DNA of 64,000 bases from Candidatus Latescibacterota bacterium (GTDB lineage: Bacteria > Latescibacterota > UBA2968), in contig OZ241986.1 in the NCBI GenBank assembly GCA_965204375.1, forward strand, positions 608,001 through 672,000, read 5' to 3'. Position numbers and translations under genes: made by a program. Shown in pieces: positions 1 through 64,000 of the stretch. Each line of letters begins with the position of its first letter. Positions within the stretch are counted from its first letter, which is position 1. Below the pieces are notes generated by a model. That model saw only the letters and a list, made by a program, of their open reading frames with translations. It was not told the origin of the DNA and made no database searches.

Positions 1-759
1 TCGGAATATCTCGACGCCGGGCATTCGATCAAAAGTGCCATTAAAAAGTCGATAGGTATTCAACACCAGGCGGATCCACCCCGGATGCGTAAACACGCAT
101 ATATCGAGAAGCCCATCATCTGGCATCGCTTGAGGGGCTATGGTTGCGCCGCCTCCAAAGTCCGGCATGTTAGCTATGACAACGAACAACGGCGTGCGCT
201 CAATTTCACTGTCAGAATCCAATCTCAACCGCAATGTTTGAGGGCGATATGAGAGAAGCGACAGCGCAGTGAGCACCAGATAGGGCAAGAATCCGCGGCG
301 TCCCGTCCGATTTGCATACCGATGGGCAACCACTGCATCTAAGCCAATGCCCGCCGTAGAAAAAAACAGGGCATTGCCCACGCGCCCCACATCGAGTTTT
401 CTAATCTCTGGCTGAATAAAAGCGCGACAGGCTTTTGCCGGGTCAAAAGATAAATTTAACGCGCGCGCAAACGCATTGCCCGATCCAGCGGGCACCACTC
501 CCAGGGGTATCTCTGTGCCGAGTAGCGCGCGTCCGACTTCGTTAATGGTGCCATCACCTCCAATGGCAACTACCAGGTCGAACCCCATTTCGGATGCGCT
601 TGCCGCCAATTCTGTAGCGTGCCCCGCGTGCTGCGTTACTTCAAGGGTAAAATCCATTCCCGCTTTCTCACACTCGGCAATCACGCGAGATCGAATATTG
701 CGTTTCACACCTGCATGCGGATTCGCAATGAAGAGTACGCGGGAAAATTGCACACTCAT
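1..759 (-). CDS. Diacylglycerol kinase family (YegS/BmrU-like) lipid kinase, 3' end beyond window edge
   Basis: Manual translation from ATG at 759: MSVQFSRVLFIANPHAG...VAIGGDGTINEV...PAGSGNAFA (NPxxG, GGDGT, GSGN motifs); ATGA overlap with adk stop. Confidence 0.85.
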   Translation of the reverse strand, partial: MSVQFSRVLFIANPHAGVKRNIRSRVIAECEKAGMDFTLEVTQHAGHATELAASASEMGFDLVVAIGGDGTINEVGRALLGTEIPLGVVPAGSGNAFARALNLSFDPAKACRAFIQPEIRKLDVGRVGNALFFSTAGIGLDAVVAHRYANRTGRRGFLPYLVLTALSLLSYRPQTLRLRLDSDSEIERTPLFVVIANMPDFGGGATIAPQAMPDDGLLDICVFTHPGWIRLVLNTYRLFNGTFDRMPGVEIFR

Positions 760-1343
760 GTATGTAAAAAATCGACCAGGGTCTGACCGATATCCCTCAA
801 AATTTTTGGCGAAGGCTGTGATACATCGATTTGTTGCACGATTTCTTTGGGATAATGCTCCAATACAGCAATTGTTTGGCGGTCGTACACATCGAATCTT
901 TTGCGAATAATTTGTTCATTTGCGTCATCAATGCGGTATGCGACGAGCGCGCGTCCAAAGAGGCGTTTGATCAGTACATTGCGGTCTGGGCAATCCAATA
1001 CCATGATCAATTTTACGTTTAGGTCCTCATCGGCCATCTGAGCCTGGGCCAGTGTGCGCGGTAGGCCATCTAAAATCAATGTTTGTTCATCGGGCTTAAA
1101 GTCTTCAAAATCAGCCAGGCGCTGCATGCGTTCTCGCCACAGGGCTACGACAAATTCATCGGGCACCAGTTCGCCTTTGCGAATGCTCGTCAGAGCCATT
1201 TCCCCGGGCTGGCTATTGACGTCCAATGCCCTGAGCATATCGCCACTTGAAAAATGGTATAAACCTGGTATTTGTTTTAACACACTTCCCCAGGTGCCCT
1301 TGCCGGCACCGGGGGGGCCAAATAATAAGACAGTATCATACAT
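756..1343 (-). CDS. adk: Adenylate kinase family
   Basis: GPPGAGKGT P-loop, SSGDMLR, LDGLPRT motifs. Confidence 0.85.
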   Translation of the reverse strand: MYDTVLLFGPPGAGKGTWGSVLKQIPGLYHFSSGDMLRALDVNSQPGEMALTSIRKGELVPDEFVVALWRERMQRLADFEDFKPDEQTLILDGLPRTLAQAQMADEDLNVKLIMVLDCPDRNVLIKRLFGRALVAYRIDDANEQIIRKRFDVYDRQTIAVLEHYPKEIVQQIDVSQPSPKILRDIGQTLVDFLHT

Positions 1344-1397
1344 CGGTGCAACTCCCGTGATTGTTTTTTGACAGAATGGAAATGTGAATGTATTTTA

Positions 1398-1426
1398 GTA
1401 GGAGCGGGTTTCAAACCCGCTCCTAC
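1398..1426. repeat. REP-like palindrome GTAGGAGCGGGTTT-C-AAACCCGCTCCTAC
   Basis: Perfect 14-bp inverted repeat starting GTAG in the intergenic gap between divergent genes. Confidence 0.65.
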
Positions 1427-1454
1427 GGATCACCGAACCTTATAGGAGAATATT

Positions 1455-2084
1455 ATGAACCTCGATCCCGCTGCCGTCTCGCTGAAAAAAAACGGCGATA
1501 AAATCGAAGCTCTTATCCACGGAGAGACCACATTCGTCGATCGTCTTGCCCGCGCGTTTCCCCACAGTAATCCCGATCAATTTGTCAGCTTGATGGATGA
1601 ATTGGGACACGAAATTGGCATTATTGAAAATCCAAAAAAACTCGACAATGCTTCGCGCAATTTGCTCGAAGCCGAACTCAAAGCCATCTACTTTGTCCCG
1701 ACTATCAGCGCTATAACTTCCGTCGTATCCAAAGGTACGGGCAGTCAGTGGACTGTTGATACCGATGATGGCGAATATACTTTCCGCATTTTGGGCCGAG
1801 ACGCACTCAAGGGCAATGAACCGCCTACAGTTGAAATTACGGATGAACACGGCAAGCGATACAGAATTGACAATTACTGGGATCTCGATGCCGAAAGCCG
1901 AGATCTGACCTCTGACCTGTTGCCCGATAAAGTTGTCAAGGCGCGCTATTACACCCGATCGATCTCGAGTAGTGGAAGAGGCAGAGGCAGAGGTTCGAGC
2001 AGTCGCGGGAGTAGTAGCGGTGGCGGTGGTGGCAGTGGTAGCGGTGGTGGCAGTGGCATGGGCGGATCGATTGGCATACGGTGA
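1455..2084 (+). CDS. DUF1854-like protein with Gly/Ser/Arg-rich C-terminal tail
   Basis: RAFPHSNPDQFVSL, YFVPTI, WTVDTDDG; RBS AGGAG upstream. Confidence 0.65.
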   Translation: MNLDPAAVSLKKNGDKIEALIHGETTFVDRLARAFPHSNPDQFVSLMDELGHEIGIIENPKKLDNASRNLLEAELKAIYFVPTISAITSVVSKGTGSQWTVDTDDGEYTFRILGRDALKGNEPPTVEITDEHGKRYRIDNYWDLDAESRDLTSDLLPDKVVKARYYTRSISSSGRGRGRGSSSRGSSSGGGGGSGSGGGSGMGGSIGIR

Positions 2085-2088
2085 TCCG

Positions 2089-3258
2089 CTACCGCACTCC
2101 CAGCATCAATTCGGCCAGCAACTGATCCAGGCGCTCATAGCCCAATCCAATGCGCCCCATTGCATCGATGTCAAATTGCACTTGTTTGAGTGCCAGCGAT
2201 TTTTCCGGGCTGTATTTGCCCAGATGCTGTTCGTATTCGGGGTTCTGGTTTCCAATTTCTTGTAAAATTCCCTGAATTTCGGCGTCTGCTTCAAATTGAG
2301 CCGCTTTTTCCCTTAAGATATTGTACGTACGCATACACCCTGCGGCAAAATCCCATACCCCTTCTTCGTCTTCTGTGCGAAATGCGTGTGCGTCGAAGTG
2401 TCTCGGTCCCGTATAACCGTTGTTTTCGAGCAAGCGCACGAGCAAAAAGGCACTTTTGTAATCCTCTGAGCCAAATCGAAAGTCCTGATCATAGCGACCA
2501 AAACGCTGGTCGTTTAAGTCGATATGGAAGAGTTTGCCCGCCTCGAATGCTTGCGCCACGCCGTGGTGGAAATTTAACCCCGCCATGTGTTCGTGTGCAA
2601 CTTCCGGGTTGACGCCCACCATCTCGGGGTAATCCAGCGTTTCGATAAACGCCAGATAATGCCCGGTTGTGGGAAAGTACATATCGGCACGCGGTTCATT
2701 GGGTTTGGCTTCGAGTGCGAAATTCAAATCGTATTTCTGGTCGCGCACGTAATCGCACAAATAATTTAAGCCATCTCGATAGCGTTTGAGAGCGTCGATG
2801 GGATCTTTAGCCACGTTGCATTCGGCGCCTTCGCGTCCGCCCCAAAATACATAGGTTTTTGCACCCAATTCGACGCCTAAATCAATGGCTTGCATAATTT
2901 TTTGCAAGCCATAAGCGCGAATTTTGGGATCGTTGGACGTAAAACCCCCATCCTTGAATACGGGATGAGAAAATGTGTTGGTGGTTGCCATGGGTACGAC
3001 CATGCCATAATCTTTTAGTGCGTTTTTGAAGTCGCTTACAATTTTATCGCGCTGTTGTGATGTGGCATCAATCGGCACGAGATCGTTATCGTGCAGGTTA
3101 ATGCCCCACGCGCCCAGTTCGCTCAAGCGTTGCACAATCCGCTCGGGCGCAAGCGGTTGGCGTGTTGGGTCGCCAAAGGGATCGCGTCCGGGATTTCCCA
3201 CTGTCCACAAACCAAATGAAAATTTATCTTCTTTTTTGGGCATGTATGCATCGGCCAT
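2089..3258 (-). CDS. xylA: Xylose isomerase (short class I type)
   Basis: [47 protein letters not shown]. Confidence 0.95.
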
Positions 3259-3363
3259 TGGATCTCCTCAAATACATTGAAATGTGATAAGGTTATATAG
3301 CCCGTTGAGGGCGAGGCTGTAAATATCCGGTGTGCAAAATATCATGGTGCAGTCTGACTGTCA

Positions 3364-4632
3364 ATGGACATTTCCACAACTCATCGGGAGCACAAAATGA
3401 TTATTCGCGATCCCGTTCACGGCGATATGTCGTTTAATGAATCCGAACGCCGGGTTATGGATACGCGGCAAATGCAACGCCTGCGCGGCGTGCGCCAAAC
3501 AGGATCGGCATATCTGGTCTATCCGGGCTGTGTACACACGCGTTTTGAACACTCGCTGGGGACAACGGCGATGTCGCGGTGCGTGCTCGATGTCTTGAGA
3601 CGCGGTGGCGCGCAAATCGAACCCGAACAAGCCGATGCGGTCGCATTGGCCGCGCTGGTTCACGATATTTCGCACTTGCCTTTTGGACATACGTTTGAAG
3701 ATGAACGCAAGCTCTTTCCCCGCCACGACACAGCCGCCCGCATGAAATATTTCTTATCGGAAACAGAAATCGCGCAAGCACTCGATGCTTCGGGCCTGCG
3801 CGATACAGTGGTTTCTCTGCTTACGGACAAATCGTTTTCACCGGCGTGGATGCAGCAGATCGTGTCCAGCACCATCGATGCCGACTTGCTCGATTATTTG
3901 CGTCGCGATGCGTATTTTGCAGGCCTGCGCCAGGATTATGATGACCGAATTTTTAGCACCTTTATGCTTGCTGATGAAAATCTTGCGATTGATGTGACCC
4001 GTCTCAGTACGCGCACCGAGTTGCTGCATTTGCTGCGGTTGCGCTATTTTCTCACCGAGCGCGTTTATTATCACCACGCCAAAGTATCATCGGGGGCTAT
4101 GATTGCCAAAGCCGTCGAGATCGCCACGGAACACGGTCTTGTTGAGACCGATCTCTATACCCTGACGGATGACGCTCTGTTTCGCCATTTGCTCGGCTAT
4201 GAAGACCCGCGTATTGACCGTTTGATCAATGGCGTTTGCGAACGGCGTTTGCTCAAACGCGCCTATATGATTTCGACTGCCGAAGTGGGGCGTCGAGGGC
4301 GCGATGAGTTGATCGCCACTTACAATCGATCTGTCGAGAGTAGGCAGCAGATTGAGCGACAAATCGCCGATGCTGTGACCATCAACCCCGATCAGGTTAT
4401 TCTCTATTGTCCAGATATCTCGGCTATTAAAGAAGCGCGCGTGCGCGTTGTTACGCGCAATGGCTTGAGCCGCCTGAACGATCCGCCAGACAATCCGCCT
4501 TTTGATGTAAAGGTCGTGGAAGATCAGTATGAACGGCTCTGGAAATTCTACATTTTTGCTCCCGAAGGTTATAGAGAGCGCGTTGGAAAAGTTTGTGAGC
4601 GCGTATTTGGCGAATCAAATGCGCTGGTATAA
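3364..4632 (+). CDS. HD-domain phosphohydrolase (SAMHD1/dNTPase-like)
   Basis: IRDPVHG, QRLR, HTRFEHSLG, LVHDISHLPFGH, DADLLDYLRRD. Confidence 0.9.
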   Translation: MDISTTHREHKMIIRDPVHGDMSFNESERRVMDTRQMQRLRGVRQTGSAYLVYPGCVHTRFEHSLGTTAMSRCVLDVLRRGGAQIEPEQADAVALAALVHDISHLPFGHTFEDERKLFPRHDTAARMKYFLSETEIAQALDASGLRDTVVSLLTDKSFSPAWMQQIVSSTIDADLLDYLRRDAYFAGLRQDYDDRIFSTFMLADENLAIDVTRLSTRTELLHLLRLRYFLTERVYYHHAKVSSGAMIAKAVEIATEHGLVETDLYTLTDDALFRHLLGYEDPRIDRLINGVCERRLLKRAYMISTAEVGRRGRDELIATYNRSVESRQQIERQIADAVTINPDQVILYCPDISAIKEARVRVVTRNGLSRLNDPPDNPPFDVKVVEDQYERLWKFYIFAPEGYRERVGKVCERVFGESNALV

Positions 4633-4638
4633 AGATCT

Positions 4639-5160
4639 TTATTGGGGCCGTTGTGATCGGTGTTTGACGCGGTCAAATAACGGCATATCTGCTCGTCCTG
4701 CGCCCTCCATCTTCTTGTGACATGAAGGGCACAGGCTGATTAGATTGCTCAGTTGGTTGGCCTCTTTTGGCGAGTCGAAGAGCCGGTACGGTATTTTGTG
4801 GTGTACATCCATCTGCCGTCCGAGTGCGTCTTCTGTAATCCCGCAAGAGGCGCAACAAAATCCATCGCGTGCGCGCGCCTTGTCTGCCTGAATTTTCCAA
4901 TTTCCCCCGCGATACTCTGGGCGACCTTCCAGTACGAGTTCAAAATCCTCTTCAGATTCCCAATGGGTTCTGCACTCGTTGCTGCAAAATTGGGAGCGGA
5001 TGCCCTTTTCAATATACCAGCGCGGCTGGGCAAATCGCTTGTCGCATTGCATACATCGCACGGTGATATTGTCTTCGCGCCGAACTTTTTGTTCTTCCTC
5101 AAACGACAGACGCATTTGCTGCGATGTTAAATGCTTTTTGTTCATCGTTTTAAACCTCAC
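4639..5160 (-). CDS. HNH endonuclease with N-terminal Cys motifs
   Basis: CMQC, FCSNEC, RARDGFCCASCG, DVHHKIP, NLISLCPSCH. Confidence 0.8.
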   Translation of the reverse strand: MRFKTMNKKHLTSQQMRLSFEEEQKVRREDNITVRCMQCDKRFAQPRWYIEKGIRSQFCSNECRTHWESEEDFELVLEGRPEYRGGNWKIQADKARARDGFCCASCGITEDALGRQMDVHHKIPYRLFDSPKEANQLSNLISLCPSCHKKMEGAGRADMPLFDRVKHRSQRPQ

Positions 5161-5368
5161 ACATCAATAGCGCACTCACAACCCAAATATAGGTTGGAAT
5201 AAATTACAAGTCCATAGAATGTTGTGTAGAGGTATTGTGCTTCAACGTAAAGATTGGATATTGTATCTGAAATTTATTATAATTATCCGCACTTATACCT
5301 GAATAGGAGAACCCCATGTTTAAGAATTATTTCAAAATCGCGGTCCGCAATTTTAATGAGGATAAACA

Positions 5369-6145
5369 ATGGAATCCCTGACTTTGCTTTCGGGCCATTC
5401 AATGCCTGTTGTTGGCCTGGGTACCTGGCCGATGAGAGGCGATCAATGCAAAGAGGTTATCAAACAGGCTCTTGAATTGGGCTATACGCATTTCGACACT
5501 GCTTGGATATACCAGAATCAGCGCGAAATCGGCGAAGCCCTCCGAGAGGTAGGTGCTGACCGTTCGCAACTTTTCATTACTTCTAAAGTCGGCAGAGATT
5601 ATCTGCAATATGACGTCGCGATAGAACAAGCCGACGAGATTCTCCAGCTTCTCCAGATGGACTACGTGGATCTGCTGCTCGTCCACTGGCCCAATGAGGC
5701 CGTGCCTATGGAAGGCTACATTCGCGCCTTCAACGAGTTTTTCGATGCGGGAAAAGCGAGAAGTATTGGGGTTAGCAACTTTTCGGTCGAGCAAATGGAA
5801 CGCGCCCGTTCTCTCTCGACTGCACCTATCAGTGTCAATCAGATCAAATACCATCCTGGTTATGAACAACGAGATGTTCTGCAATGGTGCCTGGAAAACG
5901 ATGTGGTGGTGACTGCGTATTCCCCTCTGGGAAAGAAGGATGTTCTTCGGGACCCCGTCCTGCTGGATATTGCCCGCGTCCACGATAAGACCTCTGCACA
6001 CGTCGCTCTCAAGTGGTTGATGCAAAAAGGCATGATCGTTATTCCCAAAGCGAGTTCCAGAGAACATCTCCAGGCGAATCTCGATGTTTTTGACTGGTCC
6101 CTATCTGAAAGCGAGATGCATTCCATTGACCTCATAGCGGGGTAA
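5369..6145 (+). CDS. Aldo/keto reductase
   Basis: GLGTW, DTAWIY, LLVHWP, IGVSNF, AYSPLG, IPKAS. Confidence 0.95.
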   Translation: MESLTLLSGHSMPVVGLGTWPMRGDQCKEVIKQALELGYTHFDTAWIYQNQREIGEALREVGADRSQLFITSKVGRDYLQYDVAIEQADEILQLLQMDYVDLLLVHWPNEAVPMEGYIRAFNEFFDAGKARSIGVSNFSVEQMERARSLSTAPISVNQIKYHPGYEQRDVLQWCLENDVVVTAYSPLGKKDVLRDPVLLDIARVHDKTSAHVALKWLMQKGMIVIPKASSREHLQANLDVFDWSLSESEMHSIDLIAG

Positions 6146-6150
6146 ACGAA

Positions 6151-7785
6151 ATGAATGAGAAAAGCAGGCCCAATGTCGTTCTTATCATTACGGACGATCA
6201 GGGGTACGGAACTGTGGGGGTACACGGGAATGACCAGGTCAGGACGCCATATATGGATCGTTTGGCCAATGAAGGGGTGGCGTTTGACCGGTTCTACGGG
6301 CATCCGCTTTGTTCGCCTTCTCGAGCCGCATTGATGACCGGGCGGTATTTCTATCGAACCGGAATTCTACATACGTCCCGAGGGGGTGCATTAATGTCGG
6401 GCGATGAGATCACTGCCGCCGAGCTGTTTCGAGATGCCGGGTACCGCACCGGGATTTTTGGGAAGTGGCATCTCGGTGACAATTACCCAATGAGGCCCAT
6501 GGACCAGGGATTTGAGAAAGCCGTGTGGCACAAAGGTGGAGGGATCGGGCAGCCCCCCGTAAGGCCAAACAGCTACTTTAACGCACTTCTGTGGCGAGAA
6601 GGGGAAGAATTCCAGGCGAAAGGGTACTGCACGGATGTCTTCTTTGACGAGGCTCTCGCGTTTATCGAGGAAAATCAAAGCGAGCCTTTTTTCATCTATA
6701 TTCCGACGAACGCGCCGCACAATCCTCTCGAGATCAGTGACGACTATGCGGATCCCTATCGCGAGATGGGTCTGGATGACAGCGTCGCACGAATCTATGG
6801 GATGGTCGAGAATATCGATGACAATATTGGGCGACTCCTGGAACTACTGGAACGCCTCGGTCTGGATGAGGATACAATAATCATCTTTACGTCCGACCAC
6901 GGCCCCGCGGGCGGCAGGTACAATGCCGGACTCAGATCTACAAAAGGAGACGTGTATGAAGGCGGGATTCGAGTTCCGTATTTCATGAGGTGGCCGAAAG
7001 GGATGCCGGCTGGTTTCAAAACCGATAAGATTGCCTCACATATCGATGTTCTGCCCACTTTGTTGTCGCTTTGTAACGTGGATTCTCCCTCTGATCTCAG
7101 GGTGGATGGCGTGGATCTGACGCCCCTGATTCGAGGTCAGGGAGTGGAATGGCTCGATCGCACACTTTTCATTCAGACACACCGGGGGAGCCGCCCGCGA
7201 CAGTACCACAACTGTGCGGCGATCACCCAACGCTACAAGTGGTTAGGTTATCCCAGTACTGGCGGACAATGGGATTTTGAGACTTCTTCGACAGACCCTG
7301 TGATGGAGCTGTACGATCTCGAAGACGACCCTGGCGAAGAGAAAGAGATAGGTGGGCAGATGCCCGATCTCATAGCGCAGATGAAGAGAGACTACGACGT
7401 CTGGTTCGACGATGTGGCTTCGGATTGGCAGGCGGGGGTCATTCACATTGGGAATTCGGCCGAGAATCCTCTCACGTTGTGTCGCTATCAGGATTCAGAA
7501 TACATGTCCGAACTGCCACACGGCTGGCGTGTGAAGATCGAACAGAGCGGAACCTATGAGTTTCGAATCAACCGTGAGTCGCTAAATGGCACGGGTGCCC
7601 TCGGGGTTCAGTGGCAGGGGAATACTCAGAGAAACCCACTGGCTGCGGGAGAGAATACAGGACGATTCGAGCTTGAAGCGGGGGACGGCAAACTGGAGAT
7701 TTGGTTCGAGCTTGAAGACATAGGCCGCGTGACGTTTTCAAGCAATTTGACGATTGGGGATGTGGAGGTGGATTACCTGGGGTAG
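6151..7785 (+). CDS. Arylsulfatase
   Basis: PNVVLIITDDQG, CSPSR formylglycine motif, GKWHLG. Confidence 0.93.
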   Translation: MNEKSRPNVVLIITDDQGYGTVGVHGNDQVRTPYMDRLANEGVAFDRFYGHPLCSPSRAALMTGRYFYRTGILHTSRGGALMSGDEITAAELFRDAGYRTGIFGKWHLGDNYPMRPMDQGFEKAVWHKGGGIGQPPVRPNSYFNALLWREGEEFQAKGYCTDVFFDEALAFIEENQSEPFFIYIPTNAPHNPLEISDDYADPYREMGLDDSVARIYGMVENIDDNIGRLLELLERLGLDEDTIIIFTSDHGPAGGRYNAGLRSTKGDVYEGGIRVPYFMRWPKGMPAGFKTDKIASHIDVLPTLLSLCNVDSPSDLRVDGVDLTPLIRGQGVEWLDRTLFIQTHRGSRPRQYHNCAAITQRYKWLGYPSTGGQWDFETSSTDPVMELYDLEDDPGEEKEIGGQMPDLIAQMKRDYDVWFDDVASDWQAGVIHIGNSAENPLTLCRYQDSEYMSELPHGWRVKIEQSGTYEFRINRESLNGTGALGVQWQGNTQRNPLAAGENTGRFELEAGDGKLEIWFELEDIGRVTFSSNLTIGDVEVDYLG

Positions 7786-7880
7786 AGGCAAAACAGTGCG
7801 GAGTTGGCTGCCATCGAATCACGGTGAAATAAGGTACGGGAGATGTGTTGGGATTAACATTGAGGAAGGAGGATGGAGAG

Positions 7881-8801
7881 ATGCAAAAAATTTATACGAC
7901 TGAGCCATTTGTTATTAATAAAAACCTCGGTGCTGCGGTGCGCGTTCGAGGCGAAGATTTGACCTCGACCAATGCGGATGGTGAGCCTGTTGTGCAGTTG
8001 ACTCAGAAACAAAAATACGATTTTGATCGCAATGGCTGGTTGCTAATTCCCGGTGTTTTGAACGGGGATGAATTGGAGGAGATGCGAGATTACGCCGAGC
8101 AGTTGCATCGCAATCCCGAAGCACTTGCCGAACATAAGCGATCTACACTGGCAGGTCCTTTGCAAAAACTGATGGACCATCCGGTTGTAGTGGGCTTTTT
8201 AAATGAGTTTTTAGCGTATCCTCCTCTTGCGAGTAAAGACAGTTATGGTTTTCGGTTGGAGACATCGCATTTGACGTTTCGTTCGGCGCGTGAAAATCAG
8301 CAGCGTAAGTTTAACCCGCACAATGGCAATGGGCTGTTTCGACCGCCTTGGGATTCACATTATTATCGCTGTGTGCCCGGCAAGTCATGGAGTGGATTGA
8401 CCCGGGTGGTGTGGGAGTTGAACCCTGTGAAATATCGCGAGGGTGGCACATTGTTTATATCAGGAAGCCATAAGTCGGCGTATCCTGCGCCTGATTCTGC
8501 TTTTGCCGAAGATTCGCCCATTTGGAAGACCTACGAGTGCCCTGCAGGTTCGGTTCTCTTTTTTACGGAGGCACTTTCCCACAGTGCTTCGACATGGACA
8601 AATGAGGATAATGACAGACTGGCGATTTTTAATCTTTACAATACGATTTCTACACGCTGGCAATCGTGGTTGCCACATCCTGATTTATTAGCAGAGATGC
8701 ATCCCAAGCGGCAGTCTTTGTTTCGAGAAGTCAAGGTCGGTGGCCGCAATGTAGAGAATCCAATACCGCGAAATGGAGACAATCCATATCTGCAAGGATA
8801 A
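7881..8801 (+). CDS. Phytanoyl-CoA dioxygenase (PhyH)-like protein
   Basis: FDRNGWLLIPGVL, PHNG, GGTLFISGSHK, GSVLFFTEALSH; ATG at 7881 after GGAG. Confidence 0.8.
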   Translation: MQKIYTTEPFVINKNLGAAVRVRGEDLTSTNADGEPVVQLTQKQKYDFDRNGWLLIPGVLNGDELEEMRDYAEQLHRNPEALAEHKRSTLAGPLQKLMDHPVVVGFLNEFLAYPPLASKDSYGFRLETSHLTFRSARENQQRKFNPHNGNGLFRPPWDSHYYRCVPGKSWSGLTRVVWELNPVKYREGGTLFISGSHKSAYPAPDSAFAEDSPIWKTYECPAGSVLFFTEALSHSASTWTNEDNDRLAIFNLYNTISTRWQSWLPHPDLLAEMHPKRQSLFREVKVGGRNVENPIPRNGDNPYLQG

Positions 8802-8822
8802 GGACGAGATTTTTGAAATAGG

Positions 8823-9770
8823 ATGGCTGACAGGAGAATGATTATGGATGCAAATGGACACGTACAACCGTATATCATCAACAAAAATATGGGCAAACCC
8901 ATGGCTGACTTTGCGCCGGAATTGCCCAAAAAAAATGCCGATGGGGTGCCAATTGTTGAACCGACAGATGAGCAGAAGTATATGTTTGACGCCGATGGGT
9001 GGTTGCTGATTCCGAATGTGCTGAGTGAGGGTGAAGTTGAGGAGATGCGCGAGTGGGTAAAAAGACTGCATTTTGAGCCCGAGTCATTGCCCGATCATGA
9101 GCGCACTATTTTGGCAGGCCCGACGCAGCGTTTGATTGATCATCCAGTTGTGATGGGGATGCTCAACGAATTTACGGCCAATCCCGCGCTGTCGAGCCAG
9201 GAATGCTATGGGTTTAGTCTGGGCACATGTGGTTACTGGTATCGCACCGCGCCGAATAGACGCACTGAAGGACTCAAAGAAGCACGTGCGTTTAAACCGC
9301 ACAATGGCAATGGACTATATCGCCTTCCCGGTGATGTTCATTTTTACAATTCTTTTCCAGGAAAGAGTTTTTGCCCGCACATGCGTGTGGTGTGGGAATT
9401 GAATCCGGTCAAGTACAAACAGGGTGGTACTTTGTTGGTGTCGGGCAGTCACAAGGCTGTTTACACTGCGCCCGATGAAATTCAAGATCCCGATTCGGAT
9501 GTGTGGACAACCTATGAATGTGAACCTGGATCTCTGCTGTTTTTTGCTGAAGCGACAACCCACAGTGCGCATCCGTGGACAAATGAAGAAAACGATCGGG
9601 TTGCTGTTCCGACACTTTACAATCAGGTAGATGGGGGATTTGCTGAAGCGCTGAAGCCCGATGAAAAACTTCTGGAATCTATGCCACCTTTGCGTCGGAC
9701 GTTATTTCGAGACCGATATGTTGCAAACAATGTTGTTGGTGCGGACTTTAAGCGTTTGTGGCGAGTTTGA
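8823..9770 (+). CDS. PhyH-like protein, paralog of upstream gene
   Basis: GWLLIPNVL, PHNGNG, VVWELNPV, GSHKA, GSLLFFAEATTH. Confidence 0.8.
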   Translation: MADRRMIMDANGHVQPYIINKNMGKPMADFAPELPKKNADGVPIVEPTDEQKYMFDADGWLLIPNVLSEGEVEEMREWVKRLHFEPESLPDHERTILAGPTQRLIDHPVVMGMLNEFTANPALSSQECYGFSLGTCGYWYRTAPNRRTEGLKEARAFKPHNGNGLYRLPGDVHFYNSFPGKSFCPHMRVVWELNPVKYKQGGTLLVSGSHKAVYTAPDEIQDPDSDVWTTYECEPGSLLFFAEATTHSAHPWTNEENDRVAVPTLYNQVDGGFAEALKPDEKLLESMPPLRRTLFRDRYVANNVVGADFKRLWRV

Positions 9771-9951
9771 ATAATGAAGGGATTTACATGAAAGTTGCCT
9801 TGGTTTGATGTGACAATGATTCACGTGGATCGGTTTTTGCAACGAACTTTGAAAATTGTGCCTGATGATCCGGGAATTGGCGTGGAATTCGACTGGCCCA
9901 AACTCGAATCTTATTGCGTCTCCGATTTGGCATTTGGCGAATAAGGTAATC

Positions 9952-11064
9952 TCATGGTGAAATTCGCAATTTGCCAAAATGAATATGAGTACGCGGCGTA
10001 TCTGGTGTGCCGCTGTCCCACACGCAACGGAAGTCATCCGGTGCAATTTCAATAAGTGTGGGATAAGAGTTCTTAATCCCGGCATCGTAGAAGGTTTTTT
10101 CTTCGCTCCAGGCGTCTCCGGGGTTTTTTGTTTTGTACCGCAGAGAAGTCCGGCCTCCGTTTGGAAATCCCGGTGCTTTTACTCTTTGGGGAGGACCATC
10201 GCTGTACACATAGATATGCGTGCCATTCGAGGATCGGCCAAAGAAAGCCTTTGATTTGGCGTTGTGCAGGTCGGGTTCGGGTTTGGCGACACGCCAGGTA
10301 CGGCCACCGTCACGGCTTACGCTCGAATAGGCTCTGGGAGGGTCCGTCGTGTGATCGGTTTCGTCGTAATCGGCAGTTCGCATGACAATCCATAGTTCCT
10401 CCGGTGTTTCTCCCGGCGCAATATTTCCCTCATGGAGGAAAACACGAGCATTGGTGGGTTGGGGAATATATGCTTCGAGTTTCCACTCCAGCAAGCTGGT
10501 ACTGCTGAGAACGAAGTGGTCACGCGAACCACGGGGGTCTTCCTGTAGCGTGTTGCGGTGGGCTGGCAGCAGAAATTTGCGTGTCGAGTCGGTCTCCGTG
10601 GTTACGATGGTTGAGCATGTAATCAGCGGCCCTGCATAGTGCATCGCCATTTCCACCTGTGTCCAGGAATAACCGCCATCTGCAGTGAACGCACCGACCA
10701 GTTGAGATTCTTCGCTGTTCTTCTGAGCTATCGGGCAGCGCATTGCAAAGCACCAGATGACATCCTGTCCGGGAGCGCGGTAAAGGATTGGATTCGCGTA
10801 GGCAAACTGTACCATGCCCTGACGCTGACGATGATCAAAGATCATCACTGGTTCCTCCCAGGTGTCTCCATCGTCGGTTGAGAGCGTCGCAAGAATGTCT
10901 CCCATGTCTTTCTTGCCGTTGACCATCGCTCCAAAGGCCACAATGAGATGCCTCTTCTTCTGCCCCGGAATAATGACCGGTTGCCACACGCGCCAGGCCT
11001 GTGGCTGCTGCTCAACCCGACGAACTACGCGAAGGTCTGTAATATCTCCTCGATAATCCAGCAT
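9952..11064 (-). CDS. BNR/Asp-box sialidase-like beta-propeller protein
   Basis: Asp boxes STDDGDTW, TADGGYSW, SRDGGRTW; SYPTL near C-terminus. Confidence 0.8.
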   Translation of the reverse strand: MLDYRGDITDLRVVRRVEQQPQAWRVWQPVIIPGQKKRHLIVAFGAMVNGKKDMGDILATLSTDDGDTWEEPVMIFDHRQRQGMVQFAYANPILYRAPGQDVIWCFAMRCPIAQKNSEESQLVGAFTADGGYSWTQVEMAMHYAGPLITCSTIVTTETDSTRKFLLPAHRNTLQEDPRGSRDHFVLSSTSLLEWKLEAYIPQPTNARVFLHEGNIAPGETPEELWIVMRTADYDETDHTTDPPRAYSSVSRDGGRTWRVAKPEPDLHNAKSKAFFGRSSNGTHIYVYSDGPPQRVKAPGFPNGGRTSLRYKTKNPGDAWSEEKTFYDAGIKNSYPTLIEIAPDDFRCVWDSGTPDTPRTHIHFGKLRISP

Positions 11065-11117
11065 TATCTATCTCCTCGATTTGTGTTTAAATTTTGCGCG
11101 AGGGAAGGCATCCCTCC

Positions 11118-11175
11118 TTGACAGAGTAAGATAAATAGTATAGATTTCTGACATCAGTGTCAAGAGATGTCTGAA
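11118..11175 (+). promoter_or_regulatory. Probable abiE promoter with inverted-repeat operator
   Basis: TTGACA at 11119 and imperfect IR TTCTGACATC...GATGTCTGAA just upstream of the antitoxin. Confidence 0.45.
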
Positions 11176-11817
11176 CGCGAGGGATGTAGTCCAATGACCG
11201 GAATCGCCGACAAAATTATGCAGAGGGTGTCCGTCCACGATAGCGGAAGGTGGGTATGCACGCCGAAGGATTTCCTGGACCTCGGCAGCCGCGAGGGCGT
11301 CGATCAGGCACTGTCGCGTCTCGTCAAGGCGGGACTGATGCGCCGGGTGGGCCATGGTCTGTACGACAGGCCGAGGATCAGCAATGTGCTGAATCGACCC
11401 GCGCCCGTCGATTTGGATGCGGTCATCGCAGCGTTGGCACGGCGGGATGGCGTGCGGATCATGCCGGATGGATTGGTGGCCGCGAATCAGCTGGGTCTCA
11501 CCAACGCCGTGCCCGCAAAGGTCAGCTACGTGACGGATGGCCACTCCAGAACTCTCAAGATCGACGGAAGAACCATCCGGTTCCGGCACGCGGGTCCGAG
11601 CGTCATGCGGTGGGCAGGAAGACCCGCAGCACCAGTGGTTCTGGCGTTGCGGTGGCTGGGCCCCCGCGCAGCAGCAGACGGAGAGATCGTCTCGGTGCTG
11701 AGTCGCCATCTTCCCGACGATGTGAAGCTCGATTTGTTGCACCACAGCCGCGATCTTCCCGGCTGGGCGTTGCCGCTGGCGCGCAGCATCGCGAGCGACC
11801 AGGACGTTGCCGTATGA
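11167..11817 (+). CDS. Type IV TA antitoxin AbiEi-like (DUF6088); start may be 11194
   Basis: DFLDLGSREGVDQALSRL, RRVGHGLY, ANQLGLTNAVP; overlaps toxin start. Confidence 0.85.
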   Translation: MSEREGCSPMTGIADKIMQRVSVHDSGRWVCTPKDFLDLGSREGVDQALSRLVKAGLMRRVGHGLYDRPRISNVLNRPAPVDLDAVIAALARRDGVRIMPDGLVAANQLGLTNAVPAKVSYVTDGHSRTLKIDGRTIRFRHAGPSVMRWAGRPAAPVVLALRWLGPRAAADGEIVSVLSRHLPDDVKLDLLHHSRDLPGWALPLARSIASDQDVAV

Positions 11818-12857
11818 CCAAGGGCTTTGAATCATACCTCGCCCTGCCGGAGCAGGACAGGCGGGATGTTCTTGAAGCGGCGGCAGCCCGCCTCGATACG
11901 TTGCCGAACTATGTGGAGAAGGACTTCTGGGTTTGCCTGGTTCTCGATGCTCTGTTCAATCGACGTCCTGAGGGGCATCCGAGGCTGCTTTTCAAGGGGG
12001 GGACGTCGCTGTCCAAGGCCTTCGGACTCATTGAGCGATTTTCCGAGGATATCGATCTCGTGGTGTTCCGCGATGGCCTTGGCTTCGAAGAGGAGCGCGA
12101 CCCGACCGTAGCTGGCCAGCTATCAAACAAGAAACGGACCGCGCTGTTCAAGGAACTCAGGGCGGCGTGCAGTGGATACATTCGTGGGGCTTTGCGGACC
12201 GCTTTGGCGAGTCGAATCGACGAGCTTTCAACTGGCTGTCAGGTCGTTCCGGATGAGGGCGATGTCGACGGCCAGACGCTCTTCATCGAGTATCCAACCC
12301 TCTTTTCAAGCGGAGACGTCACCTATGTGGCCCCGCGCGTGAAGATTGAGGCGGGAGCGAGGTCGGCGCTTGATCCCAGCCAGCACTGCACAGTCACCCC
12401 CTATATCGCGAATGAACTCCCTGACTGGTCGTTCACAGTGGCGGGCATTCGCGTGATCGCGCCCGAGCGAACCTATTGGGAGAAGTTGCTGATCTTGCAT
12501 GGCGCACATTGCGGATACCGGGACGTCGGGCGCCTGCCGGCTGACAAGGATCGCATTTCGCGTCACTACTACGATGTCGCAGTGATCACGGCGACGGAAG
12601 TCGGGAGATCGGCTTTGGTCGATACCGACCTGCTGGACGCGGTTCGGAACCACAACCTCGTCGCGTTCCGGCAGGCCTGGAAGCGGTTCGAAGAAGCGGT
12701 TCCAGGATCGGTGAGACTGGTTCCTCAAGCGGAACTGCGCAAGGTGATCGAACAAGATTACCGAGCCATGCAAGGCATGATTCTCGGTGAGGCCCCGGAC
12801 TTCGGGTGGGTCACGGATCAGCTTCGACAGGCCGAAGTAGCGATAAACGGAACTTGA
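11814..12857 (+). CDS. Type IV TA toxin, AbiEii/AbiGii nucleotidyltransferase
   Basis: VEKDFWV, FKGGTSLSK, RFSEDIDL, RHYYD; ATG at 11814 overlaps antitoxin stop. Confidence 0.92.
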   Translation: MTKGFESYLALPEQDRRDVLEAAAARLDTLPNYVEKDFWVCLVLDALFNRRPEGHPRLLFKGGTSLSKAFGLIERFSEDIDLVVFRDGLGFEEERDPTVAGQLSNKKRTALFKELRAACSGYIRGALRTALASRIDELSTGCQVVPDEGDVDGQTLFIEYPTLFSSGDVTYVAPRVKIEAGARSALDPSQHCTVTPYIANELPDWSFTVAGIRVIAPERTYWEKLLILHGAHCGYRDVGRLPADKDRISRHYYDVAVITATEVGRSALVDTDLLDAVRNHNLVAFRQAWKRFEEAVPGSVRLVPQAELRKVIEQDYRAMQGMILGEAPDFGWVTDQLRQAEVAINGT

Positions 12858-12938
12858 ACATGGCCACAGCCAGAGAAACTGGAAGCGGTCGTGAAGCATG
12901 TTCAATGGAAGAAGAAGCGGGTTTACAAGGAGAACAAT

Positions 12939-13958
12939 ATGACACCCATCAGGCTTGGTGTTGTTGGTCTTGGTCTTGGTCGATGGATGGTAGAAACTGT
13001 AAAGAAAATCGAGGGTGCCCACGTTGTGGCAGCTGCTGAGAATATGCCTGCTCGATTGGATGGTATGGGCGGTTATAGAGCCTATGAGAAGAAAAATGAT
13101 CTCAAACTTTACGAAGATGCAGACCAGATGATGGATGACGAATCGTTGGACGCGGTCGCACTTGCGGTGACGCCCAAACATCGCAGGGCGCTGATCGAAT
13201 CGGCTGGCAACAGGGGCATCCCAATGCTGATCGAGAAGCCCTGGGCAGGGACTGTCAAAAGTGGAAGAGAGTTGGTTGAATTGTGCAACAGTTTTGATTT
13301 GCCCTGTCAGGTCGAATTTCCGATTCGTTGTATGCCTGCAATGGTGCGGTTGCGAGAACTCCTGAAAGGCTCTCTCGGAAAAGGGTGGATGGCGAATGCC
13401 AATCTGATGATGGGTTGGTGTCCGCCTCCAGAATCAAAAAAACACTGGGATCCAGAAAACCACAATGGGCTTCTCAACGAGTGCTATGTACATCTTTTCG
13501 ATACGCTGGCATTTTTACTGGGCAAGCCCAAATCAGTATTCTCATTTGGGGGATCCTTCAGAGGCCGCCCAATGCCGGATGCGGCCGCAGCAGTCATTGA
13601 GTTTGAATCTGGGGCCTCCGCTTCGCTGACTTGTGGTGGCATTGGTGCTGCTTGTGCTGATGGCGGACATCTTTTGGATATCTGGACAGAGAACGGACTG
13701 GCACGCATAACTGGCACGCAATGGCTACCAGATACGCTGGAATGGGCCTTAAGGGAGGCCAACGAATCTACAGTCGAGACGTTTCATGCGCCTGAGCGAA
13801 TGACCCTGATGGAGTACAATATGCGTGCATTTTTCAACGCGGTCCGAAGTGGTGCCCCTGTAGCTGCAACACCAGAAGACGGATTGATTGCAACAGCCAT
13901 CGCTATGGCTATTCAGGAATCTATTGTTACGGGGAATCGCGTTGTGGTAGAATGTTAG
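12939..13958 (+). CDS. Gfo/Idh/MocA oxidoreductase
   Basis: GVVGLG Rossmann start, IEKP motif, RBS AAGGAG before ATG 12939. Confidence 0.88.
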   Translation: MTPIRLGVVGLGLGRWMVETVKKIEGAHVVAAAENMPARLDGMGGYRAYEKKNDLKLYEDADQMMDDESLDAVALAVTPKHRRALIESAGNRGIPMLIEKPWAGTVKSGRELVELCNSFDLPCQVEFPIRCMPAMVRLRELLKGSLGKGWMANANLMMGWCPPPESKKHWDPENHNGLLNECYVHLFDTLAFLLGKPKSVFSFGGSFRGRPMPDAAAAVIEFESGASASLTCGGIGAACADGGHLLDIWTENGLARITGTQWLPDTLEWALREANESTVETFHAPERMTLMEYNMRAFFNAVRSGAPVAATPEDGLIATAIAMAIQESIVTGNRVVVEC

Positions 13959-13998
13959 GCAAACAGGCAAATCGGAAAGGGGTACCGATCAGTCCGCT

Positions 13999-14886
13999 CT
14001 AACCCAGATCCGGTATCCGCCAGTTGGCATACCAGCGGGAGTCTTCTGGGGGTGCTTCGTCTCCACTCTGCATAGAAGCAAAATTTTTCATCCGGGGGCG
14101 GATCTCCTCTTCCCAGATACGCTCAATCTGCCCGTAGGTCAGCGGGGTGTGGTCGGGTTTTAACTGCTCGTATTCCGTTAGAAGTTCTTTTGCTTTTTCC
14201 GAGATATGTGCCGCTGTATCAGCCACCATTTCTTCTCCCGCTCGCCGGCTGGATGTATCCACGTAATCGCCCTGGGCGAAATGAGGGCCCGGCTCGTCCG
14301 GTCCGGGAAGGCGGGAGAGATCTACGCAGTCTGGAGCCACAGCCCACAGCAGCGATGTTTCGCCTCTTCCCGCGTGGCCTCCCATGCCCCGGTCGTCTTT
14401 GAACCGGGATTCCCCTGTGCCCATACTCATAACAGAATAGAGTCGGACGGAGACGTGCTGCTGGAGGATTTCCAGTACAACGGGTACGTCCAGGCGGTGT
14501 GGTCCCGAATGTCCCGAGAAGAGCACGGCTACGTGGAATCCCAGGGCATCGACGGCACGGATGTGATAGCAGAGATTTTTCAAAAAGATCCACGGAGGTA
14601 CCGCTGTAAGCCAGGGGCGAACATTACCCACTCGTTCGTGTGCCCAGGTCCCGTAGCCTCCGGATTCGTGGCAGTGCCAGTATTCAGGAGGTGCTACAAT
14701 GCCACCGAAGGACCGGGCGGCCTGGCACACCACCCCGTGTGCCCGCAGCGCGTCCAGGCCCAAGGCGTTCACCGGCCCGTGGGGTTCACACAGGCCATAG
14801 GGCAAATACACCACGGGACAATCCTCAAAAGCGGCTTCCAATTCATCGGGAAACATGCGTTCCCAGCGGACTTCTTTGCGTTCCAT
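13999..14886 (-). CDS. Creatininase family protein
   Basis: LPYGLCEPHG...LGLD, SGH, GHAGRGETS. Confidence 0.85.
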   Translation of the reverse strand: MERKEVRWERMFPDELEAAFEDCPVVYLPYGLCEPHGPVNALGLDALRAHGVVCQAARSFGGIVAPPEYWHCHESGGYGTWAHERVGNVRPWLTAVPPWIFLKNLCYHIRAVDALGFHVAVLFSGHSGPHRLDVPVVLEILQQHVSVRLYSVMSMGTGESRFKDDRGMGGHAGRGETSLLWAVAPDCVDLSRLPGPDEPGPHFAQGDYVDTSSRRAGEEMVADTAAHISEKAKELLTEYEQLKPDHTPLTYGQIERIWEEEIRPRMKNFASMQSGDEAPPEDSRWYANWRIPDLG

Positions 14887-14902
14887 GGTTCAGGCTCCTT
14901 AT

Positions 14903-16268
14903 CAGATAGCCCGTAAAACCCATCGGCTTTAGCGATGGGATAAAAGGGCTTACGAATCCCTGCTTTCGCAGGGACATGCTTATGGGGTAGTGCTTTAGCG
15001 TTGGGGCACAATCATCAAGGGATTGTGGGCGGTGAGTCATTGTGATTCGTCCGATAGTTCCACGAAAAATGGGTTGACAAAATATGCTCATAAATGTATA
15101 TTTTTATTATGTTTAAGTCCTTCAAATACAGATTGCGCCCGACGAAAAAACAGGAGAAAATCCTGACGGCGCATAGTGAAGAATGTCGCTTGCTGTACAA
15201 CCAGCTTCTTTGTGTGAGAGTACAAGCATGGCAGCAAAAGCATCAGTCTTTGTCCTGCTATGACCAGATAAAAACTATTCCATTGATGAAGAAACAACGA
15301 CCTGAATTTACGCAAGTGTATAGTCAGGTCTTGCAACAGGTCGCGGTACGGGTTGATCTTGCATTCAAGGCGTTCTTTCGTCGTGTCAAAGAGCGGGCAA
15401 AGACGGGTGAGAAAGCTGGCTTTCCCAGATACAAAGGTCAGAATCGTTATGATTCTATCACCTATCCTCAGTTTTCCAACGGATGCCGATTGGACGATAA
15501 GGGCTTGCGATTAGGCAAAATAGGCTGTATTCGGATTGTCCAGCACAGACCCCTTGAGGGTATGCCTAAGTCTTGCACGCTCAGGCGCACTGCTACTGGC
15601 AAGTGGTTTGTTACTATCTCTTGTGATATAGGCGACGCCCCTGAAAAAATAGACGATGGCCCCGCCGTTGGCATTGACGTGGGACTTGATAATTTTGCTA
15701 TGTTTTCTGATAGAGAAAAGATCGCTAATCCTCGCTTTTTTCGTAAAGAGGAAAAGGCACTTGCAAAAGCACAGCGCAAGTGGGACAAAGTAAAAAAAGC
15801 GTCGCCAAAGAAACGAGAGAAAGCACGTAAGACTGTTGCCAGAGTGCACGAGCGTATCCGTAATAGACGACATAATTTTGTGCATCAAGAAGCTCGAAAA
15901 GTCGTCAATAAGTATGGCTTTGTTGCAACAGAAAAGTTAGACGCCAAAAAGATGCAAAAGAATCGTCGCTTGTCAAAAAGCATCTCAGACGCAGCGTGGT
16001 TCCTGTTTCGGCATTGTCTCGAATACAAAGCGGAGGAAGCTGGTATTGGATTCAAGCCTGTTGATCCTGAATACACGTCACAAGATTGCTCTTCTTGTGG
16101 ACATAGACAGAAGAAAGCCCTCTCTGATCGTGTGCATCATTGCAAAAAGTGTGGCTATACCACTGACAGAGACCACAATGCTGCGATAAACATATTGACT
16201 TTGGGATTACAAAGTCAGGTGGTTTGACCGCCAAGAAGCCCAACTGCTCTATCGTTGGGAGTAATCAC
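14903..16268 (+). mobile_element. IS200/IS605-family element with tnpB and no intact tnpA
   Basis: Left hairpin CCCATCG-GCTTTAG-CGATGGG (14919-14939); right end GAAGCCCAACT...GTTGGGAGTAATCAC ending in TCAC at 16268; left boundary inferred. Confidence 0.8.
15109..16227 (+). CDS. tnpB: TnpB RNA-guided endonuclease
   Basis: FKYRLRPT, RuvC GIDVG and ATEKL, zinc ribbon CSSCG/CKKCG, DRDHNAAINI; TTGACA-17-TATATT promoter at 15074-15102. Confidence 0.95.
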   Translation: MFKSFKYRLRPTKKQEKILTAHSEECRLLYNQLLCVRVQAWQQKHQSLSCYDQIKTIPLMKKQRPEFTQVYSQVLQQVAVRVDLAFKAFFRRVKERAKTGEKAGFPRYKGQNRYDSITYPQFSNGCRLDDKGLRLGKIGCIRIVQHRPLEGMPKSCTLRRTATGKWFVTISCDIGDAPEKIDDGPAVGIDVGLDNFAMFSDREKIANPRFFRKEEKALAKAQRKWDKVKKASPKKREKARKTVARVHERIRNRRHNFVHQEARKVVNKYGFVATEKLDAKKMQKNRRLSKSISDAAWFLFRHCLEYKAEEAGIGFKPVDPEYTSQDCSSCGHRQKKALSDRVHHCKKCGYTTDRDHNAAINILTLGLQSQVV

Positions 16269-16349
16269 GTTGATCGCATTGTGCGATATTTCAAAAATCT
16301 CCGAATTATCTCATACCTGCTCTAAATAGCTCGTTCCTGGATGACCGAT

Positions 16350-16664
16350 CTATTGTGATACGAGCATTTTGGCAAGTTCGGATTTGGTGACCCCAAGCGC
16401 GAAGAGGGATCGAATTAATAGATCTACAGAAACAGAGGGATCGCCCGCTTCGATTTTGGCAACACGAGATTGACTGGATTTGAGGGATTCGGCCAGTTGT
16501 GTTTGGGTCAAATTTTCTCGCTCACGGCATTGACGCACTTTCTTGCTCAACGTGATTTTGAGGTCAATGTAAGCGGCTTCTTCGTCGGTCAGGCCCAGAA
16601 AATCGTCTGTTGAACCCACACGCCATCCGGCAGCCTCGAGAAGTTTTTTCTTTTTTGTATTCAT
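16350..16664 (-). CDS. XRE-family HTH antitoxin (HigA-like)
   Basis: LTQTQLAESLKSSQSRVAKIEAGDPSVSVDLL. Confidence 0.85.
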   Translation of the reverse strand: MNTKKKKLLEAAGWRVGSTDDFLGLTDEEAAYIDLKITLSKKVRQCRERENLTQTQLAESLKSSQSRVAKIEAGDPSVSVDLLIRSLFALGVTKSELAKMLVSQ

Positions 16665-16672
16665 GAGTCATC

Positions 16673-16750
16673 CTATCTCGCCGATGGAGAAAATGGAGGT
16701 GTCTTGATTTGTCCGTGAAGCCATACCAGAGGTTTGTCAGAAGGACTCAT
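16673..16750 (-). pseudogene. Truncated RelE/HigB (Gp49-like) toxin
   Basis: Manual translation MSPSDKPLVWLHGQIKTPPFSPSAR*, resembling the N-terminus of that family, directly upstream of the antitoxin. Confidence 0.7.
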
Positions 16751-16757
16751 ATAAAAA

Positions 16758-16781
16758 ATATATGTCAAATATGACATATAT
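16758..16781. promoter_or_regulatory. Palindromic TA operator ATATATGTCA-N4-TGACATATAT
   Basis: Perfect 10-bp inverted repeat just upstream of the toxin start. Confidence 0.65.
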
Positions 16782-16880
16782 CAAAGGCTATTATCTTGAA
16801 GGGGACTTGACCCGATTTGATATATAACATTTCAATCCCACCTTTTATGGACGCTGATAAACTGCTATCGTTTATACCTC

Positions 16881-16955
16881 TGCTCGCTTCGAGTATAAAC
16901 AAAAGCCCGTCAACCACCACCGATTGACGGGCTTTCTTTTACAATGAAACAGAAG
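16881..16955. repeat. Dispersed hairpin repeat (AAAGCCCGTC...TTGACGGGCTTT), terminator-like
   Basis: Related copies at 44533-44603 and 53586-53640; partial copies near 36143 and 52612. Confidence 0.75.
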
Positions 16956-17002
16956 ATGCGTTCTCCCCTTTTGGTTCTGGATCGCGGCTAAATTTAATCG
17001 CA

Positions 17003-17899
17003 TTACTCATCTAACAGATCCCGAAATGCCTCCAGGCTGGGTACCTGGACCGCCGCGCGATGCAACTGTTTGAGGCGTTGCAAATCGTCAATAGCGTCAA
17101 TGCGAGCAGACAAGGGGTCAGTCTCGTGGAGATCAAATCGAATCTCTAACACTTCGAGGATATTTTCGAATGTGCTTTTTCTTTCTCCCTGCTCAAAACT
17201 TTCCTCTCTGCTTTGTTGGGTAAGGGATTGAAAAAGTGATGATTCGCGGATCAGATCCATGATACCCTCCTTAAAAATAATATTAGAAATCGTTTCAGAT
17301 TCATATACCAACTCGCTCAATGCCACCATGCCAGCCAGATAATCCGCCCTATATGATCGAGCGATAGGGCGCGTCCGAGCCGTGTGAATACACTGTTGCA
17401 ACCACACATCCGAGGTCATCCCTTCAGGTGGCTTCATCAAAGGTGTGAAGGGAATCAGACCCGATTGCTCCGATTCGAGGACGCGCTCGCCTTCTATCTC
17501 AATCAGTCTGATCATCCTATAATGAATCGCTATTGGGTAGCCGAGACGCTCCTGGATATAGTACCCAGGATCGCGCTGCCCAGCATTGGGGCGCAGGTAG
17601 ATCACATTGGAAAAGATCGGCAGGCCGTGTTGCCGAATAGCATGTCCAATATAGCCTGCCATGCGGCGCGGCATAGGCGGATTGGTGCTGTCAGTCGTTT
17701 GAAACTCGTTGTGAACCAATACTTCTTCTTCATCGATACGCACGCGAATCAGGCTATCGGTTTGGTGTGCTTCAACTGTGAGTTGCTCTGTGTCAATAAC
17801 TGCAAGAACTTCAACGTCCTCGCGTCCGAGTGTAAAGCCGGCAAAGTCGTTGGGATATTTCTGAATGAGGTGTTTAGAAATCGTATCAAATTCTGCCAT
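17003..17899 (-). CDS. Rpn-family recombination-promoting nuclease/putative transposase
   Basis: FDTISKHL, TDSLI, HNEFQT, MPRRMAGY, LKQLHRAAV C-terminus. Confidence 0.8.
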   Translation of the reverse strand: MAEFDTISKHLIQKYPNDFAGFTLGREDVEVLAVIDTEQLTVEAHQTDSLIRVRIDEEEVLVHNEFQTTDSTNPPMPRRMAGYIGHAIRQHGLPIFSNVIYLRPNAGQRDPGYYIQERLGYPIAIHYRMIRLIEIEGERVLESEQSGLIPFTPLMKPPEGMTSDVWLQQCIHTARTRPIARSYRADYLAGMVALSELVYESETISNIIFKEGIMDLIRESSLFQSLTQQSREESFEQGERKSTFENILEVLEIRFDLHETDPLSARIDAIDDLQRLKQLHRAAVQVPSLEAFRDLLDE

Positions 17900-18211
17900 G
17901 TAAGATGCCTGGTCTGAGAGTTGGTCATATTTTGGACAAACGCAACAGTCAGAACTCAAGCAAATATCAGGCCAATATCACAAAATTGAGCGATAAAAGG
18001 GGCTTGTCAGAAACTCAGATATCTCATTATGCCTTTAATATGCTGTATTGTGTTCTTGTTCACAAATTGAATTTGTGGATTGTCTGTTGAAGCGGAGATG
18101 GAGGAGGACAAGCATTGGCGGCAATAGTGTATATTTTGATTGATGGATGAGCTGTATTGTGAAAAAGTTGATCGCTTTTTTTAAAAAACAAAAGGCCGTA
18201 AGTGTTGCTCT

Positions 18212-18785
18212 GTGGGAGCAAAAACTCAAGACCTTGAGGAATTATATAATGAAGCCACACCAGAGGAACGGAAAGATCAGTTAAGACTGCATATCAACCA
18301 CCTGATCTATACCCCTGATGGGATTCAACTCGCCTTATTTGATCCCGGTAACGAAGCAAATAGGACCAAAGTTCAGCGAGACGGCACATCTGGCTCCCCA
18401 ACAGTTCCACCCACTGAACTTTTTACTGTACGGGATCACTTTCCCATCCATCATATCCGCAGGAATAAGAAGCCCATTATCGCAATTGGACATAAGCCCC
18501 AAGAAAAATTGGTTACTCAAAAGCTGCAACATCCCAATTATCTCAAAAAAGCCCTGTATTATCACGAGCTTCTTGAAAAGGGACATGTCCAATCTCAGAC
18601 CGCACTTGCCAGATAGGTGGGCATTTCGAGAACCAAAACCCGATTGATTCTAAAGTTGCTCAAACTAGATAAAGAAATTAAAGATTTTATCTTGAGAATA
18701 GATGACTCAGACCCCAAACTGGATTTTCTATCTGTCTATCGGTTGCAGCCGTTACTTCAGGTTAAAAGCAAGGAGAGGCAAAGAT
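18212..18785 (+). pseudogene. Probable large serine recombinase C-terminal remnant followed by an HTH ORF with an in-frame stop
   Basis: ATPEERKDQLRLHINHLIYTPDGI...GSP, then KALYYHELLEKG...ALAR*VGISR (TAG at 18614 where the 44.8 kb copy has CAG); cut by a MITE at ~18786. Confidence 0.55.
18369..18785 (+). repeat. ~415 bp direct repeat, copy 1 (copy 2 at ~44607-45020)
   Basis: Starts AAGTTCAGCGAGA-N-TGGCTCCCCAAC; visibly high identity between copies. Confidence 0.9.
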
Positions 18786-18860
18786 CTGTAAGCCCTGTGT
18801 TTAGTTACACCGAGACAGAATTCGGAATTCGGCAACAGCATCCAAAACGGGTCAAGTCCA
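18786..18860. mobile_element. Partial MITE-A plus IS3-like terminal repeat
   Basis: GAATTCGGCAACAGCATC-CAAAAC-GGGTCAAGTCCA. Confidence 0.7.
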
Positions 18861-18864
18861 GAGG

Positions 18865-19509
18865 CTATAGAAGTGCAAGGAAACCGAATAGAAGTGCGAA
18901 TAGAAGCGCGAGAAAGCCAATAAAGCTCAATACGAAGCCTCTATCCGAGGGCTTTCTTTTTTTCAAACGAAATCTACGGTAATAGTTCTCGGTTTTTCTC
19001 CGAAGTTCGCCTAACTGGTTCTGTGTCTTTTTCCATTCTTCTTCGCATTGTTTAGCTAAGTCTTTAACATGAGACTGCATATATCCATCAGCTATGAGTG
19101 CCAAAATTGATACCCCCACACAGACTCCGAGACAAATAGCGTATCCATTCCACTTTTTTAGCCCAAAGTCTCCTTTTAGGACACCTCGTAAATATTCCGA
19201 AGGAGTTTTATTTTCTTTAAAGTCAAGAGAAGCAACCTTTGAAATCCCAGTAAGTGCCTTCTTGCCTAAAGCCTCTCCGATCTGTTCATTGGGAAGATGG
19301 ACCAACTGTTCATCTCCACCCTGCTGAGTAAGCTGATCAAGGCTATTCTGAAAAAGTTGATCAAATCTCTGTTTAAGGTCTTGAATATTACCTATAATTT
19401 CGTTCTTTTGCATTTTGACTGTCAATTGTACAACATCATCAAAGTCATCAGGCGACCGCCTCCCAAAAAGCGCATAAAGAAAATTCTTGATTTTAAATTG
19501 TCCTGCAAC
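18865..19509 (-). pseudogene. Membrane/coiled-coil hypothetical protein, 5'-truncated by IS256
   Basis: Frame stays open (VAGQFKIKNFLY...) up to the IS256 end at 19510; two hydrophobic segments. Confidence 0.55.
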
Positions 19510-19557
19510 GAGATATTGTCAAATGTTGTGGATGGGTTTAGAACGCATCCTTTATGA

Positions 19558-20796
19558 TTATGCAGCGATTTTGCGTTCACCATCTACGAATTTCACCCCG
19601 TCAATGACGAGGGGTATGAGCTTGTAACCGCGTAATCTGACCCATGTTTTTTCAGCTTCAAGAGCCAGTTTATACACCATCGCCATTGTGGCTTTGACCG
19701 ATCCGCAGCCTTTTGTCTGCCTCGTGCGATGCCTGACGGTAGCAAAAGTCGATTCAATCGGGTTGGTGGTGCGTAAATGGATCCAGTGTTTGGCAGGAAA
19801 ATCATAAAAGGTGAAGAGCACCTCAAAATCTTTGGTGAGGCAGTCACAGGCTTTTTCATAGCGATCCTGATACAGACTCAAGAAGTGGTCATAGACCTTG
19901 TGCGCGGCCTCTTTTGTCGGCGACTGATACATATCTTGAAGGAGTCTCTTGGCATCCGGCTGCACAGATTTGGGTAGCTTATCCAACACATTAGCACTCT
20001 TATGCACCCAGCAGCGCTGATGTTTCGTGGCAGGGAATGTCTCTTCCAATGCGTGCCAGAAGCCCATTGCGCCATCGCCTATGGCAAGCGCAGGGGCTTG
20101 GCTCAACCCGCGTGCTTTGACATCCTGTAAGAGGGTCTGCCAAGATAAGGTGCTCTCACGCTGTCCCTGCTCTATGGCAAGGACTTCCTTTTTACCTTCT
20201 GCTGTGGCACCAATGAGCACGAGAACACAGGGACGGTCATCAGATAGGCGTACGTTAAAATAGATACCGTCTGCCCAGATATAGACATAGGCTTTATCGT
20301 GCAAGTCGCGCTTTTGCCATTGTTTATACTCATCTTCCCAAATACGCTTTAAGCGCGTGATATTGGCCGGAGAAAGCCCTGGTGCGCCTTTGCCTAAGAT
20401 CGCTTCGAGTGCCTGGGGAAAGGCTGAGGTAGAGACCCCTTTCAGATACAGTGTGGGGATCAATGTATCAATGCTCGGACTGCGACGGGCATATTTAGGC
20501 AGGATCGCACTGGTGAAGTGCTCCCCGTCTCGACGATCGTGAACGCGGGGTTGTTTGACGGGTATTTTACCAATACCAGTGGTGACTTCTCGGGCAGGAT
20601 GATACCCATTTTTGACCACCTCACGATGACCCTTTTCATCCACCTGATCAGCAAATCGGGCTATGTATTCATTCACTTCATACCGCAAGGCGGCACATAA
20701 CATCTTACGCGCACCATTTCTTATGACTTCTTCGAGGCTCTCGGCCAGTGTATCTTGCACTATGCTTTCCACTTCAAATGGGGTATATTCTTTCAC
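19558..20796 (-). CDS. IS256 (Mutator) family transposase
   Basis: NGYHPAR, LYLKGVST, WADGIY, IGDGAMGF, QRCWVH, RTTNPIES. Confidence 0.95.
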   Translation of the reverse strand: MKEYTPFEVESIVQDTLAESLEEVIRNGARKMLCAALRYEVNEYIARFADQVDEKGHREVVKNGYHPAREVTTGIGKIPVKQPRVHDRRDGEHFTSAILPKYARRSPSIDTLIPTLYLKGVSTSAFPQALEAILGKGAPGLSPANITRLKRIWEDEYKQWQKRDLHDKAYVYIWADGIYFNVRLSDDRPCVLVLIGATAEGKKEVLAIEQGQRESTLSWQTLLQDVKARGLSQAPALAIGDGAMGFWHALEETFPATKHQRCWVHKSANVLDKLPKSVQPDAKRLLQDMYQSPTKEAAHKVYDHFLSLYQDRYEKACDCLTKDFEVLFTFYDFPAKHWIHLRTTNPIESTFATVRHRTRQTKGCGSVKATMAMVYKLALEAEKTWVRLRGYKLIPLVIDGVKFVDGERKIAA

Positions 20797-20884
20797 GAGC
20801 GTGTCCTTTCTCCCTCCTGGAGGGATTTTAGGTTTTTGTGATACTATAGGATACGCTCTTTTCTTTTACTCATCCACAACTTTT

Positions 20885-22724
20885 GACGGGTCGGCAAAAA
20901 GTCAGAGATTGCCCCGATAGTTTTGGTAAGCTATATTTCGTTTATGCTTACTTTACGAGACCACGATAGGGCAGCCCCACCGGATTTCTGGATACAGCTT
21001 GGGGCTAAACGCAAGCAACTTCTTGATCGTTCCTGGGCTGGTGTTTTCCGAGAGTATCTGCTTTTGGAACTGCCCGTTGAGGCACTGGCCCCCCATTTTA
21101 GCAAAAATTTTGGGCGTCCCAGCAAAGACCTCCACGTTGTGCTCGGCGCACTGGTGCTGCAACAACTGCATGATTTGACCGATGCACAGACAGTGGAGGC
21201 CATTGCATTCAACATCGCTTGGCAGTATGCCCTTGATGTGCGCAGTGAAGCCGACTGTTATTTTTGCGAGCGAACGCTTCGCACCTATCGTCGTTTGGTG
21301 ATTCAGCATCACCTGGATGAGGTGCTCTTCCAAAGTCTGACCGACAAGCTCATTCATTCGGTAGGGGTTCATACCCGCAAGCAGCGGATTGACTCGACGG
21401 GTGTCCAAAGCTTTATGCGCAACCTGACACGCTTGGGCATTCTGGTCGAGTCCATGAGTAAATTCTTGCGCCAGTTGCGTCGAACCTGCCCAGAGTTGTA
21501 TCAGGAACTGGACTGTGACTTGTGGCGCAAGTATGTTGCCCGCACAGGCGATGGGTGTTTCGCTTTAACCACACCGAGCCAGTCAAAGTGTCGATTGTTA
21601 GAAGCCGCCGCCGATATAGATGCATTGCTAAAGCTGTTTTGTCCAACCGAAGCGGCGCAGTTGGACAGCTACCATCTGTTGGCAGGTGTTTTTGAAGAAC
21701 AGTGCCAACGCATACAAGGCGCATCTGGTCAAAGCAGCATCCAGATGCGGGATCCCCATGCGATACCGTGTGATAATACGCTTAATCCGGCCGATCCTGA
21801 CGCCAGCTATAATAAGCATCGTGGGGTGGGCTACCTCATACAGGTCATGGAGACCTTCTGTGATGATACCGACAAAGACGATGAGGCACAGGACGCCACA
21901 TCAGGCGTGTCTAAAGTTGCCCTGCCAGACCTGATCACGCATATCGCCGTTGGCAAGATGACAGTCCATGACAGTAAAGCCCTCTTACCTGCCATACAGG
22001 ATACACAAGCCCGTGGCGTGATGCCCAAGCATCTGCTGGCCGATACGCACTACGGTTCGACAAAATGTATCGCGCAGGCCAAAGATAGAGGTGTCACGTT
22101 GTTGGCTCCGTCGATGCCCCCCAAGGGCAAAGGTCAGGGTAAATTGACGTTGGAGGACTTTGAAGTAGATGCATCTGGGCACATCCAGCGATGTCCAGCC
22201 GGCCATGCACCCCTTGAGATGTCTGTGAGCAAGAAACGCCTTCAGGTTCGATTTGCCCCAGATTTATGTGACCAATGCCCCTTGCAAGAGCACTGTCCAA
22301 TCCCAGGGAAAGCGCGTCTCCAATATACCCACGAGCGTGTCAAGCAACGTGCCCGGCGTCTGTTTGAACAGTCTGATGTCTTCCGTGACCAATACCGCTG
22401 GCGTGCTGGCATCGAAGCGACCATATCGCGTCTAAAGCATCAAATGGGACTGGCTCACCTGCGGGTGCGTGGGCAAGGTGCGGTAAAATATCGGGTCTTG
22501 CTCAGCGCATTGGGTCTCAATATCCATCGTGTCGCTGTCTATAGGGGGTCCTTTTACCCTCAAAAGCTTTTTGGTAGGCTTTTGAGTGCCTTGCAAGGTC
22601 ATCAGCGGGTTATTGGGCCTTACAAACCTATATCAGGGCGTATGAACAGACGATTTGAAGTACCCACGACAAGGGGTTACAGGGGGCTTTCTCCCTTGAT
22701 TTTAAGACTTTTTGCCGACCCGTC
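20885..22724 (+). mobile_element. IS1182/IS5-like insertion sequence, 1840 bp
   Basis: Perfect 19-bp TIRs GACGGGTCGGCAAAAAGTC; 7-bp TSD AACTTTT at 20878-20884 and 22725-22731. Confidence 0.9.
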
Positions 22725-23853
22725 AACTTTTGAATATACCTCTAAACGCCTTGAGTCAGGTAAAAAATGTGATTGCGTTTGCATAGGGTGTGGTGAATCG
22801 CTTATCCTGAAACGTGGAGATAAAAAACAGTGGCATTTTGCTCATTGTGCAAAAACTTCCTGTGGTGGAGAGACTTATATCCACAAAGTAGTTAAAACGT
22901 GGATTGCTGAGAAATTGATAGGCCAAATCCTTTCTTTACCAGTACATCCAGAATTAGATAGCCCTAAAAAATTTTTAGTTGAAAGTGGCGAGATAGAAAA
23001 ATATAACAGTGCTATAAAACGGCAATATGACGTTGTGCTTAAGGGAATTTTTTCGTACGGTGAAACAGATCAAGTAAATCATGGTGAATTGATATTTGAG
23101 GTGCATTATAGTAACCCCAAAGATGATTGTTTTAAGTTGCAAGTGCAAGAATGGAAACTTTACGTTCTTGAGGTCGATGCTAAAACATTCTATGGTGATG
23201 GACGAGAAAAATTTACGATAGAAACACTTTCAGAAAACAGCGAGTGGACATGGCTTACGGACAACCAAAAACTTTGGGCTGAATATGGCTTGAAAAATAG
23301 TGTACGAGATATTATAGCAAACTGGATTACGGAAGAAACATGGATAGACGAAGAAGTAGAAATTCGACACGGTCCCTCAAAATTTATACGTACAGGTTAT
23401 GGACGTTTTAGCGTTGAACGACAAGTTGAAACAAAAATAATAAAGAAGGGGCCCTTTTATCGGCTGTTTGGAGTTGTCGATAGATTTGATAATGACGGAC
23501 CTTTGAGAGATTACGGATTTTATATTTGGGATTTTTTGGAGAGGCACAACACAACGCCATACTATTTTCATGCAGATAAGTGTTGGAAAAATAGAAAAAG
23601 CGATATAACTGGCAAAATTTACGATATTGTTTTTCAAGGAGATTTTGTAGGTCGGAGTAACAATGCACGTAAAAAGTCCTGTTTGGTATTCCAGTTAGTA
23701 GATAGTCTTGGTGAATATGATGACGATTTTAAGCAAGAAATACGAAAAGCTAAATTCTGTATTCTTGAGGTTGATATACATGGATTTTTTGCTGACGGAC
23801 TTGAACCTCCCACGCATAAGAGATTTAAGGAAAATACACAGTGGGTATGGTGA
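20944..23853 (+). CDS. DDE transposase read through in frame into a 5'-truncated CoiA-like zinc-finger/PD-(D/E)XK protein
   Basis: GRPS, RIDST, DPDASY, ADTHY, YRWRAGIEATISRLK; no stop before the TIR; then CVCIGCGE..WHFAH..C..ETYIH and YDVVL..FEVH. Confidence 0.75.
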   Translation: MLTLRDHDRAAPPDFWIQLGAKRKQLLDRSWAGVFREYLLLELPVEALAPHFSKNFGRPSKDLHVVLGALVLQQLHDLTDAQTVEAIAFNIAWQYALDVRSEADCYFCERTLRTYRRLVIQHHLDEVLFQSLTDKLIHSVGVHTRKQRIDSTGVQSFMRNLTRLGILVESMSKFLRQLRRTCPELYQELDCDLWRKYVARTGDGCFALTTPSQSKCRLLEAAADIDALLKLFCPTEAAQLDSYHLLAGVFEEQCQRIQGASGQSSIQMRDPHAIPCDNTLNPADPDASYNKHRGVGYLIQVMETFCDDTDKDDEAQDATSGVSKVALPDLITHIAVGKMTVHDSKALLPAIQDTQARGVMPKHLLADTHYGSTKCIAQAKDRGVTLLAPSMPPKGKGQGKLTLEDFEVDASGHIQRCPAGHAPLEMSVSKKRLQVRFAPDLCDQCPLQEHCPIPGKARLQYTHERVKQRARRLFEQSDVFRDQYRWRAGIEATISRLKHQMGLAHLRVRGQGAVKYRVLLSALGLNIHRVAVYRGSFYPQKLFGRLLSALQGHQRVIGPYKPISGRMNRRFEVPTTRGYRGLSPLILRLFADPSTFEYTSKRLESGKKCDCVCIGCGESLILKRGDKKQWHFAHCAKTSCGGETYIHKVVKTWIAEKLIGQILSLPVHPELDSPKKFLVESGEIEKYNSAIKRQYDVVLKGIFSYGETDQVNHGELIFEVHYSNPKDDCFKLQVQEWKLYVLEVDAKTFYGDGREKFTIETLSENSEWTWLTDNQKLWAEYGLKNSVRDIIANWITEETWIDEEVEIRHGPSKFIRTGYGRFSVERQVETKIIKKGPFYRLFGVVDRFDNDGPLRDYGFYIWDFLERHNTTPYYFHADKCWKNRKSDITGKIYDIVFQGDFVGRSNNARKKSCLVFQLVDSLGEYDDDFKQEIRKAKFCILEVDIHGFFADGLEPPTHKRFKENTQWVW

Positions 23854-24160
23854 TAGACGAAGTAAAATTGAATATAATCCCCAGTTAAAGAAGCAGGAGA
23901 TAATATGAACATTGAAACTTTAATGAAGGTACATTTTTCTGAGGAGGGCACCCAAAAACCGATATGGAAAACGCCACAGAAATTGCTGACAACCTCGCAT
24001 TGGTGAAGCTGGCTCTACACCGGTATTGCAGTGTTGCCAAAGCGGCCATTCGCAAGTACGACAAAAACACTTGACAACGACTGCCGCAAACGCCTTCTTA
24101 CCAGCGATCTATGCGCAAGAAATGGCCCTTGTAGTTTCTACACGTAGAGGAGATTAGACG

Positions 24161-25201
24161 ATGGACAATGCGATGCGTGACACATTCGCACGACAAGGCT
24201 ATGTCGTCGTGCCCAACGTGCTCAATCAACAGCAACTGGACGAACTCAATCAAGTCTATGATCAGCATATCCACGAGCGGGAGGAGACGCAGTCCACGGA
24301 CGGCACCGACGCACGGAAGCGCAAAAGCATCCGGGGGCGCGACACACGCCAGACAACGGATCGGCACGGCAATACCTACGTAGGGAGAAGGCTCTGGAGC
24401 AAGGCCTACCGGGACCTGATCGACAACGAGACCATGCTGCCCATCCTTGAAGAGCTTCTCGGCGACCCGTCGTGGGGCCATGCTCCAGCACATATGCCGG
24501 AAGAGCTTCGCCCCTCGTTCCGGTTAGATCACGACAATATACACTACAAACCTGGCCGGAAACCGACAGACGGCGCGGACATAGGCGGGACGCTCCACGG
24601 CGGCCCAGGCGCCTTTCATATCACATGTGTGTATGAACTCAAGACAGTCGGACCAGATGACGGGGGCTTCGGGTGTGTTATTGGCACACACAAGCCAGCC
24701 AATGAGCAGAAACTGCTGGACATTGACGGCGACTGGCGGCGGAACTGGTGCGACACGAAATGGACGTCGCAACTGCCGAACTGGGATGACGATGTGCCGG
24801 TGCACCGCGTCGAGGCTAAGGCTGGGGACTGCATTTTGTTCAGTGAGAAGCTCAAACACGGTACGATTCCGTGGGCAGGGAGTGGCGAGCGCCGCACCCT
24901 CTTTTATAAGTACGTTCCTTTTGGCATGCACCACGTCGACGTTGCGTACGACACCAACGACCCCGAACTCACTGAGCGACAGAAACGGATCCTGGAATTT
25001 TCACCGTGCTGGTTTAACGATCCCCGGGAGGACAAAGACTACTCTGCAAATCCAGCGCTGACAGCGCTCCATCCGCTGGCGTGTGTGGAGAGCGACCCGA
25101 GTGTGTTGCTGCCGGGCATGTCGCCGCCGCACATCCGGCTGACGGACGAGACCAGGGCAATGCTGAGTGCCAATGGCGCGAGTGCAAGCCCAACGTTGTA
25201 A
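24161..25201 (+). CDS. PhyH-like dioxygenase, duplicate copy 1
   Basis: FARQGYVVVPNVL, LHGG, GTHK, AGDCILFSEKLKHGT, ERRTLFYKY. Confidence 0.82.
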   Translation: MDNAMRDTFARQGYVVVPNVLNQQQLDELNQVYDQHIHEREETQSTDGTDARKRKSIRGRDTRQTTDRHGNTYVGRRLWSKAYRDLIDNETMLPILEELLGDPSWGHAPAHMPEELRPSFRLDHDNIHYKPGRKPTDGADIGGTLHGGPGAFHITCVYELKTVGPDDGGFGCVIGTHKPANEQKLLDIDGDWRRNWCDTKWTSQLPNWDDDVPVHRVEAKAGDCILFSEKLKHGTIPWAGSGERRTLFYKYVPFGMHHVDVAYDTNDPELTERQKRILEFSPCWFNDPREDKDYSANPALTALHPLACVESDPSVLLPGMSPPHIRLTDETRAMLSANGASASPTL

Positions 25202-25234
25202 TGTTCGAGGTATTTTACTAATTGAGAAAAAATA

Positions 25235-25268
25235 AAGAAGGCTGCGATCCATTTCGCAGCCTTCTTTT
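25235..25268 (+). terminator. Rho-independent terminator
   Basis: AAGAAGGCTGCGA-loop-TCGCAGCCTTCTTTT. Confidence 0.65.
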
Positions 25269-25294
25269 ACTTCGATCGTGGGCCTCACCAATAC

Positions 25295-25543
25295 TTGTAT
25301 AACCCGGAGACAGGAGCAGCGACAGAATTTGTGGATCCCGAAGACGAAGAGACCAGGGATGCCGAGAATGTTCAGTACATTTTTCAGTGGACTGTTTCTG
25401 ACTACCTGATGGCGATGATTGATGCTGGATTTGAGATCCTTCACGTTTGGGAAGAGCCGACCAAAAATCATGATCGATGGCGTCAGAATTGTTTTCATGC
25501 TCTGCCCAACGGATTCCGTATGGTCTGTAAGAAGAAGCAATAG
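25295..25543 (+). pseudogene. C-terminal fragment, class I SAM methyltransferase-like
   Basis: FQWTVSDYLMAMIDAGFEILHVWEE; no plausible 5' part. Confidence 0.45.
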
Positions 25544-25707
25544 CTTTATCCTCTCGTTTGTGAGAGGGCGACACGGTCTATAACTCACCGTAAGCGATGT
25601 GTGAACGGCAAAAACACTTGACAACGACTGCCGAAAACGCCTTCTTACCAGCAATCCATGCGCAAGAAATGTCCCTTGTAGTTCCTACACATAGAGGAGA
25701 TTAGAAG

Positions 25708-26751
25708 ATGGACAATGCGATGCGTGACACGTTCGCACGACAAGGCTATATCGTCGTGCCCAATGTGCTCAATCAACAGCAGTTGGACGAGCTCAACCAA
25801 GTCTATGATCAGCATATCTTTGAGCGGGAGGAGACGCTGTCCACGGCCCGCACCGACAAACAGAACCGCTTCTACATCGGCGCGCGCGACAAGCACATGA
25901 CAACTGACCGGCACGGCAACACCTACATGGGGAGAAGGCTCTGGAGCAAGGCCTACCGGGACCTGATCGACAACGAGACCATGCTGCCCATCCTTGAAGA
26001 GTTTCTCGGCGATCCGTCGTGGGGTCATGCCCCAGCACACATGCCGGAAGAGCTTCGCCCCTCGTTCCGGCTGGATCATGACAATATACACTACAAGCCT
26101 GGCCGGAAACCGACAGACGGCGCAGACATAGGCGGGACGCTCCACGGCAGCCCGAGCAGCTTTCATATCACATGTGTGTATGAACTCAAGACAGTCGGAC
26201 CAGATGACGGGGGCTTCGGGTGTGTTATTGGCACACACAAGCCAGCCAATGAGCAGAAACTGCTGGACATCGCCGGTGACTGGCGGCGGAACTGGTGCGA
26301 CACGAAATGGACGTCGCAGCTGCCGAACTGGGATGACGATGTGCCGGTACACCGCGTCGAGGCTAAGGCTGGGGACTGCATTTTGTTCAGTGAGAAGCTC
26401 AAACACGGTACGATTCCGTGGGCAGGGAGCGGCGAGCGCCGCACCCTCTTCTACAAGTATGTTCCTTTCGGCATGCACCACGGCGACGCCGCGTACGACA
26501 CCAACGACCCCGAACTCACTGAGCGGCAGAAACGGATCCTGGAATTTTCACCGTGCTGGTTTAACGATCCCCGGGAGGACAAAGACTACTCCGCGAACCC
26601 GGCGCTCACAAAGCTCCATCCGCTGGCGTGTGTGGAGAGCGATCCGAGTGTGTTGCTGCCGGGTATGTCGCCGCCGCACATCCGGCTGATGGACGAGACC
26701 AGGGCGATGCTGCTGGGTGCCGGTGGCGCGCGTGCAAACGCGAAGTTGTAA
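25708..26751 (+). CDS. PhyH-like dioxygenase, duplicate copy 2
   Basis: Near-identical to 24161..25201 including ~100 bp of upstream sequence. Confidence 0.82.
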   Translation: MDNAMRDTFARQGYIVVPNVLNQQQLDELNQVYDQHIFEREETLSTARTDKQNRFYIGARDKHMTTDRHGNTYMGRRLWSKAYRDLIDNETMLPILEEFLGDPSWGHAPAHMPEELRPSFRLDHDNIHYKPGRKPTDGADIGGTLHGSPSSFHITCVYELKTVGPDDGGFGCVIGTHKPANEQKLLDIAGDWRRNWCDTKWTSQLPNWDDDVPVHRVEAKAGDCILFSEKLKHGTIPWAGSGERRTLFYKYVPFGMHHGDAAYDTNDPELTERQKRILEFSPCWFNDPREDKDYSANPALTKLHPLACVESDPSVLLPGMSPPHIRLMDETRAMLLGAGGARANAKL

Positions 26752-27001
26752 TGTTCGAGGTATTGTCTGGCCGACCAAACGTTACTATAACTTTTTGGCC
26801 AAATGATAGCGAAAATAGAAAATGCCGTGAGATTTTTTCCACGGCGTTTTCTTATTTGTGCTTGTTTTTCTTTCTATTTGCCAAAAAATAACTATAATTC
26901 TCATTCAGCTAACTGGCGCGAGTCTTTCGAGGAGGAAAATGTGCAACCTTCGGAGTCTAAAGACAGACCATCTGCGATGAATCACCATACGAGGCCACAG
27001 A

Positions 27002-27850
27002 ATGACACCTAACTTTCTGCACATCGGCGCATCGAAATGCAAATCATCCTGGCTGTATCGGGTCTGTCTTGAACACCCGGACATCTATGTACCAGGCGAT
27101 GGGTATGATAACGTGAATTTTTTCGTGAACACCTACCACCGCGGTATGGACTGGTATGAGGAAACCTTTTTTGATGGGTGGAACGGTGAATCGGCCATCG
27201 GGGAGTTCAGCAATTCCTACATGCCCTTTGAACCGGCACTGGAGAGGATCTCGAGAACACTACCAGATGTGAAGCTGACCATGACCTTGATGAACCCCGT
27301 TCACCGGGTGTTCTACCAATGGGCTCACCGCAATGTGAAGCCGAAATGCACAGTCACGTTATTTGGCGAGCGGCGGCGGGTCAGTCCGCTCGACGTCCAG
27401 GCATTGCTGAATCGATGCGGAATGGACCCTGGGCGCGGGCTATTTGAGATGCCTGACCGTCTCTTGCATCACCATGGACACGGCCTGTTTCGCCAACTTG
27501 CAGAAGGTTGTTTCTATGCCTTTTGCCTGAAGCGGGTCTACCGATACTTTGATCAGAGCCATGTGCTCGTTTTGCTCTACGATGACTTGCTTTTGGATCA
27601 GGATGCGTTCCTGGGCCGCTTCTATGACCACATCGGTGTCCCGCACCGTTCGAGTATGTTGAAACCAGAGGCTGTGAATCCGGACCCACCGCTCACGGAG
27701 CATGAGAATTGGTTCCCATTCGCGTTGCGGCGGGAGTTGACAGATGCTTTCCGAGACGACATCGAAGACCTGCAAGAGATGCTTGGCCGCGATCTGAGTG
27801 CCTGGCTGGATCCGAAGCATCTGCCCGAGTATGCGACCCGAGAACGCTAA
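27002..27850 (+). CDS. Sulfotransferase domain protein
   Basis: PNFLHIGASKCKSSWL (5'-PSB-like), GMDWY, GEFSNSY, LMNPVHRVFY. Confidence 0.8.
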   Translation: MTPNFLHIGASKCKSSWLYRVCLEHPDIYVPGDGYDNVNFFVNTYHRGMDWYEETFFDGWNGESAIGEFSNSYMPFEPALERISRTLPDVKLTMTLMNPVHRVFYQWAHRNVKPKCTVTLFGERRRVSPLDVQALLNRCGMDPGRGLFEMPDRLLHHHGHGLFRQLAEGCFYAFCLKRVYRYFDQSHVLVLLYDDLLLDQDAFLGRFYDHIGVPHRSSMLKPEAVNPDPPLTEHENWFPFALRRELTDAFRDDIEDLQEMLGRDLSAWLDPKHLPEYATRER

Positions 27851-27891
27851 GTCGAATCGCTAGAGACCGCAGTCCCTTGACGGTATCTATA

Positions 27892-29253
27892 TCAATTCCC
27901 ACCGGTTGGTAGGGGTAAGAAGTCGCGTTCCAGAATCATCCACTCGGTTAGGCGGGCAATAAGATCAGCTTGGACGTCTGCCAAACCTGGATCATCAATC
28001 AGGTTGGTCAGTTCATAAGGATCGTTCTGTAGATCAAACAATTCAAACATTGGCCGGGTGGGGGTGAAGTACAGTCTTTCATGCAGTTCGGACAATTCAC
28101 CGCGTTTGCAACGTTCCATAAGGTCTATCCATACAGGTTTGCTATAAAAATCTACGGGCGTAAAAGGCACCTGCCAGTAGGCATTGTAAATCAAATGGTA
28201 ACGCTCTGTTCGAATTGCACGTGAAAGATCAAAAGCCGCTGAGGATACTGGAAGATCTTGACCGTGTGCACCACGCTGGGTGAATACTTCGGTTCGAGAT
28301 TTGTGCTCGCCGCCAGTCATCAGCTCACAAAAACTGTTGCCCGTGATTTGCTCCAGCGCATCAAGGCCTGTGGCTTCTAACACCGTTGCGGCAATATCTT
28401 CACCACTGATCAACTCGTCTGAAACAGTTCCCGGCGCGATCTTTCCAGGCCATTGTGCTATCAACGGCACATGACAACTCGGCTCATACAAAGTGCCTTT
28501 TCCCCGAAGCAGCGCTGCACCATTATCTCCCATAAACATCACAAGCGTGTTTTCACGCACCCCACGCTTGTCCAGCACATCCATCGCCTGTGCAAATTCC
28601 TGATCCATGCGGTGCAGAACACCGTAATAATCTGCCAAATCTTCGCGCAATGTTGGCGTATCGGGAAAATGCGGTGGCAATACGAGCGAGGCCGGATCAG
28701 GTCGGTATTCATCGGGTCGCAATGTCCAAGCCCGGTGTGGATCGTTAAAACCGAGATACATAAAAAAGGGTGTATCTTTGGGGCATTGGTCCAAAAATTC
28801 ACTCAAAACCCTCGGAGTTTCTCCCTTTAATTCCTTATCGGTACAGACATTGAGATAGTCTACACGATCTTTTGCTGTGCGCAGATTGTATTTTTCTTGC
28901 ACATGTCCATCCACGCCTTTTGGGTTTGCACGTCCGTCCAGATGGTGCCACCGCCTACCCAGACCGGTAAAATATCCGGCATCTCGCAACGCATCCAGAA
29001 TGGTGGGCACCTCACGTGGGAGGGGGGCTGTAAACCGTGTCATCGAAATGGCAACCGGTGACCGGCCCGTAAACATCGACGCTCGAGAGGGCATACATTG
29101 TGGCGATGTTGTATATGCGCGGTCAAAGCGCATCCCTTGTGCTGCAAACGCATCGATATTAGGCGTGTTGGCATGTGGGTCGCCATAACACCCCAGATGC
29201 GGTGCGCTGTGATCATCTGAAAGAATCAACAGAATATTTGGACGCCCTGCCAT
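27892..29253 (-). CDS. Sulfatase (sulfamidase-like)
   Basis: PNILLILSDD, CMPSR, DPHR, GDNG, RGKGTLYE. Confidence 0.9.
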   Translation of the reverse strand: MAGRPNILLILSDDHSAPHLGCYGDPHANTPNIDAFAAQGMRFDRAYTTSPQCMPSRASMFTGRSPVAISMTRFTAPLPREVPTILDALRDAGYFTGLGRRWHHLDGRANPKGVDGHVQEKYNLRTAKDRVDYLNVCTDKELKGETPRVLSEFLDQCPKDTPFFMYLGFNDPHRAWTLRPDEYRPDPASLVLPPHFPDTPTLREDLADYYGVLHRMDQEFAQAMDVLDKRGVRENTLVMFMGDNGAALLRGKGTLYEPSCHVPLIAQWPGKIAPGTVSDELISGEDIAATVLEATGLDALEQITGNSFCELMTGGEHKSRTEVFTQRGAHGQDLPVSSAAFDLSRAIRTERYHLIYNAYWQVPFTPVDFYSKPVWIDLMERCKRGELSELHERLYFTPTRPMFELFDLQNDPYELTNLIDDPGLADVQADLIARLTEWMILERDFLPLPTGGN

Positions 29254-29468
29254 GCACCAACTCCTTTCATAAAGATTCAAAAGACCATGTAGTCGGCCTC
29301 AAAATACACAATCAAAAGTCTTCCCACAATGTCCAAGTGGCTTCATGTCCCTTTCGCAAAGTATTAAGACCTTTTGAGACATTGTGTATTGGTGTCTGGC
29401 TGGATATCATAAATAACAGAATGGAAAGCTCTTGAACATCAACCCTTAAAAAATGGGGGGTAATCGTT

Positions 29469-30806
29469 ATGACCGGTGGTTTTGGATCAGGATCGAATCA
29501 AGTCGAAGCCAGTGATCAGCCAAATTTTATTATTCTTTACGCTGACGATCTCGGTTGGCCAGGATTATCAGTATTAATGGATGAACGCGTGCCTGATTCT
29601 AAAAGTGACTACTATCAGACACCAAACCTCGAACAACTGGCAAAACAGGGCGTGGTTTTTAGCAATGGTTATGCGGGTTCTCCGGTTTGTTCTGCCTCAC
29701 GCGCAAGTTTGCTAACCGGAATGACTACCGCAAAGCATGGGCTGACTGCATTGGTTGGTTGGAAGGGGCAGAACCGTGATGACAGTGTACTGATGGGAAC
29801 ACCTAATAAAACAAACGATATTCAGCCTTATACGACACTACCTGAGCAGCTTAAAAAGATTGATTCAAGTTATGTGACTGCTCACTTTGGTAAATGGCAC
29901 CTTCAGTCTGGAGGGCCCGGTTCTAACGGTTTTGATGAAAGTGATGGTCCCACTGGCAATAGAGAGGGTAATACTGAAGATGGAGGGGATGACCCCAAGC
30001 AAACCTTCAGTATCTCCAGAAGAGGAATTGAATTTATGAAACAGTCGGTTAGCGAAAACCGGCCCTTTTACTTGCAACTTTCATACTATGCCGTCCATCT
30101 GCAAATGATAGCACTGCAAAAAACCCATGAAAAATACAAGGCCTTGCCCAAGGGTACTAAACACGACCATCCACTGTATGCTGCCATGACAGAAGATCTT
30201 GATACTGGCGTCGGAATGGTTCTAAGTGCCGTAAGAGAATTGGGAATCACAGAAAACACATACATTGTATTCACTTCGGATAATGGCCCTTATGTCAATC
30301 GTAGAGAGGGAGAGATAAGCAGTGCGTTACCTTTAAAGGAAGGTAAATTCTTTGTTTATGAAGGAGGCATTCGTGTTCCCTTTATTATTTCTGGTCCTAA
30401 TATTAAGCCAGGAGAAATATCTCATGTTACGGTGACACAGTATGATCTGTTTCCGACTGTCTGTGATTTGGCTGGTGGACATTGGCCTGAGGAAGTAGAT
30501 GGCGGAAGTCTGCGGCATACTTTGCATAACGACATCCAAGGAAAGGTGAAACGTCCAAGCGATTATCTTGTTTGGCACTATCCTCATTTCAATCGTCAAG
30601 CCAATCCTCATTCTGCCGTTATTTTTGAAAATTATAAATTGCTGCGTTTTTGGGAAGACGAGACCCTTGAACTTTTCGACTTAGAAAAGGATCCATTTGA
30701 ACTGAAGAATATTGTTAATGAGAAACCAGAATTAGCACAAAAATTACTTTCAGAAATGGATCAATATATCGCTAAAGTTGATGCATTAGTCCCGAGAAGA
30801 AAATGA
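29469..30806 (+). CDS. Sulfatase
   Basis: PNFIILYADDLG, CSASR, GKWHL, SDNG, YEGGIRVP. Confidence 0.92.
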   Translation: MTGGFGSGSNQVEASDQPNFIILYADDLGWPGLSVLMDERVPDSKSDYYQTPNLEQLAKQGVVFSNGYAGSPVCSASRASLLTGMTTAKHGLTALVGWKGQNRDDSVLMGTPNKTNDIQPYTTLPEQLKKIDSSYVTAHFGKWHLQSGGPGSNGFDESDGPTGNREGNTEDGGDDPKQTFSISRRGIEFMKQSVSENRPFYLQLSYYAVHLQMIALQKTHEKYKALPKGTKHDHPLYAAMTEDLDTGVGMVLSAVRELGITENTYIVFTSDNGPYVNRREGEISSALPLKEGKFFVYEGGIRVPFIISGPNIKPGEISHVTVTQYDLFPTVCDLAGGHWPEEVDGGSLRHTLHNDIQGKVKRPSDYLVWHYPHFNRQANPHSAVIFENYKLLRFWEDETLELFDLEKDPFELKNIVNEKPELAQKLLSEMDQYIAKVDALVPRRK

Positions 30807-31158
30807 AACGAGAGAGTGCCATTGGCCTATCATGCAAACGCTTCTCGTTCCAGTTGTTAATGATAGTGACTGCGATGAGCTGTACAATTTCTGATCAACA
30901 TAAAAGTAGGTGATGGTATAAAATAGAAGTCAGGTTCTTGGCGATGCACGAAAGTGGGAAGACATTCCAAACCCAGACGAATATATGTTAGACAGGCTGG
31001 ATCAGTAGCTTTTTAGCGGGTTGGGGAAATCTCTGACTAATCAAACATTCTCCTACAATATGATAAATATCGATAATGTTTTAGCTTCTTGCATGTCTTG
31101 AGAATAGTTTCATATCCGTGGAAAGGCAATGACAACCGTGAAGAAAGGAACTGTATCG

Positions 31159-33045
31159 ATGAAGGATCAGACCCCGGAAGCCATCCTGGGCGAATTTGAA
31201 AAGCGGGTGGATGCCATGTTTCGCGCTGAGGCAGGAGAGCCGTTGGTGCGCGCCAAGAAGCAGAAACCACTCGGCCCGGAACGCGGTAACTACGTCCGCG
31301 CCTACTCCTATTCCATCATGGCGTTTGCCGCGCGCTGTCTGTATCTAGGCGAGATGCTGGATGAGGCAAATGCCGCGCTGATCGAGAATGCACAGCACTA
31401 CCTTGACAATCCGCGGGACATCAACGACCGCGACAGTTTCCACTGGCATGCGGAAATCGTCATGCGGCTGATCGAGATGTACGGCACCAACGGGACGGAG
31501 CATCCTGGCCGCATCACCAAAGAAACCGAGGTCCTCGCGCTCAAACCGATCTGGCTCTATGCGAAAATGTGCTCGTGGCTAAGCAAGGCGGAGGTCGTGG
31601 ACTCGCAGACCTGGCACATTTACGGGTCCGAGAACCATCATGCCATGGACTTCACGGTGAATTGGCACTTCTCCAAGCTCGCCAGGGACCTGCCCGAATA
31701 TAGGAACCTCAAGTTTGATGACGGTGCCACGGCCGAGGATCACTACCGCGCCTGGAACGAGTACTTCATCGCTTACTGCCGGGAACGGGCCCGCAAGAGC
31801 CTGTGTATCGAAATGATGAGCGATGGATATAACGCCACGCTGATCAGGGGATTCTATAACTTCTACGACTTCGGTGATCCACCAGTACAGCGCTCGGCCG
31901 GGATGTTCCTCGATCTCTACTTTGCTTACTGGGCGCAAGAGCAGATTGGTGGGCATATGGGTGGCGGCGGGTCGCGCAGAAAGGGGGAGAAAGCGTTCTA
32001 CCAGAACCGGGATCACGGAAACGCTCCGTTGGCCTGGTTCTACTTCGCCATCGGCAAGCAACCAACGGTCAATGGTCATGACGTCAACGCCGCACTCAGC
32101 GCTTACCGCCCCCCGACCGTAGTGGCCGATATCGCGTCCGACGTAAAGGGACGCGGCCGCTACGAAGTGCGACAGCGTACACAGGGTCTCGGGAAACAAG
32201 GCCATTCGTTTCCCATGGTGGCAGTTGCGAGCAAAGCGCCGAATCAATTACGAACCGACGGTGGTGGCATTCTGCGCTACAGTTTCTGTGACCCTGCCTT
32301 CATCTTGGGTACCCCAATGACCGAGGCGCGACCGCTGTCCGATTGGGTTGCGATCAGCGCACAGAATCGTTGGCAGGGTGTGATCTTTGCTGGCGAAGAC
32401 GATGCCCGCATCGTTCCTCTTGTGCGTCCCGAGGACAACAAGGTCGTTCTCAATGCTCAGTGGTCCGTCCAAAGCAAGGGTAGCCTGATCACACAGAAGC
32501 TCAAGTACCACAAGGGTGGCGCCGAGCTGAACGTCTGGATGTCGGAAAAAGGCTTGAGCGCACCAGTTGAGGAAGATGGTGTGGTATTTGTGGAAGCAGA
32601 AGGAGCATGGGCAGCTATTCGCGTGTCCGATGGAGGCTTCATGTGGAAGGATGGCTCATACACCGTCAAGGCTGAGGATGGCAGTACACGTAAGACACCT
32701 CCCGGAAGGATTATGGCGCTTAAGGGCGAATACGCCTCCGTCATTCTCGAGGTTATGGCCAAGAGCGATCTCGATAGCTTCGACACGTTCAAAGCGAAGG
32801 TAAAAGGTTGTGAGATGAGCATGGATGGAGCCATTCTTAGATACACCACGATCTACAGCGACCTGTTGACCTTCGACACCAGCTTTGAGAAAACGCCCAG
32901 CATTAACAGCAAGCCCGTCAACTACGCCCCGAAGATGGTCTTTGAAAGCCCTTTCCTCAATGCCGACTACGATCGTGGTATTGTGACCATCAGCAAGGAG
33001 GCTCGGAAGAAGGTCCTTGACTTCAACAAGAACACACAGGAGTAG
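31159..33045 (+). CDS. Large hypothetical protein, possibly polysaccharide lyase-like (alpha/alpha plus beta)
   Basis: Long ORF with SENH and E..SDGY motifs reminiscent of heparinase-like lyases; function not established. Confidence 0.55.
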   Translation: MKDQTPEAILGEFEKRVDAMFRAEAGEPLVRAKKQKPLGPERGNYVRAYSYSIMAFAARCLYLGEMLDEANAALIENAQHYLDNPRDINDRDSFHWHAEIVMRLIEMYGTNGTEHPGRITKETEVLALKPIWLYAKMCSWLSKAEVVDSQTWHIYGSENHHAMDFTVNWHFSKLARDLPEYRNLKFDDGATAEDHYRAWNEYFIAYCRERARKSLCIEMMSDGYNATLIRGFYNFYDFGDPPVQRSAGMFLDLYFAYWAQEQIGGHMGGGGSRRKGEKAFYQNRDHGNAPLAWFYFAIGKQPTVNGHDVNAALSAYRPPTVVADIASDVKGRGRYEVRQRTQGLGKQGHSFPMVAVASKAPNQLRTDGGGILRYSFCDPAFILGTPMTEARPLSDWVAISAQNRWQGVIFAGEDDARIVPLVRPEDNKVVLNAQWSVQSKGSLITQKLKYHKGGAELNVWMSEKGLSAPVEEDGVVFVEAEGAWAAIRVSDGGFMWKDGSYTVKAEDGSTRKTPPGRIMALKGEYASVILEVMAKSDLDSFDTFKAKVKGCEMSMDGAILRYTTIYSDLLTFDTSFEKTPSINSKPVNYAPKMVFESPFLNADYDRGIVTISKEARKKVLDFNKNTQE

Positions 33046-33172
33046 AACTGAGCGAACGGATTGTCGTGATGATTCAGCTTCCCTATCCATTGTTTTTTAT
33101 AATTGTTTTTCTTGCTATTTGCCAAAAAATAACTATAATTCTCATTTAATAATCATTTTTCCGGGATGTGCT

Positions 33173-34690
33173 ATGGCTAAACATCATCAAAATCAATCGC
33201 TATACAGGCTCGCGGGGTATGCGGCACTGATTGAACAGTATGACCTCGACGTCATCCCGAATTGGCACACGTCTATGGTGACTATTAGAGGAATCCACAG
33301 GATTGATTCCCTCGGGGGGATCATCAAAGAAGTCTATCCAGCCCGGTACTGGCCCGGGGAGACATTGGGCGACCATCTGGAATTTGCGCTCAAATACGAT
33401 GGGACGAATCTCGCAATTCTCGCCAGCTTGTTCCAGAAAGTATCAGAGGGTGATTTCCTCGACTATGTCTGCTCGAAACCGACCGGTAAGTATGCCAGGC
33501 GACTGTGGTTTTTCTATGAGTTCCTGACCGGAAAGATACTCCCGCTGGATGACCTGAACCGGGGAAATTACATCGATCTCCTCGAACCGGATGCCTATTA
33601 TACGGTCGAGCCTGCCCTCAAGGTTCGCCGTCAGCGGATCAACAATAATCTGCCTGGTGAACGCCGATTCTGTCCCACAATTCGTCGTACAGATATTTTT
33701 CGAGACTTTGAAGCGAAAGCGTTGCATACCAGATGCCAGCAAGTCGTGTCTCGATACGCGCCAGAATTGTTGAAACGCGCGCTCAGCTACCTGTACACCA
33801 AGGAAACGAAATCGTCTTATGAAATCGAACGCATCAATCCTTCCTCAACCCGAACCGAACGCTTCATAGCCCTGCTCCAACTGGCCGAGCAAGAGGATTT
33901 TTGTCGAAAACCTCGGTTGATTGACTTACAGAACCGCATCGTTGACGCCCGGTTCCAGGATCCCGACTATCGAATGACCCAAAATTATGTCGGTCAAACT
34001 GTGGCCTATCAGAGAGAGCATATCCACTTTGTGGCCCCAAAGCCCGACGATTTAGCTGGTCTTATGGAAGGTCTCATAGCCACCCACAAACGCATGGAAG
34101 CCGGTGCTGTCCCACCCGTGATTCAAGCTGCTGCCATTGCCTATGGATTCGTCTTTCTACACCCTTTTGAGGATGGCAATGGTCGTATCCACCGCTTCTT
34201 GATCCACAATATTCTCGCTCGGCGGGGCTTTACACCCGAAAGCGTTATGTTTCCCATATCGGCGGTCATGCTGAAGAATCCATCCGACTACGACGCTTCC
34301 TTAGATGCATTCTCCCGACAACTCATGCCTCTGGTGGAATACACTCTGGAACAGGATGGGCGCTTGACTGTGCATAACGATACCGCGATATGGTATCGCT
34401 ATATCGACCTGACCACCCAGGCAGAGGCTCTGTTTCGGTTTATCGACCAGACCATTGATACCGAACTCGCCGACGAACTGGCCTTCTTGGCCAACTACGA
34501 TGCGGCCAAACAAGCGATCCAAAATACCGTAGATATGCCCGACCGGCAGATAGATCTTTTCATTCGCTTCTGTCTCCAAAACAACGGCCGCCTGTCCGCA
34601 CGAAAACGCACAAGCCACTTTGATCATCTGACGGATGAAGAAATCGATGCTATGGAACAGGCTGTGCAATTTCCTGAGCGGTCTTCTTGA
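33173..34690 (+). CDS. Fic family protein
   Basis: HPFEDGNGRIHR Fic motif; inhibitory-type SSYEIE upstream. Confidence 0.92.
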   Translation: MAKHHQNQSLYRLAGYAALIEQYDLDVIPNWHTSMVTIRGIHRIDSLGGIIKEVYPARYWPGETLGDHLEFALKYDGTNLAILASLFQKVSEGDFLDYVCSKPTGKYARRLWFFYEFLTGKILPLDDLNRGNYIDLLEPDAYYTVEPALKVRRQRINNNLPGERRFCPTIRRTDIFRDFEAKALHTRCQQVVSRYAPELLKRALSYLYTKETKSSYEIERINPSSTRTERFIALLQLAEQEDFCRKPRLIDLQNRIVDARFQDPDYRMTQNYVGQTVAYQREHIHFVAPKPDDLAGLMEGLIATHKRMEAGAVPPVIQAAAIAYGFVFLHPFEDGNGRIHRFLIHNILARRGFTPESVMFPISAVMLKNPSDYDASLDAFSRQLMPLVEYTLEQDGRLTVHNDTAIWYRYIDLTTQAEALFRFIDQTIDTELADELAFLANYDAAKQAIQNTVDMPDRQIDLFIRFCLQNNGRLSARKRTSHFDHLTDEEIDAMEQAVQFPERSS

Positions 34691-34714
34691 CGATGATCAA
34701 GCAATATCGCGGAC

Positions 34715-34839
34715 GATGCTGTTGCCGAATTCCAAATCTGTCCATACAGAGCTTGTATTCAGGCTACAAATAGCCGTTTTTCCAACCATAGGTCCTTCTT
34801 GACCAATTCGGCAACAGCATCCAAAACGGGCCAAGTCCA
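34715..34839. mobile_element. MITE-A (107 bp) plus IS3-like IR remnant
   Basis: TIRs GATGCTGTTGCCGAATT / AATTCGGCAACAGCATC at 34715-34821, then CAAAACGGGCCAAGTCCA. Confidence 0.8.
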
Positions 34840-34877
34840 AATTTGTGAAGGCCGTGTTTATCGCACGGCCTTTTTAA

Positions 34878-35708
34878 TTATCCAGATACAGGTTTACCTA
34901 ACGGCATTATCCCAGTATAGAAACCGAGAACGTCAGGACGGTCTCCAAATGCGTCTATGTGATAAAATTCATTAAACTTGATATCTCTGTCATATAAATC
35001 TTTAAGCACTTCAAATCTCATATTGAAAAACAGAGAATACTTTTCGATCATTTCTGAAAGCTGTTCACTCTCTATTATCGGGGGCTGTTCACACCATTCT
35101 TCGTCCATGCAGAGTAATAAAAGTGTTTCTACTGCATTCTCTGGCATTTGGTCACGCAGAACATCAGCATAAAATTTTTTAGAATTTTCATCGAATTTAG
35201 CATCCTCAATTACTTTCAGAATTTTAATTAGAAATAAAAAATAAGACTTTATAACAGTGCTTAAATATACCGTATATTGTCCGTATTTTTTTTTGTCATG
35301 CAAAACCCATTGGATAACATTATCAAAAACCTCTGCTCCCCGTGCCTGTGAGCCGGTAAATACCTCTATTGAATAGTATTTACTATCAAATAGTCCTGTG
35401 AGATAAAAAAATGTGCGTTCAAATGTCTCCTTTTCCAATGATTGTCTCTGTCCCCTTAATTCGTCTTGTTGGAGTGCAATTTCTTGCCGCTGAAGTGCCA
35501 AGGTGACAATAACCCCCCAAAAGGCGAAAGCTGTGAACAATGCATTGACGACTCCAAACGAATCTCCGAATTGCCCTTGATCGGATATTTTAGGAAAGTT
35601 CTTAAATTCTATTATAAATACTACCAAAGCCAAGTAACCTAAAAAAACCAAGATAATAATACCAAACGTCACCCAGCACCACCGAGGTATTCTAACACTG
35701 TCTTTCAA
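34878..35708 (-). CDS. Putative phage abortive infection protein (putAbiC-like), two TM helices
   Basis: GQFGDSFG, coiled coil, FERTFF, FYADVLRDQ, IEKYSLF. Confidence 0.7.
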   Translation of the reverse strand: MKDSVRIPRWCWVTFGIIILVFLGYLALVVFIIEFKNFPKISDQGQFGDSFGVVNALFTAFAFWGVIVTLALQRQEIALQQDELRGQRQSLEKETFERTFFYLTGLFDSKYYSIEVFTGSQARGAEVFDNVIQWVLHDKKKYGQYTVYLSTVIKSYFLFLIKILKVIEDAKFDENSKKFYADVLRDQMPENAVETLLLLCMDEEWCEQPPIIESEQLSEMIEKYSLFFNMRFEVLKDLYDRDIKFNEFYHIDAFGDRPDVLGFYTGIMPLGKPVSG

Positions 35709-35756
35709 GCTAACCTCCTCTCTTTCTCTTGTTTCAAAAAAAATATATCATTTACT

Positions 35757-35938
35757 TGGAGTTACTCCGGTTTTGGTGGAGTGTTTAGGGCTTGGGTCTC
35801 AAGTCTGTGTTAATGCTGCTTGCCGTATAGAATCATTACGGCATCTGCTTCGTAGGCCATCGGCAACGATTCTATACAGTGATGTGCTCTGACCTCATCC
35901 ACAACTTTTGAATATACCCCTAAAACGGGTCAAGTCCA
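35757..35938. mobile_element. IS3-like miniature element containing an IS256-IR fragment
   Basis: Ends TGGAGTTACTCCGGTTTTGGTGGAG and AAAACGGGTCAAGTCCA; internal CTCATCCACAACTTTTGAATATAC. Confidence 0.65.
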
Positions 35939-36230
35939 CTAATCCTTTCTTGTGAATAATTTTTAACCACGCCAGTAATTCTAAGTGTCTTTTTTTTCAA
36001 TTCGATGTCCATTTTGTCTTGGATATAGATGTCAACAGTTTTGCGCATTTTCTTTTCCTCAATTTTGGGGCTAACCGAGTACAGGTTGCGAAATTACGGC
36101 CGGAGGAAAATTAAAGGTTTTTCATAATAAACACAATGAATTTGACGGTGTTGTACTCGAGGCGAGCATTAGCGCCCATCTTTTTTTTGCCTTCTGATGA
36201 TATTGCGCCTGACACCTGAAAAGGTGCGAT

Positions 36231-37088
36231 TTACAATACTGACCATCGTTCTTGCATGAACTCCTTTATTTTTTTTCCGTAGCGCACAAGATTTTTCAGT
36301 TTTGCGCCCACTTCAGGATCAATCTTTGGACCAGCGTGACTCGAAGAATAGAAACGCCCATACGGAAAGTACGACCGCAACCAATAGACGCTCCTGTTAT
36401 CTCCCTTTAGATTCACGATACGCGCGATGGAATTAACGATGCCTTGTACACTCTGGACTGCGGTTTGCTGGACAATTTCATCAAAAACATGCTGTTCTGC
36501 CTGATCGTGTGCGTTATTACCTTGGGTAACGATCACATCGGGCTTAAGAATACGCAATTCCTTCCTGAGATAAGGACCACAATTTTGGTACATTCTGTAG
36601 GGTTCTTGATTTGTTCCACCTGCGCTGGAACAACACTTCGCTGTTCTCACATGAACGAAGAGTTGCTCAATTATTCTTGTACTCTCGTCTCCAAAGCCCT
36701 CTGCAGGAGCTAGTTCAATGAAGGCATGAAGAAGGCTCCGGACTGTCGTTGTAGTTCCCCGCCAGTGCGGATTCAACGCCATACTCTCTGGAGAAGAAAA
36801 ATCCGGCTTTGGAGCGGACAAGGAGACAACCACGATACGGGGTATGCGATGGCCATTGTAATTTCTTTCTCTATAGTATTGGCTAACGGTAACGCCCTCT
36901 GTCCGAGCTAAAAAGTGAACGTTTCCTTGTGAGGCTTCTTGGCAGGCATCCCGACAACTATCTTTATTAGGACAACGGAAGGCCGCAAATATGGCGTCGA
37001 GGTTGCCAGGCGTAACAGGTATATCAGTAATAGGTGTAATACCAACGTCCTCGTAATACTGATTGAGTTTTCTTTGTATTTTATTCAT
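36231..37088 (-). CDS. Uracil-DNA glycosylase-like protein
   Basis: TAKCC...NCGPYLRKELRILKPDVIVTQG. Confidence 0.6.
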   Translation of the reverse strand: MNKIQRKLNQYYEDVGITPITDIPVTPGNLDAIFAAFRCPNKDSCRDACQEASQGNVHFLARTEGVTVSQYYRERNYNGHRIPRIVVVSLSAPKPDFSSPESMALNPHWRGTTTTVRSLLHAFIELAPAEGFGDESTRIIEQLFVHVRTAKCCSSAGGTNQEPYRMYQNCGPYLRKELRILKPDVIVTQGNNAHDQAEQHVFDEIVQQTAVQSVQGIVNSIARIVNLKGDNRSVYWLRSYFPYGRFYSSSHAGPKIDPEVGAKLKNLVRYGKKIKEFMQERWSVL

Positions 37089-37318
37089 AGCCAAAATTTC
37101 TCCGGTCAAGTCCCAAAAGTTCTGTAAAAAGATAGCTTTGTGATAGGGGGTAGTGATTTTGTTTCAAGTACGTCATGTCCAGATAACGTCTGCCTGAGAT
37201 CCACTCGTCAGACCATTCCATACACAATGCGCCGATAGCCTACGAAGCAAATGATTCTATACGGAAAGCTGCATCAATCATAGGCTTGAAACTCAAGCTC
37301 TAAATATTCCACCAAAAC

Positions 37319-37425
37319 GATGCTGTTGCCGAATTGGTCGAGAGGGGTCTGTGGCCTGAATACAGGCTCTGTAAATCCTATGTTTAGTGCGGCGGGACAG
37401 CAATTCGGAATTCGGCAACAGCATC
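37319..37425. mobile_element. MITE-A inserted in an IS3-like IR
   Basis: 17-bp TIRs; flanks CAAAAC / AAAAAC; host ...TCCACC|...TGGTCAAGTCCA. Confidence 0.85.
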
Positions 37426-37639
37426 AAAAACTGGTCAAGTCCAGAATGGCCTTTATGATGCTGGCTCTCTACGTCTTTACCACAACGGCGGCACTATTGG
37501 GATATGCCCATGAAGATGCAGATTTGTTTGGCATGAATTTGTTTCTAACATATGCAGGTGGGAATGATTTTGGGGTATTATTTTTCGCGTAGATAATGGT
37601 GATAATTGGGTTGGCGAGGGCAGGAAACTTGCACATATT

Positions 37640-37678
37640 AACCCCCGTGTCTTTTCCACGAAGACACGGGGGTTTTTT
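37640..37678 (+). terminator. Rho-independent terminator
   Basis: AACCCCCGTGTCTT...AAGACACGGGGGTTTTTT. Confidence 0.7.
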
Positions 37679-37725
37679 ATAACTGCTGAGAGCCAACCAA
37701 CATCAGTTAATATAGGAAAAACCGT

Positions 37726-38406
37726 ATGGATTTGCTAACAAATTTTATGAAAAACCGATTTGTAAAAACGGTTAAATGGGTGATTTTAGCAATTGTGTGG
37801 TTTATTGGTTTAGCAGGTTTGCCTGATGACACCAATAAATGGCTGGAATGGCTCTCGTGGCTTACCACTACGATTCCGGATGTGGCCAATAAATGGTGGT
37901 GGTGGGGAGAATGGCCTTGGTGGATTAGATTGGCCTTTGATGCCCTTTTTTGGTTTATTACATTTCTGTTTTTGCAACGCCTCCCATGGCACAAAATATG
38001 GCATCATATTATTTCCCGATGGTCCACAATATGGGATACCATTCGTAGAGTTGAGGCATTTTTTTTCGGTGTCCCCGTTGAATACTGGTTTTGCTCAACA
38101 GACGAAAAGGGTGAAGCCAATATCATTGGTGAAAAAAGAAAGACGCGCTTGCGCCCTGAACAACCAACAAACGTGTCTTTGAATCATTTGTGGGAATTCG
38201 AGCAAGATGACGTGCATATTGCTGAAATGCAGATCAGAATACCAGTAAGCGGATATAGGGCATCAGTCAGCATAGAAGACCACCCCCTTAGATATACGTC
38301 TTACGAAGAATCGGGTTTGATGTCATATTATAGTTTTGACTTGTGGCAACATTCTGGATTATTCCCTCATGAAGTTAGAATTAAGGTTGAGAAGCGCGAA
38401 ACGTAA
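37726..38406 (+). CDS. Hypothetical Trp-rich membrane protein
   Basis: Two hydrophobic segments; AGGA upstream. Confidence 0.55.
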   Translation: MDLLTNFMKNRFVKTVKWVILAIVWFIGLAGLPDDTNKWLEWLSWLTTTIPDVANKWWWWGEWPWWIRLAFDALFWFITFLFLQRLPWHKIWHHIISRWSTIWDTIRRVEAFFFGVPVEYWFCSTDEKGEANIIGEKRKTRLRPEQPTNVSLNHLWEFEQDDVHIAEMQIRIPVSGYRASVSIEDHPLRYTSYEESGLMSYYSFDLWQHSGLFPHEVRIKVEKRET

Positions 38407-38897
38407 AGTTTAATGCGATTTTGGGAGCTTTCTTTTTTGCCTCGAAACCCATATAAAAGTCAGTGCTCAAATGAGCAGAAAAACGCTTGGTTTCAGGGGA
38501 TTATGGAGTTATCTTAATGGTAATTCATAACCCCTTATATTTGTGGGGATAAAAAAGTAGGGCCTGCGTTTTACGAGAACGCAAGCCCTCTAAGGGGAAA
38601 TGATCATGCAGACATTATTCTTTCCCCGTATAGTACAAACAATCTTGCTCTTTTTCGGTTGCCCATCTCGCCTGACCTGTCTATCTTTTATCGTCCGCTG
38701 ACGGCAAATGTACACCAGAGAGGGGAGGGGAATGTCTATCTACAAGCTCAATGCAATAATCAGACTGATTGAAACACTTTTTCGACTGGACAGGTGCCTG
38801 AAAAAAGAATACGGACAGAAAATGCAAAGGCCACCAAGATCGAGAGCATTTCCAAAAAGGGACTGGAGATAACACGCTATGAGAAGGAGGTAAAAAA

Positions 38898-39095
38898 TTG
38901 AAACAGAAATATAGCTACGTGGTTACTGATGTGCGAGATTTAAAAAGCGCAAAGGATTATATTGAAAAATGGTCTGAAAGGGGATTCCGCCTGAAAGTGT
39001 ATCAAAAATGCTTAATTTCTCCACCTCCACCTCTCGATGAACTGGAAGGACCATTTGTTGTTAGTTACTCGATTGTGATGGAGAAGAAATTGTAA
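38898..39095 (+). CDS. Small hypothetical protein
   Basis: Strong RBS AAGGAGG; ends YSIVMEKKL. Confidence 0.5.
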   Translation: MKQKYSYVVTDVRDLKSAKDYIEKWSERGFRLKVYQKCLISPPPPLDELEGPFVVSYSIVMEKKL

Positions 39096-39331
39096 TCGTA
39101 ATCTCACCTTTAAACGGCGATGCCTCAAAAAGTGCATGGGGTTTAATCTGAAAAGACAACCGGGCGGTGTCCGATACAACGGACGCCGCTCTTATGTTTT
39201 CATCCAGTTTTGCAGTAATTTTTCCTCCATAGTAAACTCCCCTTTTTCAACAAGTTACGGATGGTCAGGGAATCAAATTATATAATTCTCGTTTTGACAA
39301 GCGGAGCAAAAATTATGCCAACTTTTATAAA

Positions 39332-39449
39332 TAGACTTGCCCCGTTTTAGTGGATAATAGCATAAATCGCCCATCACCTATGAAAAACTGATGGCTCAGG
39401 ATGATGGGGTTGAAACTTCTACACTATACACTCAAACGGAGTAATTCCA
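39332..39449. mobile_element. IS3-derived miniature element (MITE-B)
   Basis: TAGACTTGCCCCG...CGGAGTAATTCCA; interior reads HKSPITYEKL like an IS3 transposase tail; related copies at 46929, 47375, 51308. Confidence 0.7.
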
Positions 39450-39572
39450 AACATCATCCTTCGTTGCTTTGGTCGCATAGAATTTGGCAACAGCATCCAA
39501 AATGCGTCAAGTCCAGTCTATAAAAACTGCTTACCGCCATTTACCGCCATTAAAGATTTACCATCCTCTCCC

Positions 39573-39601
39573 TTGACCCTTTTATCACTCCTGACTATAA
39601 T
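39573..39601 (+). promoter_or_regulatory. Sigma70-type promoter of the four-gene operon
   Basis: TTGACC-17 nt-TATAAT. Confidence 0.7.
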
Positions 39602-39664
39602 ATCTCATATTTTCATCTGTCCTGAGCAGGCATCTCATGCAACTGAATCAAGGAGACTTTCGAA

Positions 39665-40534
39665 ATGGTCGTGAAGACGAGCACCGTAACCTATCGTGCC
39701 CTGAGCTTAGGGGCTGGCGTACAGAGTTCTGTTTTAGCACTCCTCCTATCGAGGTCCCACCCCCGTTTGGTTGAGTTGGGCTATCCCAAACCTGACGTTG
39801 CCGTCTTCGCTGATACTGGATGGGAGCCAGATTATGTATATCAACATTTGGACTGGCTTGAAGAGCAACTCCAATATCCACTGATTCGCGTGTCCGAAGG
39901 TGATCTAAAGACTAATCTTAAAAAAGCCCGCACGGTGTCGGGTCACAACTTTGTTGATGTTCCCTTATTCACGGTCAATGGGGATGGGAAGAAGGGCATG
40001 TTACGGCGGCAATGCACCACTCACTACAAAATTAAGCCTATTTATCGACGGGTCAGGGAACTTGCGGGAGGACAGCGCGGCCGACCATTTCCCAAGAACA
40101 CCCACGCCGAAATGTGGATCGGAATTTCGCTGGATGAGGTGGGCCGCATGAAGCCGAGCCGGGAACGATGGGTCGAACATCGCTGGCCGCTAGTGGATAT
40201 TGGTATGACACGCCAAGATTGTGTTGAATGGTTTAATTCTGAATATCCAGGTCGCCACCTGCCCCGGTCAGCTTGCGTCATCTGTCCTTATCGTTCAGAC
40301 GAACATTGGCTGGAACTGAAGCAGTCTGAACCAGATAGCTACGAGGAGGCTGTGCATTTTGATCGATGGCTTCGCCATAGTACAAAGAATCCTGTAAGGG
40401 AATTGCTACATGGCCGGCCATATCTACATGCTGCACGTCGTCCCCTTGATAGCGTTATTGATGAGCAAGAAGCAGAGGGCGGGAGAGAGATCAATCACTT
40501 TGAAAACGAATGCGAAGGCCTTTGCGGTGTCTGA
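39665..40534 (+). CDS. PAPS-reductase-like adenine nucleotide alpha-hydrolase with Cys motifs
   Basis: SLGAGVQS PP-loop variant, FADTGWE, RQCT, SACVICPY, terminal ECEGLCGV. Confidence 0.8.
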   Translation: MVVKTSTVTYRALSLGAGVQSSVLALLLSRSHPRLVELGYPKPDVAVFADTGWEPDYVYQHLDWLEEQLQYPLIRVSEGDLKTNLKKARTVSGHNFVDVPLFTVNGDGKKGMLRRQCTTHYKIKPIYRRVRELAGGQRGRPFPKNTHAEMWIGISLDEVGRMKPSRERWVEHRWPLVDIGMTRQDCVEWFNSEYPGRHLPRSACVICPYRSDEHWLELKQSEPDSYEEAVHFDRWLRHSTKNPVRELLHGRPYLHAARRPLDSVIDEQEAEGGREINHFENECEGLCGV

Positions 40535-41774
40535 AACAGAGGTAGAAACGGTCAGGCCGAAGTTCCCGCTATATCCCTACCAGCGGCAGGTATTAACTGA
40601 CATCTTTCGTGCCCTATCATCTCCTGATCGTCGAGCCGTAGCTCATCTTCCTACCGGTGCGGGAAAGACTAGAATCGCAGCCCACGCGGCCTGTCACTTG
40701 CTCAACAAAAAAGACACCGATGAGTCCCTTGTCATCTGGTTAGCGGCTACTGAGGAACTTTGCGAACAAGCGGCAAATCAACTCTCTGACGCCTGGACAT
40801 ATCTGGGACGGCGGGATGCCTCCATTCATCGAAACTGGGGAAGCCGGTCGCTTGATCTACGGCGTCTTTCATCCGGATTCTTGGTGACTGGTCTCGCCAA
40901 ACTGCGCTTTGCTGCATTCCAAGACAATACCCTTCTTGCACACCTTGCGAACTGTACTGCTGCCGTCATCTTTGACGAGGCTCATCAGGCAGTTGCAGAA
41001 ACCTACTCTTTCATAACTGAGCAGCTATGCAGTGTTAGGCCGCCTCTCCTTGGTCTTACGGCCACGCCGGGACGCACAGCAAATCTGACCGATGACGACT
41101 ATCGACTTGCCGACATGTTCAATCACAAAAAGGTTTCGATAGATCCAAGGGGTCACGATAGCCCCGTTACCTACCTGATCCAGAATCGCTACCTTGCCGA
41201 TCCCCGCTTTGTGCCGATCAGCTTCGACTCCGATACCGTAATTACTGATCCTCAACCCGGTATGGATTATAGTATTCATGAGCTGGACGACCTGGGTCGC
41301 AACCGCGAGCGTACGATAAAAATAGTCGAACTCACAGAGGATGCAGTTAGACGTCACCCTCGTACAATTGTTTTTTCCCCTTCTGTTGGAAGTGCTGTGG
41401 AATGCAACAGACTTCTCCGGAGTAAAGGAGTTGCAAGTGCAGTGGTAACTGCCAATACACCAGGTGAAGATCGTCGATCTATTGTTGATGACTTTAGGAG
41501 TGACAGCAGGGAGCATAAAGTGGTGTTCAACTATGGCGTGCTTACCGCCGGTTTTGACGCGCCCAGGACTCGTTGCGTCATTATCGCCCGGCCTACCACA
41601 TCACTGGTACTCTACTCACAAATGGCAGGTCGAGCGATGCGCGGGCCCAGGGCTGGAGGAAATCCAAAAGCCGAGATACTCACCGTTGCAGATACGAACC
41701 TTCCGGGTTTCGGGTCTGTTACAGATGCATTCACGAATTGGGAGGAACTATGGTCGAACAACTCAACGACCTAA
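40527..41774 (+). CDS. SF2 DEAH helicase
   Basis: LPTGAGKT, DEAH, TAT, GFDAP, QMAGRAMR; GTG start overlaps upstream stop. Confidence 0.92.
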   Translation: MSETEVETVRPKFPLYPYQRQVLTDIFRALSSPDRRAVAHLPTGAGKTRIAAHAACHLLNKKDTDESLVIWLAATEELCEQAANQLSDAWTYLGRRDASIHRNWGSRSLDLRRLSSGFLVTGLAKLRFAAFQDNTLLAHLANCTAAVIFDEAHQAVAETYSFITEQLCSVRPPLLGLTATPGRTANLTDDDYRLADMFNHKKVSIDPRGHDSPVTYLIQNRYLADPRFVPISFDSDTVITDPQPGMDYSIHELDDLGRNRERTIKIVELTEDAVRRHPRTIVFSPSVGSAVECNRLLRSKGVASAVVTANTPGEDRRSIVDDFRSDSREHKVVFNYGVLTAGFDAPRTRCVIIARPTTSLVLYSQMAGRAMRGPRAGGNPKAEILTVADTNLPGFGSVTDAFTNWEELWSNNSTT

Positions 41775-43603
41775 GAGATGCAGATCGCAGCCTATTTCCC
41801 AGCAGCTACACCATACGAGCTCTTCGAGATAGTAGGTATCATAACACCGCGTATGCCATAGCAGAACTCATAGATAACTCAATAGAGGCAGATGCCGAAC
41901 AGATTGATCTCCTTTGCTTGGAACGCTCGCAGCGGGTAGGGTCTCAGACCCGGTGGCGAGTGTCTGAAGTGGCTGTCTTGGACAATGGTTCAGGAATGAG
42001 CGTGAAGACCCTCTTTGACGCTCTTAAGTTTGGAGGAGGAACCCGGCATAACTCAAATAGGGGAATTGGAAAATACGGCATGGGACTCCCAACTTCGTCA
42101 ATGTCGCAATGCAAAAGGGTGGATGTATGGACCTGGCAAGACGGTATTGATTCAGCGTGGCACTCCAGCATCGACGCCGACGATATTGAGCAAGGTAATC
42201 ATGAGGTTCCCATTCCTGATCAAGACACATCTATACCGGAGGTGTGGAAAACGGCCGGCAGTGACAAAATCTATGAAAGCCTCTCAGGGACTCTTGTAGT
42301 GTGGAGCAAACTGGACAAAATGCAATGGAAAACCGGCCGTACAATTATCGACAACGTTTCCAGAGAGGTAGGGCGCATCCACCGGTACTGGATTGATGCG
42401 GAGATGACAAGAATACGAGTTGGTTCTTTCCACTCTAACCGCCCTGGCGAAATTGAGAATGAAGGGTATATTGTCTCAAATGATCCTCTCTACCTGATAA
42501 AACCTTCGTCTACTCCTGTGCCTTGGAACAACGAACCGATGTTTAGCGAATGGGCTAAGAAAGAGTATCCCCTTACTGCGGAGGGTAAAGAGATCACTAT
42601 TGAGGTGAAGTATTCAATTGTGAGGCCCGAGGCCCTAAAAACAGATAGTGTTAGACAGTATCCAGGCAGCACTGATTATGGCAAGCACGCCAGACATAAC
42701 ATTGGTGTCTCAGTCATTCGGGAGGATAGGGAGATCGTTCTTGAGGACGCCTTTCTCAGAGAGGGGGGTAGTGATGAAAATCCCCTGAACCGCTGGTGGG
42801 GTTGTGAAGTGCATTTCCGTCGAAGTTGCGATGAGTTGTTTGGCGTGGATCACAACAAGCAGATGGCTGCGAACTTCACGCATGCTGCAAAGACGCTCGC
42901 GCGTGATGATCGCCCCAATCAGGTCATACTAGACGAGATGGGAATTGACGATGACATCATCTACAAAATCGTAGGAGATATCCGTGATCAAACGCGTGCC
43001 ATGATGCGTCAAATCGCACAGATGTTTGCACAACGGAGGGACTCACAGAATGGGGGTGGCAGTAGAAGCCCAGAAATTAAGGCTGTAGAGACTGCCACTG
43101 ATGCAGACCGAGACGCTATAACGGCCGGTATAGAGACACCAACCGGCACTGATAAAGACCGTGAGCAAATTCCATCCGAAGAGCGAGAAGCCGGTCTTAC
43201 GGAACAGTTCATTGAATCTGGTCAGGACGGTCAGGAAGCCCAAAAACTCGCAAAGATGCTGGTAGAGCAAGGTCTCTCATATCAATTCAATCCAGCTCAA
43301 CTTGACGGATATCAGATGTTTAATGTGCGCTCGAATCAAGGAGTCCTGCATATCAATCTTAATACTGACCATCCAATCTACAATCTGCTCAAGCATATCG
43401 AAGGTCGTCTTGACGAAAATATTGACGAGAGCCATCCTTTATTTGAGGCCAGTGTCGCTATCCGATTATTACTGTCGTCATGGGCACGAATGGAAGACCA
43501 GACCGAATCACGGGAAGAACGAATGCATATCCAAAACATCAGTATGAATTGGGGGCGCCAAGTAGATAAGGTCATCAATCAACTGCGTGATAGGGACGAA
43601 TAA
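41750..43603 (+). CDS. GHKL ATPase, MORC/HATPase_c_3-like
   Basis: AELIDNS, DNGSGM, GKYGMG, GTLV; GGAGG RBS. Confidence 0.9.
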   Translation: MVEQLNDLRDADRSLFPSSYTIRALRDSRYHNTAYAIAELIDNSIEADAEQIDLLCLERSQRVGSQTRWRVSEVAVLDNGSGMSVKTLFDALKFGGGTRHNSNRGIGKYGMGLPTSSMSQCKRVDVWTWQDGIDSAWHSSIDADDIEQGNHEVPIPDQDTSIPEVWKTAGSDKIYESLSGTLVVWSKLDKMQWKTGRTIIDNVSREVGRIHRYWIDAEMTRIRVGSFHSNRPGEIENEGYIVSNDPLYLIKPSSTPVPWNNEPMFSEWAKKEYPLTAEGKEITIEVKYSIVRPEALKTDSVRQYPGSTDYGKHARHNIGVSVIREDREIVLEDAFLREGGSDENPLNRWWGCEVHFRRSCDELFGVDHNKQMAANFTHAAKTLARDDRPNQVILDEMGIDDDIIYKIVGDIRDQTRAMMRQIAQMFAQRRDSQNGGGSRSPEIKAVETATDADRDAITAGIETPTGTDKDREQIPSEEREAGLTEQFIESGQDGQEAQKLAKMLVEQGLSYQFNPAQLDGYQMFNVRSNQGVLHINLNTDHPIYNLLKHIEGRLDENIDESHPLFEASVAIRLLLSSWARMEDQTESREERMHIQNISMNWGRQVDKVINQLRDRDE

Positions 43604-43605
43604 AT

Positions 43606-44460
43606 ATGTCTATTGGGCCAGGAGATTTGTTGAGCCAGCTCTGTTCAGATGCTCAGGATCTCATCTTGGCGGCACCCTACATCAAGGCTGATGCACTTAC
43701 CAGAGTTCTGACAGATGTTAGTCCGGCTGCGTCCCTCATCTGTATCACAAGGTGGAATTTGCACGACCTCGCTGTGGGGGCGTCCGATACTGAATGTCGC
43801 ACTATTGTCACTGAGCGTGGTGGCTCATTCAGGCTCCATCCCTCACTTCATGCCAAATACTACCGAGTAGATGATATAGTCCTCATCGGATCTGCTAACC
43901 TGACATCGTCCGCAATGGGCTGGTCGCGCCAGCCTAACTTGGAGATCCTTTGTCGTCCAGGAGACAACTTTGATGCATACGCCTTTCAGCAGGGACTTCT
44001 GGAAGGATCGAGAGAAATAGGCAATGACGAATTCGCACGTTGGGAATCCATAACTGAAATCAGTACGCAGAGTAACAGCGTAATTACTGACGACCAACCT
44101 CAGCTTGACAACTGGCGACCAGCGACTCGTGATTTTAGGAATTTAGAACTCTCATATCAAGACAGAGAAGATGAGATAGCTTCATTCGACGAGCAACGAG
44201 CGGCGCAGCACGACATCCAAGCTCTCCGAATCCCTCCAGGATTGACCGATGAGCAGGTCCGAATGTGGGCATCGGCTTGTTTACTTGCCGCTCCCTTCAC
44301 TAACACCGTGATAGGATTGTATAACATGGAAGTCCCAAGAGCATCTCGCTCAATTGCTGAGACCTATAACCTTGATGTTACTGAGGCAAGAAGAGCCATG
44401 GAAACGGCACAGAACTGGCTCGCATTCCTCACCCCTGAGACATTATTCAGAAATCCTTAA
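43606..44460 (+). CDS. Phospholipase D-family putative nuclease
   Basis: APYIK, single HKD-type motif LHAKYY...IGSANLT...NLE. Confidence 0.85.
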   Translation: MSIGPGDLLSQLCSDAQDLILAAPYIKADALTRVLTDVSPAASLICITRWNLHDLAVGASDTECRTIVTERGGSFRLHPSLHAKYYRVDDIVLIGSANLTSSAMGWSRQPNLEILCRPGDNFDAYAFQQGLLEGSREIGNDEFARWESITEISTQSNSVITDDQPQLDNWRPATRDFRNLELSYQDREDEIASFDEQRAAQHDIQALRIPPGLTDEQVRMWASACLLAAPFTNTVIGLYNMEVPRASRSIAETYNLDVTEARRAMETAQNWLAFLTPETLFRNP

Positions 44461-44590
44461 ATTGGATGAAATAGGTGGAGTGTTTAGGACTTACTCCTAC
44501 TTCTCGGAGATATTGGCAAAAATTGCGGATCACCTCGAGTACACAACAAAAGCCCGTCGATCATCACCGATTGACGGGCTTTCTTTTACA

Positions 44591-45091
44591 ATGAAGCAGA
44601 TAGATCAAGTTCAGCGAGAAGATATTTTTGGCTCCCCAACTGATTCATTTACTGAATCTTTCTGTGTGTGGGATCATTTCCCCATCCATCACTTCCGCAG
44701 GAACAAGAAGCCTATTATCGCAATCGGACATGAGCCACAAAAACAATTGGTTCCCCAAAAACTACACCATCCCAATTATCTCAAAAAAGCCTTGTATTAT
44801 CACGAGATTCTTGAAAAGGGCTATGTTCAGTCTCAGACTGCACTTGCCGAACAGGTGGGCATTTCGAGAACCAAAACTCGCTTGATTCTACGGTTGCCCA
44901 AACTGGATAAAAAAATTAAAGATTTTATTCTGAAGATAGATGACTCAGACCCTAAATTGGATTTCCTATCTGTATATCGGTTGCAGCCATTACTCCAGGT
45001 TAAAAACAAAGAGAGACAGAGAAGGGAATTTTGGCAAATGATTGAGGAGCAATATCCAGACCAAAGTGCCTGTGAGCAGGTGGCAGACTGA
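44591..45091 (+). CDS. Recombinase-associated HTH protein within direct-repeat copy 2; start uncertain
   Basis: KALYYHEILEKG..SQTALAEQVGISRTKTRLILRL. Confidence 0.5.
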   Translation: MKQIDQVQREDIFGSPTDSFTESFCVWDHFPIHHFRRNKKPIIAIGHEPQKQLVPQKLHHPNYLKKALYYHEILEKGYVQSQTALAEQVGISRTKTRLILRLPKLDKKIKDFILKIDDSDPKLDFLSVYRLQPLLQVKNKERQRREFWQMIEEQYPDQSACEQVAD

Positions 45092-45254
45092 ATTGGCAAA
45101 ATTGATCGGATCAAAACAGTCCGTAATTGCACAACTCGAAGATGCGGATTATGAAGGGCATTCTCTTACGATGCTTCAAAGAATCGCGATTGCATTGAAT
45201 CAAAGGATTGAGATTAATTTCGTACCAGTGCAAGGGCAACAAGAGGTTGTTTAA
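45084..45254 (+). pseudogene. XRE HTH antitoxin C-terminal fragment
   Basis: QTELAKLIGSKQSVIAQLEDADYEGHSLTMLQRIA. Confidence 0.6.
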
Positions 45255-45366
45255 CAGTAGCGGGCTGAATAGCGGAATCTGTCCACAGAAACGGAGTAAT
45301 TCCAATGTTGAAACTTTTAAACCTTTATAAGAGTCAATTAATGTTAGAACAGTTAAATAAAATGGG

Positions 45367-45395
45367 TTGACGCCTTTAAGTCGTGGGTGTATATT
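45367..45395 (+). promoter_or_regulatory. Sigma70-type promoter
   Basis: TTGACG-17 nt-TATATT. Confidence 0.6.
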
Positions 45396-45448
45396 GAGTT
45401 AGAAAAGGTGAGCTAATTTTCTAATTCTGCACGACAATAAGGCATTAG

Positions 45449-46471
45449 ATGACAACCATTGTTACGTTTGCAACGAAAGACGTTATTGTAATGGGCAGTG
45501 ATAGTCTCGGCACTGCCAGTCGTCCCGTAATTGATCCTGTCAAGCTATATTCGCATTTTGACAAAGAGGGCAATTTAAAAACTGACTTGAAAAATTTCAA
45601 TTTTTGGAAGGACGTTTATTCAGACCGAGAAGAAGTCCCTTATAGCCACATGGCACACATGGATAAACTTTTTCGACTACGTGATAATATTGGAGTTTTG
45701 ACTGCTGGCATTGTAAGCATTGGCAACGTGACGATAAAAAGCATCATCCGCGAGGTAGCTACAACAGGAGTCAGTGGGTGTGAGGAAGTGGTTGAAAAAT
45801 TAATTGACAAAATCAGACCACATTACGAAAAACAATATTCTGAATCACACCATAAACCAAACATTGAGCTTATGGTTGCAGGGTGGGATAACAGCGACCT
45901 GACCAAGCCCCAAATTTATCGGATAAAATTTCCTTATCTGCTAACGGAGTCGTTTGATGATCCCGATGACGCACTGCCAGAAAACAGGTTAGAACTGAGG
46001 CAGGAATATGGTATATATTTTGGTGGACAATTCCGAGAAATAGCACGCCTTGTACACGGCACAGACGTTGAAAATATGCGCGAAATCCAAACCCGCCATA
46101 TAGACCTTTTAAAGCGTTTTGCTGGTGACATTAAAAAATTAAACCCTAAAAAAAAGATTAAAGTACCAGATTTATTAAAGGATGATTCTGGCAGGTTTGA
46201 TATGTTTGGCCCCATAGACCCTGACAATCCCAAAAGTAGAGATTGGCAGCTTAGTGGTCTTGAGGCTACTTGTGGTGACTTTTCTGACCAAAACGCCATA
46301 AACTGTGTATACTGGCTTATTGATCTTATGATCAAAGTTCAAGAATTTGGGGATACTATGCCCACAGTCGGGGGAGATATTCACATCGCAATCATCGACA
46401 AAAAGACAGGATTTAAATTTCTTTCTCAGGAGTCCTATAATCTTCAAGGCCACAAGACACCTAAAATTTAA
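45449..46471 (+). CDS. Proteasome-beta-like Ntn hydrolase
   Basis: M-TTIVTF...VMGSDS, DKLF, ELMVAGW, C-terminal TVGGDIHIAII. Confidence 0.75.
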   Translation: MTTIVTFATKDVIVMGSDSLGTASRPVIDPVKLYSHFDKEGNLKTDLKNFNFWKDVYSDREEVPYSHMAHMDKLFRLRDNIGVLTAGIVSIGNVTIKSIIREVATTGVSGCEEVVEKLIDKIRPHYEKQYSESHHKPNIELMVAGWDNSDLTKPQIYRIKFPYLLTESFDDPDDALPENRLELRQEYGIYFGGQFREIARLVHGTDVENMREIQTRHIDLLKRFAGDIKKLNPKKKIKVPDLLKDDSGRFDMFGPIDPDNPKSRDWQLSGLEATCGDFSDQNAINCVYWLIDLMIKVQEFGDTMPTVGGDIHIAIIDKKTGFKFLSQESYNLQGHKTPKI

Positions 46472-46483
46472 GGAGCTTTCCCC

Positions 46484-46681
46484 ATGACACCACAAAAAAG
46501 TCTGTATTCTAACTCGGATAAAGAGGCTGAGATCAAACGCCTTCCTTATCCTGATATGGGATTTCTTCCTGCTGTTGACTTGTATGCTCCTAGGGAAACT
46601 CGAAATCCCGAACTCACCGAAAAAGAAAAAGAAATATTTATTGCACAAGCCGAAGCCGAGGCAGCCAATTCTAAAGATTAA
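46484..46681 (+). CDS. Small hypothetical protein, probably co-transcribed with the Ntn hydrolase
   Basis: AAGGAG RBS; 12 bp after the upstream stop. Confidence 0.55.
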   Translation: MTPQKSLYSNSDKEAEIKRLPYPDMGFLPAVDLYAPRETRNPELTEKEKEIFIAQAEAEAANSKD

Positions 46682-46791
46682 CGAGACCACAAGGAAGCGG
46701 TTTCTCGCAGGTCTTGTTATCGTTGCCCTCGCTCTCCTAAAAGGGGATATTGACAAAAACAAATGATGTTTGGAACAGCTTTGCGCTTAAG

Positions 46792-46827
46792 AAAAAGCCC
46801 GAGTACGTGTGTGTACTCGGGCTTTTT
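46792..46827. terminator. Bidirectional terminator-like hairpin
   Basis: AAAAAGCCCGAGTAC-N6-GTACTCGGGCTTTTT. Confidence 0.75.
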
Positions 46828-47703
46828 CTATATCTTACTCTTTCAATCACTTACGCGAAATTGGGTCAATCAAGTATATAATTCCCGTTTTAACAGAGCA
46901 GGACAAAAATTATGCCAACTTTTCTAAATAGACTTGCTCCGTTTTGGTGGATAATAGCATAAATTGCCCATCACCTAATGCAAAACTGATAGTATTGGAA
47001 AAATAGCTGTTTGTGGCCTGGTTAAAAGCTCTGTAAACCTTATGTTTATTTCCATCAATACAGAATTCGGAATTCGGCAACAGCATCTAAAAGGGGGTAA
47101 CACCATTTTTCAGATCACCCTAAACCCGTCAGGTCCAGACGCTCTAGCGGGATAACAAAACGTACCGACAAAGCATTGTTGTACGCGGGCAGTCAGCGCA
47201 TTGCTTGATGCGATACCTGCCCCTTCTGGCAGTCGGCGTCCGATATAATGCCAAACCATTTGTTCTGCTTCAAAGCTGTCAAACAACTCATTGTTTTGGG
47301 CCACTGGATTGTCAGTTCTGCGACCGTTGTTTACAAGATATAATTTCAAACCCGACCTTTCCAAACAAGTAATGGGACTTGACCCGTTCCATTTGAGGGG
47401 ATAACAGTATATAGCATAAATTGCCCATCACCCATACAAAACTGATGGCACAGGATGATTGGGGTAAATCTTCTACACTGTCTGCTAAAAGAAGGGAGCT
47501 TCAGATCTAAAACAAAAGGTCGTAAGTGCCGTTATTTACAGCAAAAACTTACGGCCTTAAAAATTATTGTCGAGAATTTTCTTGCCATTGCCTGTGAGAG
47601 TAATAATCATGTAGTGGTTTTGGAAGGGGCACATTCGGAGAACAGAAGCCGACCTTGCTACCAGCTATGAAGGCGTGACTGTGAAAGAAAGAGAGGAACA
47701 TCT

Positions 47704-49104
47704 ATGGGAAAATTAAATGTGGAAAATAGGACATTGTTCACTTATGACAACCTGTCTGTGATGCAGGGCATTAACAGTGAAACGATTGATTTGATTTACC
47801 TGGATCCGCCGTTTAACTCAAAGCGTAATTATGCAGCTCCTATTGGATCACAAGCTGCGGGAGCTGCTTTCAAGGATACGTGGAATCTTGATGATATTAA
47901 GCGCGAATGGGTAGAGGAAATAGAGGCAGATAATAAAGCGACATGGGCATCAATAGTCTCTGCTGGTCATATAAGCGGTGAAAGTACACAAGCATATTTG
48001 ACGTATATGGCGATCAGACTTATCGAGATGCGCCGAATTTTGAAACCAACAGGCAGTATATATCTGCACTGTGATCCTACGGCAAGTCACTATCTGAAAC
48101 TTTTAACGGATGCCGTTTTTGGACAGCAAAATTTTCGAGCAGAAATTACGTGGCATCGTTCTGCGGAAAATTTGTCAAACAAAAAATGGCGACGGGCTTT
48201 TGAAACATTATTTTATTATTCAAAAGGGAAATCGTGGACTTGGAATCAAATTTTTGAGCCGCTCTCTGAACAGGTATTGACGAGAGATTATCGCTTCGAG
48301 GATGGGCGGGGACGCTACAAGACGACGGCTTGCACAAACAATGCACACCGCCCGAATATGTTTTATGAGTTTAATGGCAACACTCGACAATGGCGATATT
48401 CCAAAGAAACCATGATGAGATATGATCGGGAAGGCATGTTGGTCTATAACAAGGAGGGTATCCCCCGCCGTAAACTTTATCTTTCGGATGTTCAGGGGAC
48501 AAAACTGACTAATGTATGGTCAGATATAAAAGTCTTAGCCAGTAATGCAAAAGAGAAAACGGGGTACCCCACGCAGAAGCCCCTCGCTCTTTTAGAGCGC
48601 ATTATTGAAGCGTCGTCAAATCCGGGCGATATGGTACTCGATCCCTTCTGTGGTTGTGCTACAACCTGCATAGCTGCGGAGAAATTGGAGCGACAATGGG
48701 TTGGCATAGATATTGAGCCAGAAGCCCGCAATCTTGTTATTCAGCGATTGGAAAAAGAGATTGATGTAGATGCTCTTTTCAAGGCTGGTGGTGGCGCATT
48801 GCCCGATGTAATTCATAGAAAGACACCGCCTAAGCGTACAGAAAAAGATGCCCCCCGGCGATCTTCTAATATAAAAATGAAGTTATACAAGTTACAGGAG
48901 GGACGTTGTAATGCCCCATGTGGAGAGGATGAGCAAGGGCGGGCGTTCCCTATTGATATATTTGAGATTGACCATATACGCCCCAGGTCTAAAGGCGGTG
49001 CGGATGTTGATGAGAATTTACAGTTGTTGTGTCCCACTTGTAATGGGCGTAAAGGGAATCGTACGATGGGATATTTGTTGGATCTGTTAAGTCAAGAATC
49101 ATGA
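47704..49104 (+). CDS. N6/N4 DNA methyltransferase (beta order) fused to a C-terminal HNH domain
   Basis: YLDPPF, YPTQKP, DPFCGCAT; EIDHIRPRSKGG..NLQLLCPTCN. Confidence 0.92.
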   Translation: MGKLNVENRTLFTYDNLSVMQGINSETIDLIYLDPPFNSKRNYAAPIGSQAAGAAFKDTWNLDDIKREWVEEIEADNKATWASIVSAGHISGESTQAYLTYMAIRLIEMRRILKPTGSIYLHCDPTASHYLKLLTDAVFGQQNFRAEITWHRSAENLSNKKWRRAFETLFYYSKGKSWTWNQIFEPLSEQVLTRDYRFEDGRGRYKTTACTNNAHRPNMFYEFNGNTRQWRYSKETMMRYDREGMLVYNKEGIPRRKLYLSDVQGTKLTNVWSDIKVLASNAKEKTGYPTQKPLALLERIIEASSNPGDMVLDPFCGCATTCIAAEKLERQWVGIDIEPEARNLVIQRLEKEIDVDALFKAGGGALPDVIHRKTPPKRTEKDAPRRSSNIKMKLYKLQEGRCNAPCGEDEQGRAFPIDIFEIDHIRPRSKGGADVDENLQLLCPTCNGRKGNRTMGYLLDLLSQES

Positions 49105-49301
49105 ACGTTTAGCGAGATGAGATAATGGCAGGCAATGGACGGCACAAAGACGGGCGGTTTGCTAAAGGTCATGCAGACGTTATCTGGACACGACGTATTT
49201 GAAACAAAGTCACTGACCCCTATCACAGAATTTTTGGACTTGACCTGGGCGCAGAGACTTTCTCTGACAATGGTACTGTTAAAACGCATAAGGAGACACC
49301 T

Positions 49302-49532
49302 ATGATTTTACCACCAGAAAAATATCCCTTCGGATTAAAAATGGAGATGGCAATAAGCGAGGTTGAGAATCGCGTGAAATCTATGGAGGGATTGAAGTGG
49401 GAGCGCAATGACGTAAATACCATAACCATCTACGATGTGCCGTTTGAAATTCGCCGTCTTTGCGATCTAATTTGCAAGTTTAAATTGGACGGCAATCTCT
49501 ATGATATATATTACTATGAAGTTTCATCTTAA
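49302..49532 (+). CDS. Hypothetical protein
   Basis: AAGGAG RBS, 76 aa. Confidence 0.5.
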   Translation: MILPPEKYPFGLKMEMAISEVENRVKSMEGLKWERNDVNTITIYDVPFEIRRLCDLICKFKLDGNLYDIYYYEVSS

Positions 49533-49622
49533 CTCGTTTATCGCCTGCCCTGCGCCGATAGCTTATGAAAAACTGCATCAATCACAGGCTTGATACACAA
49601 GCCCTAAACTCTCCACCGAAGC

Positions 49623-49730
49623 GATGCTGTTGCCGAATTGGTCGAGAGGGGGTCTGTGGCCTGAATATAGGCTCTGTAAACCCTATGTTTAGTACGGCGA
49701 GACAGCAATTAGGAATTCGGCAACAGCATC
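49623..49730. mobile_element. MITE-A inserted in an IS3-like IR with exact 6-bp TSD
   Basis: TSD CGAAGC at 49617-49622 and 49731-49736. Confidence 0.9.
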
Positions 49731-49768
49731 CGAAGCGGGGTAACTCTATCTAAACACAGGAGGCGTCC

Positions 49769-50302
49769 ATGACGCCAGAAAAAAAAGAGAAACAGCGAGA
49801 AAGAGACAGCAAACTAGCCTATGGCACACCAGCTATGATTTTAGAACAAGCAAGGTCACTTCTTTGGGCTGCTCAACACATGCAGGGGTTATTACACGCT
49901 GCTGCTAATGCACCTAATCCAGACTCTTTCCAGTTGATTGGATGCTTCTTTTCTACCACAATGCTCCGGGCATTTGCCGCCGAGATCGCATTGAAGGGTT
50001 TATATCAAAAAATCATTGGCGAATACGCCGATCAAACTCATGACTTATCTGAATTGTTTGACTCATTGCCACAAACAGTACAAAATGATCTCGATGCACA
50101 GTTCAAGGCTGTGTGCAGAGTGAAACCTGGATATGACGGGCCGGATACCATAAAAGAAGTGCTATCTAACCACAAAGACGATTTTGTTACATTTAGATAT
50201 ATTCTTTTTAAACCGCCGCAAGCACCAAAAAAGGCAAATACCAAGCCCTTAGACCTTGAACCCGCGGTAGAAGCAATAATACAGATTGGAAGTATTATAT
50301 AA
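49769..50302 (+). CDS. HEPN-like protein
   Basis: AFAAEIALKGL, THDLSELF, FVTFRY; AGGAGG RBS. Confidence 0.6.
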   Translation: MTPEKKEKQRERDSKLAYGTPAMILEQARSLLWAAQHMQGLLHAAANAPNPDSFQLIGCFFSTTMLRAFAAEIALKGLYQKIIGEYADQTHDLSELFDSLPQTVQNDLDAQFKAVCRVKPGYDGPDTIKEVLSNHKDDFVTFRYILFKPPQAPKKANTKPLDLEPAVEAIIQIGSII

Positions 50303-50393
50303 ACACATTTACGCTCTGGGGATTATGTATCACAGTAGCATAAATCCCATGAGACAAGGCCGTGCAGAGAAGAGCGCGGCCTTTAGACAAAAA

Positions 50394-50519
50394 TTATTTT
50401 TTGGGTGGTGGCTTTGGTGGTGGCTTTGGTGGTGGTTTTGATGGCGGTTTTGATGGACGTGCAGGGCGCCCTCCTCTTTGTTCGTAATTGGACTTACCTC
50501 TATTACTCTGCTGTGGCAT
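50394..50519 (-). CDS. Small Pro/Lys-rich peptide (41 aa)
   Basis: MPQQSNRGKSNYEQRGGRPARPSKPPSKPPPKPPPKPPPKK; overlaps the stop of the SLATT-like gene; AGGAG upstream. Confidence 0.5.
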   Translation of the reverse strand: MPQQSNRGKSNYEQRGGRPARPSKPPSKPPPKPPPKPPPKK

Positions 50520-51054
50520 ATCTACTCCTTAGATATTCGGCGGCTTCGTCAAGGCACTTTTCGTTAAGTTTGTGATTTTCAGATATGTCTGAGAATCCTA
50601 TTGTGCTTGTTACAATAACCATAGTGTGAGACAACTCCCTGTCTTTGGCAATTATTTCTGCGTCTTCCATATCCATTGACCTCATATCGGCCCAGAGTTT
50701 TTCCCATTCACTTTCTAACAAACCGCAGTGGACGCTTATTGCATGCAAGATCGCAGACTTTCTTCCCCAATCAAGCACAAAATCTACAGCAAGGGTAGCA
50801 GCAAGAACGAGGCCAAAACCAAGTTGCCACCCGTAATCCAATGCGTTAATAAATGATACTACTCCAGCGGTTGCAGAAACAAATAGAAGAAACCGAACCC
50901 CAGTATGCCATTTGCGGTAGTTATCGGAAAGATAAGCATAATACCGAACCAACCTACAGGCATCAAACAAGTGTTCCCATACCTCCTGTTCTATATGTTC
51001 ACGGTTAGAGGGCGGCAATGGTGGTGAACCTGCTACAATCCCAGGAGTATCCAT
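50503..51054 (-). CDS. SLATT-like two-TM protein
   Basis: RYYAYLSDNYRKWH, two TM helices, then a helical C-terminus; GAGGAGG RBS. Confidence 0.55.
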   Translation of the reverse strand: MDTPGIVAGSPPLPPSNREHIEQEVWEHLFDACRLVRYYAYLSDNYRKWHTGVRFLLFVSATAGVVSFINALDYGWQLGFGLVLAATLAVDFVLDWGRKSAILHAISVHCGLLESEWEKLWADMRSMDMEDAEIIAKDRELSHTMVIVTSTIGFSDISENHKLNEKCLDEAAEYLRSRYATAE

Positions 51055-51069
51055 CTTATACCTCCTCTA

Positions 51070-51234
51070 TTATTTTTTGTTTTTATTACTTGATGCTTGC
51101 TTATTGCCCTCACTTCGCGTACTTTTTGATCCAGAAGATTTGTTTACCGGACGTGCTGGACGGGAGAGTGTTGTGCTATTCTCTCCTTTATCAATAAACG
51201 TAATGGTTTTTGTCTTCTCATTTTGTCCCATCAT
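51070..51234 (-). CDS. Small basic peptide (54 aa)
   Basis: AAGGAGG RBS; MMGQNEK...LSRPARPVNK...NKTKK. Confidence 0.5.
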   Translation of the reverse strand: MMGQNEKTKTITFIDKGENSTTLSRPARPVNKSSGSKSTRSEGNKQASSNKNKK

Positions 51235-51307
51235 TGAACCTCCTTAGAGTATAGACATCAATATAAGGTATTTTCATGGTCTTGTCGATCAGATTTCAGG
51301 GGGATGA

Positions 51308-51426
51308 TTGGACTTGACCCGCTTTGGTGGATAATAGCATAAACACCCCCATCACCTATGAAAAACTGATGGACAAGATGATTGGCGTGAAACTTCTACA
51401 CTATCTACTGAACCGGAATAACTCCA
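51308..51426. mobile_element. MITE-B, complete copy
   Basis: TGGACTTGACCCGCTTTGGTGGATA...TATCTACTGAACCGGAATAACTCCA (TG...CA ends). Confidence 0.75.
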
Positions 51427-51539
51427 GAAAACGTTGATTTCGTTGGCGGAAACTGATGAAAAGCTGACAGAGGAACTCAGGAGGCATATCAATCTGCCCT
51501 CCAATTTTTACGACGATTAGCTGTCATAGAGGAGGAGAA

Positions 51540-51770
51540 ATGGATAATTTTTTAATTGTAACCAACACAAGCAAACATACATTTTGCGATGAACTCTCAG
51601 AAAACAAAGAGTTAGGCTACAGCGTAACTTCTTTTTTTGTTACAGATAACGGCAGTAGTGTTCGTTATACCGCTCTAATGGAAATAGACGAAGATGCTAA
51701 AACAATAATGGCGAATCGCAAAGCAATAGGCCAAATCCTAAATAAATCTACTGGCGAAAACTCATCATGA
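51540..51770 (+). CDS. Small hypothetical protein
   Basis: GGAGGAG RBS. Confidence 0.5.
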   Translation: MDNFLIVTNTSKHTFCDELSENKELGYSVTSFFVTDNGSSVRYTALMEIDEDAKTIMANRKAIGQILNKSTGENSS

Positions 51771-51887
51771 CAGTTTTGCGTCGGGGATTATGTATTATAG
51801 TGCCGAGAACATAATCCACATAATCCCACAATAAAAAAGCTGGCTACTCACTGATAAAGAAGCGGCCAGCTTTTCCTCTAAAATGAT

Positions 51888-52364
51888 TTAGGTACTGCCT
51901 TTTATTCTACGTTGCATCATTCTTCTTTTTCTGTAATATTCCGGGTTATATTTGCTTCCATCAGCCTTTTGTGGTGTTTGTGTCTTGGGCCTCACAGGAC
52001 CTTTAGACCCAAACCATTCTGACAGCTTATCTTTCGCCAGATTCGCTGTTTCAGCCGTCATATATGCTCTGGCAAGACCCAAAGCTGTTGCTAAAACTCC
52101 CGCATCATCTCCATACCCAACCAGAGGTGTCATATCAGGGACCGCATCTATTGGGATAATAAAGTATGCTAAGGCACTATAAATCGCGGTTTTTACCGTG
52201 ATCGGTGTTCCTTCTTGCTTTGCGGTATAGTAAAGCTCTAGCGATTTTTTAACAACTGCCCTACCCGCGGTAGTAGCTTGATTAGACAGTTTATCCCAAA
52301 ATCCACGCTCCGTGTACTTCTCTGGCTCTGGTAACGAGGGACTCTTACGATTTCCGCTTTGCAT
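51888..52364 (-). CDS. YkvA/DUF1232 membrane protein with basic C-terminal tail
   Basis: FWDKL, ALAYFIIPIDAVPD..GYGDD; GGAGG RBS before ATG 52364. Confidence 0.85.
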   Translation of the reverse strand: MQSGNRKSPSLPEPEKYTERGFWDKLSNQATTAGRAVVKKSLELYYTAKQEGTPITVKTAIYSALAYFIIPIDAVPDMTPLVGYGDDAGVLATALGLARAYMTAETANLAKDKLSEWFGSKGPVRPKTQTPQKADGSKYNPEYYRKRRMMQRRIKGST

Positions 52365-52422
52365 CTCTACCTCCGGTGTGAGTGTTAGCCCATAATCCGG
52401 CACCCCGGTTTGGGTGCCGGGC

Positions 52423-52561
52423 GGTATCAACACTCGCGCAGTAGAGATGCGGGAAGTCCTACTTATTTACCAAGGCTTGGGGAGCTACCCCTCGCCTATG
52501 TGATTGGTTATTGTATTCGGCAGGCCACCCGACATACGGGCACCGCACGAGCGTTGATACC
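52423..52561 (-). ncRNA. Candidate structured RNA, copy 1 (139 nt)
   Basis: 20-bp closing stem with G-U pairs on the minus strand, inner hairpins, promoter directly upstream. Confidence 0.65.
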
Positions 52562-52564
52562 TGT

Positions 52565-52593
52565 ATGATACAATAGCCTTTTCTGTAAGTCAA
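52565..52593 (-). promoter_or_regulatory. Sigma70-type promoter for RNA copy 1
   Basis: TTGACT-17 nt-TATCAT. Confidence 0.7.
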
Positions 52594-52747
52594 AACATAA
52601 ATCCCTATCTAATCTGATTGACGGGTTTTGTGTTGTACAACACGAGGGGCACATGTTGCCTGCCATAGTTTGACATTTGATTCTGGAAATCCTATTTTGT
52701 TACTTTGAAATAGGCAAGGCATGCGCTGATTCTAAAAGAAGATAAAG

Positions 52748-53236
52748 ATGGCTAAGGGCGACCATATTTGTGTAAGTAGAGGACTCTACTGGCATCATGG
52801 AATTGATCTCGGAAATGGCCGAGTCATACACTATACGGGGTACCCTGGGGATAAGGGCAGAAATGCCGCTATTAAAGTTGAAAGTATCCAAAAATTTGCC
52901 AAAGGAAGGGAAATTTACTACGGAGACTCTAAAGCGCAATATTCGCATGATGAAATTGTGAGGCGTGCCGAAGGTCGGATTGGTGAAGAGGACTACGATA
53001 TCGTCGGCAACAATTGCGAACATTTTGTGAACTGGTGCAGAACTGGCCGACATAAGAGCCAGCAAGTCAATACGGCGGCGGCTTTGGTTACACCTGCTGC
53101 ACCTTACGCGTACCTTAAACAGAAATTCGGTGCTCCGACACCTCCGGCACCACAAAAGGCTGACGGCAGTAAATATAATGCGGAATATTACAGAAGAAAA
53201 AGAATGATGCAACGCAGAATAAAGGGTAGCACCTAA
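52748..53236 (+). CDS. LRAT-like (permuted NlpC/P60) protein with basic C-terminal tail
   Basis: KGDHI, YWHHGI..G.VIHY, NNCEHF. Confidence 0.88.
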   Translation: MAKGDHICVSRGLYWHHGIDLGNGRVIHYTGYPGDKGRNAAIKVESIQKFAKGREIYYGDSKAQYSHDEIVRRAEGRIGEEDYDIVGNNCEHFVNWCRTGRHKSQQVNTAAALVTPAAPYAYLKQKFGAPTPPAPQKADGSKYNAEYYRRKRMMQRRIKGST

Positions 53237-53642
53237 ATCATTTAATCGGTCGATTTTTTTTATGAATGAGTGTCTAAATGGAGGCAGAAATACATTTTTC
53301 AGGGCCTGTTTTTGGGCGTATTTGCACAAAAAAACGCCAATTTGCGGGCCTGGGTACACTGAAAAAGGGCAATTTAGGGGCTTTTTACAATATTCGAGGC
53401 GAGCAAGGCGTAGTCTGTTTTTGTGTTGGAAGGCGCTGAACAGCCATAAATGGGTCAGGTAAAGGAAAAAAACAGCGTTTCTGTGGTGACATGGTAGCAA
53501 AAGGGCGTGTTTTTGCTCAAAATGCCCCGCATGCGGTTCCGCCCTCAGTGTGTCATCCTGCCCAAGTAAGCGGACATGTTGGGTGCAAAAGCCCGTCGAT
53601 CGTTCTGATTAACGGGCTTTTGTGTTGTACTCGAGGCGGGTT

Positions 53643-54335
53643 TTACCGCCCTTTTTCCCATATTGCGTTATAGGCGGGGCTGGTGTTCGTGAACTCTGTT
53701 GTCAGGCTTATCCTGCCTTTTCCGAGGGTCTCCACAACGATTAACAGCTTTACCTCGGTCACATTATCCGGGAAAGGTTTTCCCCCCAATCCTCTCATGT
53801 CTTTCCATTCGGATATGAACGCCTGACCGTCGTAATTCAAAAACCGCCTTGTCCAATCCTCTGGCGAGTCCCAAGCGTTGGTATTAAATGACCGCTGCAT
53901 CCGGTAGCCGCCTGAGCTGTACCGCTCGGCCAGTTGCTTTTTGATTGCCTGGTATTTAGGCATGATATTCTCGCCACCATTCCCCACGTCCATTTCATCC
54001 GACCAGGCCCACAGCTTAAAAAGCCCGTGATCGGGCGTGAAATATAGCCGAAAGAGGGTAAAGTCAGCCTCTTTCGGCTCCTCAGAAAAGAGGCCGGAAA
54101 ACAGATCGAGGGCTGATTTTTCCGGGGGTGTATCAGCCAGTTTAAGTATAATGGAGCGTCGATAGCCCACCGAGTCAATGTCTGTTATCTCGAAGCCTTT
54201 GAGGGCCTTAACTTCATCAAAAGGCATCCCCATATAGAACTCAAAGGAATAGACGCCGGGCGGTTTTGTCTGGGCGGTCGCTGATGCGACAAGTAGCACC
54301 AGTGAGGTCAATAGTGTGCGGGTTAAAGTCAACAT
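53643..54335 (-). CDS. Secreted hypothetical protein
   Basis: Signal peptide MLTLTRTLLTSLVLLVASATA-Q; AAGGAG RBS. Confidence 0.65.
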   Translation of the reverse strand: MLTLTRTLLTSLVLLVASATAQTKPPGVYSFEFYMGMPFDEVKALKGFEITDIDSVGYRRSIILKLADTPPEKSALDLFSGLFSEEPKEADFTLFRLYFTPDHGLFKLWAWSDEMDVGNGGENIMPKYQAIKKQLAERYSSGGYRMQRSFNTNAWDSPEDWTRRFLNYDGQAFISEWKDMRGLGGKPFPDNVTEVKLLIVVETLGKGRISLTTEFTNTSPAYNAIWEKGR

Positions 54336-54370
54336 GTGTTGCTCCTTTGTGTTGGGTGGTGAGTACACAC

Positions 54371-54405
54371 AAAAAGCACCTGGAAACACGCGCTCCAGGT
54401 GCTTT
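54371..54405 (-). terminator. Terminator-like hairpin in the leader of 53643..54335
   Basis: Minus strand AAAGCACCTGGA...TCCAGGTGCTTTTT. Confidence 0.6.
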
Positions 54406-54512
54406 CTATTTTTCCCAAATAGTCTTGAAAAACTTCTACAGTTTTCGCGTGGACTTTTCGCATGGTGGACTTTCTGCGAGGTGGTTGTGGCACTCAAAAT
54501 TGAGTGCCGGGC

Positions 54513-54651
54513 ACAGTCCACCGTCACGCAGAAAGATGCGATTAAGCCCTGCCTGTTTACCCTAGATCGGGGAGCTACCCGTCACCGTTAATGGGCTATT
54601 GTATTCAGCAGGCTACCCGACAAAACGGGTATCTGCCTGACAATGGACTGT
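54513..54651 (-). ncRNA. Candidate structured RNA, copy 2 (139 nt)
   Basis: Same architecture as copy 1 with a different but pairing closing stem. Confidence 0.65.
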
Positions 54652-54655
54652 TGCC

Positions 54656-54684
54656 AGAATACAACCACAGGCAGGGGGTGTCAA
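54656..54684 (-). promoter_or_regulatory. Sigma70-type promoter for RNA copy 2
   Basis: TTGACA-17 nt-TATTCT. Confidence 0.7.
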
Positions 54685-54692
54685 TATAAATA

Positions 54693-55022
54693 TCACGTAT
54701 CGAACCAACCGACCATTTGCTCAGCGGCTTGCTTTTTCGCCTTTGGTGTGATGTGCATTGCAATAGCGGCGACTGTGCTGATCAGTACGCCGAGGTCGTC
54801 TGTGAACCCGAACACTGGCGTTGGGTCAGGTATGGCATCAATGGGCGATATGAAATAGGCCAGTGCCGCGAAAACTGTGGCCTTCGCCCACTTGGGCGTA
54901 TCCTTTGATTCGGCAGTGTAATACAGCCATAGAGCTTTTTCAATCACATCGCGGCCAGCTTTGCGAGCGAATGTTTTGATCTTCTGCCAGAAATCGGCCT
55001 CGCTAAAATCCTTGTCGGCCAT
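54693..55022 (-). CDS. YkvA/DUF1232 protein without the tail
   Basis: FWQKIK, ALAYFISPIDAIPD..GFTDD; GGAG before ATG 55022. Confidence 0.85.
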   Translation of the reverse strand: MADKDFSEADFWQKIKTFARKAGRDVIEKALWLYYTAESKDTPKWAKATVFAALAYFISPIDAIPDPTPVFGFTDDLGVLISTVAAIAMHITPKAKKQAAEQMVGWFDT

Positions 55023-55153
55023 ATACGGTCTCCATCGAAAAATCCCACAGCTTAAAGTTCTGTGGGGTAGTTGAACGGACCTTGCTCTTGTCCGCAAGGG
55101 GGGAATGAGGCGATTCAGCAATGCGGTGCTTAAATCGCTTCTGTGGGCGTCTG

Positions 55154-55375
55154 TCAGGGGAGTCCGATACTTTCCGAAAATTCCAGTGGGGCGTTGTCGG
55201 CCCTGACCAACTGGCCAGTGAGGTACTGCTCCAAGATGGAACGGATGACAGTGTTTCGAGTATCCCACGAGTTACCGGCGGCGCGGTCGAGACGTACAAC
55301 GATACCGCGCGGGATTTTTGCAGCAACAATCATCAGCTCCCTTTTTGGCGGCGGCTTTCCGTTGGATTTGCTCAT
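55154..55375 (-). CDS. Ribbon-helix-helix-like protein
   Basis: IVAAKIPRGIVVRLD...TRNTVIRSILEQYL. Confidence 0.6.
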   Translation of the reverse strand: MSKSNGKPPPKRELMIVAAKIPRGIVVRLDRAAGNSWDTRNTVIRSILEQYLTGQLVRADNAPLEFSESIGLP

Positions 55376-55683
55376 GATGCCCTCCTGTTCAGGAATAGAC
55401 GTGCAGAGTATCGGTCGCCTTTGCGTACCCAGCCCGGTTCAATATGTGGCTCTGTCCCCATCGAAATACGCGATCCATCGACAAAGGCGATTGAGTCAAT
55501 CCTGACGCTATCAATCTCCGGCTTTTCGTTTTCCAAAATAGCGTCAAGATCTCCCTGGTGATCTTTCCATACGCGCAGGGCGATGGTGTCGGAAATATCT
55601 GATTGATACCGCTCAAATTCTTGCTCTTGCAAGTCCTCAATCCTGTCCCTCATCCGCTCAATGCGCGGGTCGATTGCTTCCAT
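55372..55683 (-). CDS. Hypothetical protein
   Basis: AAGGAG RBS; ATGA overlap with next gene. Confidence 0.55.
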   Translation of the reverse strand: MEAIDPRIERMRDRIEDLQEQEFERYQSDISDTIALRVWKDHQGDLDAILENEKPEIDSVRIDSIAFVDGSRISMGTEPHIEPGWVRKGDRYSARLFLNRRAS

Positions 55684-55717
55684 TGAAGTCTCCTTGTTGA
55701 ATGTTTTCGAGTACGGG

Positions 55718-56308
55718 TTATTGTAAGGACGTGGGCAATGGACGCCTGACCATTGGGGCGTCAAAGTCGATGCTGTTTGAGTAGTCCAGCGGCGCGTCGT
55801 CTGCCCTGATCAATTCCCCATTGAAATACTGATCGAGGACTTTTCCTATCACCTGATTGCGGGAATCATGAGAGTTGCTTTTGGCCTTCTCAATCTTCGC
55901 CAAAAGTGGCCGAGGGATCCTCACAGACACCAGCTTGAGATTGTTTGTCCTGGGCTGTCCAACAAGGCGTTTGGTCTGGCGCTCGATGCGGGCTTTCTCT
56001 TTCCATTCCAGCGACACGGCTTGCCCTCTCGATAATCCAGTGTCCAGGCATTCAGCACGCCAGACGGATCCCGGCTTTAAGCCTTGCCCGATCGGGCTGT
56101 TTTTTGTGCGGGAATGCTCTTTGATCCTGTCAACAATTCTGCCCTCTGTGGCCTCGACAAAGGTTTGACCATTGGCAAGGGTTATTCGATAGACCGAGTA
56201 ATGGCTTTCGTCCTCTGGGGGATCCGTGAGGTGGTATCCACAAAGACCCTTCTCGACAGGCGGCAAGAGACAATACAGATGCTTGCAATAGTTCTTCAGA
56301 ATGTCCAT
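55718..56308 (-). CDS. Degenerate GIY-YIG-like domain fused to an RHH-like domain
   Basis: SVYRIT..TFVEAT..DRIKEH; C-terminus similar to 55154..55375. Confidence 0.5.
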   Translation of the reverse strand: MDILKNYCKHLYCLLPPVEKGLCGYHLTDPPEDESHYSVYRITLANGQTFVEATEGRIVDRIKEHSRTKNSPIGQGLKPGSVWRAECLDTGLSRGQAVSLEWKEKARIERQTKRLVGQPRTNNLKLVSVRIPRPLLAKIEKAKSNSHDSRNQVIGKVLDQYFNGELIRADDAPLDYSNSIDFDAPMVRRPLPTSLQ

Positions 56309-56547
56309 ATCACTCCTTTTGTTTCAGTATTACGGGATATAGAAAAAGCCCCCGGCGATCTTCTGCCAGAGGCTTGTGTGAATGTACTCGAGTCGGGCGC
56401 CGATGGTTGGGGGACTGTTCACCGCGCCCGACGCCCTCAATGCACAAAAACCTCTGAAACCCCTATTTTTAAGCTGTCTGAGAAGCGATAGACGTGTCTC
56501 CCCCAAGCACGTTTTTAATTATCGCCTCTCAGACGCCTCTAATCCTC

Positions 56548-57309
56548 TCAATCCTTGTCGAATGCGCGGCTTATCAAATCAGATGCCTCTTTTTTGGTCA
56601 CGCGCACCTCGCCGTCTTTTGGTGGAGTCTTCAGCTTGCGGTTAATCTCGTCGGCAAGGTCGGGGTCAGTCTTGTTGCTCTTTGCGATGTTCTGCAAAGC
56701 CACAATCTGTTTCGATGTAGCCGCTTCACCTGGGCCTACCTCAAAGCGAGCGTCCGATTGATGCCGAGGCGGAGGGGTTGGATCGTTGAGCCAATCATGG
56801 CCGGGGTCTTCAATCCCGTTGTCTGGCGGATCGTCGTAGCGGCCATTGTGATGCCCGTTGTTGCTGGCCTGGCGGTTGGCCTGGTCATTATCTCCATCGT
56901 AGAGGTGTAGGCCAATGCCGAAGGTCGAACAACACTTTTTGAGCGCATCGACGGCGGCCACTTTCATTGCATCGCCTAATGGGAATCCGCGGTTGATTGT
57001 GCCGTGCCCGAAGTTTTCCCTGGTAATTGTTCGGCCATCCTCAAGGGTGATCGAGAGCGAGCCTTTGACGGCGACATGAGAATCAGTAAGTCCTGCCACT
57101 TCAGTCCGAAAGTTCCAGGCGAAGGGAAAGAGCGCATCGAGGCGGCGCGTGTACTCGGGGTGTCCCACATACGAGAGCGGCTTGTTGCCTGTTCCTGCGT
57201 CCTGGCGAACCTTTATCACGTTACTGGGGAACGGCACATAACACTCGCCAACGATCTGCTCAACGTCCACTTCTGGCAGTAAAGCGGTTTCTGCGGTGAT
57301 TGCTTCCAT
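56548..57309 (-). CDS. Rad52/Rad22-family single-strand annealing protein
   Basis: LSYV...RRLDALF..W, MKVAAVDALKKCCSTFGIGLHLY. Confidence 0.85.
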   Translation of the reverse strand: MEAITAETALLPEVDVEQIVGECYVPFPSNVIKVRQDAGTGNKPLSYVGHPEYTRRLDALFPFAWNFRTEVAGLTDSHVAVKGSLSITLEDGRTITRENFGHGTINRGFPLGDAMKVAAVDALKKCCSTFGIGLHLYDGDNDQANRQASNNGHHNGRYDDPPDNGIEDPGHDWLNDPTPPPRHQSDARFEVGPGEAATSKQIVALQNIAKSNKTDPDLADEINRKLKTPPKDGEVRVTKKEASDLISRAFDKD

Positions 57310-57379
57310 TGGATAATCCTTTCAATGGTTGGGGGTTATGGGCGACACAAGGCCGCCCTGGTTGTCAGCTTCGTGGGGG

Positions 57380-57568
57380 TTAGACCTGCGTGATGATCCG
57401 ATCATTTAGCCGCCGCGCGATCTTTTTATACTGCACTTCTGCGGCCTGTTCTGAAGGGTAGCGGATTGCTTCGATATTGCTCCTGCCTTCAAACACAATA
57501 TCCCGATGTTCGAGCCGTATATCTCTCCCGTCGAGAGCAATGAGACGCTTGCCATTTTCGATCCACAT
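57380..57568 (-). CDS. Small hypothetical protein (MW family)
   Basis: AGGAG RBS; paralog of 58225..58410. Confidence 0.65.
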   Translation of the reverse strand: MWIENGKRLIALDGRDIRLEHRDIVFEGRSNIEAIRYPSEQAAEVQYKKIARRLNDRIITQV

Positions 57569-57648
57569 AGGGCTGTGTCTCCTGTGAGAGTTGGGCGACT
57601 TCGAGAGCCGCGCCAGGTGGTCGGTTGACTACTGCACTGGCGGTACGG

Positions 57649-57906
57649 CTATTCGCCATCGGCGCCCGGATCCGCAAAGCTGTTCGAGGTGAGAAATTCA
57701 TACGCCTTGTTCAGCACCAAAACAGCCTTTGGTATATCGTTCACCTTCAAGCTGTTGGTGGTCTGCCAGTTGCCCTCTTTGTCCAGGTAACTGCGCTGAA
57801 AGCTGACAGTGCGGACGGTCAGCTTTTCACCGCCTCGATCAAACTCTTGCTCGTAGATCGAGGCCGAACATAAGCCGTGACGGAATGTTATTTCGGGTTG
57901 TGGCAT
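57649..57906 (-). CDS. Small putative nucleic-acid-binding protein
   Basis: SASIYE..TVSFQRSYLDKEGNWQTTNSL; AGGAG RBS. Confidence 0.6.
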   Translation of the reverse strand: MPQPEITFRHGLCSASIYEQEFDRGGEKLTVRTVSFQRSYLDKEGNWQTTNSLKVNDIPKAVLVLNKAYEFLTSNSFADPGADGE

Positions 57907-57960
57907 TGTGGTTCTCCTGTTGGATGCGGGCGACCTTGAGAGCCGCCCAGGTGGTTAGGG

Positions 57961-58191
57961 TTATTCTGCGGCAAAGTCGGTGTCCCAGGAAAAGCTGTAT
58001 TCCTCTGGCGAGTCCGTGAACTCTTGGCAAAGCTGTTCGAGCTTCTCGACAAATTCCTCTGGCTTGACTGTGACCAGCCCGAAGAACTTGAGACGGACAA
58101 CAAACTTTTCGGGTGTGTGTGCCTTTTCTATGGTGGTGGACTGCTCAATTGCCTCGCCGATCTCGGTGGGCGCGTCCTCATATTCTGCCAT
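57961..58191 (-). CDS. Small acidic hypothetical protein
   Basis: AAGGA RBS; 76 aa, Glu-rich. Confidence 0.55.
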   Translation of the reverse strand: MAEYEDAPTEIGEAIEQSTTIEKAHTPEKFVVRLKFFGLVTVKPEEFVEKLEQLCQEFTDSPEEYSFSWDTDFAAE

Positions 58192-58224
58192 GTGCAGTGT
58201 CCTTTCTCGCCTTGTGGTCGGGGG

Positions 58225-58410
58225 CTATATGATCAAGCCGCTTTCTGTCAGGCGGTTGACTATGGTGTTATACTGGGCGCTCGCGGCTTGCGGTGATGGA
58301 TAACGGATGATCTCGATGTCGCGGCCATTGTCGAAGACGATCTCGCGGCATTCCAGCTTGATGTCTCGACTTTCGAGAGCAATCAGCCGCTGGCGGCTTT
58401 CTACCCACAT
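58225..58410 (-). CDS. Small hypothetical protein (MW family)
   Basis: GAGGA RBS; paralog of 57380..57568. Confidence 0.65.
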   Translation of the reverse strand: MWVESRQRLIALESRDIKLECREIVFDNGRDIEIIRYPSPQAASAQYNTIVNRLTESGLII

Positions 58411-58461
58411 TGTTTTGATCCTCTTGTGTGTGACGGGCGACCACGCGGGCCGCCCAGGTGA

Positions 58462-59160
58462 TTAGAATACGTTGGCCTCTTTCATCGAGAGAAACCGCTC
58501 GGATCCAATGATCAGATGATCGACCACTTCGATGCCGAGGATTTCGCCAGCCTGAACCATCCGGCGCGTAAGCTCGATGTCCTCACGAGAGGGCGTTACG
58601 TCTCCAGAAGGATGGTTATGCCCAAGTATCACCGAGGCGGCACTTGTCCCGACTGCGGGGGCAAACACTTCTCTCGGATGCACAAGAGAGGCATTGAGGG
58701 ATCCGATGCTGATTGTCTCAGTCTTCAAAATCTGATTGCGGGCATTCAGATAGACACAGACGAAATGTTCACGCTTCAAATTCTTTATATGGCGAAGCTC
58801 AGGGAGTACATCGAGCGGGCTTGTTATGGACGGCTCTGTACCCATGCCCTGGTTAAGAACACGTCTCGAAAACTCTATCGAGGCTTGCAGGGTCAACAGT
58901 TGGGATTTCGTGAGGTCGTTCCCTTTGAGTTGTTGGTTGACAATCTGCCCGGGCGGATGTTCAATTTGAAAATTTGCCAAAGTCTCAAGCGGGTTCTGTT
59001 TGAGGAATGACTTGGTTTTTGTCAACGCTCCGGTCTTTCCTCTTTGCGGCATTCGCAGAACCAGGGCGAGCAGTTCTTCTGCGGCCAAAGATTCTGGGCC
59101 GTTTCTTTGGAGTTTATAGATGGGCTGATCCGCTTCCTGGATGCGGTTGAGTTTATACAT
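58462..59160 (-). CDS. radC: RadC (JAB domain) protein
   Basis: VHPREVF, HNHPSGD..PS.ED, DHLIIG. Confidence 0.93.
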   Translation of the reverse strand: MYKLNRIQEADQPIYKLQRNGPESLAAEELLALVLRMPQRGKTGALTKTKSFLKQNPLETLANFQIEHPPGQIVNQQLKGNDLTKSQLLTLQASIEFSRRVLNQGMGTEPSITSPLDVLPELRHIKNLKREHFVCVYLNARNQILKTETISIGSLNASLVHPREVFAPAVGTSAASVILGHNHPSGDVTPSREDIELTRRMVQAGEILGIEVVDHLIIGSERFLSMKEANVF

Positions 59161-59187
59161 TGAGGTTTCCTCCTATTCGTTGGGGGT

Positions 59188-59637
59188 TTAGCCGAAGATG
59201 GCCTTTGATGCAGCTGCGGCAGCCTCGTTTTTATCTGTGTAATCCACACCATTGATGCGATAGATTTTTTGCTCATCTTCAGCTTTGCGAGCTGGTGCAG
59301 GAACTGGCGTATCTTCGGGGGTCTCTCCATTGGCCGAATCTCCACCATTGGGCGGGTAGTCCTTCGAGTACCGCGGGGGCGGATATTCACCACCATTGTC
59401 TTTATTCGCGTGGTATTCGGCCCTGCGCTCGGCACTGGCTTTTTTCGCATCATCTCGCTTTTTGATGCGAGCCAGTGCGTTGTCGATCATTTCGCTCGCC
59501 TTCTCTTTGGTTGCGCGTGGACTGTTCAGCCAAATAGCAATGCGGTGGGCTTCTTCCGCGGTGAATACCGAAGAAAGCAACAACTGATTGAGCCGATGCC
59601 GTTGTCGCGGGGTTGGCTTTTCTGTTGCGGTGTCCAT
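59188..59637 (-). CDS. Hypothetical protein, first gene of the leftward operon
   Basis: AAGGAG RBS; PTPRQ..L and TKEKASEMI motifs also present in the Rad52 C-terminus. Confidence 0.6.
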   Translation of the reverse strand: MDTATEKPTPRQRHRLNQLLLSSVFTAEEAHRIAIWLNSPRATKEKASEMIDNALARIKKRDDAKKASAERRAEYHANKDNGGEYPPPRYSKDYPPNGGDSANGETPEDTPVPAPARKAEDEQKIYRINGVDYTDKNEAAAAASKAIFG

Positions 59638-59818
59638 TACGATCTCCTTTCATGTGTGAACACCTGTCAAGGTGTGCAGGACGATTTGCCCTAGTGAGTG
59701 TTAGTGGCACTCACTGGGGCTTTCATAGTTTTTATGCCAGAAAATTGGGATAAACGCACCAGGAGAAAAAGGCCGCCGATCTCTCCGATCAGTGGCCTTT
59801 TTTGTTTGTCTCGCTGGT

Positions 59819-59847
59819 CAAGGTGGCGTACATATCCCTTGACATTT
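59819..59847. other. Intergenic segment between the leftward operon and the TA promoter (no specific function assigned)
   Basis: Lies after the hairpin AAAAAGGCC...GGCCTTTTTT (59766-59802) and overlaps the TTGACA at 59838. Confidence 0.2.
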
Positions 59848-59867
59848 CTTTATACAATTGTACAATT
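59838..59867 (+). promoter_or_regulatory. TA promoter with palindromic operator
   Basis: TTGACA-17 nt-TACAAT overlapping the palindrome TACAATTGTA. Confidence 0.65.
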
Positions 59868-59887
59868 AGTGTTTTGGGGAGACTATT

Positions 59888-60286
59888 ATGGACATTGTAA
59901 TTGATACGTCAGCGATTATTGCGGTGATTGTAGGTGAACCTGAAAAAGACGCGATTATCGCAGCTACATCGGGTCACACACTTATCGGTCCCCGCTCCAT
60001 TCCCTGGGAAATTGGAAATGCTTTCTCGTTGATGTTCAAGAAAGGCAGCCTCGATGTTGAGGATGCACAGCGGGGTCTGAAGATTTTCGATAGTATCCCA
60101 TTGCAATACGTGAACGTTGACATGGCAAATGTTCTGTCTATCGCGGCCCAGGTGAACGCATACGCATACGACGCGTACTTATTGGACTGCGCTTTGCGGC
60201 ATACAGCGCCCTTATTAACGCTGGATCGAACACTTAGACGGGCCGCAGACGAACTCAATATCAACCTCGTTAATTTGGAGGAGTAA
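59888..60286 (+). CDS. vapC: PIN-domain VapC toxin
   Basis: VIDTSAII, WEIGNA, AYDAYLL, LLTLD. Confidence 0.9.
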   Translation: MDIVIDTSAIIAVIVGEPEKDAIIAATSGHTLIGPRSIPWEIGNAFSLMFKKGSLDVEDAQRGLKIFDSIPLQYVNVDMANVLSIAAQVNAYAYDAYLLDCALRHTAPLLTLDRTLRRAADELNINLVNLEE

Positions 60287-60287
60287 G

Positions 60288-60533
60288 ATGGACGTATATA
60301 CGTATTCAGAAGCCAGACAAAACCTCTCCAACGTGCTGAAAAAAGCCGAGTCGGATGGTAAGGTTCTTATACGCAGAAAAGACGGCAAGACTTATGCCTT
60401 GGTGCCGGAGCGTCCCACCGCGTCACCGCTGGATGTTCCTTCAATCAAGGCAGACATCTCTACACAGGAAATCGTCACACTTGTCAGGCAAGAGAGGGGT
60501 AGAATAAGGGGGTGGCGTCAACGCGCCCAATAA
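60288..60533 (+). CDS. Phd/YefM antitoxin downstream of the toxin
   Basis: YTYSEARQNLSNVLKKA...VLIRRKDG. Confidence 0.88.
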   Translation: MDVYTYSEARQNLSNVLKKAESDGKVLIRRKDGKTYALVPERPTASPLDVPSIKADISTQEIVTLVRQERGRIRGWRQRAQ

Positions 60534-60826
60534 AGCACGTCTCAACCCAGAAGTCTCCCTTTATCTACTTGCCCTGTATGGTAGCGATAACCCCGTGTGC
60601 CAATTCCTCTTTCTCGGTATATCTGGCCGGCCTGCGGTGTCTTTCCATCGACCAGCCGTCTGGAGTTGCGGCATTGTCGCTTTGTTCTCTACGAGGCTTT
60701 GCGAGGATCAAAGTGGATCACCCGAACCTATCAACGTACAAAATAGCAGATATATTTGGATATTCACAAATGACTGTGGTGCGTGCATTGCGCGACAGTT
60801 GACACTTAACCAGAAGGGAGCAACAC

Positions 60827-61018
60827 ATGTGGGCCTATAACATGACCAAAGACCAGATAATCAACCTTGATCATGTGGTGTCGCTTGAAAGGCATGGGTC
60901 GTATATTGACTATCACGGGGTTGACGGGAAAATGGTGAGATTCCTCTATCCAAATGACCAGATTGCGAAAGATGTCTATGGGACTATTGTGGACAGGATC
61001 GGCGAGAATATGGTTTGA
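60827..61018 (+). CDS. Small hypothetical protein (MW family)
   Basis: GGAGCAACACATG start context. Confidence 0.6.
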   Translation: MWAYNMTKDQIINLDHVVSLERHGSYIDYHGVDGKMVRFLYPNDQIAKDVYGTIVDRIGENMV

Positions 61019-61035
61019 TTTGAAAGGAGCAACAC

Positions 61036-61266
61036 ATGTGGTTTGAATACACAGCAAGAACGTCGGCAGGAGAGGCGCACGTCCTGAAGCATATCGAGAC
61101 CGGCGCACGATGGGAACACTGCAAGGGCAGTGCATGTATCTATTTCTATACAGCAGCAGGAGGGGAGAGTACAATCTCTTTTGATGGCGAGAACGCAGCG
61201 GAACAGGCAGAGCGCCGTTGGTTAGACCTTGTGGGCGGTCTAAGCCGAAAGGATTTGATTATCTAA
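61036..61266 (+). CDS. Small hypothetical protein (MW-like)
   Basis: AAGGAGCAACACATG start context. Confidence 0.6.
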   Translation: MWFEYTARTSAGEAHVLKHIETGARWEHCKGSACIYFYTAAGGESTISFDGENAAEQAERRWLDLVGGLSRKDLII

Positions 61267-61415
61267 ACCAGTTTGTAATGTTGGAAAATTCGACCTGGCG
61301 CAATTTAAGCCCTTTTAACGCGCGATCTGCTTGACTGCCTGATAACGCGGGCAAGTGGTCGCTCACACAACGGGCATGACCAGGCAAAGCACACAGCCCA
61401 AAATGAGGGGGAGTT

Positions 61416-61736
61416 ATGCAGGACAAAGATATTATTGGTTTAGCGATCAGAGAAACGCCGCTCGTGTTGGAACTTCAGGCACTTGAAAAAGTAGGTCACA
61501 TTAAAGGTCATGAAGGTGAAGACGTATTTTACGACTGGAGGGATAGGGTACCGCCGTATGCCTATAAGTGGTATTCGCCAGAATCGGAGGAGTGGCGGTT
61601 TGCCTATGAATGGCGCAGACAGTTTATTGAAGAGGACTATATCTATTTCTCCCTGATCACGCGCGCAGAGATCCGCACCGCTGAAGAGTATGAGGCAACA
61701 AGGGAAAAGTTGAGTGGCGCAATGTATTTACTCTGA
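61416..61736 (+). CDS. Hypothetical protein
   Basis: GAGGGGGAG upstream; 106 aa. Confidence 0.55.
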   Translation: MQDKDIIGLAIRETPLVLELQALEKVGHIKGHEGEDVFYDWRDRVPPYAYKWYSPESEEWRFAYEWRRQFIEEDYIYFSLITRAEIRTAEEYEATREKLSGAMYLL

Positions 61737-61917
61737 CCCTATCGGTTTATACGGCTGAAAATGCGACCAGACGCATATGCGCCTGATTAAGATAACACAG
61801 TGCTACTACGAGCAGAATGTAAAATCGGGGGAGTCTTTTAGGAAGTATCAGACTCCCCGATTTTGTTTGTTTTTATGGTCACTACCCTACATAATTCCCT
61901 TACAAAAGGAGCTTTCT

Positions 61918-62757
61918 GTGCGTCTGTTATTGGTAATCACTTACATATTATTGGTCATAGGTTTTCTGTGTGCTTTTTATTTCTTTAGGCAAATTCTCGA
62001 AACCTCGGATAAAATTGCTATCATTGTACCACCTGCTATTGCTGCAATATACGCACATTTGCAGTGTCTCTATTACAGAAACGAAGAAAGGCGCCAAAAA
62101 AAGGAAGAGGCACTTGATAATTTTGAGAAAAGATTTAAGGATCTTATTGAGTCGAAGAACAGCGTGGGGGTTGAGAGCGAAACGGACAACGTACCATGGT
62201 TTCGTTTTCCCGGCGTTAGCATTGGTGAATTTATGATAAACCCGTTCACAATTTCCAGGAAAAATGTACATAAATTGAAAAGTGGTGTGATAGCCTTTCA
62301 GGATGAATCACTATCTATCTCCCTAAACACGCTTAACAATGCTCCTCCAGAAGTCCGCTATGACTGGATAGACGCACAGGGCAAACCAAATCTGGACGAT
62401 TCGTACAGTGATAGGTTTCAGGTTTGGGATACATACTTCGGGTACTATTTTTCAGGCTTGTGCGCCTTGATTCGGTCTGTTGAGAAAGAAATAGAATTCA
62501 ATGAAAGTGACAGAATGTTTTGCATAACAAGAATAAGGCACTCCCTGTCCGGGGGTGAAGTTTTTTGCTTATTCTATTACTGCATGAACGATAATCTGTT
62601 GTGTAAAGAATTGAAGGGGCATGTGGAAAAGTACGGACTCTTTGAGAACCTCTCATTTTTCTGTCTCGAAGACGAAAAAATGCATAGAGGCAGATTCTAC
62701 GATCCGCGTGCATTTGGTGACAGAGAAACGGTCATTCGCGGTCACTACTCTACATAA
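61918..62757 (+). CDS. Second putAbiC-like abortive infection protein
   Basis: Two TM helices, FEKRF, FGYYFSGL, IRHSLSGGE, VEKYGLFENL; GTG start after AAGGAG. Confidence 0.7.
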   Translation: MRLLLVITYILLVIGFLCAFYFFRQILETSDKIAIIVPPAIAAIYAHLQCLYYRNEERRQKKEEALDNFEKRFKDLIESKNSVGVESETDNVPWFRFPGVSIGEFMINPFTISRKNVHKLKSGVIAFQDESLSISLNTLNNAPPEVRYDWIDAQGKPNLDDSYSDRFQVWDTYFGYYFSGLCALIRSVEKEIEFNESDRMFCITRIRHSLSGGEVFCLFYYCMNDNLLCKELKGHVEKYGLFENLSFFCLEDEKMHRGRFYDPRAFGDRETVIRGHYST

Positions 62758-62917
62758 CTCCCATCCCCGAAGTATTAAAGAGACAACAGTGTTTAGATCG
62801 GATAGCTTGGTGTGTGCTTGGTGTGTGCTTGCTGCGGTAGTTGTGTTATCAATTGTAGTGTTCTTTAGTCACTATTCTGCGTAATCAATCCCCGTTTTTA
62901 GAAGGAGGCACAGAACT

Positions 62918-63334
62918 ATGAACAGATCAGTAAATGTTGGCATCCGTCCAACCCCATTATCAGAAATAGGTTATGTAGATAGATATACACAACCAAAACC
63001 GCGAGGGATCCAGTTCCCGGATGGGACAGTGCGGCGATTTTCGGCTAAATGGTTCAATGTGTTGCGAATGACTGCCCAGTGGCTTGCAGATACAGGGAGA
63101 TTAACGGCGAGTAACGCACGAGTGCGTCATAAGAACATTAGGCATTTATGTGTTACAGATGGCGAAAACCCAACACATCCTACTGCCAGAAACAGGCCAT
63201 TCAAACGACCCGAAAGAGTTGCCACTGGTGTCTATCTTGAAAATAACTGGAAGGCGGACGATGTAATATCTGGCGCAATAGGACTTCTTGAGCGTTTTGA
63301 TATAGATCCCGATAGCGTTATAATAGGATTTTGA
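62918..63334 (+). CDS. Hypothetical protein
   Basis: AAGGAGG RBS; IQFPDG..W..L..AQWL pattern. Confidence 0.6.
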   Translation: MNRSVNVGIRPTPLSEIGYVDRYTQPKPRGIQFPDGTVRRFSAKWFNVLRMTAQWLADTGRLTASNARVRHKNIRHLCVTDGENPTHPTARNRPFKRPERVATGVYLENNWKADDVISGAIGLLERFDIDPDSVIIGF

Positions 63335-63347
63335 AAAAAGGAATAAA

Positions 63348-63725
63348 ATGACGAAACAAGAACTGGACGAATTGATAGAATTTATTGAAGTGAAACATGA
63401 CATTCCCCCGACAAATGGCAAGTGCAAATCTCGAAAGGTTAAAAAGGATAGAAATATGTATAATACATTCACGCTGATCGCCTTCGATGAAGGTGGAGTA
63501 AAAGGTTCGCCGTCAAACCTCAGACTGGTGTGCAACACTGAAAAAGGCGACAAAATTGCGATTTGGGGAGATAGGAAAAACCGCCAGAACATCGACACTG
63601 TTCTGGATGCAGGGCTACCTTGTAAGGTGTCCTGTAAGTATCGGGAACCCAAGTTAGACCACGCCAAACAGTACGGTCACACACATTGGGTCAAGCAGGA
63701 TTTCCCGCTAAGGGTGTTGGCGTAG
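63348..63725 (+). CDS. Hypothetical protein
   Basis: AAGGA RBS; 125 aa. Confidence 0.55.
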   Translation: MTKQELDELIEFIEVKHDIPPTNGKCKSRKVKKDRNMYNTFTLIAFDEGGVKGSPSNLRLVCNTEKGDKIAIWGDRKNRQNIDTVLDAGLPCKVSCKYREPKLDHAKQYGHTHWVKQDFPLRVLA

Positions 63726-63941
63726 CATAGCGTAATCTTTGTAAAAAAAGAGAGAAGTTGAAGGCTGATGGATTACTTTAGAAAAGAAAGGTGGTGATGC
63801 GTAATGCTCCCTGATGATATCAACCGGACAATTTCTGGTATAATAGCAGACTTAAAAGACAGAGGGGACATGTAGCGTAGGGCAAGCTCATTATTTAGAG
63901 GAAAATTCAGACTTTTCAGACACTACCTAGGAGAGCCTAAA

Positions 63942-64000
63942 ATGACAGATTTTGCAAATCTGATGTCGGATGTGGCAAAGGCGTTGTTGGGCGAGCCGAC
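63942..64000 (+). CDS. Start of a gene running off the window
   Basis: AGGAG RBS; MTDFANLMSDVAKALLGEP. Confidence 0.5.
   Translation, partial: MTDFANLMSDVAKALLGEP

Follow-up and report, generated by a model that had tools for sequence, protein, structure and literature searches.

The window, a stretch of 64,000 nucleotides from a Candidatus Latescibacterota bacterium, carries two structured elements on its minus strand, each preceded by a promoter-like sequence and followed by a same-strand gene. Both 139-nt elements of the original prediction were reproduced in coordinates and length, as were the -35/17/-10 promoters that it had placed 3-4 nt ahead of them: the best -35/-10 match stops 3 nt short of the outer stem in copy A, and 4 nt separate the -10 box from the start of this stem in copy B. 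The positions described for the motifs of the interior and for both GGCAC...GUGCC hairpins hold as well. The parts of each copy are listed below, with P1 denoting the outer closing stem, P2 and P3 the stems of the core, X a helix that crosses P1, and T the 3′ hairpin. The alternative (sequestor) hairpins are predictions from folds of the element tails.

Copy A (labelled L134 in the tail folds):
52561 to 52423, minus strand: element, 139 nt
52565 to 52593, minus strand: promoter, -35 TTGACT (52593-52588), 17-nt spacer, -10 TATCAT (52570-52565)
52542 to 52561, minus strand: P1 5′ strand (20 nt), at or adjoining the predicted transcription start
52525 to 52533, minus strand: helix X 5′ strand, GUCGGGUGG
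52458 to 52524, minus strand: core (P2, internal loop and P3)
52524-52520 with 52462-52458, minus strand: P2, CCUGC with GUAGG
52518-52509, minus strand: conserved internal loop GAAUACAAUA, facing AAAUAA
within 52458 to 52524, minus strand: P3, with apical GGGGUAGCUCCCC
52443 to 52457, minus strand: joining segment ACUUCCCGCAUCUCU, unpaired in the P1 state and predicted 5′ base of the alternative hairpin
52423 to 52442, minus strand: P1 3′ strand, common to P1 and the predicted sequestor hairpin
52416 to 52424, minus strand: helix X 3′ strand, CCGCCCGGC, sharing 2 nt with the end of P1 and also overlapping hairpin T at its base
52397 to 52420, minus strand: hairpin T, CCGGCACCC / GGGUGCCGG, with no U-run after it
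52361 to 52388, minus strand: 3′ arm of the predicted sequestor hairpin, holding the Shine-Dalgarno (SD) sequence GGAGG and the start codon (52364-52362)
51888 to 52364, minus strand: gene for a DUF1232 (YkvA-type) protein of 158 aa (PF06803, E 3.1e-12)

Copy B (labelled L132 in the tail folds):
54651 to 54513, minus strand: element, 139 nt
54656 to 54684, minus strand: promoter, -35 TTGACA (54684-54679), 17-nt spacer, -10 TATTCT (54661-54656)
54632 to 54651, minus strand: P1 5′ strand
54613 to 54621, minus strand: helix X 5′ strand, GUCGGGUAG
54548 to 54612, minus strand: core, with P2, loop GAAUACAAUA (54606-54597) and P3 with apical GGGUAGCUCCCC
54513 to 54532, minus strand: P1 3′ strand
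54506 to 54514, minus strand: helix X 3′ strand, GUGCCCGGC, pairing at 8 of 9 positions
54489 to 54508, minus strand: hairpin T, GGCACUCA / UGAGUGCC
54470 to 54484, minus strand: segment CCACCUCGCAGAAAG of the downstream leader, with complementarity to both the joining segment and the P1 3′ strand (predicted alternative hairpin)
54371 to 54406, minus strand: strong intrinsic-terminator-like hairpin with U-run, between the leader and the next ORF
53643 to 54335, minus strand: gene for a protein of 230 aa that has a signal-like segment at its N-terminus and belongs to no Pfam family

The island that holds both copies also encodes RadC, Rad52, an orphan methylase-HNH, ParB-HTH, PIN and AbiC-like proteins.

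Each window copy folds with a closing stem of about 20 bp whose sequence differs between the two, as had been claimed. The minus-strand folds reached -66.9 kcal/mol (z -6.73) and -60.1 kcal/mol (z -4.67), values that none of 200 shuffles equalled, while those of the plus strand were weaker (-55.7 and -53.1 kcal/mol).

The host genome contains eight copies rather than two. A covariance-model search of other genomes, proposed at the outset as a check, matched 77 of 80 loci fetched from metagenome-assembled genomes (MAGs), each carrying an element of about 165 nt, 3′ GGCAC hairpin included. Its hosts span about nine or more phylum-level groups, sponge-associated bacteria among them; 39 of 61 related genomes have it, the highest number of copies per genome is 12, and one related genome holds five copies with identical scores. 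Three pattern loci without a covariance-model match (L013, L025 and L070) were taken as chance matches; L025 is a Flavobacteriales MAG and the other two are Flectobacillus and Chitinophaga records. A blastn search with copy A found no match in plasmid and phage collections, and a pattern scan of a viral contig collection gave none. All-against-all clustering of the ORFs within 3 kb on either side of 75 copies yielded no conserved protein partner; all that emerged was an IS1595-like transposase, whose position differed among the 20 loci that have it, together with some smaller sets of mobile-element genes.

In a family alignment of 78 distinct sequences, 89.1% of cells were paired compared with 68.2% after shuffling. 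The covariation score was 0.498 against 0.172 for shuffled alignments, neither figure was attained in any of 500 shuffles, and slid controls gave 0.036-0.059, so that the covariation among homologs on which the prediction of a functional minus-strand RNA fold depended is strong. Covariation backs the outer stem P1 (~19 bp), P2, P3, the 3′ hairpin T and helix X. P1 has a mean length of 18.7 bp and shows two-sided changes in all 18 of its pairs. Among 77 distinct P1 stems there were 129 G.U wobbles and only 4 A.C mismatches, confirming the strand bias noted for the two window copies; the fold therefore belongs to the RNA, on the sense strand. With these helices and their covariation observed, the structured fold is real.

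Some details of the initial description changed. The 3′ hairpin that had been placed outside the 139-nt element is part of the conserved unit of about 165 nt: 77 of 80 covariance-model matches cover model positions 1-168, hairpin included. The CCCG-loop-CGGG hairpin is present, but its support across the family is weak (its extending pair is 86% paired versus 81% in shuffles, with 21 of 2000 shuffles reaching the observed value), and its G-rich arm instead covaries strongly in helix X. In the tail folds, the conserved CGCAUCU lies at the 5′ foot of an alternative hairpin of terminator or sequestor type. A further helix suggested by RNAalifold from a three-copy alignment, AUGuCGGG/CCCGCAU, was rejected, as CCCGCA becomes CUCAC or UCCAC in other phyla where CGGG stays fixed.

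Helix X was absent from the original prediction. It pairs GUCGGGnnn with nnnCCCGGC, the latter strand sitting immediately 3′ of P1, and it crosses P1. Although the helix was not part of the model that built the alignment, its positions 1-8 are paired in 72-73 of 73 sequences; position 8 is 98.6% paired versus 64% in shuffles, and position 9 is 79% paired versus 45%, with none of 2000 shuffles reaching either value. The gap between the 3′ strands of P1 and X is 0-1 nt in 55 of 65 sequences; in the correlation of linker length with P1 length, the duplex call itself took the linkers in. In copy A, the GGG of the X 5′ strand has an alternative partner in the upstream CCCG (52540-52537). P1 and X either coexist as a pseudoknot or are alternatives to each other.

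Linkage to a promoter and to a downstream gene extends across the family. The best -35/-10 match ends 3-7 nt ahead of P1 in 65 of 85 distinct upstream regions; two of the eight copies in the host genome (L137 and L138) have no convincing promoter at the usual place. An SD-preceded ORF on the same strand begins within 200 nt downstream of 57 of 67 distinct elements, at a median distance of 28 nt, and 48 of these ORFs lie within 60 nt. In one genus (g7) the next gene begins 190-380 nt past the element. Tabulating the downstream genes, as had been suggested, revealed no dominant function: 51 ORFs fell into 30 Pfam families, none present in more than two ORFs, and no functionally coherent set of regulated genes emerged from these 51. 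The only trait in common was a signal-like N-terminus, found by a crude rule in 37 of 57 downstream proteins. Lacking a common function, the downstream genes offer no clue to a ligand, unlike those of most metabolite riboswitches.

The 3′ strand of P1 is complementary to a second region of the same transcript. Its predicted pairing with its own downstream leader averaged -20.3 kcal/mol, compared with -17.9 kcal/mol with the leaders of other loci, a preference that none of 10000 permutations reached; the P1 5′ strand showed no such preference (-17.8 versus -18.0 kcal/mol). This complementarity is moderate on average (2.5 kcal/mol) and strong in a subset of loci only. Hairpin T lacks the U-run of an intrinsic terminator (copy A has GGAUUAUGG after it, copy B ACAACCACC); the U-runs sit instead after the longer alternative hairpin. 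Tail folds of copies from the host genome placed such a hairpin and U-run in L137, L138 and L139, and in L135 and the g7 loci a hairpin with a direct U-run sits inside the fold. In copy A, the alternative hairpin pairs the 3′ arm with the joining segment and the P1 3′ strand, covering the SD GGAGG and the AUG, while in a further copy (C) it covers the SD and AUG of a mini-ORF. The best duplexes lie over an SD or AUG in 47 of 57 cases, a count made without a control and expected to be high by chance with leaders this short. Full-length minimum free energy structures adopted the P1 state in L132, L134, L137 and L139 and the alternative in L133, L135 and L138. Because the 5′ arm of the terminator is the P1 3′ strand, the terminator cannot form while P1 stands.

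The absence of any recognised family from the original prediction agrees with Rfam 15, none of whose families reached its gathering score in the window or in 18 homologous loci. The only family that aligned was sRNA-Xcc1 (RF02221), weakly, at 17-30 bits in seven copies (27.7, 28.6, 25.5, 25.5 and 17.1 bits in the host genome; 29.7 and 27.6 bits in relatives), far below the cut-off of 53 bits and hence short of membership by that score. No RF02221 match was found in 132 genomes of the window's class, a search in which the control genomes also gave none. The cmscan alignments, which compare the element with the Rfam model rather than with true members, nevertheless contain the core architecture of sRNA-Xcc1: a closing helix, an inner stem, the AAUACAAUA loop and a hairpin. 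Its 9-bp closing helix (GgCcGGggG/CccCCgGcC) aligns to helix X and its inner stem to P2; the AAUACAAUA (AAUACAA) loop is common to both; a hairpin stands in place of P3; and the GAAU return strand and the CACCC past the closing helix match. The differences are equally clear. sRNA-Xcc1 is 87-88 nt long and lacks P1, whereas the element is ~165 nt with P1; a 3-nt loop caps its P3 counterpart where the element has a ~33-nt P3 domain with a GGGUAGCUCCC tip; and it has a local second hairpin where the element has the P1 3′ strand. In the accessible portions of published accounts, sRNA-Xcc1 is an sRNA of integron cassettes and genomic islands of Xanthomonas and Xylella (bioRxiv 10.1101/2025.06.18.660453; PMC12189769), located on mobile DNA upstream of symE and antiparallel to the cassette promoter (bioRxiv 10.1101/2025.06.18.660453), with tandem copies in a Xylella island (PMC12189769). 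Those portions of the sRNA-Xcc1 literature describe no longer form, and no description of the present family was found in the freely accessible main texts covered.

Of the functions originally proposed, a cis-acting leader is favoured by the same-strand ORF at a median of 28 nt and by the complementarity of the P1 3′ strand to its own downstream leader. We consider it probable, if well short of certain, that the element is a two-state 5′ leader switch acting in cis from its own promoter, on a horizontally spread module. In this model, the sigma-70-type promoter of each element would drive an mRNA whose 5′ leader is the element, and the transcript would begin at the foot of the ~19-bp P1. P1 would surround a core of P2, the GAAUACAA/GAAUAG internal loop and P3 with its GGGUAGCUCCC tip, and the nnnCCCGGC sequence 3′ of P1 would either partner GUCGGGnnn in the core, forming helix X, or enter the short hairpin T. 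Together with the CCCGCAUCU-type segment ahead of it, the P1 3′ strand could re-pair with the leader farther downstream into a long hairpin, predicted to be a U-run terminator in some copies and to bury the SD and start codon in others. With P1 intact the downstream gene would be on; once the downstream strand ousts the P1 5′ strand the gene would be off. The core and helix X would probably choose the state through a bound ligand or factor. We infer transcription, switching and the existence of an effector from this arrangement, the starts and ends of the transcripts being predicted positions and the switching a predicted transition. Promoter and leader would move as one module to unrelated cargo genes, many encoding exported or membrane proteins, in many phyla.

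Such a leader would resemble ON-type riboswitches, in which a covarying core lies within P1, a terminator or SD-sequestor also draws on the P1 3′ strand, and a helix ties the core to sequence 3′ of P1, as in pseudoknots extending into the platform. That the same conserved core precedes terminators in some lineages and SD-sequestors in others is also a pattern familiar from riboswitches. Of the features that define a riboswitch class, a conserved covarying domain is present in the 5′ leader, and a platform that pairs alternatively with the sensing domain is predicted by folding. The element differs from ON-type riboswitches in its ~19-bp P1 starting from +1, in cargo without a common function, and in a promoter that lies inside the spread unit. 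Usual riboswitch P1 helices are far shorter, and one of ~19 bp might be too stable for modulation by a ligand. A more specific proposal is put forward only tentatively, and the odds are against it: that the family is a new riboswitch or sensor class whose pseudoknotted X-P2-loop-P3 core reads one common signal, with the module spread between genomes and sRNA-Xcc1 as its minimal form. Within this proposal, what the core reads may be the condition of the 5′ end of its own transcript, located where P1 begins.

Other explanations differ in where they place the function of the RNA. It could be a stand-alone, trans-acting sRNA like sRNA-Xcc1, with the terminator marking its 3′ end and the downstream genes incidental or separately expressed. 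Many copies in the host genome and genus g7 have a terminator-like hairpin and U-run behind them, the distance to the next gene in g7 would suit this view, and in the accessible part of its description sRNA-Xcc1, the weak Rfam relative, is a discrete sRNA of ~88 nt, seen as a single ~100-nt Northern band with ends mapped at 88 nt (PMC2996969). In other phyla, however, the median spacing of 28 nt to a same-strand ORF leaves no space for a second promoter, and since the P1 3′ strand doubles as the terminator 5′ arm, the layout is that of an attenuator and not of a plain sRNA end. Moreover, the alternative hairpins of copies A and C hide an SD and AUG and have no U-run end. Terminated riboswitch leaders likewise appear on Northern blots as small RNAs, and we regard a stand-alone sRNA as unlikely. 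A constitutive, portable expression module without sensing accounts for other features. Here the 5′ helix would guard the mRNA against decay that depends on the 5′ end, or RNase III would cut P1, freeing a stable core RNA and leaving the mRNA capped by hairpin T, and the switch would be a one-way timer. About 19 bp is roughly the length that RNase III cuts, and stem-loops at the 5′ end are known to stabilise mRNAs; consistent with this, P1 begins at the predicted +1 in the 65 of 85 upstream regions noted above, and cargo that is unrelated between loci is what a general-purpose module predicts. Putative mobile promoters, closely similar promoter-and-leader sequences reused ahead of non-homologous genes, sometimes in distant bacteria, have been described (PMC3575422); in the accessible text these are sequence-similar promoters generally, whereas the element has a defined covarying fold and an alternative-pairing platform. 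A stabiliser would need neither an internal loop that does not vary, nor conservation at the tip of P3, nor a covarying helix X that ties the 3′ flank to the core, nor the three-way complementarity of the P1 5′ strand, P1 3′ strand and downstream leader, and this module too appears improbable.

The gene content of the window island, the transposase-rich neighbourhoods elsewhere and the five equal-score copies in one related genome could instead point to an element that functions as DNA: an ssDNA promoter or origin in the leading region of a conjugative element, a promoter that inverts between flanking inverted repeats, or a miniature transposon. For an ssDNA promoter of a leading region, the fold expected is that of the template strand, whereas the P1 wobbles put this fold on the sense strand; an Frpo-type promoter, whose boxes would lie inside the stem, is further contradicted by boxes that lie upstream of the stem as ordinary duplex. 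The arms vary within one genome around a conserved interior, the opposite of transposon or recombinase sites, X and P3 covary as RNA helices, and the plasmid, phage and viral collections held no match, making a DNA-level function very unlikely. An invertible promoter was dropped on the variation of the arms between copies and the strand-specific wobbles, and attC/integron sites because the stem ends do not fit the RYYYAAC/GTTRRRY cores of such sites. We give hardly any credence to a retron-like or otherwise reverse-transcriptase-templated ncRNA, one of the original options, in which P1 would correspond to the a1/a2 repeats and the enzyme would be encoded elsewhere. The paired ends of retron msr-msd RNAs do form a long stem of variable sequence, as do those of Y RNA-like RNAs, but retron cores are not conserved across phyla as this one is, and the element, joined to an SD and a downstream ORF, runs on into an mRNA. 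No reverse transcriptase was recognised when the 15 most frequent clusters of neighbouring proteins (from 3 kb on either side of 75 copies) were read by eye, nor is there one among the Pfam matches on the window neighbours; in the Rfam comparison of the window and 18 homologous loci, Y RNA and related families did not reach gathering score. The option of a phage C4-like antisense RNA (phage P1/P7 type) is not supported, with no gathering-score match in the window and none even at E up to 10 in positions 52000-55000.

If the two-state leader model is correct, the element would be a widespread structured regulatory RNA that is missing from Rfam 15, with a range of nine or more phylum-level groups and as many as 12 copies in a single genome. 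It would be unusual in its ~19-bp closing helix from the transcription start, in a second helix that crosses the first, and in a promoter that moves with the leader. A ready-made "promoter plus switch" would thus pass between phyla and gain new cargo genes, and the poorly understood sRNA-Xcc1 family would acquire a testable function. Many uncharacterised exported proteins of host-associated bacteria would be co-regulated by one input and, should the core prove to be a new sensor class, dozens of unrelated exported and membrane proteins would be under the control of one signal.

Reading of the minus strand bore out the original prediction of two promoter-preceded 139-nt elements, together with the interior motifs that they share, the differing sequences of their closing stems and a GGCAC...GUGCC hairpin 3′ of each copy.

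Features of the two elements, from reading of the sequence
52561 to 52423, minus strand: copy A, a 139-nt element
Ahead of copy A, minus strand: promoter-like site TTGACT, 17 nt, TATCAT; the stem begins 3 nt after it
54651 to 54513, minus strand: copy B, a 139-nt element
Ahead of copy B, minus strand: promoter-like site TTGACA, 17 nt, TATTCT; the stem begins 4 nt after it

The minus-strand RNAs of the two elements fold at −66.9 kcal/mol (z −6.73) and −60.1 kcal/mol (z −4.67), with 0 of 200 shuffles as good, while the plus-strand folds are weaker (−55.7 and −53.1 kcal/mol). Strong covariation across the family supports the proposal of a functional RNA fold on this strand.

While both window copies stand, the element is not confined to a pair. 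Elsewhere in the window's genome BLAST detected one more copy (copy C), and a covariance model built from these three own-genome copies (R1) retrieved eight, scoring from 172.6 down to 65.7 bits. A 22-base pattern of the conserved interior matched at least 118 stretches in a species-representative genome collection, against a roughly estimated chance expectation of about 2. Among the pattern matches listed, R1 matched 77 of 80 loci, three of which hold two copies, giving 80 R1 matches; 77 of these span model positions 1-168, 3′ hairpin included. The loci without an R1 match among those 80 (L013, L025 and L070) are probably chance matches to the pattern. By record title, carriers among the matches listed are mostly MAGs from Gemmatimonadota/Longimicrobiales, Acidobacteriota, Latescibacterota, Alpha- and Gammaproteobacteria, Nitrospirota, Chloroflexota, Spirochaetia, Binatia and others, and many of these MAGs presumably come from sponge studies, judging by isolate labels.

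Of 61 genomes related to that of the window, 39 carry the element: it is present in 18/20 genomes of the same genus, in 0/10 from other genera of the family and in 15/15 of one genus (g7) in a neighbouring family. A phylum-level sample contained it in 62 of 151 genomes, with a maximum of 12 copies per genome, and its patchy occurrence across genera (11/46) fits horizontal spread. No element was found in plasmid, phage and viral collections by blastn with copy A and a pattern scan of viral contigs. In one genome of the same genus (G016), four copies score identically at 80.2 bits (C1:304985, 631097, 2368376, 2611352 and others), which suggests that the element is carried there by a repeat or insertion sequence that multiplied recently.

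Pairing was counted on an 80-row alignment, using the helices of the model plus a further helix, X, written as a pseudoknot. Cells were paired in 89.1% of cases versus 68.2% in shuffles, and the covariation score was 0.498 versus 0.172 (slid controls, 0.036-0.059), with 0/500 shuffles reaching either value; since the helices of the model guided the alignment, these counts are biased towards them, X lying outside the model. All 18 pairs of the outer stem P1 vary on both sides. The core helix P2 is almost invariant, while P3 and the upper part of the 3′ hairpin (T) covary. Conserved single-stranded parts are the loop GAAUACAAcA facing GAAUAG, and the P3 tip GGGUAGCUCCC. Across 77 distinct P1 stems (mean length 18.7 bp) there are 129 G·U wobbles versus 4 A·C mismatches, in keeping with the strand bias first read from the wobbles of the two copies. 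This excess indicates that the fold is that of the sense-strand transcript, not of duplex DNA or the template strand.

Helix X, in which GUCGGGnnn pairs with nnnCCCGGC, is newly found. Its 3′ partner lies directly 3′ of P1 (gap of 0-1 nt in 55/65 sequences) and shares nucleotides with the base of T. When sequences were tabulated from anchors, with no structure presupposed, 72-73 of 73 distinct sequences were paired at each of positions 1-8. Six pair types occur at position 8, which is paired in 98.6% of sequences versus 64% when shuffled; position 9 is paired in 79% versus 45%; for both, 0/2000 shuffles reach the observed value. The CCCG/CGGG hairpin described initially uses the same G-run as X. 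It is formable in 65/72 sequences, but its extending pair gains little over shuffles (86% versus 81%, with 21/2000 reaching). X crosses P1, and it is possible that the two coexist, as rough geometry allows, in a pseudoknot with a T-X-P2-P3 stack beside P1, or that they alternate as states.

Of 85 distinct upstream regions, 65 have their best −35/−10 match (within 60 nt) stopping 3-7 nt short of the first P1 pair, where a rough estimate for uniform promoter positions gives about 11. This fixed position makes the promoter part of the unit, and the transcript should begin at the foot of P1. On the downstream side, a same-strand, SD-preceded ORF of at least 50 aa follows within 200 nt in 57 of 67 distinct elements, at a median distance of 28 nt (60 nt or less in 48). 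The products are unrelated: 51 ORFs yielded 30 Pfam families, none in more than two, among them DUF1232, BACON_2, PEGA, TbpB-like, astacin, DUF805, glycosyltransferases, CsgG, DUF932 and Lar. By a crude rule, 37/57 products have a signal-like N-terminus and 20 a lipobox. No constant neighbouring protein family was found among clustered ORFs within ±3 kb of 75 copies.

In the window, copy A lies upstream of a DUF1232 gene, and copy B between a second DUF1232 gene (upstream) and a gene for a secreted-looking 230-aa protein (downstream). The two DUF1232 proteins are 41% identical. The copy-A DUF1232 protein (51888-52364, minus) and an LRAT-family protein (52748-53236, plus), otherwise unrelated, resemble each other over a tail of about 45 aa at the C-terminus (...PQKADGSKYNxEYYRxxRMMQRRIKGST; 64% identity, E 6e-16). 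The surrounding island contains helicase, HATPase_c_3, PLD-like, ParB-HTH, methylase-HNH, HEPN, Rad52, RadC, PIN and AbiC-like genes; one ORF in it (47704-49104, plus) encodes an N6/N4 DNA methylase domain with an HNH nuclease domain fused C-terminally.

All 15 genomes searched from genus g7 carry the element at a single conserved locus. At L148 and L151, HlyD-like and PpiC-like (isomerase-type) genes come first, then the element and a terminator, and finally a CPBP-type membrane protease gene or a pair of them; these gene labels were assigned by eye from the sequences rather than by family search. A protease ORF also lies downstream in most other fetched g7-type loci (L145-L149, L151, L152, L154, L156-L158), and the locus looks like one for peptide export and immunity. 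Two records titled Candidatus Latescibacterota MAGs (L078 and L048) share both their P1 sequence and their downstream terminator with the g7 locus (L145-L158), found in the window's own order, a likeness that hints at recent transfer as one option.

The 3′ strand of P1 pairs better with its own downstream leader than with those of other loci (mean −20.3 versus −17.9 kcal/mol; 63 loci with distinct stems; Mann-Whitney p 3e-4; 0/10000 permutations), while the 5′ strand has no such preference (−17.8 versus −18.0 kcal/mol, 63 loci). When own-genome copies were folded from the joining segment onward, a long T-tipped hairpin was predicted, its 5′ arm made up of the P1 3′ strand and a conserved segment of CCCGCAUCU type. 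A U-run directly follows this hairpin in L137, L138 and L139, and L135 has a terminator hairpin inside the fold; the same CCCGCAUCC...GGAUGgAGCGGG-U-run layout was read by eye in the g7 loci. In copy A the 3′ arm holds the GGAGG SD and AUG of the DUF1232 gene (GCAUCUCUAC with GUAGAGAUGC), and in copy C this arm takes in both the SD and the AUG of an ORF of 7 codons. With the P1 5′ strand omitted, 10-26 of 28 nt of the P1 3′ strand region pair downstream in 27/27 copies from this genome and relatives (an uncontrolled count), and a U-run directly follows the outermost pair in 7/27, an undercount. Full-length MFE folds of own-genome copies gave the P1 state in four and the alternative in three, as expected of a bistable leader.

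Directly 3′ of copy-C-type elements (copy C itself, L133, ~1719-1748; L141, L142, L150, L153) lies a conserved mini-ORF of 7-9 codons, MF(xF)KN(T/V/A)F(A/T)-stop. Its versions differ by 6-nt indels that keep the frame and by changes that look synonymous, and a pyrimidine-rich stretch resembling a terminator comes after it. Both the SD and the AUG of the mini-ORF fall within the arm pairing with the 3′ strand of P1, and it may encode a leader peptide.

At gathering score, Rfam 15 gave no match to the element in the window or in 18 homologous loci (tRNAs only in the loci), in line with the view that it is not a catalogued RNA. At relaxed thresholds only sRNA-Xcc1 (RF02221) matches the element itself, at 17-30 bits where the cut-off is 53, and membership fails. 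In the alignment, the Xcc1 closing helix falls on X, its inner stem on P2 and its short hairpin on P3; the AAUACAAUA loop is matched, and CACCC follows the helix in both. From these correspondences the two cores look homologous, the element resembling a longer version to which P1 and a large P3 have been added. In the accessible parts of three sources, Xcc1 is an 88-nt RNA (PMC2996969), precedes symE in the Xanthomonas cassette with the widest distribution, opposed to the cassette promoter (bioRxiv 10.1101/2025.06.18.660453), and occurs seven times in one Xylella genome, five of them clustered in an island (PMC12189769); those parts propose no cis switch for it. Two own-genome copies, L137 and L138 (C1:1318035-1318686), form a tandem with 476 nt between them; in place of a clear promoter each has a 10-bp hairpin (AGCCCUGACG...CGUCAGGGCU type) and a T-run ahead of it, and a small ORF comes after each. 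The arrangement resembles a cassette and is reminiscent of the Xcc1 copies reported in tandem from Xylella.

The element is a real, widespread, covarying RNA family, absent from Rfam 15 and without a description in the literature searched. Of the options offered originally, a cis leader is favoured by the closely spaced same-strand ORF and the complementarity of the P1 3′ strand to its own leader, while five other readings each failed on a feature that was checked: C4-like antisense RNA, for which Rfam gave no match; a retron-like RNA, as no reverse transcriptase was recognised by eye among the 15 commonest neighbour clusters within ±3 kb of 75 copies; and an ssDNA promoter, an invertible promoter and a plain terminator. 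Two alternatives compete most closely with the switch, namely an sRNA acting in trans and a constitutive module that stabilises the mRNA or is processed by RNase III; caution towards a switch comes chiefly from the unusually long P1 and from cargo genes without a functional theme. On balance we favour, with moderate confidence, a predicted promoter-linked, cis-acting leader switch of riboswitch-like design. Because its 3′ strand is common to P1 and the alternative hairpin, P1 would act as an anti-terminator or anti-sequestor, and the core with helix X would set the balance between the two; for example, they could lock the linker and block nucleation of the T-tipped hairpin. A conserved core joined to a terminator or an SD-sequestor, depending on lineage, is the pattern of riboswitches, and the element likewise has one conserved core with either predicted output in different lineages.
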